In this document: one piece after another, positions 1 through 64,000 of the stretch
How positions within the stretch are numbered: the stretch's first letter is position 1
Layout of the letters: each line of letters starts with the position of its first letter
DNA from: Eledone cirrhosa
Taxonomy: Eukaryota
NCBI GenBank assembly: GCA_964016885.1
Contig: OZ024745.1
Location: forward strand, 44,826,001-44,890,000
Direction of reading: 5' to 3'
DNA length: 64,000 bases
Notes under the pieces: model-generated
Database searches by the model: none
The model's input: the letters and a program-made list of their open reading frames with translations, nothing else
What the model was told of the DNA's origin: nothing
Position numbers and translations under genes: made by a program

Positions 1-3000
1 CACATCTCTATCTGTTCCTTGGGTACCTTTAACACAGTCCACTTGGTTTCACATCTCTATCTGTTCTTTGGGTACCTTTAACACAGTCCACTTGGTTTCA
101 CATCTCTATCTGCTCCTTGGGTACCTTTAACACAGTCCACTTGGTCTCACATCTCTATCTACTCCTTGGGTACCTTTAACACAGTCCACTTGGTTACACA
201 TCTCTATCTGTTCCTTGGGTACCTTTAACACAGTCCACTTGGTTTCACATCTCTATCTGCTCCTTGGGTACCTTTAACACAGTCCACTTGGTTTCACATC
301 TCTATCTGCTCCTTGGGTACCTTTAACACAGTCCACTTGGTTTCACATCTCTATCTGTTCATTGGGTACCTTTAACACAGTCCACTTGGTCTCACATCTC
401 TATCTGCTCCTTGGGTACCTTTAACACAGTCCACTTGGTTTCACATCTCTATCTGTTCCTTGGGTACCTTTAACACAGTCCACTTGGTTTCACATCTCTA
501 TCTGCTCCTTGGGTCCCTTTAACACAGTCCACTTGGTTTCACATCTCTATCTGTTCCTTGGGTACCTTTAACACAGTCCACTTGGTTTCACATCTCTATC
601 TGCTCCTTGGGTACCTTTAACACAGTCCACTTGGTTTCACATCTCTATCTGTTCCTTGGGTACCTTTAACACAGACCACTTGGTTTCACATCTCTATCTG
701 TTCCTTGGGTACCTTTAACACAGTCCACTTGGTTTCACATCTCTATCTGCTCCTTGGGTACCTTTAACACAGTCCACTTGGTTTCACATCTCTATCTGCT
801 CCTTGGGTACCTTTAACACAGTCCACTTGGTTTCACATCTCTATCTGTTCCTTGGGTACCTTTAACACAGTCCACTTGGTTTCACATCTCTATCTGCTTC
901 TTGGGTACCTTTAACACAGTCCACTTGGTTTCACATCTCTATCTGCTCCTTGGGTACCTTTAACACAGTCCACTTGGTCTCACATCTCTATCTGCTCCTT
1001 GGGTACCTTTAACACAGTCCACTTGGTTTCACATCTCTATCTGCTCCTTGGGTACCTTTAACACAGTCCACTTGGTTTCACATCTCTATCTGCTCCTTGG
1101 GTACCTTTAACACAGTCCACTTGGTTTCACATCACTATCTGTTCCTTGGGTACCTTTAACACAGTCCACTTGGTTTCACATCTCTATCTGCTCCTTGGGT
1201 ACCTTTAACACAGTCCACTTGGTTTCACATCTCTATCTGCTCCTTGGGTAACTTTAACACAGTCCACTTGGTTTCACATCTCTATCTGCTCTTTGGGTAC
1301 CTTTAACACAGTCCACTTGGTTTCAGATCTCTATCTGCTCCTTGGGTACATTTAACACAGTCCACTTGGTTTCACATCTCTATCTGCTCCTTGGGTACCT
1401 TTAACACAGTCCACTTGGTTTCACATCTCTATCTGTTCCTTGGGTACCTTTAACAAAGTCCACTTGGTTTCACATCTCTATCTGTTCCTTGGGTACCTTT
1501 AACACAGTCCACTTGGTTTCACATCTCTATCTGCTCCTTGGGTACCTTTAACACAGTCCACTTGGTTTCACATCTCTATCTGCTCCTTGGGTACCTTTAA
1601 CACAGTCCACTTGGTTTCACATCTCTATCTGTTCCTTGGGTACCTTTAACACAGTCCACTTGGTTTCACATCTCTATCTGCTCCTTGGGTACCTTTAACA
1701 CAGTCCACTTGGTTTCACATCTCTATCTGTTCCTTGGGTACCTTTAACACAGTCCACTTGGTTTCACATCTCTATCTGCTCCTAGGGTACCTTTAACACA
1801 GTCCACTTGGTTTCACATCTCTATCTGCTCCTTGGGTACCTTTAACACAGTCCACTTGGTTTCACATCTCTATCTGCTCCTTGGGTACCTTTAACACAGT
1901 CCACTTGGTTTCACATCTCTATCTGCTCCTTGGGTACCTTTAACACAGTCCACTTGGTTTCACATCTCTATCTGTTCCTTGGGTACCTTTAACAAAGTCC
2001 ACTTGGTTTCACATCTCTATCTGTTCCTTGGGTACCTTTAACACAGTTCACTTGGTTTCACATCTCTATCTGTTCCTTGGGTTCCTTTAACACAGTCCAC
2101 TTGGTTTCACATCTCTATCTGCTCCTTGGGTACCTTTAACACAGTCCACTTGGTTTCACATCTCTATCCGCTCCTTGGGTACCTTTAACACAGTCCACTT
2201 GGTTTCACATCTCTATCTGCTCCTTGGGTACCTTTAACACAGTCCACTTGGTTTCACATCTCTATCTGCTCCTTGGGTACCTTTAACACAGTCCACTTGG
2301 TTTCACATCTCTATCTGCTCCTTGGGTACCTTTAACACAGTCCACTTGGTTTCACATCTCTATCTGCTCCTTGGGTACCTTTAACACAGTCCACTTGGTT
2401 TCACATCTCTATCTGTTCCTTGGGTACCTTTAACACAGTCCACTTGGTTTCACATCTCTATCTGCTTCTTGGGTACCTTTAACACAGTCCACTTGGTTTC
2501 ACATCTCTATCTGCTCCTTGGGTACCTTTAACACAGTCCACTTGGTCTCACATCTCTATCTGCTCCTTGGGTACCTTTAACACAGTCCACTTGGTTTCAC
2601 ATCTCTATCTGCTCCTTGGGTACCTTTAACACAGTCCACTTGGTTTCACATCTCTATCTGCTCCTTGGGTACCTTTAACACAGTCCACTTGGTTTCACAT
2701 CTCTATCTGTTCCTTGGGTACCTTTAACACAGTCCACTTGGTTTCACATCTCTATCTGCTCCTTGGGTACCTTTAACACAGTCCACTTGGTTTCACATCT
2801 CTATCTGCTCCTTGGGTAACTTTAACACAGTCCACTTGGTTTCACATCTCTATCTGCTCTTTGGGTACCTTTAACACAGTCCACTTGGTTTCAGATCTCT
2901 ATCTGCTCCTTGGGTACATTTAACACAGTCCACTTGGTTTCACATCTCTATCTGCTCCTTGGGTACCTTTAACACAGTCCACTTGGTTTCACATCTCTAT

Positions 3001-6000
3001 CTGTTCCTTGGGTACCTTTAACAAAGTCCACTTGGTTTCACATCTCTATCTGTTCCTTGGGTACCTTTAACACAGTCCACTTGGTTTCACATCTCTATCT
3101 GCTCCTTGGGTACCTTTAACACAGTCCACTTGGTTTCACATCTCTATCTGCTCCTTGGGTACCTTTAACACAGTCCACTTGGTTTCACATCTCTATCTGT
3201 TCCTTGGGTACCTTTAACACAGTCCACTTGGTTTCACATCTCTATCTGCTCCTTGGGTACCTTTAACACAGTCCACTTGGTTTCACATCTCTATCTGTTC
3301 CTTGGGTACCTTTAACACAGTCCACTTGGTTTCACATCTCTATCTGCTCCTAGGGTACCTTTAACACAGTCCACTTGGTTTCACATCTCTATCTGCTCCT
3401 TGGGTACCTTTAACACAGTCCACTTGGTTTCACATCTCTATCTGTTCCTTGGGTACCTTTAACACAGTCCACTTGGTCTCACATCTCTATCTGCTCCTTG
3501 GGTACCTTTAACACAGTCCACTTGGTTTCACATCTCTATCTGTTCCTTGGGTACCTTTAACACAGTCCACTTGGTTTCACATCTCTATCTGCTCCTTGGG
3601 TACCTTTAACACAGTCCACTTGGTTTCACATCTCTATCTGTTCCTTGGGTACCTTTAACACAGTCCACTTGGTTTCACATCTCTATCTGTTCCTTGGGTA
3701 CCTTTAACACAGTCCACTTGGTTTCACATCTCTATCTGCTCCTTGGGTACCTTTAACACAGTCCACTTGGTTTCACATCTCTATCTGTTCCTTGGGTACC
3801 TTTAACACAGTCCACTTGGTTTCACATCTCTATCTGCTCCTTGGGTACCTTTAACACAGTCCACTTGGTTTCACATCTCTATCTGTTCCTTGGGTACCTT
3901 TAACACAGTCCACTTGGTTTCACATCTCTATCTGTTCCTTGGGTACCTTTAACACAGTCCACTTGGTCTCACATCTCTATCTACTCCTTGGGTACCTTTA
4001 ACACAGTCCACTTGGTTTCACATCTCTATCTGTTCCTTGGGTACCTTTAACACAGTCCACTTGGTTTCACATCTCTATCTGCTCCTTGGGTACCTTTAAC
4101 ACAGTCCACTTGGTTTCACATCTCTATCTGTTCCTTGGGTACCTTTAACACAGTCCACTTGGTTTCACATCTCTATCTGTTCCTTGGGTACCTTTAACAC
4201 AGTCCACTTGGTCTCACATCTCTATCTACTCCTTGGGTACCTTTAACACAGTCCACTTGGTTTCACATCTCTATCTGTTCCTTGGGTACCTTTAACACAG
4301 TCCACTTGGTTTCACATCTCTATCTGCTCCTTGGGTACCTTTAACACAGTCCACTTGGTTTCACATCTCTATCTGCTCCTTGGGTACCTTTAACACAGTC
4401 CACTTGGTTTCACATCTCTATCTGTTCCTTGGGTACCTTTAACACAGTCCACTTGGTCTCACATCTCTATCTGCTCCTTGGGTACCTTTAACACAGTCCA
4501 CTTGGTTTCACATCTCTATCTGTTCCTTGGGTACCTTTAACACAGTCCACTTGGTTTCACATCTCTATCTGCTCCTTGGGTACCTTTAACACAGTCCACT
4601 TGGTTTCACATCTCTATCTGTTCCTTGGGTACCTTTAACACAGTCCACTTGGTTTCACATCTCTATCTGCTCCTTGGGTACCTTTAACACAGTCCACTTG
4701 GTTTCACATCTCTATCTGTTCCTTGGGTACCTTTAACACAGTCCACTTGGTTTCACATCTCTATCTGCTCCTTGGGTACCTTTAACACAGACCACTTGGT
4801 TTCACATCTCTATCTGTTCCTTGGGTACCTTTAACACAGTCCACTTGGTTTCACATCTCTATCTGCTCCTTGGGTACCTTTAACACAGTCCACTTGGTTT
4901 CACATCTCTATCTGCTCCTTGGGTACCTTTAACACAGTCCACTTGGTTTCACATCTCTATCTGTTCCTTGGGTACCTTTAACACAGTCCACTTGGTTTCA
5001 CATCTCTATCTGCTTCTTGGGTACCTTTAACACAGTCCACTTGGTTTCACATCTCTATCTGCTCCTTGGATACCTTTAACACAGTCCACTTGGTCTCACA
5101 TCTCTATCTGCTCCTTGGGTACCTTTAACACAGTCCACTTGGTTTCACATCTCTATCTGCTCCTTGGGTACCTTTAACACAGTCCACTTGGTTTCACATC
5201 TCTATCTGCTCCTTGGGTACCTTTAACACAGTCCACTTGGTTTCACATCTCTATCTGTTCCTTGGGTACCTTTAACACAGTCCACTTGGTTTCACATCTC
5301 TATCTGCTCCTTGGGTACCTTTAACAAAGTCCACTTGGTTTCACATCTCTATCTGTTCCTTGGGTACCTTTAACACAGTCCACTTGGTTTCACATCTCTA
5401 TCTGCTCCTTGGGTACCTTTTAGACAGTCCACTTGGTTTCACATCTCTATCTGCTCCTTGGGTACCTTTAACACAGTCCACTTGGTTTCACATCTCTATC
5501 TGTTCCTTGGGTACCTTTAACACAGTCCACTTGGTTTCACATCTCTATCTGCTCCTTGGGTACCTTTAACACAGTCCACTTGGTTTCACATCTCTATCTG
5601 TTCCTTGGGTACCTTTAACACAGTCCACTTGGTTTCACATCTCTATCTGCTCCTTGGGTACCTTTAACACAGTCCACTTGGTTTCACATCTCTATCTGCT
5701 CCTTGGGTACCTTTAACACAGTCCACTTGGTTTCACATCTCTATCTGCTCCTTGGGTACCTTTAACACAGTCCACTTGGTTTCACATCTCTATCTGCTCC
5801 TTGGGTACCTTTAACACAGTCCACTTGGTTTCACATCTCTATCTGCTCCTTGGGTACCTTTAACACAGTCCACTTGGTTTCACATCTCTATCTGCTCCTT
5901 GGGTACCTTTAACACAGTCCACTTGGTTTCACATCTCTATCTGTTCCTTGGGTACCTTTAACAAAGTCCACTTGGTTTCACATCTCTATCTGTTCCTTGG

Positions 6001-6442
6001 GTACCTTTAACACAGTCCACTTGGTTTCACATCTCTATCTGTTCCTTGGGTTCCTTTAACACAGTCCACTTGGTTTCACATCTCTATCTGCTCTTTGGGT
6101 ACCTTTAACACAGTCCACTTGGTTTCACATCTCTATCCGCTCCTTGGGTACCTTTAACACAGTCCACTTGGTTTCACATCTCTATCTGCTCCTTGGGTAC
6201 CTTTAACACAGTCCACTTGGTTTCACATCTCTATCTGTTCCTTGGGTACCTTTAACACAGTCCACTTGGTTTCACATCTCTATCTGCTCCTTGGGTACCT
6301 TTAACACAGTCCACTTGGTCTCACATCTCTATCTGCTCCTTGGGTACCTTTAACACAGTCCACTTGGTTTCACATCTCTATCTGTTCCTTGGGTACCTTT
6401 AACACAGTCCACTTGGTCTCACATCTCTATCTGCTCCTTGGC
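1..6442. repeat. 49-bp tandem satellite, ~131 copies, runs off the left edge
   Basis: Unit CACATCTCTATCTG(T/C)TCCTTGGGTACCTTTAACACAGTCCACTTGGTTT recurs every 49 nt (positions 1, 50, ...) with few point variants; it has a KpnI site in almost every unit. Confidence 0.98.
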
Positions 6443-7448
6443 TACTTTTAATTGAATCCATTCAATTGCAATCATTCAGATCATGTTTCTGATTAGAGGT
6501 TAACTTCTTCCCATACCTTATTCTTCTAGTCTTGGAGGTCCTGGAAGAAGGTTATGACCATAGTTCTGTTCCTTTCTAAGTTCCACAAAAAATAAAATAA
6601 AATAAAATAAAAATAACACTTAGAGCATGAACTAATGTGGCATCTTTCACACAGGTGAAACAAATTTCAAAATCCCAATATATACCCTAGCCTGTAATAC
6701 TAAAAAATAAACAAACAAAACAAACACATTAATGACATTCGAGCTATTGATAATCTTATAAAATCCTTTAGAAACAAAGTGTACATCATCCATTATTCAA
6801 TCATGGGATCTTGAAATATTTAAAGTGGATTTAAAGATTCTGATTAAAAAATACAAGAATCACAGAAAAATACAGCAGAAATTATTTAAATCAAATACAA
6901 CTGCTACTCTCTTTTTTTTCTCTCTCTATCTATCTCTGTTCCTACCCCTCTCTCTCTGACACACAAACATGCTTAGATTTAAAATCATAATACTACTATG
7001 TTCACTATTAACATGAAGACAGTAGAGTTATATTTGATGGAGATGTAGCTACTATTTTAAGCAGGCTACTTCATTGGCAATACTGGTGGTCTCTTATAGT
7101 GATGAAAGAAATAGTTCATAAAGATTGAAAAGCAGGGGGATATGGGGCAGGGGGTAATTGTTGTTCTGGGCTTGGGAATAGAGCACACAAAGAGAAAAAT
7201 AAAGAAGTTTTGCGCATTAAATTATTTTGAACAGTGAATTGAAATAGATCTGCCAACCTCTAAAAACCCAAACGGGGAGTACCATGAAAGAAGTGGCCCA
7301 AAACGGGGAGAATTGAGGCAAAATGGGGAGATTTTACATAATGAAAGCTATCCCCATTTTCACAAGAGAAAACATCTCTCACCCACCCCAAAGTGGATGG
7401 GAGATCTCCCCGTCCATTGAGGAGAGTTGACAGGTCTGAGAAATGTCT

Positions 7449-7674
7449 TTAACCCCTTAGCATTTACATTATTCTATATATACTATTGTATTTTTGGAGT
7501 AAAGGCTTTATCTTACATAAGTATCTCATATATTGAATCTAAGAGATTTTGTTGTTATTTATTTTGAGAACAATACCTTAACATCAGTATGAGCGGCTGT
7601 TTATGGCGGGTTTGAACAGAAATAGGTGAGAGAATTCTGGCCGGATATGGCTGGTTTAAATAATAAAGAGTTAA
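7449..7674. mobile_element. piggyBac-like MITE (TTAA-flanked), degenerate
   Basis: TTAA|CCCCTTAGCATTTA ... TAAATAATAAAGAG|TTAA imperfect TIRs; the internal sequence matches 53766-53962. Confidence 0.6.
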
Positions 7675-8099
7675 AACAGAAACGGTGTGTCTGAGGAAAT
7701 ATTGTTAATGATATTAAAGGTAATGAAAAAACAATATAATTGCTATGTCATCAAGCACATGTACTACATATCTCATTCAGAATAATGAGATCTGCCAGAC
7801 AAACCTTACCTAATTGTAAATCTGTAGTTATCAGTTAATATTTGTGCTGTGTTTTCTTATCGCTATGATGAATGAGTCATCTATTTAGAATTTAGTGACT
7901 GAATTCCATGTCCACTTTCATCTGAAAGTTACATTGGAATCTTGAGAAAACATAAAGCAAGTATGCTTTATGTAATGTTAATGAACAACATAGCATAAGT
8001 GAACTGAGATAAAAAAACTAAGCATAATAATTAAAATTCATATTGTATTTCAATTATATTGGGTTGATGCACTGCCTGTGGCTAACATGATGGTTTTCT

Positions 8100-8708
8100 C
8101 AGTCAGAACAAGCTCCGCATCTCTTTTACATTCCAAGTGGGAGCCAATGTCTGTGGGGGTCTGAGATGTCACTCTGGTAGGCCCCTCGACTCCACAGGCT
8201 TCCATGGTTTATCATGCTGCCTGAATACTGGTCACTTCGCCTGCTACACTGATTATTAATTGGGCCATAGCTCAGGTAAATATCTCCTCAGTTCTGGAGC
8301 TGGTTGGACTATCCAGAATTGATGGGAAGAGACCAGACGTCCATACCCTTTGTCCCTGGGTAAGAGGTAGATGTCTCATCTGGGACGCCACAGTCAGTGA
8401 CTCTTTTGTTTCCTCCCACATCATGGCTGCTGCAGTAAATGTGAGGGTCACTGCTTGCATTGCCGAACGGAATAACATCCTAAAATACCAGGAACTATCA
8501 AATAACTATTTTCCCCCAGCCTGTTGCGTTCGAGACGTTTGGTAGAGCTGTGCTGCTCACAGCGAAGTTTTTGTTATCGTTAGCGGCTTGCTTTGCCGTG
8601 GTGTCAGGTGATGCCTGTAAGGGTGCCTGGTTATTTCTACACCTTAGCCTCGCCATCACCTGTGGTAATGCTGTGAGTGTGTTGGCTTGCCTCAAATATT
8701 TCCGTTGA
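8100..8708 (+). pseudogene. 3' fragment of an RLE-type non-LTR retrotransposon (CRE-like): zinc knuckle plus PD-(D/E)xK endonuclease, frameshifted
   Basis: Manual translation: LRCHSGRPLDSTGFHGLSC...VLELVGLSRIDGKRPDVHTLCPWVRGRCLIWDATVSDS...AERNNILKY...PVAFETFG...LSLAITCGNA. Frameshift near 8515; homologous to 21235-21725. Confidence 0.8.
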
Positions 8709-8783
8709 CCCTTATGGTGTACGGCCGATTGTTTGTTTGTTTTCTCTCTCGCTGTGATCATATATTTTTGTGCATTATATTTC

Positions 8784-8969
8784 GGTGAATTGGCAGTATC
8801 GGTAGAGGGTTGGATTATGCTTTCCAGCATAGTTACGTCCCTTTACGATCTGAGTTCAATTCCCGCCGAGGTTAACTTTGCCTTTCATCCTTACGGGGTC
8901 GATAAAATAAAGCACCAGTAATGTACTGGAATAATTGCTGGCCTTGTGCCAAAAAGTAGAAACAATTAT
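8784..8969 (+). mobile_element. tRNA-derived SINE family A
   Basis: A-box-like TGGCAGTATCGG, B-box GAGTTCAATTCC and conserved body CTTTGCCTTTCATCCTTACGGGGTCGATAAAATAAAG; about ten related copies in the window. Confidence 0.85.
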
Positions 8970-11014
8970 ATTTGTGAGTTTCCTAACAATAATTAATTGT
9001 ATTTATTATATGTTTTTAAGCAGTATTTTAATTATTCAAATAATTTGAAATATACTGTAACAGCTGGAAGAAAAATGTTATATTATTTGTTTGTATTTGT
9101 TCAGTGTTTTAGTAGTAGTAGTGGTGGTGGCGGCGGTAGTAGTAGTTACAATAATATGGTTGATGAACATAGTTTTCTTTTGTTTTAACAGGGCAACTAG
9201 ATTCATTTTGTTTAGAGATATATTTACATATGGAAAACACTTCGTAACATCTACACATCCGATTTGATTAGAATTCATAATCCAAGGACTGTAAATTGGT
9301 TCTTATCTGCTCAGCTGTTGTACCTTTCTTATATAGAAAAAAAAACTGCGAAGGTGGCTGAATACATATAAAAGGCTATAACTATGTTTAAGCTCTTTAG
9401 GATCGATAAGATAACTTTCCGTACATAACGGTGATGCGAATTCAATCAACTGTATGTCACTCCTACGAAAACCGACCTTTGACCTTGTCAAATGAAATAG
9501 TAACTAATATATATAGAGAGAGAGGGGAGAAAAGAAAGAGTTGCGACGTTCATGCTTTTCCATCAAGTTTTTATGATGTAATGAAAGTAAAACTTCTTAA
9601 TCAAGTATTGGAACAAGATCGCAAATTTGGTTCGTCCAGAGTTTACCATATTTTACTGGGCTGACTATAGTTTTTTTTAAATATTTATAAAAACAGGAAA
9701 CAATCTGGCACCATTTTGCTGGGAGAGAATCCTTACAGGCTTCTATAATAGTGTCTCCTAGCTTGTCATAAAAAAAGATATAGCTCGTACAGACGACACA
9801 GGCCACGACAACAGTTGATATGAATGTGTAGTAAACTTCTGGTTATTGTGTCCTTTATATACAGACCGTAGGAAGTTAGAACGAAAGCGAGTGAGTCAAT
9901 GCGTGAGTGAGTGAGAGTTTTAGAGTTGTAGTAAGTGCAATGTAAGCTTTCCCCTCCTCTTTAGCCGCTCAGTGTAAAATCAACAGTGCCGTGAAAACTT
10001 CCTATATTTCCCCCTTAATTTGCACACAGTGACTTCCAAGTATATTATACGACTTCTCAAGCACAATAAGGTTTGTAAGGTTATAGATTTTATTTGTGTG
10101 TTCTTAATTATGTCCACATATACACACGTTTTTGTTTTTCTTATGACTGTTTTGAAAATGACTTCTTTCCACACTAACTTGTTGAATTAAAAAAAAAAAA
10201 GAAAGAAAAATTTCTTCCTTATAATATATTGCTATGCTTTCGATTATTTTAAATTGTTTATTTTTGTTTGGTTCCGGACTCAAGACAGATTTTAGATTTA
10301 ACGAAAACAATATTTCTCTTTCGGCATGCCAACTTTTCGTTGTGTTTTGTAGGTTCCCAACACTACTTTTACGCCAAGTTAGGAAAAAATAACAAAACAA
10401 ACTATTTAAAACTTTATTCAACTTAGTGTCGTTATTAGTAGCTTTATTACTAATATCTCTATTTTGTTTCCTATTCCAAAAAAAAGAACTCCACGCATAC
10501 TTTGGTAAAGGTGCAGGAATTTAAGTTCAGGTAGGAAATTAGTAAGCTATGGTTATATTTCTTAACGAAATGTACGTTATGAATGCTGTGAAGGGAAGGG
10601 ACAGGTGTCTATATAAATCTCCTTTCCAATATCATGGTTGTTTGTTGTCGCCAGTCAACTCCTAGGCTTTTTTAACACTTGCTTGATCTTTTTAACCGTG
10701 ACGCTAAAACTTTTATTTGGTTCTTTTAAAGCGTGTTTATATTGTAAAACTGATGTTTGTAATTATATAGTATTGGCGAACTGAAACTAGAAGTTTTATA
10801 TTTAGTTTTGTTATCGAATATTTCTGAAATATGAATAGTATTCCTCATTCATATTCCAAGTTAGCCTAGCAGACTAAAGAAGTAATATTAGGCATATGTA
10901 CACATCGCTCACACGTGTAACACATTTAATCTGTAATATACTGGATACCCCCCCCCCCCATCATTCTATATTTATATTCCCCACTTTCATATTAATCTCT
11001 CTCTATATATATAT

Positions 11015-11200
11015 CCGTGAGTTCGATTCCCGGCTGCGTGCTGTGTCCTTCAGTAAGACACTTTATTTCTTGTTTCAGTTCACTCAGCTGGCAAAAATTA
11101 GTTGTACCTGTAATTCAACGGGCCAGTCTTGATAGACGCTGTGTCTCGCCCCGAGAATTACCTTACGAAATACACATGTAAACATTCTAACCACTCCGTC
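11015..11200 (+). mobile_element. CORE-like SINE fragment
   Basis: B-box GAGTTCGATTCC followed by TGTGTCCTTCAGTAAGACACTTTATTTC...CAGTTCACTCAGCTG, similar to the CORE-like part of 48621-48965. Confidence 0.6.
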
Positions 11201-11484
11201 GTGTTATTAAAATATATACCGTGTTATCTATAACAGATTTTGCGCTGAAGTTTTGATTAGTTGTCAACTAAAATATGCGTATTTAATAGTTTCAAAAGAA
11301 GTGTGAATATGAGTCATAAAACAAAACTATAAACGAAAAGTTTAATTTGATTACATTCTGTATTAAAAAGGTTTCTTTAATTCGTTATTCTGTTTTATAT
11401 ATAATTTTTATATACAATTTTGAGGTCATATTTTCTATTATAATTCACATTTTGGATGCTTTGTAATAATTAAATCTAGTTAAT

Positions 11485-11602
11485 TTTCTCGACCCCGGAG
11501 AGATGAAAGGCAAAGATGACCATGGTGGAATTTGAACTCAGATATGTAACGAGGTGTAACCAAATAACGCAGGTACCTTCCCGACGTTCTACCGAGTCTG
11601 CT
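11485..11602 (-). mobile_element. SINE family A, partial
   Basis: TCGACCCCGGAGAGATGAAAGGCAAAG...GGAATTTGAACTCAG is the reverse complement of the family A body and B-box. Confidence 0.7.
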
Positions 11603-11734
11603 TATTCCACATTTTGCTGCGGCAAACCCCCGAGAATACCTAAATATTTTGTTTTTAGAATAGAATAAGTAAAATCGAAAAAGAAAGAAAAGTTACTTAT
11701 AGACACTACGAGTTTTATAGTTGATGACGTCCCA

Positions 11735-12035
11735 GTTTTCCCAATCTGGGGCGTCAAAATTGACGACTCCTTTGCTCCCTCCCATACCCTGGATGCTACG
11801 GTAAAGGTGGGAGTCACTGCATCCGTAGCTGAACCGAATAACATTATAAAATACTAGGAACTATCGACAAACTATTTTTTCAGCTTGTGATGTTCAAGAT
11901 GTTTGGGGGAAGTCTGATCGTTAACAACGATGTCCTTGTCATTTGCCCGTATCGGCGTATCCGGTAATATTCGCAAGGGTGCTTAGTTGTTCCGGCATCT
12001 TTGACTTGCTTTCACTTGCGGCAGTGCCCTTTGTG
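11735..12035 (+). pseudogene. CRE-like RLE retrotransposon C-terminal fragment, degenerate
   Basis: IWGVKIDDSFAPSHTLDATVKVGVTASVAEPNNIIKY*ELSTNYF aligns with 8375-8510. Confidence 0.7.
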
Positions 12036-12049
12036 TCATATTATTGAAT

Positions 12050-12233
12050 GTGATTGGCAGTATCGGTAGAGGGTCGGACGCCATGCTTTCCAGCATAGTT
12101 ACGTCCCTTTACGATCTGAGTTCAAATCCCGCCGTGGTTGACTTTGCCTTTCATCCTTACGGGGTCGATAAAATAAAGTACCAGTAATGCACTGGGTAAT
12201 TGCTGGCCTTGTGCCTAAAGTAGAAACAATTAT
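12050..12233 (+). mobile_element. SINE family A
   Basis: Close copy of 8784-8969. Confidence 0.85.
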
Positions 12234-12856
12234 TGAATGTGAGTGCCCCCCTATTTTTCTCAAATATTGTGTTTTTTTTTGTATGTATGTATGTGTGATA
12301 TGTGCAAAAAATTGAGAAATTTTTATCATGAATATGGTACGCAAAGTACAGTTTTATAACTTCTGATTTAGTAGAATATTTCTGAATTCATGACAGTTTA
12401 AAATTCCCTATACTGAATAATACCACACCTACACATACATGCTCTTCTTGTAGTTTCGTGTTATTAGGGTCAGGTGTGAAAGCTATTGATATCTGTGACT
12501 TGCTTGTCAATATTTTTGTAGGATATACGTAGATGATACTAAGCAGATGACGCGTAAACATTAAAAGGGATTGATCGTTTGTTCAGAAAGGATATGGTAG
12601 GGAGTAGGAGTAAAGTCAACATTGTACAGTATATTTGGAGAATTTACAGGTGTAGTCAGTAGATATCTTAACAAAGTCCCACCTTCTAAAAAAACTGAAA
12701 AAAATATAGAAACCTATGTGCCAAATATACAATAATGTGGCATGTGTTTCCAGATTGGGTTACAAGTAACGAATTACGCTGCTTTTCACTACTGTATTCT
12801 ATCTAAATATTATTTTTAAAAGAATCCAATGAGATACTATATTAAATTATCAACTA

Positions 12857-12960
12857 CCGTATATACTCGAATATAAGTCAATCTGAATATAAGTCGACCC
12901 CTCTATTTTACCATCGACCTTTTAGTCTATATTCCTCGACTTATATTCAAGTATATACAG
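12857..12960. mobile_element. Tc1/mariner(pogo)-like MITE with TA target-site duplication
   Basis: TA|CCGTATATACTCGAATATAAGTC ... GACTTATATTCAAGTATATACAG|TA, ~23-bp imperfect TIRs. Confidence 0.75.
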
Positions 12961-13029
12961 TAAGTAAATTTTAACTGATCTATTTCTATTTCGTGTTCCA
13001 GCTGAGGCCATGCTGGGGCAATCTTTATA

Positions 13030-13076
<47 letters not shown>

Positions 13077-13697
13077 AATATTTACACATACACCAATTAA
13101 ACAAAGTCACAGGTATATATGTGTTTTGGCAACTATTCACGATGTGGCTCAATGAAGAATTAATAAATTAAACAATCAGAGCAAAATAGTTAGAAATGTT
13201 TATATACATACCAGGATATTTAATCCTGCTATGTATATAAGTATTTCTAACTTTAATTTTACCTAATTATGTATGGTCGACCGTATATTTAATTAATTTC
13301 CACGTGCTGTTGAAATGTTGGGTAAATATTCTATAGCAGTTGGACGCGAAGACGCTGCTGTGGCGTATTTATTTACTGTTTCTTCATAGGTGCCTTTTAT
13401 TCTTATAGCCTGGTCTAATTGATTTTTTGCTGATTGGGAGTAGAGATGATGTATATATATTATCAAATAATTCTCTGGACATGCTTTACTATATATATAT
13501 ATACACACACACACTGTCTATTCCATAGTTTCTCTACTTCCAAATAATCTCTCCCCTCCCCGAAGACGCAATAATTCTTCCAATATTAGTTGTTTTAATT
13601 TATTAATTAATATTAGGGGATATTAAATGAGTGAAACTGACTTATTTTAGTTTGTCTAACTTATATCCTGCCAATCGAGATTTTGGCTTAAGTTTAA

Positions 13698-13942
13698 TAC
13701 CACAACATCCAGTCCTAAATAAATGAGGTCGTGTAGGTGTCACGACAAAAAAACACACAGTCTACGCTGTAATGTGGCCGTGTAGGTAACACGGTAAAAA
13801 CCTCCGGTCCACACTGTAAACGTGGTTGGTGTTAGGAAGGGCAGACAGTCCTATACGAACGAGACGACCAATCTTGCCTCAAGTGGGACAATTCACGTCT
13901 AACCCATGCTAGCGTGGATGATAGACGTTAAACGATGATGAT
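13698..13942 (+). mobile_element. 5'-truncated copy of the RTE1-type 3' UTR with (GAT)n tail
   Basis: Matches the reverse complement of 34375-34650 and also 49458-49730. Confidence 0.8.
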
Positions 13943-15064
13943 ATATATATATATATATATATATAAAATCATCATCATTTAACGTCTGCTTTCCCTGCTA
14001 TCAAGGGTTGGACAAGTCTGTTGTCCATTGAATTCTAGTTGTAAATTTTCACCGTTGAAAAGAAATCTCATTAATTTTCCCTGTCTATTCAGGCTGGCAT
14101 TACAAGAATTCTACCTTAATGTGTGAAATTACATTGCTATCAAGGTGGCTGACAAGGTAATGAGGCATTGTCTGTTTGTGTTGTCACTGTGCAATTTCTG
14201 CTTATATAGACACACACACACATTAAACGATGGTGATGATGAATACATGAATACGGGGGATCCCCCCAAAATGTATACACACTTTGATTACCTGTATAGG
14301 CAATATTTATTAGAATGCACAGCCTTTGTGTATACATTTTTCAAACTTGGTTAAGATATACCAAGAAAATTTCAGGTGATCTATTTTTTGTTTTTATTAA
14401 TTTGAATCTAGTCTGTTTGCTATTTAAATGAAGCTTTATTGAAACAAAATCTGTTACACATTTCTATCCAAATTCTCTTCATTAGAAACATGCCCAGAAG
14501 CAACTTAAGAAACCCAGTTATTGCTTCTTCATTGGCTACAAAGGTGTTCTCTCTCTTGGTTTCATCAAATTCTTTGTTGTACGAAACAGTTATTTAACTT
14601 TCTCCACTGTTCTCCCATTCTTACTTCTCCATGTGCTCTATCTATTTCAGTCTCTCTTCTTTTCTCTTTTTATCTCTCTCCCATCTCTCATCATATGCTA
14701 TACACTCTATTCCTTTCATTCTCTCTCTTCTTCTTTGACCACTCTTCCGTTCTTTAAGAGGTTTTGTTTAACCTGACTCTTTGCTATGATCGATGTAGCA
14801 GCTAGCTATTTTACAGCTATTTCCCTGTTCCAGATTACTACAATTTTATGAAATAATTCTTTTTGTTATATTGATTTTTTTTCTCTACCAATATTTGTCC
14901 ATCTTCAGTTTCATCATCATAATCATCATTGTTTAACGTCCATATTCCACATTAGCATGGGTTAGACGGGTTGTCCTATTCGAAGCAAGCTGAGGTCAGA
15001 TGACTGTCTTGCTCATACATAGCCGATTTTGGCTTGGTTTCTATGGCTGGATGCCCTTCCTAAC

Positions 15065-15105
<41 letters not shown>

Positions 15106-17187
15106 GAGAGAGACAGAGAGAGAGACAGTCATTCAACTTCTTGAAGTAGCAGCTACACCTCTCTGAAACTATATCTTACCACCTTATATGCAGATGATGC
15201 AGTCATCTCTACAAAACGCACCTATTGCTCTGAATAATTCTTGTTAAGAATAGAGCCTGACAATGAGCTAGCCCCAAAACAGTGGTCATGCATGTTGGTT
15301 GTGTGACTCCACCACCAATCAATATTGATCTGACTCAGATCAATTTTATACAACTGTATGAAAGTTTATTTAGTTTTACTCAAAGTGACAGAACATTAAA
15401 GGGAGATAAAGAAAAGGGGTGACAGGATTGGTGGAGCATCAGATAAAATGCCTTTGTAGTATTTGTTCTAGGTCTTTGCAATCTCAGTTCAAATCCCATC
15501 GAGATCAATTTGACTGCTCATCCCTATGTTGTCTGTAAATATCAAGTGTTTTTATCCTGTTTCGCTACAATGAAACAGACTTATGATCAAAAACATTCTA
15601 GACATGATTCACCTATCCCCAATAGCACTTTATTTTTAAGATGATTGGGTGTTATTTGAGTCAGGTTTTAGTTCGATTTTCTCGCAGATTGAGTAATCGT
15701 CCAATGGTTTTTTTAAATTGACTGAATCCTTCCCCAATAATTGCGATCTTGTAATGTTAGAAATCAATATTTGATGACAGTAAAAACAAATGTTTCTTCA
15801 CAGAAAAAGAATATACCCATATCTACATTCCACCTCTTATGAATGATTGTCAATTTATCTACACAATCTCATAGATGTCTTTATTCTTATTGGCAAAATC
15901 ATTCTTTTTACATCTATGTTACTAATGATAAACTAACATCATCACCATCATTGTTTAATGTCCACTTTCTCTGCTAGTAAGGTTTGGATGTGTCATCACA
16001 GACTGATCAGTACTCCAGCAGAGCTACAGGCCTCTTAAAGGGACTGGGGGAGGGGGTCTACATCTTGTTCACATAATATATATATATTCCCATATTTTAT
16101 CAATTGCTCTGATGAGCCAGGGACCTCACATCTCATTTACATACAATCCCATGTGCTACCAAGTGTATTTTATTGTTGGCACTAGCACTTAGAAAGGTGT
16201 CATGTCCATAAGAAAGTCTGATTGATATAGCCTTTCTTAAGCTGAACAATCTCCAATTCCTTTGTTGTATATTTCTCTCCATTGATACTGCTATTCTAAT
16301 CATCTCTCTACTCCACTTGAAACATAATCCTTTCATTTACCCTTGTTTCACATCAGCCTTGCCGTGTTTCTCTCTTAATGCTATTATCATCAGTTCTTCA
16401 TTTTCAGAACATAGCCTTGCAAAATGTATCCCACAATATACTGGCCTCTAATTCTTCAAGCTTCTCTATTATACCAACCCTGCCATTTTTTACTCACAAT
16501 TCTCTATTCTCTAGAACCAAGACAACCCTGACAGGCAGTGTTTATTTACTAAGTTTCATGTGTACATCAATAGTTCATGTAGTGTACTGCTCCTTGTATA
16601 GGACTATTATTAGGCATCATGTGCAAGTATTATTTACCACAGCCTTGAGTTGACTTGTGCCTTATGTGTGAAATCGGGTAGACAGATACTGTTTGAAAGC
16701 CCTTTGGCTAGGCTGTACTTGTAATTTAAAGGACCAGCCTTGCCACATATTGTGTTACACTGAATCTCCCTGATAATTGCTTTTAGGGTACCTGCATCTA
16801 TGGAGAATGTTCAACCACTTACGTCAATTTCACAAGCAGGCTGCTCCATTGATCAAACAATTAGAATATTCATTGTTGTAACAGATGGAGTTTCATTCCT
16901 TGTATAGAATTTATTTGATCATTACTAATTTAATTTTATTTGGATGTACCCAAACATCATTAACACTGCTTCTTGTATAGCATGTTTTACTGCTGTAGAA
17001 CGATATCAAGTTGCTATGAATTTTGTCCTATCTCTGTAGATTTTTGTTAGTAGCAGATGTTATTAATGTGGCCAATCAATTCCTTATTATGGTTTATTTC
17101 GATTTTCAGTGGGAGAGTATTCGTCAGATGTCATGTTCTTCTTTTCGTTTTTGTATTCCCTGACCTACTTTTCTTCATACCATAGAC

Positions 17188-17516
17188 CAGAGGTTCTCAA
17201 ATTGGCGTTGCGAAGGCCCAGGGAATGTTGAGGCCTAAGTGGGCGGTGGCAGTTCGGTAGAGATGATATAATAGTATATTGAATATCAAATGATACGTAT
17301 TATATATAAATATAGTAAAATAAAATATATTTAATATCTATTTATACATAGTATAAATTATATTATTTATTATATATAAATTAACGATTTTATTATATAT
17401 TGTTTATAATTTGCGTGTAGGTCTCTCTGGAAATAGGGTGGGGGGGGGGGGGGGGGCGCTGAGGGTATTACGTGGCCGTGAGGAGGGCGGTGGCCCCAAA
17501 AGTTTGAGAACCTCTG
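17188..17516. mobile_element. hAT-like MITE
   Basis: TIR CAGAGGTTCTCAAA / TTTGAGAACCTCTG; 8-bp TSD CCATAGAC / CCTTAGAC (1 mismatch). Confidence 0.85.
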
Positions 17517-17723
17517 CCTTAGACTATGTCAGATAGCGTCATTAAATTGACCATAGTAGTTGATTATTGTTGTGGTGATAATCATAACAGCACCCAAATG
17601 TTCATCGTCCCTCTCTAATTTCCCCATGATTTGTTGTTATAGTTGACAACCATAACTTCCTAGCTGCACTTGCTACTTTTGAAGTATATTAACGACTCTT
17701 TATACACCATTGTTGCCTCCACT

Positions 17724-17891
17724 CAGTGCCGTCTTTAGGAAATGCGGCCCTGTGCTAGTTAATTTATGAGGCCTCTTACTTGGGCCCTGAAGGAAGTAAG
17801 CATTTTTTTTGACCGGAAGATGGGCCCCTTTACTTGGTCAACGGGGCCTTATGTTTAAGCACACCTAAGCACAAGGGTAAATCCGACACTG
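17724..17891. mobile_element. hAT-like MITE, older
   Basis: Ends CAGTGCCG / CGACACTG; candidate 8-bp TSD CCTCCACT / CCTGCACG (2 mismatches). Confidence 0.55.
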
Positions 17892-18489
17892 CCTGCACGT
17901 TGTCTCTTTCTCTTTATCTTCTCTATTTTTTCTGTTCTCTCTTCACTTGTATTTTGTTGTTGCTGCCGTCGTACCCACTCTAGTAATTTCCCATCTTTTA
18001 ATCTGCTTAACAAAATAAAAAATAAAAAAACTCACTTCCATACTCAGCTCTCATTTAAAGTGATTTCCATTGCACTTTTGATACTCACTTTAGCCTTTTT
18101 CTATTTATACTTAATGTATCGAACTTTATTTACTATATTTTGTTGCTCGTGTCTTTAGTGCTTTCTGCCTACTCTTCTTGCTTACACTCCATTCAGTTCC
18201 CCACCCACTCCACCACCGTTTCTCTACAGTCTGTTTACTACCTGTCATTGCTATCTCTCATGTCTCATACTCTCTCGCACCACGCCTCAAGATATCACCA
18301 CCTCCCGTCATGCTTCTTCCATGCGATATCATTGCTGTCTTACCTCTCTCTCTCCTACGATATTACACCTCTCTCACGATATTACCCCCTTCTCTCTCCC
18401 ACCCCTCTCACGCTATTACCTTCTCTCTCTCCCACCTCACAATATTACCACCCCTCTCTCCCACCTTACAATATTACCCCCTCATCGAG

Positions 18490-18685
18490 CAATCCACCGT
18501 CTTTCTGACTTTACAGAGGAAATCAGCAGTGTGGGGACCAAGGACGCCAGAGATCTCGACGAAAACCCATGCAAAGAGGAAGCGGTCGGTCAGACTGTGG
18601 TATTTGACTATCTTCCTCTCCTCAGCATTGCGAGCAGCGGAGCCTGGGTCTGTGGTCGAAGAAACGAGGTTGGAGCTCCTGTCTA
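18490..18685 (-). pseudogene. CRE-like RLE retrotransposon C-terminal fragment, different subfamily
   Basis: ORF 18474-18755 contains PGSAARNAEERKIVKYHSLTDRFLFAWVFVEISGVLGPHTADFL, which fits the G.AA..AE..K..KY..L....F....ET.G..G motif. Confidence 0.7.
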
Positions 18686-21234
18686 AAAATATAGCTTCTC
18701 TTTTTTTTAATTCATCTCTCCTTTTCTCGTCCTCTTTCTCGTCTCTTACAATCACTGTTTTTTTTTATTCGTCTTCCACGATGTCACCTTCCCCCTTTCA
18801 GCTCATATCTCGCTTTATTTTCCCCCCTGATCTCTCTCTTTCTCGCCATATTTCTTACCATTAGTTCAACCCCTTCCCCCAGCCTTGTTTTTCTCTTGTC
18901 CTGGTCCTTTATTTGTATGTATTTTTAGTGAACCGTGAAATAAAGTTCTTTACATAACATACATTATTTGGATCTATTATCCACTTTCATCTAGCAGTGT
19001 TTGTTCTGTTCTTTGAAACAACCTCACAAGATCATTTGATAGCAAGAAAGGCCTCTCCATTCTTATGTTTATTGTGTTTTAACACGTGTTCCTGCGTACA
19101 GACATTGTAATTCCCCGCCTACTCTTTCGTTGGACTAATTTCTCTGCGAAATTTTGGGTTTTGAAAGAGGAAGCAACATAAAACGAATCAAAGAAAGAAA
19201 ATAGACCGCGTTCGCTGATGTTTTGACTTTTGTTAATTATGGGTGTACTTCATTTCCCTGAACCTGACATATGAGAATCTCTGAGGTTATTTGTTTTGGG
19301 CCAAACATGACATTAAAAACCCACGGAAACAAGTTGTTTTGTCGACAGCAACATCAGCAGTAGCTCGCTATTGTTATTTGAAATCTTAATTACCAGCCTG
19401 TCTAGTTAGCTTTGTCGGTGTTATCTTCATTAAAGAAATGTGGAAGTATAGTATTTGTTTAGCTTTAAGTCAACCCAATTCAAGCAACCATATGATCAAA
19501 GAAGGGCATTGCAGTCATGACCACTTTGTATCCAACTATTACGTTTTACAACGTATCATTCCTTTTTAAAAGGAGGTAAGGTATAATTTGAAGGGGATTT
19601 GAATACTATTTTTAGCAGGTCGGACGATAGCATAGATGCTATCTAAAGTTATTGTTTCGCCCTTTGACAACCTTAATCGTGCAGACATATGATAAAAGGC
19701 ATCCCAGTCGTGATCATCCAGATAGGCGCATCTGAGGAAGATTTGGCTACTATTTCTCTCAGATCGAGCGATCACGTTGAGGCTCTTTCATTGGCGTGTT
19801 CAAAGTTTGTGATGGTGGTGTCTTCATTTTTGTTTTTATTGTCGTTTTAGACATAAGCTTTCCCCCCACATTTCTGTTTATTTATTCAATACACAAAATC
19901 TCTCAATGTCATGAAAACTCATTGACATTATATAAAGATAATTGAGCAGTATCAAATAAAACCACTTTTAAAGGGAACAGAAAAAAAAAGAAAATGAAAA
20001 GAAGAAAAAGAAAGCAGGATCAGACGGCGAAAGAAAGAGAAAGGGAGATAGACTACATCTCAGTCTGAGCGGTGCCCCAGCCGCACGCAGCAGACAAAAT
20101 GGCAAAAGCGTTACCGCGGAGAATGGCTAGGGATACCCACTCGACAGTCCTTCTTCATCACCTAACTTGCAGGACTTAAACAAACGTCACTACTTTCTTA
20201 AACGGTATCAATGTAATGACTTGGAGACAGACGGCCACATGCTCATGTTATATAGAAATTCAAGCTAAACATCAATCGTTCCCTTTCTCTGTTTTTACCT
20301 CAGACAACTCGCATCATATTTATAATATCAAATACTTGAAAACAGCATGCAATGGCATGGCAACACAGTTTTATTCTATAGCAGGCATAGGCAACCCTTT
20401 TTGAGCAGTGGATCGCATAGCATATAGTGCATCACAAGGAATGTCACACTTTAAAAAAAATTCAAGGCAATTTTGAAATTAGGTACGCCATTCAGAAAGC
20501 CAAACAGGCTGCAGTTTGTCTATGGCTGTTCTGCAACAGCTTCTTGGACCTCCGTCGGTTTCGACGATGAGTGTTTCAGTTCGATTTACAAGATAGTCTG
20601 GTCATGAGATGAACAAATACGTGAACCCATAACGTAATGCGTCAAGTCTGGTTCATTGAATTACACATACATTCCCATCCAACGGGCTTCCAAAACAGTT
20701 TCCATCTACCCAACATCACTCACAATGCATGGGTCGACCCAACATTATGGTAAATAGTACAAGGTACACTGTGAGATAGAGCCTGAAACCTAATGATTGC
20801 AAAGCAAATGTCTTAACCATTCGGCCATTGCAATACTACTGACCCCTCCGCTCTGTATATCCCAGGCTTTATAATTTCTGTTGATTTTCCGTGTCAACTA
20901 CATGTTTACAGCATTAACAAAGATTAAACTTACTTTTCAGCACCAGAATATACTTCAGAGTTCAACTATTGTTAATACTCTATAAATTACTTGTGCAGCA
21001 AGTGCAGCTGCAAAACATACGAACATTCTCGACTGCATTCGTATTAAAACTTATACTCCAATATTTCTTGTTTGTATTTCGATTTTAAAAATGATTTATG
21101 AAATTGCTTCTTTCTTTGAAAATTTAGACCTTAAAATATATCTAAATATATGCACTCCTTTTAAAAAGGAACGATACGTTGTAAAACGTAGTAGTCGTAG
21201 ATACAAAGTGGTCATGACTGCAATGCCCTTCTTT

Positions 21235-21725
21235 GATCATATGGCTGACAGATCTCAGTATTTGAGGGTCTTACTCCGCTCGGTTGCAGAAGCTGTGGCT
21301 CTCGTCCTAACCGCAGCATCCAGGATGTGGGAAAGAACAAAAGAGTCACTAACAGTGACGTCCCAGACAAGGCACCTGCCTCTCGACCAGGGGCACAGGT
21401 TAAGACCGTCAGGTCTTTTGCCGTCACTTCTGGACAACCCAAATGGTTCCAAGACTGAGGGGGATATTCGCCCGGGCCAAAGCTCTCTTCAGAATGAGGT
21501 TTAGCTCCGTGTGACGCGCGAAGCGGCCGGCATTCAGGCGACAAGAAAGACCGTGACGGCCTGTGGAGTCGAGGAGTTTGCCGCATCGGCACCTCAAACC
21601 CATGCAGACGTCAGCTCCCACTCTGAGGGCGATGGAGACAAAAGTATTTCAATCACCCTTGATATGTTGCAATTGAAAACAATAGGTTGGTAGTTGACAG
21701 GATTAAGGTTGTCTATGGTGTGTCA
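21235..21725 (-). pseudogene. CRE-like RLE retrotransposon fragment (CCHC knuckle plus RPDG endonuclease), frameshifted
   Basis: ORFs 21424-21621 (CRCGKLLDSTGRHGLSC...RFARHTELN) and 21255-21452 (EPFGLSRSDGKRPDGLNLCPWSRGRCLVWDVTVSDS...ERSKTLKY) overlap across a frameshift. Confidence 0.85.
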
Positions 21726-23572
21726 TACATTGTAGTGCGATTTAAAAAAAGGTAAATTTATAGAAAAGCACCCGCTCCCCTCCATTCCGTTTTCGGAAAA
21801 AGTCGATTATGAGCGTGTCGGTTAGATTAGTTGAAAACACAACATAAAGCAGCAACAAAAATCTCAACGAGCCCCACCGGGTACTTCTCTCTCTTTCTCC
21901 CCCCTCCCCCCTCTCTCTCTTTCTCCCCCCCCCTCTCTCCTTCTCCCCTCCCCCTCTCTCTCTTTCTCCCCCTCTCCCCCCCTCTCTAACACACATAAGA
22001 AAAGTATGTTTAAGGTCCGTTTTCCTTGCTAGCAGGGTTGAACAGACCGGATAGGTACTGAAGCAGCGCTACTAACCCCCATTGGATAGCCCGGGGCCAT
22101 GTATCTTGCTTGCATACGTTCCCACAAACCATACACTACTACAGAAATTATCTAATGAATAGCTTAGACCTTTTAATTTCTTTTTACTTTATCTAGGATT
22201 TTCTCAAGCATTTACAGTAATTAAATCTTATTAATCCTATTTCCTTGGGGAAACGGAATGTTTTGTAACTTTGGTGCTTACACTATTTGAACTGGAGAAC
22301 TTTCAACATATATTATAAAGAAATGAAAAGTACAGCTGCCACTTGAAATTGAAACATGTTCAATGTTGTTCCTTAATCAGGAATGTTTACTGTTGCAAGC
22401 TGTAGGAGAGGTGTTATCTTTCCCCTAGTTGCATATATGAAAGGCAGAGGAGAAAGTAATGTTTCTTTTTTTCTTCACAGTAAACATCCGGGCTATAGGT
22501 TCTGAAAATGTTAACTCCTGTGTAGAACTTAGATTTTTTTTTTAAGGCTTAGAAGAAAATTTATCTTATAGTATGTATGTCTATAATGTATATATATTAA
22601 GTTTAGATTTCAAGTGTCTTTTAAATGGGGATGCTTGCACAATTGTGTTAAAGCATGCTTGTGTTTACGCGCACATGTCAATTGCTATTGGGTTGTATGT
22701 ATGGAGACAATGGGTGGATAGGAAATTAAAGTTAATGCTGTCGGAATACGATAATATTTGCGATGTAGAAAGAGAGGTTTCGCTGTCCACTCATTAGCTT
22801 TGACACTGCAGTCATTTAAATTCGTGAGAATCACCAGGATTCAGTAGTTTTTATTTTCTATGTTACATGGGACACTGAGCTTGTTCGTTTTATTTCTGAC
22901 AAATGAGAGCGAACACAACATGAAATGAGTGTTCGTCACACATTTTCTCCTATTAAACTTCCTCTCTTTACGTCACTGACACCCCAACTCACTGCTCCAA
23001 TCCAATATGGGTGCGGTCCTTACCGATTTATCTCATATTCGCCTTTCTCTTTTCTCTCTCTTTTAATGCTTATAGATTTTCCCTCCTCTTTCTTCTTTCT
23101 CCATTTTCTTTCCTCTTTCTTTCTACAATCCTTCTCCACGTTCTTTCTTTCTCTAGTGGAAACATTACCTTTAACTATTCTGTCTTATTTCAACATAATT
23201 GTTTTTGAAATCAATATCTTTAACACCAAATACTGACCTTTCCACAAAACTGACATGGCTCCCACTTAATTTTGCTTCGTAATTCTCACTAGTTGTGTCC
23301 AAATATACTTTTGTGTTTTACCCACAGAAGTTTTTTGATGTTTAAATGTTGTTGTATGTAAACGTTCCATCTAATGGAATGTTTGTGTTGAAATACGTAT
23401 GACTTTGTTCCGTCCGCAGGGGTATTTTGTTCAATTTGTAAGTTATTATTTATAACAATCAACCATGGTTACAGTTATTTTTTGCGTTTGGGGTTCCTAA
23501 ATTTTCTAAGACTTTCAGAATTTTCCAACGCTGCAATACTAATATATATATATATATATATTTATATATATG

Positions 23573-23605
<33 letters not shown>

Positions 23606-23645
23606 ATATATGTATGTATATATGTATGTATGTATATATGTATGT

Positions 23646-23948
23646 TATGTCAGGTCACCAGCTGGTGCTACTGGTAACATGTATCCTAGTACAACCTGTC
23701 TCATGGTCGGGTCGTTGGCGACTAAACTGGCATTGCTTTATATCTGGAGATCTCTCTACACTTGTCGTCATATGGTAACATGAGCCCAGCACTATGTGTC
23801 AATAATTGTCATAAGTGTAGTGTTTGTACCAGAGTTTTCAAGTCACTGGCTGGACTAAAACGTCACACTCGTTCAGCGTATCAGTAGGGGTTCTCTTACA
23901 TGGATATAAAGTAGTGGCCGGACTCGAAAACGAGTTGGCAGCCACCAT
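23646..23948 (+). mobile_element. Non-autonomous RTE-derived element X, copy 1 (310-bp internal deletion)
   Basis: Matches 24035-24107 joined directly to 24418-24632 at a GGCA microhomology. Confidence 0.8.
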
Positions 23949-23985
23949 ATATATATATGTGTATGTATGTATATATATATGTATA

Positions 23986-24018
<33 letters not shown>

Positions 24019-24034
24019 ATATGTATGTATATAT

Positions 24035-24632
24035 AGTTGGTGCTACTGGTAACATGTATCCCAGTACAACCTGTCTCATGGTCGGGTCGTTGGCGACTAA
24101 ACTGGCAACCCCACCAAGGTTTCTTGGTGAGGAGGGTGACTTTGGACATCCTGCAGGACTAAAAACAAAACCTGTCAAAGGGCAAGGGAGCTCTTAAGAC
24201 TCAATAGCCATCCAAAATCACCGGGAGAGATGACCCCTTAGCCTTTGTCAAGGCAGAATTCTAGGAGAAGGAAAACTCTGATATAACACCTGCAACCCTG
24301 ATGGTATCCAATGATGTTGACTTGTTCTTCTTTTTGGTAAATATCATCTTGGTTAAGAGAGTGGGACTGGCTTTGTGCAGTGCCTTTGCTCACTATAAAA
24401 GCTTCACAGCACAGGCATTGCTTTATATCTGGAGATCTCTCTGCACTTGTCATCACATGGTACCATGGGCCCTGCACTATGTGTCAATAATGGTCACAAG
24501 TGTAGTCTTTGTACCAGAGTTTTCAAGTCGCTGGCTGGACTAAAAAGTCACATTCGTTCAGCGCATCGGTAGGGGTTCTCCTACATGGATATAAAGTAGT
24601 GGCCGTACTCGAAAACGAGTTGGCAGCCACCA
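24035..24632 (+). mobile_element. Non-autonomous bipartite RTE-derived element X, copy 2 (RTE-like 5' UTR plus ORF C-terminus), (TATG)n tail
   Basis: Contains the RTE 5'-UTR-type motif CTAGGAGAAGGAAAACTCTGA. Its 3' part encodes [23 protein letters not shown] (24501-24572), a C-terminal C2H2 finger as in some RTEs. No RT coding sequence is present. Confidence 0.75.
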
Positions 24633-31010
<6,378 letters not shown>

Positions 31011-31011
31011 G

Positions 31012-31626
31012 TGACAGGTTTTGTTTTTAGTCCTGCAGGATGTCCAAAGTCACCCTCCTCACCAAGAAACCTTGGTGGGGTTGCCAGTTTAGTCGCCAAC
31101 GACCCGACCATGAGACAGGTTGTACTGGGATACATGTTACCAGTAGCACCAACTGGTGACCTGACATAGAAGGGCAAGGGAGCTCTTCAGAGTCAATTGC
31201 CATCCAAAATCACCAGGAGAGATGAACCCTTAGCCTTTGTCAAGGCAGAATTCTAGGAGAAGGAAAACTCTGATATAACACCTGCAACCCTGATTGTATC
31301 CAATGATGTTGACTTGTTCTTCTTTTTGGTAAATATCATCTTGGTTAAGAGAGTGGGACTGGCTTTGTGCAGTGCCTTTGCTCACTATAAAAGCTTCACA
31401 GCACAGGCATTGCTTTATATCTGGAGATCTCTCTGCACTTGTCATCACGTGGTACCATGGGCCCTGCACTATGTGTCAATAATGGTCACAAGTGTAGCCT
31501 TTTTACCAGAGTTTTCAAGTCGCTGGCTGGACTAAAAAGTCACACTCGTTCAGCACATCGGTAGGGGTTCTCCTACATGGATATAGAGTAGTGGCCGTAC
31601 TCGAAAACGAGTTGGCAACCACCATA
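31012..31626 (+). mobile_element. Element X, copy 3, with its 5' ~157 bp inverted
   Basis: 31012-31168 is the reverse complement of the element's 5' end; 31170-31626 is colinear with 24178-24632. Confidence 0.85.
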
Positions 31627-32036
31627 TATGTATGTATATATGTATGTATATATGTATGTATATATATATGTATGTATATATATATGTATATATATATGTA
31701 TGTATATATATGTATATATATCTGTATGTATATATATCTGTATGTATATATATCTGTATGTATATATGTATATATATATATATGTATATATATATGTATA
31801 TATGTATGTATATATGTATGTATATATGTATGTATATATATATATGTATATATGTATGTATATATGTATGTATATATGTATGTATATATATATGTGTATA
31901 TATATATGTATATATATATATGTATATATATATATGTATATATATATGTATGTATATATGTATGTATATATGTATGTATATATGTATGTATATATATATG
32001 TATATATATATATGTATATATATATATGTATATAAT
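31627..32036. repeat. (TATG)n/(TA)n microsatellite
   Basis: Direct reading. Confidence 0.95.
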
Positions 32037-33654
32037 ATAAGATCAAAAGATGGTTAAAGGAGTTCAATATATTTTATTATGCGCATTTCAAAAACAAACA
32101 TCATCAAACAATAATATTTGTGTTTTCATCAGATAAAACAGGAGAACATGATATGAAGGCTAAAAAAACACTTGTTGATAGTGCAGTTTTAAATCAACAT
32201 ATGAAAAGTGGTTTTAGATTGATGTGTGATATTGGGAAAAATATTTTATTTAGAGAGGGGGGGAGAGAAAAGGATGAAAAGGGAAGGAGATGAGAGGGAG
32301 AGATGGGTGATAGAGAGAAAGAGATAGTTTTTATAACAGAGAGGAGATATATTTTATATAGAGGGGTTGAAAGCCGTTGGAAGATACTGTATAAATTAAA
32401 AATTTTTGAAAATTAACGAAGGGAGGATATGTGCGAGGAAAAAATATATTATATTTAGGGAGGGGTGGGGGTGGAAAGGATGAAAAAAAGGGGGAGGAGA
32501 TGAGAGTGAAGGTGGAAAGGGAGAGATGGGTGATAGAGAGAAAGAGATAGTTTTTATAACTGAGAAAAAGATATAATGTTTTAATATAGAGAGGTTGGGA
32601 ACCGTTGGAAGATAATGTATAAATTAAAGGAATTTGAAAATTAACGAAGGGAAATTATGTATGGAGATAGAGAGAAAAAAATAACGAAGGGAGATTATGT
32701 ATGGAGATAGAGAGAAAAAAAAAAAATAATAATTGTGGGTGAATATTCAAAAGGAGAAATGTAGGAATCTTAAAATTAGTAAAGAGAAAATGTTTATGTA
32801 TAGGATTTGAGAAAAATAATGTGAAGTTAAAGTTTTTATATTGAATTCATATGTATTAATAATGAGTTCGTTGATGGGGAGAAAAAAATAATAATAATAA
32901 ATTAAGGATGAAATTGAGATTAAAAAGATTTATGATAGAGAGAAAAAATAATAATGATTGCGGATGAATACTCAAAATGTCAAAAACAAATGTTATTGTT
33001 TTACGAAGAGATATAATGAGGGTGATGAGTAAACGGGTATTATAGAGTGTATAATGCCCTTTAAAGTAAGGTAGATGGGTATATTTTAAAGAATATATGA
33101 GTATATATTAAAAAAAATATATAATAATAAATTAAGGATGAAATTGAGATTAAAAAGATTTATGATAGAGGGAAAAAAAATAATAATGATTGCGGATGAA
33201 TATTCAAAATGTCAAAAACAAATGTTATTGTTTTACGAGAAGATAGGATGAGGTAAATGAATAAACGAGTACTATAGAGTGTATAATGCCCTTTAAAGTA
33301 AGGTAGATGGGTATATTTTAAAGAGGTGTATGTATATGTGCCTTTGAGAAAAGATTCTAAATTGATAAAGAATTGAATATTAACTGTATACTTTGTGAAA
33401 AGTTCTATGGAATTTATGGAGGCAGATGGAAAACAAATCCGAGCGTCTATTTATTATGGATTCTAGGTTAGAGATAATGGTAAATTTTTCATTTAGGCAG
33501 AGATTACAGATTTTAGATAGAGAACTGTTCAAGTACGAGGATGCAGAAGAAATCTTTTTCCAAAAGATGGTATATTTAATGTTTTTGTCTTTTAAGGACC
33601 ATATGAGTTCTGAGAGAGCAGTGTTAGTTCTTTTAAGTTTGTATTTGAAAGATG
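32037..33654 (-). mobile_element. Penelope-like element 3' fragment PLE1 (GIY-YIG endonuclease C-terminus plus long 3' region with internal direct repeats and HHR)
   Basis: 33380-33654 (-) encodes [35 protein letters not shown]...[13 protein letters not shown]...[12 protein letters not shown], matching the PLE endonuclease C-terminal pattern. ~230-bp duplications at 32882/33112; HHR and AATAAA near the 3' end; (TA)n on both sides. Confidence 0.8.
32072..32138 (-). ncRNA. Type I hammerhead ribozyme (PLE-type, short palindromic stem III)
   Basis: Minus strand: UUUUAU-CUGAUGA-aaacacaaauauuauu(guuu)gaugauguuuguuuuu-GAAA-ugcgca-UA-AUAAAA. Stem I has 6 bp; stem II has 16 positions with 1 mismatch; the core is intact. 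Confidence 0.8.
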
Positions 33655-33976
33655 AATATATATATATATGTATATATATATATATGTATATATATATGTA
33701 TATATATATATGTATATATATATGTATATGTATATATGTATGTATATATGTATGTATATATGTATGTATATATGTATGTATATATATATGTATGTATATA
33801 TGTATGTATATATGTATGTATATATGTATGTATATATGTATGTATATATATATGTATATATATATGTATATATGTATATATGTATATGTATATATGTATA
33901 TGTATATATATATGTATATATGTATATATATATGTATATATGTATATGTATATATATATATGTATATATATATATG

Positions 33977-34023
<47 letters not shown>

Positions 34024-34374
34024 GTATATATATATATGTATATATATATATGTATATATATATATGTATATGTATATATGTATATATGTATATGTATATA
34101 TGTATATATGTATATATATATATGTATATATATATATGTATATATGTATATATATATATATGTATATATGTATAAGTATATATGTATATATGTATATATA
34201 TATATGTATATGTATATATATATGTATATGTATATGTATATATGTATATGTATATATGTATATATATATGTATATATATATGTATATATATGTGTATATA
34301 TATGTGTATATATATATGTATATATATGTGTATATATATATGTATATATATATGTATATATATATATATATATA
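33655..34374. repeat. (TA)n/(TATG)n microsatellite
   Basis: Direct reading. Confidence 0.95.
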
Positions 34375-36398
34375 TCATCATCATCATCATCGTTTAACGT
34401 CCGTGTTCCATGCTTGCATGGGTTTGGACGGAGGGTTTCCCACTTGAGGCAAGAGTGGTTATCTTGCTCGCATAGGACTATCTGGCGGGTTTTCTACAGC
34501 TGGATGCCCTTCCTAACACCAACCACATTTACAGTGTGGGGCTGGGAGGTTTTTACCGTGTTGCCTACACGGCCACATTACAGCGTGAACTGTGTGTTTT
34601 TTTGACGTGACACCTACACGATCTCATTTGTTTCGGCCTGGATGTTGTGGCACCAACATAACTTTACATTGAAAGGGGCGGTGTGGATGGGGTGGAGGTG
34701 GTGGGACGGGGGGGGGGTGTTTTGATAGAGATGCCTACTGACTGTAGTAGGTTTTACCTTGTATTTAGGTAAGGCGGGTCTTCTCTATTACTGAGTACCG
34801 CCAAAGGTCTCGGTCCAGTGACATTGTCTTGGTGAGGTGTAAGTGTGTGAGGTCGGAATTTATCAGCTCGTCCCAGGTTTTTCTGGGTCTGCCTATTCCG
34901 TGGCTACCGTCTATCTTTATTGCCCTGCACTTTGTTATACAGCTATCGTCCTTCATGCACATCACGTGACCATACCAACGTAGCCTTCTCTCGAGTAAAC
35001 AACATCTGATCCCTCTTATTTCTAATTTTTTCCTTAGTTCGTTTATGCTTTGCCGTTCACGTATATTACTATTACACATCCAGCGGAGCATGCAAGCTTC
35101 GTTTCTCTCTAGTCTGCGTATATCCTCTGCACACAATGCCCAGGTCTCACTGCCGTGCAACATTGCTGTTCGTATGCAGGCATCGTACAACCTGCCTTTC
35201 ATTTTTAGGGAGAACCCTTTAGCGGCTAATAGTGGTATGAGCTCTCTGAACTTTTTCTACCCAGTTCTGACTCTAGCTACTGTACTTTCAGTGCACCCTC
35301 CCCCACTGCTGATTTTGTCACCCAGGTAACGGAAGCTGTCCACTATTTCTATAGAACCCTCTGCGCAGTTGAAAGAGCTAGTATTTTTGGGGCACTTGCT
35401 GCTACTTATTGCCCCAGAACACCGGCCACATGTAAAATCTATGTTCTTAGTTAGCTTACCTGTGATCCCACTACATCTTTTATGTACCCAAACTTTGCAT
35501 TTGGGACACAAAATGGAGTTTCTACCTACGCCTTTCCTACACTCTGAGCATGGCCACTTCCCAGAGGGGACCGCCGCCTTATTTTCTTTCTTACAAACTA
35601 GAACTTTAGTCTTAGCCAGGTTAATTTTAAGGCCTTTTGATTCTAGGCCGTGCTTCCATGTTTGGAATTTCTTCTCTAGCTCGGCCATCGTTTCAGCTAT
35701 GAGCGTTAGATCATCTGCGTATAGGAGTTCCCATGGGCAGCCGGTCTTGAACTCCACTGTTATAGCCTGGAGGGCAATAATAAATAGTAGGGGGCTAAGA
35801 ACAGAGCCCTGATGAACACCAACTTTTACACTAAACTCTTCACTATATTCGTTGTTAATTCTAACCTTGCTGACTGTTTCTTTATACATGGCTTGTATAG
35901 CTCTCACAAGCCATTCATCAACACCTAGTTTTCTAAGAGCCCACCAGATAATGGAACGGGGGACTCTGTCGAAGGCTTTCTCCAAGTCGATGAAAGCTAA
36001 GTATAGGGGTTTACTTTTATCTAGGTACTTCTCCTGTAGTTGTCGTACAATGAAAAGAGCGTCTGTGGTACTTTTTCCTGACACAAACCCGAACTGCATT
36101 TTATCTAGATCAATTCGCTCTCTGATTTGTTGCGCTATTACTTTCTCTGTGACCTTCATGACCTGGTCGATTAATTTAATGCCTCTATAGTTACTCCTAT
36201 CTAGGGCATCTCCTTTACCCTTATAACAGTTAACGATGATGCTGCTACGCCAGTCCTTCGGAACAGCCCCATTCTGTATGACTTGGTTGACTATCCGGGT
36301 GACCATGGTGTGTCCCACCTTACCAGATGCCTTCAGCATCTCGGCAACTATTTCCGAAGGCCCAGCCGCCTTACCCGTCTTCATATCTTTGATTGCCT
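34375..36398 (-). mobile_element. RTE-clade LINE (RTE1), 5'-truncated: RT ORF with one in-frame stop, ~390-bp 3' UTR, (GAT)n tail
   Basis: ORF 35257-36384 has [38 protein letters not shown] and FRYLG. It continues in frame after a TGG>TAG at 35257-35259 into 34765-35202 (GSETWA, RLRWYGHV, GRPRKTW). Confidence 0.95.
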
Positions 36399-36410
36399 TA
36401 TGTATATATG

Positions 36411-36441
<31 letters not shown>

Positions 36442-36448
36442 GTATATG

Positions 36449-36479
<31 letters not shown>

Positions 36480-36492
36480 GTATATGTATATG

Positions 36493-36523
<31 letters not shown>

Positions 36524-36676
36524 GTATATATATATGTATATATATATATATGTGTATATATATATGTATATATATATATATGTGTATATATATATGTATA
36601 TATATATATATGTGTATATATATATGTATATATATGTATATATATATGTATATATATATGTATATATATATGTATA

Positions 36677-36712
<36 letters not shown>

Positions 36713-36776
36713 TGTATGTATGTATATATGTATGTATGTATATATGTATGTATATATATGTGTATGTATATATGTA

Positions 36777-36812
<36 letters not shown>

Positions 36813-36836
36813 TATATATATATATGTATATATGTA

Positions 36837-36904
<68 letters not shown>

Positions 36905-37746
36905 TATATATATATATGTATGTATATATATATATATGTATATATGTATGTATATATATATATATATATGTATGTATATATATATGTATATATATATGTA
37001 TGTTTATATATATGTATGTATATATGTATGTATATATGTACGTATATATGTATGTATATATGTATGTATGTATGTATGTATATATGTATGTATGTATATA
37101 TGTATGTATATATATATGTATGTATGTATATATGTATGTATATATATATGTATGTATATATATATGTATGTATATATATATGTATGTATATATATATGTA
37201 TGTATATATATATGTATGTATATATATATGTATATATATATGTATGTATATATGTATGTATATATATATATATATGTATGTATATATATATGTATATATA
37301 TATGTATGTATATATATATGTATATATATATGTATATATATATGTATGTATATATGTATGTATATATATATGTATGTTTATATATATGTATGTTTATATA
37401 TATGTATGTATATATGTATGTATATATGTATGTATATATGTATGTATATATGTATGTATATATGTATGTATATATGTATGTATATGTGTATGTATATGTA
37501 TGTATATATGTATGTATATATGTATGTATATATATATGTATATATATATGTATATATATATGTATATATATATGTATATATATATGTATATATATGTATA
37601 TATATATGTATATATATATGTATATATATATGTATATATATATATGTATATATATATATGTATATATATGTATATATATGTATATATATATGTATATATA
37701 TATGTGTATATATATATGTATATATATATATATATGTATATATATA
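36399..37746. repeat. (TA)n/(TATG)n microsatellite
   Basis: Direct reading. Confidence 0.95.
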
Positions 37747-38692
37747 ATAAAAAATTGAACAGGGACAGAACAGAGAGGCAGTACGACAAATGTTTATTAG
37801 CTTCACGCTCAGGAGAGTGGGGGGTAGGTGGAAGACGACGTTTCGGGCATAAGCCCTTCTTCGGGTAAGAGTTCAAAAGGTGTGTAGGGGAGTGGTGGAG
37901 AGACATATAGCGAAAGGAAACGGTGCGAATGAAAAATTAACAAATAAAGACAAAATTATAATAAATAAAAATAAAGCATGATCAAAATACAAGGAATGAG
38001 AACATTTAAAAATAAAGGCATGATCAAAATAAACTGAAATTAAAAGGGGGGTAAACAGGTGGTGGAAGGGTGTGGGGTGAGTAGAGGTGGAGGCGGGTGG
38101 AGTGGGGAGAGGGAGACGGGGTGTCCGAGCGGGGAGGGCTGAAGGTGGTGTGTGTGGTTAGGTGTGCGTGTGTGTGTGTGTGTGTGTATGTGAAAGTGAG
38201 GGTTGGGGGAAGAACGGGGTTGCATGTTCAGGAAGGTGTGTGTGGGGGGTGTTTTTGTGTGTCGGAGGGTCTGTGCGTGTGTGGATAGGGGGTGGGGGGA
38301 GAGGAATCAGGGGGCTGAGGGTGTAAATATGTGGTGGGAAGCACGTGTGTGTGGTTTAAGCGTGTTGTGGGTGTGGGTGGCGTGTGGATAAAAAAATTTG
38401 TTTTGGGATGTGTGTGTGGGTGAGTTATATAGGTGATGGTGTTAGAGGATGGTTGAAAAGTGGTAAGTTACACGGATGTATGGAGATTTTGGTTGGAAGT
38501 CAAAACGCGTGTGGGTAATCCAAGAAGCGGTGGTCGGAAGAGGAGAGATGTGGGGTGCGCGCGCAACAGGAAGTGGTCAGCAGTGGAAGTGCTGTGGTCA
38601 GTGGGTGCTGAGACAGTGGTCGGAAGGGCATAGCAGCAGTCAGCGGAATGGTAGGGAGGCGAGGATGGGTAGGTGTGAGAGTTGGAGTGAAG

Positions 38693-38753
<61 letters not shown>

Positions 38754-39358
38754 TAGTAGGGGTGTTAGTGGGATGAGTGAGTGTGGAGTGGGGAGAGAAG
38801 GGTGTGTGTGGTTCTATGGAGGGAGTGTGGTGTACTGGTATGTGTAGTTTGGTGAGGAGGTGTTAGTGGGTGTTAGTAGACGGGAGGTGGGGAGGGGTGG
38901 AATGTAGGTGTGAGTGGGGGTTAGTGGGGGTAGGGTGTGTAGAGTTGGTGGTGTACGAGGGTGTGTGGGTACGTGTGCGTGGGGTTGGAGGGTGTTAGTG
39001 ATGTTAGTTGCGTGTGGGGTGGGTGGTGTAAGTGTGTGCGTGTGATAAGGAGGGGGGAGGAGGAGAAGAGGGGAGGGAAGGGATGTTAGTTGGGGAAGGG
39101 TGGTTAGATGAGGGGTGGAGTGGGGGTGTTAGTATTGTTAGTGTGGGGTGGGCGGTGAAAAGGAGGGGTGTGTTAGTGGTGTTAGTGGGGGATAAGTGGG
39201 GGAGGGGGGCGGTCGAACGCTAAAGGAATAAGGGTGGGGAGTTCGGGTGGGGTGTGGGTCTGTAAGATGAAGATAGTACGTTGTTCGACCGTGAGGCGAT
39301 GGGCGGGTGTTCCGTGGCACTGGAGTAGGCCACAGACTGTGAGATGGTGTGCGGAGTG
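37747..39358 (-). mobile_element. Penelope-like element 3' fragment PLE2 (Neptune-like endonuclease C-terminus, C/A-rich 3' region)
   Basis: 39240-39358 (-) translates HSAHHLTVCGLLQCHGTPAHRLTVEQRTIFILQTHTP, resembling the HS..L...GL..C.....R...EQ..IF.L.T..P motif. HHR-like motif at 37830-37870 followed by AATAAA; (TA)n on both sides. Confidence 0.65.
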
Positions 39359-39384
39359 TATATGTATATATATATATATATATT

Positions 39385-39550
39385 AGAAAATATATAGCTT
39401 TCACCGTATTTTTGACTAAAGGAATTTTAGCCTGATAATGGGGTTTAGAACCCTCAGATAAATGGAAAAAGATGAGTATTGACTTACATGGGAGTCGAAC
39501 CCACATCTTTGGTTATCGCGACCACTGTGCTACCATTACACCAACACATC
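39385..39550 (-). mobile_element. tRNA-derived SINE head or tRNA pseudogene
   Basis: Minus strand TGGTGTAATGGTAGC (A box) and GTGGG-TTCGACT-CCCAT (T arm, B box). The acceptor stem and anticodon loop are non-canonical. Confidence 0.6.
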
Positions 39551-40057
39551 ACCCATGTTTTCTACTATAGCCTCATGTTGATCAATGTGGTGTGAATGGA
39601 ATTCGGTCAATGGAAATTCAGAAACCCATCGTGTATTGGACCAATGTGAAATAAAGTGTCTTGCTCAAGGACACAATGCATTGCCCAGTTCAGGAACTCT
39701 CAACCACATGATTCTGAATCCAAGGCTCTAACCTTTAAGCCACTAAGATTGTTTCAAACTATGTTGTACCATAATGGGATGGTAACCTCTGAGTACTCTA
39801 GTGGTCAGCATGAAGTGAAGTTGTGTTTTTGTACATATCCTAGTTTGATTGTTTTCTAAGATATTGCTGTTAAAATATTGTTCTCAAAATAAATAACATC
39901 AAAATCTCATAGATTCGATATTATGTGGGATAATTATGTAAGATAAAGCCTTTACCGTGAAAATATAATAGTAAATATAGAGTAATGTAAATGCTAAAGG
40001 GTTAAGTAAAAGTACACACGAACACTGAATTGAAGATAACGAGTTTAGCTTTGTAAA

Positions 40058-40204
40058 ATAATTGTTTCTACTTTTGGCACAAGGCCAGTAATTACCCAGT
40101 ACATTACTGGTACTTTATTTTATCGACCCCGTAAGGATGAAAGGCAAAGTTAACCTCGGCGGGATTTGAACTCAGATCGTAAAGGGACGTAACTATGCTG
40201 GAAA
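40058..40204 (-). mobile_element. SINE family A, 5'-truncated
   Basis: Reverse complement of 8820-8969. Confidence 0.85.
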
Positions 40205-41449
40205 GTGAAATACAGTGTTCTGAATGTTTCTGTATAGGATACATACTTTGACAGAAGTTTAGTTATAATATTGATCTACTATTGTTGTTGATGTTTAGCC
40301 ACATATCTATCTTGACTGAGCAGACCTATGGATCAGAGATGTTCCTGCCATAATCACCCATTTTTTTAAGGGGTTCTAGGACGACATTATCTAATGTATC
40401 TTTTACTTATTTAAGACAGTAGCATGAGATTTGATGGAGTGTTGGATTCTACTTTTACCAAGTTAATCAACAACATAGAAGCCTTCTTGTTGGTTTATGC
40501 CAACATTAATCCACATTAGTTTTAAGCTGTTGAAAATTAACCATTCTTTCGCTAAATTGGAATCTATCATCAACAGAGCAGCATTACATTTGTATTAATG
40601 TAAATAGCTAAAATCAAATTAGTGTTTGGTAGATTCTCTTAATGTTTGTAGCATAGCCAAATATTTCTGTGTTTATTTTTTTAAGGAAGTTATTCAGAGG
40701 TAGAAGGGTAATACCCATGACCTTTGCAGGTTGGTGATATTGATGCAAGCAAGGAGAGCCATTGACTGTGTGTGACCGTTGACCTTTGCAGGCCTTCTCA
40801 GATTGATGCAGCTGATGCTCATCTTTAACACTGCTGCAGGAGAATGTGAACTGGGAGGGAGGAAGGGAAGGATGGAACCAGTAGTGTGGTCAGAATGCTT
40901 GCAACAGAGTGAGATCTATTAAAGTCACTCGAGGACTATATTATGGTATATGTTAAACAGGATGTTTTGTTAGGCTTACCATTCAGACAAATGATGGTAG
41001 TATTTATGTTGTTGAAGAAAGTAATAACTTAAGCACAATTCAAGAAGCAAATACATTATGTCATACATACTACCTGTAATATCTTCATAGATAGATAAGA
41101 TTAGGAATAGCAATATCTAGTTTTTTTAGGTGAAGGAAGTTGAAAGCTTCCTAATGAAAACATAAAGCAGATGGGTTAGCTATGTAGTGCATATGGATAG
41201 TGTTAGAAATCTAACTACATTCTGTACAATGAGGAAAATGGCTGTTGATTCATACTGGAAGGGTCTGTTATTTTAAAGACAAACTAATAGGAAACTTGAA
41301 CCCAATGCAGGTGTATGTTAGGTCGTATGGTTAATTTCAACTTTGAGACATGTTTGGTTCATAACTGAAAAGGTGAGACCAACAATATTAAGAGGAAGTA
41401 TAATGCAATGGTAAAATGTTCCACAGTGATTGTTGGAACATCAGTGTCA

Positions 41450-44400
41450 CACTACATTCCATACAATATTTCAATACACTACAACCCACACGATACTTCA
41501 CTATATGACAGTGTAGTACTGTACACTACAACCCACACAATACTTCATTATATGACAGTGTAGTACTGTACACTACATCCCATACAATACTTCACTATAT
41601 GACAGTGTAGTACTGTACACTACATCCCATACAATACATCACTATATGACAGTGTAGTACTGTACACTACATCCCATACAATACATCACTATACGACATT
41701 GTGGTACTGTACACTACAACCCACACGATACATCACTATATGACAGTGTAGTACTGTACACTACATCCCATACAATACTTCACTATATGACAGTGTAGTA
41801 CTGTACACTACATCCCATATAATACATCACTATATGACAGTGTGGTACTGTACACTACATCCTATACAATACTTCACTATATGACAGTGTAGTACTGTAC
41901 ACTATATCCCATACAATACATCACTATATGACAGTGTAGTACTGTACACTACATCCCATACAATACATCACTATATGACAGTGTAGTACTGTACACTACA
42001 TCCCATACAATACATCACTATATGACAGTGTAGTACTGTACACTACATCCCATACAATACATCACTATACGACATTGTGGTACTGTACACTACAACCCAC
42101 ACGATACATCACTATATGACAGTGTAGTACTGTACACTACATCCCATACAATACTTCACTATATGACAGTGTAGTACTGTACACTAAATCCCATACAATA
42201 CATCACTATACGACATTGTGGTACTGTACACTACAACCCACACGATACATCACTATATGACAGTGTAGTACTGTACACTACATCCCATACAATACATCAC
42301 TATATGACAGTGTGGTACTGTACACTACATCCTATACAATACTTCACTATATGACAGTGTACTACTGTACACTATATCCCATACAATACATCACTATATG
42401 ACAGTGTAGTACTGTACACTACATCCCATACAATACATCACTATATGACAGTGTAGTACTGTACACTACATCCCATACAATACATCACTATATGACAGTG
42501 TAGTACTGTACACTACATCCCATACAATACATCACTATATGACAGTGTAGTACTGTACACTACATCCCATACAATACTTCACTATATGACAGTGTAGTAC
42601 TGTACACTACATCCCATACAATACATCACTATATGACAGTGTAGTACTGTACACTACATCCTATACAATACTTCACTATATGACAGTGTAGTACTGTACA
42701 CTACAACCCACACAATACTTCACTATATGACAGTGTAGTACTGTACACTACATCCTATACAATACATCACTATATGACAGTGTAGTACTGTACACTACAA
42801 CCCACACGATACTTCACTATATGACAGTGTAGTACTGTACACTACAACCCACACAATACTTCACTATATGGCAGTGTGGTACTGTACACTACATCCCATA
42901 TAATACATCACTATATGACAGTGTGGTACTGTACACTACATCCTATACAATACTTCACTATATGACAGTGTAGTACTGTACACTACATCCCATACAATAC
43001 ATCACTATATGACAGTGTAGTACTGTACACTACATCCCATACAATACATCACTATATGACAGTGTAGTACTGTACACTACATCCCATACAATACTTCACT
43101 ATATGACAGTGTGGTACTGTACACTACATCCCATACAATACATCACTATATGACAGTGTAGTACTGTACACTACATCCCATACAATACATCACTATATGA
43201 CAGTGTAGTACTGTACACTACATCCTATACAATACATCACTATATGACAGTGTAGTACTGTACACTACAACCCACACAATACTTCACTATATGACAGTGC
43301 AGTACTGTACACTACAACCCACACGATACTTCACTATATGACAGTGTAGTACTGTACACTACAACCCACACAATACTTCACTATATGACAGTGTAGTACT
43401 GTACACTACATCCCATACAATACATCACTATATGACAGTGTAGTACTGTACACTACATCCCATACAATACATCACTATATGACATTGTGGTACTGTACAC
43501 TACAACCCACACGATACATCACTATATGACAGTGTAGTACTGTACACTACATCCCATACAATACTTCACTATATGACAGTGTAGTACTGTACACTACATC
43601 CCATATAATACATCACTATATGACAGTGTGGTACTGTACACTACATCCTATACAATACTTCACTATATGACAGTGTAGTACTGTACACTACATCCCATAC
43701 AATACATCACTATATGACAGTGTAGTACTTTACACTACATCCCATACAATACATCACTATATGACAGTGTAGTACTGTACACTACATCCCATACAATACA
43801 TCACTATATGACAGTGTAGTACTGTACACTACATCCCATACAATACATCACTATATGACAGTGTAGTACTGTACACTACATCCCATACAATACTTCACTA
43901 TATGACAGTGTAGTACTGTACACTACATCCCATACAATACATCACTATATGACAGTGTAGTACTGTACGCTACATCCTATACAATACTTCACTATATGAC
44001 AGTGTAGTACTGTACACTACAACCCACACAATACTTCACTATATGACAGTGTAGTACTGTACACTACATCCCATACAATACATCACTATATGACAGTGTA
44101 GTACTGTACACTACATCCCATACAATACATCACTATATGACAGTGTAGTACTGTACACTACATCCCATACAATACTTCACTATATGACAGTGTGGTACTG
44201 TACACTACATCCCATACAATACATCACTATATGACAGTGTAGTACTGTACACTACATCCCATACAATACTTCACTATATGACAGTGTAGTACTGTACACT
44301 ACATCCCATACAATACTTCACTATATGACAGTGTGGTACTGTACACTACATCCCATACAATACTTCACTATATGACAGTGTGGTACTGTACACTACATCC

Positions 44401-45116
44401 CATACAATACTTCACTATATGACAGTGTAGTACTGTACACTACATCCTATACAATACATCACTATATGACAGTGTAGTACTGTACACTACAACCCACACG
44501 ATACTTCACTATATGACAGTGTAGTACTGTACACTACAACCCACACAATACTTCACTATATGGCAGTGTGGTACTGTACACTACATCCCATACAATACAT
44601 CACTATATGACAGTGTAGTACTGTACACTACATCCCATACAATACATCACTATATGACAGTGTAGTACTGTACACTACATCCCATACAATACATCACTAT
44701 ATGACAGTGTAGTACTGTACACTACATCCTATACAATACATCACTATATGACAGTGTAGTACTGTGCACTACAACCCACACGATACTTCACTATATGACA
44801 GTGTAGTACTGTACACTACATCCCATACAATACTTCACTATATGACAGTGTAGTACTGTACACTACATCCCATATAATACATCACTATATGACAGTGTGG
44901 TACTGTACACTACATCCTATACAATACTTCACTATATGACAGTGTAGTACTGTACACTACATCCCATACAATACATCACTATATGACAGTGTAGTACTGT
45001 ACACTACATCCCATACAATACATCACTATATGACAGTGTAGTACTGTACACTACATCCCATACAATACATCACTATATGACAGTGTAGTACTGTACACTA
45101 CATCCCATACAATACA
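41450..45116. repeat. 47-bp tandem satellite, ~77 copies
   Basis: Unit CACTACATCCCATACAATAC(A/T)TCACTATATGACAGTGTAGTACTGTA, period 47 (41581 to 41628). Confidence 0.97.
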
Positions 45117-45299
45117 GCAATACACAGCAAAGTGTGTAGTACTTTTCTCCATGAGACTGAAACCTGGCATGGCTGATCAAGTGAATGTGAGGGTCATACC
45201 TCATCATCTGGTTAACTATTAGCATGCCATCACACTGCTCAATCAGCACCAGCCTGGAGCTATATAACGATGTACACTTACTATATTTGATATATATAT

Positions 45300-46701
45300 A
45301 TCATCATCATCATACGTCCGCTCTTCCCTGCTTGCAAGGGTGGGAGAGGTCTTGTTCAGCACAGCATCTCTCCACTCGTCACGGTCCTTCGTCATCTCCG
45401 CCGTGAGCTTGAACAATCTGAGGTCTGTTCTCACCACCTCCACCCATGTTTTTCGTGGTCTACCTCTACCACGTCTTCCTTCAACTGGCATTTCCTGGCA
45501 CTTCTTCACCCATCGGTCATCCTCCATGCGCATCACATGTACATACCACCTCAGTCTACTCTCCCGTGCACTACATTCTATCCCTCTCGGACACAGTTTC
45601 TCTCTCAACACATTCATGCTGGGTCCTTCACGCACATTTACACTGCACATCCAACGGAGCATGCTTGCCTCATTTCTCTCCACCCGTCGCATATCCTCTG
45701 CAGTTGCTGCCCATGTCTCACTACCATGCAGCATCGTGCTCCTCACACAGGCATCATACAACCGGCCTTTCGTACGCAGGGAGAAACCCTTCTTTGTCAG
45801 CAGAGGAAGCAGCTCCCTAAACTTCTTCCAACCCATCCTTATTCTAGATACTATGGTCTCGGAACATCCCCTCCCATGCTAATCTGATCTCCTAGGTACC
45901 GGAAGCTATCCACCAATTCTATAGCACCCTCCTGCATTTGAAAAATGTGTCTATCAATGCGACTTCTACTGTCTAATTTCCCTGTACATCTACTACATAC
46001 ATATTTCTCCCTACCTGTTAGTTTGCCTGCTATCCTGCTACATCTCTTGTGTACCCAGGATCTGCATTGTGTGCATTTTATAGAATTTATGCCAGTTCCT
46101 TTTCTGCATATCGAACATGGCCATTTCCCTGACGGAATCAGAGTTTTGTCCTCTTTTCTACTCATCAACACTCTTGTCTTAGCTAGGTTCACTCTCAGTC
46201 CTCTTGCTTCCAACTGCTGTTTCCATAGCCAGAATTTATTCTCTAACTCCTCTACTGATTCTGCTATAAGAACCAGATCGTCAGCATAGAGAAGTTCCCA
46301 TGGACAGCCAGTCTTAAACTCCTCTGTTATGGCTTGGAGGACTATAATGAACAAGAGCGGGCTGAAGACCGAACCATGATGTACTCCTACTTGTATCTGG
46401 AATTCCTCACTAAACTCCATTCCTACCCTGACTTTACTGACAGTATCTCTGTACAAAGTTTGCCCTGTCTTCACAAGCCATTCCTCAACACCTAGCTTCC
46501 TTAGGGACCACCAGATGACAGATCGGGGTAGCCTATCAAAGGCCTTCTCTAGGTCAACAAAGGCTAAGTATAGTGGCTTATTTTTCTCTAAGAACCTCTC
46601 TTGCAATTGTCTCACCAAGAAGAAGGCATCTGCATCTCATCTAGTTTGACCCTTTCTCTAATTAGTTGTGCTAATATTCTTTCTGCCACTTTCATAACCT
46701 C
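45300..46701 (-). mobile_element. RTE-clade LINE (RTE2), 5'-truncated, frameshifted, inserted in (TA)n
   Basis: ORFs 45851-46618 (FVDLEKAFD, LLYADD, FRYLG) and 45243-45836 (GSETWA, GRPRKTW) with a frameshift near 45870; (GAT)n tail at 45300-45313. Confidence 0.95.
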
Positions 46702-46715
46702 ATATATATATATAT

Positions 46716-46813
46716 ATAATAAAGAGTTGGGACTCGATGGCTGAGCTCTTGCCGTTTCAACAGCTGGTGCCAGCTGTTGAAACAGCAAGAGTTGGGTCCC
46801 GACTCTTTATTAT
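46716..46813. repeat. Fold-back palindrome P1 carrying the 3' half of an HHR (family Y)
   Basis: ATAATAAAGAGTTGGGAC...TTTCAACAGCTGG tg CCAGCTGTTGAAA...GTCCCGACTCTTTATTAT; the right arm has a short deletion. Confidence 0.85.
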
Positions 46814-47239
46814 TATATATAGCCATACTCTACTACCCCAAGTATTGAGTACTCTGTTGAGTAAAGGTGTAACTAGTTTTAAACTGGTTCTATCCTGATT
46901 TAAACAAACAAACAAACATACATATACGGTGGGTTGTGTATACAATGTAATTGCATGTAGTGTCTGGTTGTGTTATGTAAGTGTGGGGTGAGCTAGATGT
47001 GAGCTATAGAGAGCTGGAGGGAGGAGGAAGAGATCGTATTTGGAACAAAAGTTTGTGATAAAGCTTGTTAAAACAGTAAGCATTTTGTGTTTTTATGTTT
47101 TATTGTTTGTTAGGATAAAATAAAATGAAAAGGAGTGAAAAAGAATTATATATATATAAATATATATTAGAATTGGTGCTCTGAAATAGCGATATATATA
47201 TGAATGTATATATAGTGTATTTTGTAATACACTGTAAGC

Positions 47240-47395
47240 TTAATTAAAACCATTTCGAAGACCTTACGCTATTGTTTTAGAGTAGTGACTGTCTCACTTA
47301 CTTTAAATTTTCAGCAATTGCTGAAAATTTAAAGTAAGTGAGACTGTCACTACTCTAAAACAATAGCGTAAGGTCTTCGAAATGGTTTTAATTAA
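47240..47395. repeat. Palindrome P2, 78-bp arms with no spacer (family Z)
   Basis: Centre CAGCAA|TTGCTG at 47317/47318; one internal mismatch. Confidence 0.95.
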
Positions 47396-47674
47396 TCTTA
47401 TAGTATAAATATATATATATATATATATATGTGTAATGTTGACGGATGCGAGAATGAGTATTCAATACCGAAGTAGAGTTTAAATATTGGCTACACAGGT
47501 GAAACTCCAGAGTAACAAGGCTTATCACTTAGCCATAATAAAGAATATATATTTGGACGTGTGTCTACATGTGAGAACACGTATCAAGAACGAACGCTAT
47601 TCGATCATTCCTCAAGCTGATTAGCAATGAAACATGTAATATGTAATTAAATATGTATATGATTCTTTGTTCTC

Positions 47675-47730
<56 letters not shown>

Positions 47731-47734
<4 letters not shown>

Positions 47735-47867
47735 AACAAGTAAGACCCCGACGGCTGAGCTCAAGCCGTTTCGACGGCTAATTCTGTACTGAATGAAAAT
47801 TTCATTCAGTACAGAATTAGTCGTCGAAACGGCTTGAGCTCAGCCATCGGGGTCTTACTTGTTCCTA
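47731..47867. repeat. Palindrome P3, 68-bp arms with a 1-nt spacer, carrying the 3' half of an HHR (family Y)
   Basis: Centre GAATGAAA a TTTCATTC at 47799; the left arm on the minus strand reads GAAA-cggct-tgagctc-agccg-TC. Confidence 0.95.
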
Positions 47868-48117
47868 TTACCCACTCTACTACCCTAAGTATTGAGTACT
47901 TTGGTGCGTTATGGTCCACCTGGTTCCTTACCACATTTCCTTCGTTATATATATATATATAAATTAGAATTGGTGCTCTGAAATAGCTATATATATATGA
48001 ATGTATATATAGTGTATTTTGCAATACACTATATATTGCATTTCGAAGACCTTATGCTATTGTTTTAGAGTAGTGACAGACTGACTTACTTTAATTTTCA
48101 GCAAACAGGGGAGATAA

Positions 48118-48162
48118 AGCTGACAAGGCCTTGTTTCGCATTTATTGATGCTTATCAAAGCC
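48118..48162 (-). ncRNA. Type I hammerhead ribozyme, U3-A8 variant
   Basis: Minus strand GGCU-UUGAUAA-GCAU(caauaa)AUGC-GAAA-CAAGGCCUUG-UC-AGCU: palindromic stem III, GUC triplet. Confidence 0.75.
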
Positions 48163-48439
48163 AACTACTCTCCTGTTTGCTGAAAATTAAAGTAAGTGAG
48201 TCTGTCACTACTCTAAAAGAATAGCATAAGGTCTTTGAAATGCTTTTAATTAAGCATAAAGTGTATTGCAAAATACACTATATATACATTCATATATATA
48301 TATAGCTATTTCAGAGCACCAATTCTAATTTTCAATTTCTGCTTGACTGGCAACCGCTCTGTATAATCAGTTCCTGATTATTTACTAGAATTCTATAAGA
48401 ACCAAACATCCATGATTTCAGCAAACAGGAGGAGTAGTT

Positions 48440-48484
48440 GGCTTTGATAAGCATCAATAAATGCGAAACAAGACCTTGTCAGCT
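48440..48484 (+). ncRNA. Type I hammerhead ribozyme, U3-A8 variant
   Basis: GGCU-UUGAUAA-GCAU(caauaa)AUGC-GAAA-CAAGACCUUG-UC-AGCU; stem I is extended by UUUCAGCAAACAGG / CCUGUUUGCUGAAA. Confidence 0.72.
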
Positions 48485-48620
48485 TTATCTCCCCTGTTTG
48501 CTGAAAATTAAAGTAAGTGAGTCTGTCACTACTCTAAAACAATAGCATAAGGTCTTCGAAATGCTTTTAATTAAGCATACAGTGTATTGCAAAATACACT
48601 ATATATACATTTATATATAT

Positions 48621-48961
48621 GGAGGCACATGGCTTAGTGGTTAGAGCATTGGCCTTGCAATCGAAAGGTTGTTAGTTCAATTCTAAGACCGGGTGATGTG
48701 TTGTTTCCTTGAGCAAGACACTTTATTTCACATTGCTCCAGTTTACTCAGCTGTAGAAATGAGATGATAGGGACTGAGGTCCCTATCATTCCACTGCAAA
48801 GTGGTTGTGGAGGTGCCACGGCAAAAAAGCACCCAGCACTCACTGTAAATGAGGTTGGTGTTAGGAAGGGCATCCGGCTGTAGAAATCAAGCCAGAATCA
48901 GTTCCCGTCCCACCCTTGCAAGCAGGGAAAAAGTGGACGTAAAATGAAATGATGATGATGA

Positions 48962-48965
<4 letters not shown>
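48621..48965 (+). mobile_element. Full-length tRNA-derived CORE-like SINE family B with RTE-derived 3' tail
   Basis: A box TGGCTTAGTGG, B-box-like AGTTCAATTC and CORE-like TTCCTTGAGCAAGACACTT. The tail CCCACCCTTGCAAGCAGGGAA..GGACGTA..(GAT)n is shared with RTE2. Confidence 0.9.
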
Positions 48966-48997
<32 letters not shown>

Positions 48998-49080
48998 GGA
49001 ATAGATAGTACTGCTCAGCCGTTAATTTTCATAAGGAAAGTATATACTTTCGGACGTTCAACCATCTGGCAGAAAGGTAT

Positions 49081-49123
49081 ACGGTGCTGACGATAGCTAA
49101 TAAGCTTGAAACTAGTACATCGT
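49081..49123 (+). ncRNA. Minimal type I hammerhead ribozyme
   Basis: ACGGUG-CUGACGA-u AGCU aaua AGCU u-GAAA-CUAG-UA-CAUCGU: 6-bp stem I, canonical core, palindromic stem III, GUA triplet. Confidence 0.8.
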
Positions 49124-49351
49124 TCCTGTGTCAGTGTTGAACAAAAAGGTGACGTGGTTGCCTAAACACTGTACGGCGTAATTCAGGCTGTTTGTTTGTT
49201 TACAAACGAACAAACCGAGCATTATAATAAATGTTCGGTAAACTGATACGTGCATATATATATGTGTGCCTGTATGTATATATACATGCTACTGTACGTC
49301 TGTATACATACATACTTACATTTATATATATATATATATATGTATTAAGCG

Positions 49352-49730
49352 AAACCTACAGTCAGTAGGCACCTCTTAACCAAAAATACATCCCCATCCC
49401 ACTACCCCTACCCACACCCCCATCTAGACCACCCCTTTTGCTGTAAAGTTGTATTGGTACCACAACATCCAGTCCTAAATAAATGAGGTTGTGTAGGTGT
49501 CACGACAAAAAAAACACAGTCCACGCTGTAATGTGGCCGTGTAGGTAACATGGTAAAAACCTCACAGTCCACACTGTAAACGTGGTTGGTTTTAGGAAGG
49601 GCATCCAGCCGTAGAAAACCTGCCAGACAGTCCTACACGAGCAAGACAACCAATCTTGCCTCAAGTGGGACAATTCTCATCTAAACCCATGCTAGCGTAG
49701 AAGATAGATGTTAAACGATGATGATGATGA
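49352..49730 (+). mobile_element. RTE1-type 3' UTR copy (whole UTR) with (GAT)n tail
   Basis: Colinear with the reverse complement of 34375-34755. Confidence 0.85.
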
Positions 49731-50899
49731 TTAATCATCATCATCATACTGTATGTAAATGTATACACTTTTTCATGTGTAACATTCTAATTGAATATTA
49801 GTATCTGTTGTGTACTGTTTTATTTTTTTAATATATAATCTGATTACTTGCATAGATCACACTCCTCATTGTCTTCATCATTTTTATATTTAACTTTCTA
49901 TGTTGGTTGTGTTGTCAGGATCTGAGTCGGTTCTTATTCTACATTATTGCCCCACTAGATAGGTCAGAGAACCTGTTTTGATTATATATTCCATTTTAGC
50001 ATGGTTTTAATGACTAGATGCCCTCTATCACCAACCATTTTTCAGAGTGTACTGGGTGCATTTTATCATAACACCAGTACCAGAAAGGTTGTCTTGACTA
50101 ACAAGTCCTCTCTACCCTATATTGTCTCCAGTTAGTCATTTACCAATATCAGAGAGGTGTTCTTGTTTCCAACAAGACTAGAGAGAGTCCCCTCTTCCCT
50201 GTATTATCTCTGCTTGTTCATTCCTTTCCTACACATTGTTTACTAGAAATTGATGTTATACATTGAACATGTTATGAAATATATTTATGTATGCCAGTGC
50301 ACATTCCAATGTACACTCAGGCATACATATAATCAACTGGACCTGTGTCAGCAATAATGATGGCAGAAGCATTGAACCTTCTTAATTTTCGGAGTCCACA
50401 ATTGGTATGCCATCATCATCATCATCATCATCATTTTACGTCCGCTTTTCCCTGCTTGCAAGGGTGGGACGGGTCTTATTATGCCATAGATACCATAATT
50501 GCCATTATACAAACAATCATACATCATCATCACTGTTTAGCGTCCATTTTTCCATGATTGCATGGGTTAGATTGGTCCACGTTGGGAGACAAGTCTGGCC
50601 AGAATTGGCCACGCCGTACTTTGCTCAGACGAGGACTGTAAATTTGGCCAGGGATGTTACAGCTTTGAAATTTGTGTTTTGATAAATTAATGGTTTGCAT
50701 AAGAGAAATCCTCTAGTTTTTGTTGATTACTGACATGTGGAAGGGATTAAAGATATGAATAATATTCTAATAGTTTATTTCTAGGATATAATTACATAAA
50801 TATTCAGCATATATATACAAATGAAATTCATGATTCTTTTTTCTTGTCCTGTCCACAAGGGTATCAGTTACAAAGCTTGGCTAGATGTGGTTCTGCCAC

Positions 50900-51045
50900 A
50901 GCTGAATATATATAGCTCTCCTTTCTCATTAAACTCTGCTAAGTTCAATGCTGTGCAGAGGTGTTCCAGCAGGAGGCACATCAGGAGGTGCTGCATAGTC
51001 TGTGGTTCGATGCCGCAGTCACACACAACATTGACTTTTGCACAT
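50900..51045 (-). pseudogene. Non-LTR retrotransposon C-terminal CCHC fragment
   Basis: VVCDCGIEPQTMQHLLMCLLLEHLCTALNLAEFN fits the C.CG...QT..HLL.C motif. Confidence 0.55.
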
Positions 51046-51193
51046 TTAAGATTATATGTATGTATAACTGTAGCAATCACTATTTTCAAGGACAAATGTA
51101 GAGTTAGATGTAAGGACCATGTGACTGAAAAGTGAACCTCTCATTGTAGAAACATAACAGAGATAGGAAATGCATTGCATGTATGTGTTTATT

Positions 51194-51533
51194 CATTTCA
51201 TCATCATTTCATCTTACGTCCGCTTTTCCCTGCTTGCAAGGGTGGGACGGGAACTGATTCTGGCTTGATTTCTACAGCTGGATGCCCTTCCTAACACCAA
51301 CCTCATTTACAGTGAGTGCTGGGTGCTTTTTTGCCGTGGCGCCTACATGTCCACTTTACAGTGGAATGATAGGGACCTCAGTCCTATCATCTCATTTCTA
51401 CAGCTGAGTAAACTGGAGCAATGTGAAATAAAGCGTCTTGCTCAAGGAAACAACACATCACCCGGTTTGAGAATTGAACTCACAACATTTCGATTGCAAG
51501 CCCAATGCTCTAACCACTAAGCCATGTGCCTCC
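51194..51533 (-). mobile_element. SINE family B, full length
   Basis: Reverse complement of 48621-48965; candidate TSD TGTRTGTGTTTATT on both sides. Confidence 0.9.
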
Positions 51534-51843
51534 ATTTGTGTGTGTTTATTTTAAAATGGTACAGACGGAGGCATATATAAATATACAAACACACGTGACA
51601 TATTATGGTTGATACTGTTTCTTACTAAAACTTTCCATTTTGCTGTTAACTACTTAGTCTATTTTGCCCACTCCTGCTTTAATGTAGTTAGTACTTTAAT
51701 AATAATTATAGTGATAGTATTTATAGTGGCAATGTTGATGCTGGTAGCATTCATAATGGTTGTGCTTGAGATTCTGATCTTTCAAAATATCAATTTAGAA
51801 GTGTCTGATAGCAATAATTTGATTACACATATGCGTGTATGTG

Positions 51844-51874
<31 letters not shown>

Positions 51875-51943
51875 GATGTTATATACATATGTGTGTATAT
51901 ATATCATCATCAATAATTATATATACACGTGTGTGTATATATA

Positions 51944-52133
51944 ATGATTGTTTCTACGTTAAGCACAAGGCTAGCAATTACCCAGTGCATTACTGGTACT
52001 TTATTTTATCGACCCCGTAAGGATGAAAGTCAAAGTTAACCTTGGCGGGGTTTGAACTCAGAATGGCAAGGGCCATAACTCTATGCGTCAAAGCATGGCG
52101 TCCGACCCTCTACCGATACTGCCAATCCACCGC
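51944..52133 (-). mobile_element. SINE family A
   Basis: Reverse complement of 12050-12233. Confidence 0.85.
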
Positions 52134-53765
52134 GCTATATTATACATTATATATACACACCCGTGTGTATATATAATGATGATGATAATATATACGTGTG
52201 TGTGTGTGTGTTTATTCTTAGTTTGTTTATATGTATGTATGTATGTATGTATTTATGTTCACACATATATACAGGGTGACCAAATAATTTTCTTGGATTC
52301 ATTTTTAAATAAATAAATATGTGTTTATTGAAGTGCATACTTGTACACTTACAGGTGCATTCCGATACATATGCAATGTAGTAGGTGTAGAAGTAAGTTG
52401 CATCAAAGTAAGTTAATACTAGTGGAAGAAATACTTTAAGGTTATCAGGTAGCAATGGTGTTGTGTGAAGTCACTTAACCAGTCAGTTCACACAGAGTAC
52501 TATCACCTTCCACTTCCAACTCTCTTGATTGACATATCAACAGTCTTCAGTAAACATTGACAACTAAATAAAGCTATATGTTTAAGGGGCTCAGTTCAGT
52601 TCTTATCATAGCAGATTTTTGGAAATAATTGAATTGAATAGGAAAACATGAGGGATTATAGGAAGCTATTTATGGGGCAATAGTTAGTACTTCCTTTAGA
52701 TGTGTTACAGATAATTATGGGGGTAACATTTTAAAATTACTTTAAATCTGCATTTTCATTTCTTCAGTTAGATTGTTGGGCAAATTGAAACATTTACAGA
52801 AACTAATGTGTTTATAATTGAATAAATTCAAGTTTGTTAGTATATTTTATCATCATCATTCACTGTTTAACACCTATTTTTCATGCTTGCATAGGTTAAA
52901 TGACTGTCATGTACATGCTAAGGCCTGACCAGTCAGGTGAGAAGGTCCTGCTTGTACATTTTATTTTGGCTTTGTTTCTATGGCTGGAGGCTCTTCCTAA
53001 TGCCAACCACTTTACAGCATGTACTGGAAGAATGGTTTCTACAGCTGGATGCCCTTTCTAACATTGAGTGTTGTAGGGTTTGTTCTGATCACTTTTATGG
53101 TAATATATTTTGCATAACTATGATTACATCCTAAAGGCTGTATTTCCTTTTTAGTGTCAAGGAATATTTTATCTCTGAAAAATTGTTGATAAATTAGCCT
53201 CCATAGGTCACTTACTAGTATGCCCTCCTAGGTCACTTACTAGTGGTACTTCACCCTTGCAAACCATCTGACTATCTGGTACAAGAATATCTTAGTTAAA
53301 CTGCCTGCAAATAAACTTCATTCTATCAACTCTGGTTTGTCCCAAGCTTCAGTTATGTCCTTTCATACTTGTCTTCTGTACATTAATAAATTGTTGCTAT
53401 TTCTATTATGCTTACTAATGTAAGTAATATTAATTTATTTTTTATTATTAGAGGCTTATAGAAGTGGTAGAAATGTTCAATAACTTGACTAAATATCTTA
53501 TAAGCTAGTAAATTTAACAGCTTCATTAAAGTGTAGGACTATGCTAATTGAGATTTCTGCACATTGAGTTCAAAGCCTGCCAAGGTCAGCTGTCTTTCAG
53601 TCTTTTTTGGGTCAATAAAATAAGTTACCTGTCCACGATAGTGGATTAGAAGAATTGTTAAAACATTGAGTGAAATACTCTACAGTATTTCTTCCAATTC
53701 TTTGTGTTCTGAGTTCAAATCCTGCTGTAACCTACTTGAGTGGTTGACTTAATTTGTCACCTGAT

Positions 53766-53962
53766 TTAACTCTATATTACTATTGTATTTTCACAGTAAA
53801 AGCTTTAACTCACATAATTTCGAATCTGTGAGATTTTCATGGTATTTATTTTGAGAACAATACCTTAATGTCGGTATGAGTGGTTGGTTACTGTTTGTTT
53901 GAGCAGAAAGAGGTGAGAGAATTCCGGCCGGATACAGCTGGTTTAAAATGCTAAAGGGTTAA
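53766..53962. mobile_element. piggyBac-like MITE
   Basis: TTAA|CTCT...AAATGCTAAAGGG|TTAA; homologous to 7449-7674. Confidence 0.6.
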
Positions 53963-54639
53963 CATCACCACCTATTCCTTGATTGTCTTAGTAGAGTTCA
54001 TTCTATTGCAAGCATTCAGACCAGATCTCTGGTTTGAGGATACTTCAAATTTTATCCCCACCCTAAATAATGAAGGATCATGGGTACTGTTCTCTTTTCT
54101 CTTAAAAAAAAAATGAGAAAAGAAAAGAAAGATAGAAATATATCATTTTGTTCCTCTATGTTCTGTATTCAAATTTTCCTGAGGCTACTTTTTTCCTTTC
54201 CCTCCTCTGGGATTGATATATTAAGCAACGGGAGTTAATTCAATTGAGTATATTCTTCCATTACAAATGTATGGCTTTATGCCAAAATAAGAAATCATTA
54301 GTATTCTTATGTCAGTGAAGATTGTTTCTATAGATTCGTTTGTGCTACATACAAGGTGATACAATATATTTCACTTAACTGTAGTTCAACCAAATAAAAC
54401 AGAGGTTGGGAAGTTGTAGGCACATTTGACTCTTTAGCTTATCCCAAGTGGATCTCAGGCACTATGAAATGCTTGTTTGTTTATTTATTTATTAGAATCT
54501 TGTATTAAAATAAAAGTCATGTCTTATTGACCTGGATATTGAAGCACTTCAGATAAAATTTAGAAGCTAAATTGTCTCAGCAAATGTTAGTTAAATTCAT
54601 GTTTCCTTTTATGTATTTTTGTTTATAATAAATTATGTG

Positions 54640-54897
54640 GTTGTGTTGGTGACACGACAAAAAGCACCCAGTCCACACTGTAAAGTGGTCATGTCGGTGT
54701 TGCGATAAAAACCACCTAGTACACACTGTAAATGTGGATGGTGTTAGGAAGGGCATCAAAGTGTAGAAAGCAAGCCAAAAATCAGTTCTGTATGAGCAAG
54801 TCATGCTCACCTGATCTGGCTTGTCTCACGACGAGTCAATATGTCGAACCCATGCTAGCATGGAAAAATGGATGTTAAACAATAATGATGATGACGA
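54640..54897 (+). mobile_element. RTE 3'UTR-like or SINE 3' half with (GAT)n tail
   Basis: GGTGTTAGGAAGGGCATC...AACCCATGCTAGCATGGAAAA..GATGATG; related copy at 61355-61650. Confidence 0.7.
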
Positions 54898-54924
54898 TAT
54901 GTGATTAGTCTTAATTATTATTTT

Positions 54925-55171
54925 TTAACTCTTTCGATACCCAACCACCTGAATCCACACCTTCTTTTAAGATATTAAGCTCTTTATTTTAAAATGTTTG
55001 TTCTTATCATAGCTTTATGTAAGAACCTTTATTAAGTTGTTTCAAACACCAGACAATAATAATAAAGTTAGTTATATTACTAAGCCTTTTCAATTTTAAA
55101 AATTATTTTCCAAATGATTAAAAAATTTTAGGCAATGTCTTTCATGAGAAGTATGGTAACTAAAGGGTTAA
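54925..55171. mobile_element. TTAA-flanked MITE, second family
   Basis: TTAA|CTCTTTCGATACC ... GGTAACTAAAGGG|TTAA. Confidence 0.5.
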
Positions 55172-56510
55172 AACTAAAAATGATTCTTCATATTCTAAAG
55201 TTTTTCAATCATCACCATAGAGTAAACAAACAAAACAGTTTTAGTTTCTGCCAGAATCTAATGATATTGCAAGTGAGATGTGTTAATTGTCTGGACCATT
55301 ATTAGATTTATTTGTCTCATCTAACTATAAATAAGATGAAGTTAATCTTCAGATATTTCCTTCGCCATAATTGGTTGTAACAAAACCATTTATATTTACC
55401 ATTTAATTACCAACTTTTTCAACTTTTTGAGTGAAAGGGAGAAATGAGAGGTGTGATGTCATCTTTTCAAAAATACAAAGAAATGTAAGATATGTCAAGC
55501 CGCTTCAACTTGGAATTGAATTTGTATGGTCAATTTGGATTACTGAAAACTTATCACATATTTTGAAATCAATAATGACAATTTAATCTGTTCATTACCA
55601 TATTTCTAATAGAAGACATTTTCAATAGTTTGAAAATAATTTTCAAAATAAATAAAAATTTGGAAAGATTTAGTAACATAACTAACTTTCTCATTATTCA
55701 GCTGACACACCCCATTTGGAGCATAACTTATAAAAAGGTTTTTATATGAAATTATGATGGGAGGTCTTTCGATAAATATAAACATGTTCAAACAAATATT
55801 TTTTGTATTGTATTGAGAGGGTTACTGGCAATTGGTAATATCTGTTGACTCTTCTCTTGTTTCTCCCCAACTCTCTACCTATCTTCTCCCCCTCTCGCTC
55901 TTCCCCTCTCTCGCTATATATATATACCATCCTTCCCTTTCTTTTTCATACATGACACTGTAATTTGCATATAATCATTTTAGTTCTCTTCATTATGAAC
56001 CAACAATAAAGCAATATTCTATTTCAAGTACTATCCCATGTTATGTTGAATTACATATTTTAGTGTCATCTATCAAATATAGGTTTAGAAGTTATTTGGC
56101 TAGCTAAAGGATAACATTGATTTAACTGGTAGTATAGTTTGACAGCTGTAACTGTGATGAGGCCACAAGATTGTTGGTGCTCAATAACCCCAGGTTAGCT
56201 TTGCTCAGCTGGCCTATTGCACAACACTTGATAAACATACTTGTGTCCTAAGGGTGCTACCACTGTACACCATCTTTGATTGCAGGAGTTAATGTCTCAT
56301 CAAGGGGTGATGTAACTCTGTATGTGTTTTGGCCCTTTCCATCACAACATCAAAGCTACTTGGGACCACTCACTGATGTAGGTGACAAAGCTCCTGTACA
56401 ACACAATTTTACATGAATCTGATGTTGGGGCTCCATCCACCTCAACATGTCAGAACAGTATGACATTCAATGTACAAAGATAGTTGAACAGCTGTCATCC
56501 ATAGATACAA

Positions 56511-58120
56511 TGTTCTAAATATACCATGTCCTCTACCTAGTAGAGGGATGTGATGTGTACTATACCATGTGGTAGTTTATTGTTCTAAATATACCATGTC
56601 CTCTACCTAGTAGAGGGATGTGATATGTACTATACCATGTGGTAGTTTATTGTTCTAAATATACCATGTCCTCTACCTAGTAGCGGGATGTGATATGTAC
56701 AATACCATGTGGTAGTTTATTGTTCTAAATATACCATGTCCTCTACCTAGTAGAGGGATGTGATATGTACTATACCATGTGGTAGTTTATTGTTCTAAAT
56801 ATACCATGTCCTCTACCTAGTAGAGGGATGTGATATGTACTATACCATGTGGTAGTTTATTGTTCTAAATATACCATGTCCTCTACCTAGTAGGGGATGT
56901 GATGTGTACTATACCATGTGGTAGTTTATTGTTCTAAATATACCATGTCCTCTACCTAGTAGAGGGATGTGATATGTACTATACCATGTGGTAGTTTATT
57001 GTTCTAAATATACCATGTCCTCTACCTAGTAGAGGGATGTGATATGTACTATACCATGTGGTAGTTTATTGTTCTAAATATACCATGTCCTCTACCTAGT
57101 AGGGGATGTGATGTGTACTATACCATGTGGTAGTTTATTGTTCTAAATATACCATGTCCTCTACCTAGTAGAGAGATGTGATATGTACTATACCATGTGG
57201 TAGTTTATTGTTCTAAATATACCATGTCCTCTACCTAGTAGAGGGATGTGATATGTACTATACCATGTGGTAGTTTATTGTTCTAAATATACCATGTCCT
57301 CTACTTAGTAGGGGATGTGATGTGTACTATACCATGTGGTAGTTTATTGTTCGAAATATACCATGTCCTCTACCTAGTAGAGGGATGTGATATGTACTAT
57401 ACCATGTGGTAGTTTATTGTTCTAAATATACCATGTCCTCTACCTAGTAGGGGATGTGATGTGTACTATACCATGTGGTAGTTTATTGTTCTAAATATAC
57501 CATGTCCTCTACCTAGTAGAGGGATGTGATATGTACTATACCATGTGGTAGTTTATTGTTCTAAATATACCATGTCCTCTACCTAGTAGAGGGATGTGAT
57601 GTGTACTATACCATGTGGTAGTTTATTGTTCTAAATATACCATGTCCTCTACCTAGTAGAGGGATGTGATGTGTACTATACCATGTGGTAGTTTATTGTT
57701 CTAAATATACCATGTCCTCTACCTAGTAGAGGGATGTGATATGTACTATACCATGTGGTAGTTTATTGTTCTAAATATACCATGTCCTCTACCCAGTAGA
57801 GGGATGTGATATGTACTATAACATGTGGTAGTTTATTGTTATAAATACGCCATGTTTTCTCTTTTAAAGAGAGCCTTGTAGTGTACTCTGACATGTGGTA
57901 GTTTAGTATTAGAAGAATACCATAGCCTCAACCTAGTTGAGGACCATGTGGTGTACTTTATATAACATGTGGTAGTTTAGTGTTAGAAATACACCATCAC
58001 TTCTACCGAGTTAAGGATCATGCAGTGTACTATAACATGTGGTAATTTACAATGTTATAAGTATACCATGGCCTTAACTTAGTTGAGGACTATATGATGC
58101 ACTTTGGCATGTGGTAGTTT
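56511..58120. repeat. 70-bp tandem satellite: ~19 homogeneous copies to ~57850, then diverged copies
   Basis: Unit TGTTCTAAATATACCATGTCCTCTACCTAGTAGAGGGATGTGATRTGTACTATACCATGTGGTAGTTTAT, period 70 (69 in a deletion variant). Confidence 0.96.
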
Positions 58121-59284
58121 GCATTTTTCAACTGTCTACTGATTTTGTATACCAAGGTTAGCTGTGCTTGAGGAGACTGGTCAAAAACACTCAAGCTGCA
58201 ACCAACCTTGTCTTTTTTTCCAGAAGTGTACCCTGGACACTACAGCATCTAATTAATGTTTTTATGATTATCCCATTTCTAACAAAAATACTCTCTATTT
58301 CAATTAATTAATGATGCATTTGGAGGGATTTATCAAAAATTAATATTTCATTATCAAGATGGTATCTTTAATGTAAAATATTCTTGTATATAATTATGTT
58401 ACAAGGTTTTAATTCAAATAGGAGACCTTTAAAATAGGTGGTTTTGTTTCATAGAACCAAAGGTGGTTTTGGGTGGGTTGGTATGAAAAGGGTTTAAAAA
58501 GCACATGATGTGGTTTGAAGGAGATTTGATTGCTGTTTCTGGCAGGTCGAGCAACCACACAAAGACACTTTATTTTAGCTCAGCTGTACAACATTAAGTT
58601 CTATTGGTGGTCATTGTGCAGGTTAGTGAGGTGGACTTGTTCAGAGTGCAACAGTTGATTCTTGATGTGATGTTATTGTATTATATATAAACTTGTCAGG
58701 TTGAGAGTCTGAAGTGTTTTGTATTGTTTCTGAGGGAAGGTGTTGAGTATTTTGTTAAAATTGATTGAACACTTTTGGCTGAAACAACAACTACAGCACA
58801 CTCACAAACATGCACACACATACACAAGCACAGACACAAGCACAGACACAAGCACAGACACACACACTCACATACACACCCACCACACCCACACACCCAC
58901 CACACCCACACACCCTCACACCCACACAAGCACACAGACACACGAAACACTCACACACAGACAGACATACACACCACACACACAAGTGCATTGGATATGT
59001 GATTTTTTTTTTGGGTCATATTCAGCATAATTCTGTATACCCTACTATGCAGTGTATGGCCATGATACAGCTACAGTGAAGCTGTCATGGCTGGCGTGTT
59101 GTGTCATGTCTAGAGGATTTGGTGATTTACAATTTACTGTGAAAGCAGACATGTTGAATTTTGTTTAAGGCAGATTCAATTACCTGCAATTTGTTTGCAT
59201 CTCATACCATAATGTTTTTGGTCTTGGGAGGTAATTGACTTTAATCTTTATTTTGGTGGATATGTATTATTAGACTAAATCAGG

Positions 59285-59495
59285 GCAGGGGATTGGCAGT
59301 ATCAGTAGGATCTTGAACAACATGCTTTGTAGCATAGAGTTACGGCCCTTTATATTCTGTGTTCAAATCCCACCAAGGTTAGCTTTGCCTTTGATCATTA
59401 TGTGGTTGATAAAATAAAGTACTCTGTGGTCAATTTAATCAAATATCCTCTTCCCTTCAAATTGCTGGCTTTGTGCTAAAAGTAGAAACAATTAT
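59285..59495 (+). mobile_element. SINE family A, long variant, diverged
   Basis: TTGGCAGTATCAG...GTTCAAATCC...TTTGCCTTT...GATAAAATAAAGTAC...AGTAGAAACAATTAT. Confidence 0.75.
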
Positions 59496-60159
59496 CAGAC
59501 TAAATCTGTCACATGGTTTATAACCACCATTTGGTCATTGGGAGCTTTTGGTGGGCTACACTCTGGTTTAGGTATTCTGACAAGGTCTCTAGTATGAGAG
59601 TAACTCCCCCCTCCCCATTACTAGTCTAGGTAGACCTGCAAAAAGTTAGGGTTGCTGCCCTCTCTCATCTAAGTCAGAAAAAATAGAAAGAAATAAAAAA
59701 CAACATAAACAAAATCAACAAAAGCATAAAACAGAAAACAAGAATTATATGGAAGTAAAAGTAGCTTTAAAATGGAGCTAAGGTTTGCTGTCATAACATT
59801 TGAGATCAAAGAATGACTCAGTATGTTCTGAGGCCAATAATCAAAGGATGAATAAGTGTGTTCTGAGGCCATCATCATCATTTTACATTTATTTTCCGCC
59901 CTGGCATGGGTTGGATGGGTTGTCACAATTTGAGACCAGTAGGGTCCGAACAACTTCATCTTGTTTATACTTTCCATATTTAGCATGTTTTCTACTTGGT
60001 GCATTTTTAGTGGCATCGGCACTCCTAGTTTCCAGAGTGGAATGGGTGCACTTTATCATGGCACCAATATCAAAACTTTATAGGGTGTACTGGGTGCATT
60101 TTACCAAGATACCAACACTAGAGAAGTTGTCAGATGGTTGGCCAGATTGAAGAATCTTC

Positions 60160-60620
60160 TTAACCCCTACTGTGGCCACCAACACTCCAGTCTTTCATGA
60201 TGTTTACTTTTAGTATCACAGTACTGGTGAATTTTTTTGTGTTACCAGCCACAATAGTGAGATCACAATTATTCATTTTTGAGATAGTCTTTAAGAAGAC
60301 CTCATAGAAGATGATCTTTAGTTCATCTACAAGACCTGCTTGCATGCAAAGGCAGAAATGATAGTCAGTTATATAGCTCAAGTCTAGTCTAAGCTTATTA
60401 TCCCGTATGTGATAAAATAACTACTTTAATTACCTTATCTACCAATTTCTCTGTCAGCAGTATGCCTATTCTACCCATAAAATCACTGTTACTTACCTAG
60501 AAGAACTTGTACCTATGTTTCTTGCTTATGAGAAGTCTGGCTGAGGTTCTTCCCCATCTTATGTCTTGCATGCTCTCAAGCATCTCAACAATTTCTCCGG
60601 ACATAGTGCTGTTGATATTT
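60160..60620 (-). pseudogene. Degenerate RTE apurinic-endonuclease fragment
   Basis: TMSGEIVEMLESMQDIRWGRTSARLL...RYKFF* and QAGLVDELKIIFYEVFLKTISK...TIVAGN resemble RTE APE motifs. Confidence 0.6.
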
Positions 60621-61126
60621 GCTGCTCAAAAATTTGGTCCTGATGGAGGCAACTGGATGGGTGGCTTGTATACCTTCAGTCACTGGAAAGAAGAGAACCT
60701 TTGTGATTATTTGGTAGCTGAAAAAGGACTCTTACTAATGGTCAGATGTTTCTGTTTAAAGACTATTGCCACCCTTAGTCAAATAAATAACTCATCTTGG
60801 CTAGAGATGAGGGAAGAAGAAAAAAGGGTGATGTTGATGATGAAGGTGGAAGCTAATTCCTTCTCAGAATATGAGTGAGAAGAAGTGTGGGTGGGCAGGA
60901 AGCACGAGGTGAAAAAAGAAAGCCTGTTGGCAACTAGCGATCTGCATAATTTGTAAATAGAGATGATATCTCCTTGAGTAGTGTATTACAATATAACACT
61001 TAATCGGCCATTACAAACATCTCCATTTGGTAACAGTCTAGGTTGGTTCTAAAAAGAGTAATATTGATTCTTCATTTGGTGCAAGACCTGTTGCTTTTAT
61101 AATAGACATCATTATAATCTGTAGAA

Positions 61127-61308
61127 GGCAGTGGATTGGCAGAGGTGTTAGTGTCAGACAAACGTGTAACAGTATTTGTTCAGGCTCTTTATTTTCTGAG
61201 TCTAAATTCCGCTGAGGCTGACTTTGCCTTTCATCCTTTCAGGGTCGATAAAATAAAGTACCAGTCAATTAATGGGGTTGATATAATTGACTCTTCCCAA
61301 ATTGCCAA
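61127..61308 (+). mobile_element. SINE family A, long variant
   Basis: GACTTTGCCTTTCATCCTTTCAGGGTCGATAAAATAAAGTACCAG. Confidence 0.75.
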
Positions 61309-61984
61309 GTTACAGAATATAAACATACTTAATTCACCCTACAAGGGTTGCATGCTGGTGACATGACAAAAAGCATCTAGTCCACCCTGTGTGGTGGTTG
61401 CACTAGTACCAGAATAAAAAAGCATCCACTTCACCCTGTCAATTGGTCCTTTTGGTATCACACTAAAAATGACCAAGTCCATGCATGCTGTGATGTGGTT
61501 GGCATAAGGAAGGGCATCCAATTGTAGAAACCAAACCAGAAACAGTTCTGTATGAGCAAGACATGGTCACCTGACCTGACTTGTCTTACAACGTGACAAC
61601 CTGTCTAACCCATGCAAGCATGGAAAATAGATATTAAACAGTGATTATGACCCCCCCCCCCCCCACACACACACTATTTATTGATATAGTTAAACCTGTA
61701 TAGCAAATCTGCCCTTGAAATAAAAAGCAGTGAAAAGTTCTCTTCTCTCCTGCCTGTTTGCTGACATTTCTCAACTTTTTTCTTCCATGCCATATTTAAA
61801 ACAATTTTATTGACATCCAATACTACAAGAAAGGAAATAAATCTCTCAAATATATTTTACACTTATCGTTTTTTTCTCTCTTTCTCTTTATTTCCTAGTC
61901 TTTCATTTTACCCTTTTTTTTTCACTTTACCCTACTCCTATATTTCACTTTACCTCCTCTTTCACTATTCCCCCCTCTTTCTAT

Positions 61985-62290
61985 CACTATATCTTCTCTG
62001 TCTTTCCCTATATCCTCTCTGTCTTTCCCTATATCCTCTCTGTCTTTCCCTATATCCTCTCTGTCTTTCCCTATATCCTCTCTGTCTTTCCCTATATCCT
62101 CTCTGTCTTTCCCTATATCCTCTCTGTCTTTCCCTATATCCTCTCTGTCTTTCCCTATATCCTCTCTGTCTTTCCCTATATCCTCTCTGTCTTTCCCTCT
62201 ATCCTCTCTGTCTTTCACTATATCCCTCTTTCTTTCTCTATATCCCTCTTTCTTTCCCTATATCCCTCTTTCTTTCCCTATACTCTCCTA
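61985..62290. repeat. 21-bp pyrimidine-rich minisatellite (~11 copies plus degenerate copies)
   Basis: Unit TCTTTCCCTATATCCTCTCTG. Confidence 0.93.
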
Positions 62291-62475
62291 TCTTTCACTA
62301 TATCCCCCTTCTCTTTCTCGCTACATATGCCCTCTCTCGTTCACTATATGCTTCTCTTATACAATATCCTTTATCATACTCTACAAACACTTTTCTCCTC
62401 CTCCTTATTTTTCTCTCTTCTCTCTATCTTATTTCCGTTTTTCACTTTTTTTCCTGAAGTTATAGCAGCATCATT

Positions 62476-62808
62476 AGATTGGCAGAATCGTTAGAGCGTC
62501 AGACGAAATTCTTTGCAGCAACTAGTTATGGCCCTTTACATTCTGAGTTCAAATCCCACTGAGGTCAACTTTGCTTTTCATCCTTACAAGGTCAATAAAA
62601 TAAACCACCAATAATGCACTGGGGTCGATTTAGTTGACTTTCCTTTTCCCTTCAAATTGCTGGCCTTGTGCCAAATGTGGACACAATCATTACAAACAAC
62701 ATCTCGCCGAGGTTGCCTTTGCCTTTCATCCTTACGAGGTCGATAAAATAAAGTACCAGTAATGCACTGGGTAATTGCTGGCCTTGTGCCAAAAGTAGAA
62801 ACAATTAT
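62476..62808 (+). mobile_element. Two tandem SINE family A copies (long variant, then truncated short variant)
   Basis: The body motif appears twice, at 62570 and 62718. Confidence 0.8.
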
Positions 62809-64000
62809 TCTATGTACTATTCATGCACCTTTGATGAGTTGTAGTGCATTATTATTATTTTAAGTAATTGAAATAAACTGAATGTGTTAATTTGTTTTCA
62901 TAGAAAATAAGAATTTCTATTAAAAGTTATTATTCAAACTTTTTATAATTAATTCTTAACACCCAGTAATGATTTATCTAGAAAATATCTAGAATGGGTT
63001 TAATTCAAATGTTTATTGTATCTTTACTAGTTGTATCTAGACTGTTGTGAAAATTTGCAGTAAATTATTGATGCAGTCATAAGGTCCAAATAACCTGATT
63101 GAGGGTGGGGTGGGGGCTTGTTCTCTGAAGACCTTCTGCTGTCCAGCTCTCCTGAGAGTTTCTTACCATTGTTTTATACTTGTCAAGAATCTTTTGCTAA
63201 TGCGGTTTCATGTAGGACAGAATGTTGAGTTAAAGTACATTTCCAGTGAATTGTCAGTCGGTGTCTAAGACAAAATATATAGCTCTCCACACTCTTTGAG
63301 GTCCATTCTGTATTTCATTCTTTTGTAGAACATTGGATAAGTTATCTTGTGGTTCCACTGTAGTCTATTTGGGTGGTAGACTTAATCCATTACCCAGTTT
63401 AACAACCATGTGGCAGTTGGGTGACTTTTGCAGAGTCCACTCTGTTGCAAGCATTTAGAGCAGGTCACCCGTTTGAGGATCCCTTCTTTGGTACTTGGAC
63501 CAGGTCTCCCATTTGAGGATATCTTCTTCCTTCTCTCCCACTTGTCCGTCAAAGAGAGTCATGAGTACTTCCCTAATCTCACTGAATAATCTGTTTAAAA
63601 AAAAATTGAATTTAAATATACCTAAGACATTTATGTTTAGTAAAACATGATGATTGTTTGAAAGAGAAAAAAAAATCTTTTTTTCAACTTTTAATTAATA
63701 CCAACTTTTAATTAATACCTTTCAGCTAAATTGATGTTGGATTTTCATATAGTAGGATTAATACAATTTTTTTATTTTGTTAATTCCCTTAAAAATACTC
63801 TCCTGCTGCCACCAGAAAAAAAAAATCACTTTCAATGTGCTGTCAGCATTATATTTGTAGTTAAAGTGGTGTCCTCCTATGTACATCAATGGCACCACTA
63901 GTTCATCAACGTTACTAGAGCTTAGTGGTAATACATTAAGGACATACACAACAGTTCGACACTTTAAACTTTAAACGAAAGTTTTACAAACTTTTTTCAC

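Follow-up and report, generated by a model that had tools for sequence, protein, structure and literature searches.

Inverted Penelope-like insertions in Eledone cirrhosa may consist of paired cDNAs that end inside a hammerhead ribozyme

Introduction

The insertion unit of EN+ Penelope-like elements (PLEs), as described in the available parts of PMC8557442 and PMC3846280, consists of a pLTR, an adjacent inverted and 5'-truncated copy, and a tail at one end. The available text of PMC3846280 also notes Inr-like motifs in pLTRs and explains the palindromes by self-priming on an antisense template; that of PMC2377424 sees 'no obvious mechanism' for the formation of the inverted repeats, and PMC8557442, in its available sections, likewise states the question to be open, together with pseudo-LTR regeneration. 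Members of the Hydra clade carry DKT, RWK, CxCX5C, CxxC and CxH motifs, an RT followed by a C-terminal GIY-YIG, and an HHR, and are linked to (TA)n (PMC8557442, section 11, in part). The protein of the Anolis PLE Poseidon cleaves both strands and extends them, initiating at two internal positions on either side of the tail, and a dimer is predicted (PMC11167929, available part). In L1 twin priming, two cDNAs are made from both target ends and end-joined with microhomology or inserts (PMC11702581, available part).

Here we analyse four palindromes in a 64,000-nt window of the Eledone cirrhosa genome (contig OZ024745.1, positions 44,826,001 to 44,890,000) together with their relatives genome-wide. 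The insertions resemble those of EN+ PLEs in their head-to-head arms, palindromic or microhomology joints, one-sided tail, HHR in the pLTR and (TA)n targets. They differ in that most insertions of the family that we call Y are stubs of 60 + 145 nt whose inner ends lie at one edge, and in a tail of ~80 nt in Y against the 30-40 nt given in the available published text. The inverted copy, the palindromic joints and the one-sided tail are already published (PMC8557442, PMC3846280 and PMC2377424, available parts), and the palindromes themselves are ordinary PLE products; the new part is a mechanistic signature. Among the mostly open-access main texts searched, no paper was found that ties PLE joints to twin priming and an RNA start in the HHR, or that places inversion junctions at a start site there.

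Results

A first-pass annotation of the window had described the four palindromes as mirrored about hammerhead stems. Inverted repeats were indeed found at P1 (46716-46813), P2 (47240-47395), P3 (47731-47867) and P4 (47961-48331), all within (TA)n. Ungapped self-complementarity was 98.7% for P2 and 96.4% for P3; P1 and P4 are gapped inverted repeats at 77% and 84% (BLAST). The picture of symmetric units did not hold for P1, P3 and P4, where the right arm extends past the start of the left arm, to ~46898, 47947 and 48620, respectively. P3 belongs to family Y, P1 not to Y but to its older relative Y2, and P2 and P4 to family Z.

In P1, the left arm (46716..46770, -) is the Y2 pLTR end in antisense. 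It begins at outer site 1, next to (TA)n, and enters HHR loop II, where it breaks off ~5 nt 3' of the homologous AGTC. Its right arm (46769..46898, +) reads in sense from the stem II 3' arm and GAAA through the tail to outer site 2, with part of stem III deleted. The left arm of P3 (47730..47802, -; refY 2436 to 2364) is antisense Y and passes from outer site 1 through the 3' strands of stems I, III and II into loop II, and the right arm (47800..47947, +) reads in sense from refY 2368 to outer site 2, including a tail of ~80 nt (47868-47947) that the left arm lacks. P3 turns not in stem II, as first annotated, but in the AT-rich loop II, with a 3-nt overlap, TTT, at 47800-47802. The 3' half of a Y hammerhead follows at 47826..47853 (+), with GAAA at 47826-47829, stem III, predicted cleavage after C47848 and the stem I 3' strand.

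P2 and P4 border (TA)n at one and the same element position (47166 and 47963), as had been noted. The left arm of P2 (47166..47317, -) is antisense Z, 96% identical to subfamily z2, from monomer position 319 to 169, where it ends in the stem I 3' arm; the right arm (47318..47430, +) reads in sense from 169 and decays toward ~292 and (TA)n. The joint between them is blunt and palindromic, with zero overlap. In P4, the left arm (47961..48185, -; z1 antisense) runs from outer site 2 through the entire HHR into the stem I 5' arm, and the right arm (48172..48620, +; 98% to z1) holds ~1.4 Z monomers in sense and ends near outer site 1. They share 14 nt (48172..48185) that fit the stem I 5' arm in antisense and equally the stem I 3' arm in sense, which bears out the annotated strand switch within stem I. 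The P4 right arm also includes a complete type I hammerhead (48416..48506, +), with stem I arms at 48416-48429 and 48493-48506, core UUGAUAA at 48444-48450, GAAA at 48465-48468 and predicted cleavage after C48480. P2 had been taken for the P4 junction with the ribozyme collapsed out. Its identity is higher to z2 (96.1%) than to z1 (94.7%), and that of P4 is higher to z1 (98.0%) than to z2 (93.0%); P2 and P4 are therefore likely to be separate insertions, and P2 need not be a collapsed P4.

Around these insertions, the window holds further repeats. At 49011-49270 (+), a fourth repeat family in (TA)n carries a minimal hammerhead-like motif (CUGACGA at 49087, a short stem II, GAAA and a self-complementary loop III); similar sequence occurs in 32 of the fetched loci at 75-95% identity. 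Four different hammerhead-bearing families thus lie within 2.6 kb of (TA)n-linked insertions (46716-49270), and the site-2 ends of P3 and P4 on one TA run suggest repeated targeting. A decayed LINE RT fragment with a YADD motif, which we take to be RTE-like, occupies 45300-46700 (-) and ends at the (TA)n of P1; its end repeat is shared with 50424-50480. Adjoining the end of P4 is a SINE-like repeat (48619-48700) whose second copy (51454-51535, 94%) overlaps a weak Rfam tRNA match at 51467-51524. Minisatellites lie at 1-6451 (49 bp), 41475-45116 (47 bp, with a palindrome in the unit) and 56511-58105 (70 bp), and there is a 200-N gap at 28572-28771.

Judged by its motifs, family Y is a Penelope-like element with Hydra-clade features. 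Its unit of ~3.6 kb continues into an ORF with RWR, DKT (HSDKTG, in place of DKG), YRDD, CNCPDRSSC (CxCX5C), a GIY-YIG-like stretch, CNLC (CxxC) and CKH (CxH). A Pfam scan of the ORF copy that we read, which has a frameshift and a stop, gave 0 families, with YRDD and then VIY..AYIG present in order; among the Atlas matches at 0.95-0.98 are clusters in which 40-49% of members carry RVT_1 and 21-47% carry GIY-YIG. Y shares with the Hydra clade (PMC8557442, available part) DKT, CxCX5C, CxxC, CxH, an HHR in the pLTR and insertion into (TA)n, and probably also the order of RT and GIY-YIG-like region. It differs in having RWR at the RWK position, a U3/A8 hammerhead core and a unit longer than the <3 kb that is general in that clade.

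The Y hammerhead consists, in order, of ACCCC-UUGAUAA, a long-looped stem II, GAAA, stem III, UC and GGGGU. The first-pass annotation had expected GACCCC-CUGANGA in intact Y copies; a CUGAUGA core is found instead in Y2, whose HHR is homologous to that of Y and to which P1 has its best matches (80-96% identical; 2,271 first-look Y2 candidates). A strict CUGANGA scan missed both Y and Z because of their U3/A8 core. Rfam showed no hammerhead among the 150 of 209 matches listed, and these variants were found by motif.

Family Z is a 319-bp AT-rich, non-coding, retrozyme-like monomer that forms tandems of 2-3 or more units (1,901 candidates), with a type I HHR in a low-GC tandem repeat within the 150-450 bp retrozyme range. 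Among 123 segments, stem II covaries (GCAT/ATGC 45, GTAC/GTAC 40, ATAC/GTAT 9, GCAC/GTGC 6) and stem III is a perfect palindrome in 65. The core is U3/A8 in 110 and C3/G8 in 9, and the HHR co-varies across three subfamilies. By motif and covariation, then, the annotated hammerheads are real. Z resembles the metazoan non-LTR retrozymes in the available text of PMC7229834 and bioRxiv 10.64898/2026.07.22.740005 as a tandem, AT-rich monomer of ~320 bp with one type I HHR. It differs from them in having arms inverted in the PLE manner, a pair of fixed outer sites and insertion into (TA)n, which suggests a mechanistic link to PLE proteins; the word 'inverted' is absent from the available text of PMC7229834. 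Y itself forms a tandem array of ~274 bp (refY 2355-2629) at G000:C3:214146636-214147756. The array contains the putative RNA start site discussed below, half an HHR, both RT start sites and the first codons, and may be a nascent retrozyme-like derivative of Y.

Arm ends were counted in loci retrieved with exact patterns at the outer ends, which in the whole 3.0-Gb genome matched 2,612 times for Y site 1, 20,512 times for Y site 2 and 896 times for Z site 2. From lists ordered by position, we fetched 68 of 100 listed places for Y site 1, 30 of 100 for Y site 2 and 90 of 100 for Z. Removal of 2 unparsed loci and 3 duplicates left 157 Y arms, and of one false partner, 66 Y inversions. For Z, one mis-fetched locus and 7 more (a duplicate, a diverged subfamily, one shorter than 30 nt and four internal rearrangements) were taken out, and two ends were corrected manually; the final Z sample comprised 82 loci with 63 inversions and 145 arms. 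Z ends were mapped with three references and gapped extension, since subfamily divergence otherwise produced false ends at 156 and 166. The samples are mostly the first matches on contig C1 and needed an exact pattern, so that young subfamilies are favoured; score-ranked loci are biased, and were used for references and left out of the breakpoint counts.

Both families have two fixed outer sites. In 64 of the 66 Y inversions the partner arm terminates at the opposite outer site, in keeping with the annotated PLE-type inverted insertion, and reads confirm (TA)n behind both sites. Of the 63 Z inversions with one arm anchored at 319, 50 have the partner arm ending at monomer position 280-294 and 1 has it ending at 319. 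At the inner joints we found overlaps of 0-6 nt or inserts, the latter in 21/66 Y and 26/63 Z junctions. Joints of this kind are expected if two cDNAs are end-joined, as in L1 twin priming (PMC11702581, available part). Microhomology of at least 2 nt exceeded chance, occurring in 28 of 44 insert-free Y junctions (null ~10-15%).

The inner ends of Y arms are concentrated in loop II. Of 113 arms reaching refY 2385, 97 end within the 14-nt window 2372-2385, where end density per 100 nt is 9.06; the three bins with stems on its 3' side have 0.46-1.03 (0.38-1.03 over the stem-bearing bins as a whole) and the bins on its 5' side 0.12-0.57; the window is 11.7-fold denser in ends than the stem-holding stretch 2386-2420. 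The annotation had anticipated breakpoints enriched in stem II or stem I. Y breakpoints are far from uniform, but they pile up in loop II and not in the stems. The edge is not one base, with peaks at 2377 (21 ends) and 2382 (16), and a small self-complementary ATTC..GAAT there may sharpen it. By hand tally, arms stop no more than 10 nt 5' of the homologous A in 59 of the first 100 of 15,640 Y matches and in 74 of the first 100 of 358 Y2 matches; P3 itself overshoots the edge by 4-8 nt in both arms. Read depth across the Y edge rises ~60-fold (contig, run X1, possibly the source sample), with loose ends before both A residues. A separate pile-up of read ends at position 2398 of one Y locus (L091), in RAD runs, was set aside as a likely AATT restriction site.

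Z has no such edge. Its arms wrap round the monomer, up to ~1,040 nt, and the HHR holds 48 of 145 ends (RR 1.30, p = 0.14 against the rest). The expected enrichment thus failed for the Z ribozyme as a whole and was seen in the stem I 3' arm alone, with 24 of 145 ends (RR 1.85, p = 0.003 before correction for 7 bins); P2 turns in this bin. Ends exactly at the predicted cleavage site are few (Y L089, L392 and a neighbour in L067; Z L114).

The Y edge coincides with TCAGT or TTAGT, a pyrimidine-A motif with a TCATT lying 4 nt before it, whose Inr-like YAGT we liken to an initiator (Inr). In P3 this is the tandem TCATTCAGT of loop II (47802..47810, +), in which A47804 and A47808 correspond to refY 2372 and 2376, the genome-wide edge. 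An extra untemplated G is expected opposite an mRNA cap. In stopped arms, the base before the A was G or A in the ratio 16:4 in Y and 20:4 in Y2 by raw hand tally, and 9:2 and 10:2 once cases explained by the partner arm or flank were removed (pooled 19:4, p = 6e-6, binomial on genome composition). A scripted count gave G12:A2 in 49 stopped arms, so the extra G is a minority feature of the stops (12/49). One base downstream, the G excess is absent (~5 unexplained G to 22 T, hand tally). Partner arms reaching A2376 had a C added 9 times and a T 0 times (hand tally; 2 of the 9 also fall in the first-100 Y listing). A C excess directly before arms that start at G2377 is unexplained; a read-through variant with C at 2376, seen in 3 of 100 Y rows, may account for part of it. 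The cleanest single case of the mechanism proposed below is L289/L290 (G000:C1:4944670-4944724), in which both arms end at A2376, each with the cap-expected extra base, 3 nt apart.

Whether an arm stops at the edge is a property of its template: in 41 of 42 insertions the two arms behave alike, both stopping or both passing (p = 3.5e-4). Among loci that hold a pLTR-ORF junction, 30 of 64 were taken and 26 were independent, 21 with a long ORF extension and 5 with a short one. Two of the 21 long copies do not reach the edge; of the 19 that do, 17 continue beyond it, against 16 of 113 short arms (p = 1.4e-10). The five with short extensions stop at the edge (3), at the predicted cleavage site (1) or, in one array, at 2355. 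Y has a TATA-like TATTTAAA at -29 that is missing from Y2, and the two families also differ in their downstream promoter motifs; neither feature is used as evidence here. We rejected a splice acceptor at TTCAG, as the stopped arms run into the partner arm or flank and share no upstream exon. That long copies arise mainly by a strong-stop jump fits poorly with how differently they and the short arms behave at the edge.

Discussion

We consider it probable, at roughly 0.65, that the palindromes arise by twin priming on one RNA and that the Y and Y2 arms run off a capped 5' end inside loop II. On this reading, each palindrome is a single PLE insertion at a cut (TA)n target. Both ends of the cut target likely prime cDNA on the same RNA, one from each fixed internal start site, and the two cDNA ends would then be joined head to head, probably by end-joining with 0-4 nt of microhomology or short templated inserts. 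In Y and Y2, both cDNAs would run off the capped 5' end of an RNA whose transcription likely starts at A2372/A2376, inside the HHR loop II; the template of Z, and of those Y copies that go beyond the edge, is likely circular or multimeric. What the sequences show directly are the two fixed outer sites, the arm geometry, the 14-nt edge, the untemplated G, the agreement of the two arms and the absence of an edge in Z. Several observations weigh against this reading: the breadth of the edge, its overshoot by P3, the small share of stops with an extra G, the C excess before G2377, the TATA-like box that Y2 lacks, the above-chance microhomology, the self-complementary ATTC..GAAT and the Y junctions whose geometry would permit fold-back.

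The role that the first-pass annotation had given to the ribozyme hairpins was self-priming or template switching, a second function of the HHR fold at the DNA level. In self-priming, the growing cDNA would fold onto a hammerhead stem and serve as its own template, an account near that of PMC3846280 (available part). A folded-back cDNA copies only what it holds, so a second arm with sequence absent from the first excludes it; since the Y site-1 arm lacks the tail, the site-2 arm is the sole possible template, and it would have to extend further 5' than its partner. Among the 64 Y junctions assessed (the 66 less two loci), geometry permits fold-back from the site-2 arm in 28. It is impossible in the other 36, in 5 of which the arms have no overlap at all, and in P1, P3 and P4; the arm geometry here thus contradicts the published model. 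Switches in Z stem I like that of P4 do exceed chance, with 9 true cases among 12 pattern matches against 0.17 expected (~50-fold), yet beside 1,130 intact 5' arms they amount to ~1% of Z copies, and in the unbiased Z sample they make up 2 of 63 junctions (L129, L210). Six of 66 Y junctions, read by eye, sit on a 6-nt complementarity of stems II and III, but few ends lie in the Y stems, the Z hammerhead is not enriched overall, and a non-ribozyme palindrome outside the HHR, TTAATTAA (L208), is used in the same way. HHR stems therefore provide only occasional ready-made microhomology at joints, and the long stem I of Z is perhaps a mild RT pause. Self-priming is refuted as a general route, which leaves it a minor one; as the explanation of these palindromes we hold it to be very unlikely, even with 20 point differences shared by both arms. 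A further 50 differences in 2,452 sites are private to one arm, which makes it extremely improbable that the palindromes are read or assembly chimeras. Against chimeras there are also the 52 of 67 Y site-1 loci that are inverted, with many different junctions, and equivalent strand-change joints at other loci in raw Illumina reads (three runs, another study; L091 2391, 2395, 2397 and 2401, equal to refY 2376-2386).

Two other readings explain the Y edge by something other than run-off at a capped RNA start. Twin priming could be right and RT be stopped by an RNA fold or bound protein in loop II. The mild excess of Z ends on entering the long stem I and the 14-nt width of the Y edge would suit such a stop; yet loop II alone folds at just -0.9 kcal/mol and arms pass stronger stems, and the untemplated G is seen only at the +1 base. 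Neither the passage of long ORF copies through the same sequence nor the agreement of the two arms is what a local stall would produce, and we think this reading unlikely. Alternatively, the GIY-YIG endonuclease or another nuclease might cut the cDNA or RNA at the ATT-containing loop II motif: another PLE cleaves 5'-ATT-3' (PMC11167929, available part), an ATT lies at refY 2372-2374, and the tail has been ascribed to endonuclease resolution (PMC8557442, available part). A processed end predicts neither the extra G nor the escape of long copies, however, and many other ATT motifs in the arms are not ends; we regard it as quite unlikely.

Twin priming with run-off at an RNA end has partial counterparts in described systems. 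With Anolis Poseidon it has in common two internal RT start sites round the tail, extension of both strands and an AT-rich target; in the available part of PMC11167929, inverted junctions are neither explained nor mapped to a transcript start. In L1, the second cDNA starts beside the end of the first and the arms barely overlap (PMC11702581, available part), whereas here each arm has a fixed start site, the two lying 25-80 nt apart, and the same stretch is copied into both.

The genome counts contradict the published self-priming account of PLE palindromes, and twin priming with an RNA end yields base-level predictions: a start site for each arm, the beginning of the RNA, and the template class for long copies. 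A wider reading, which we offer tentatively, is that in these PLEs transcription starts inside the element's own HHR. The capped RNA would then have only one half of the ribozyme at the 5' end and a complete copy at the 3' end. From start sites 60 and 145 nt away from the cap, a dimeric RT would produce two 'strong-stop' cDNAs, joined into tens of thousands of palindromic stubs, and the long copies that keep the upstream promoter region would come from a second RNA class without that end, either read-through or hammerhead-made circles, as in Z. If true, a transcription start inside the HHR would account at once for the inverted arm, the tail on one side and the regeneration of pseudo-LTRs.
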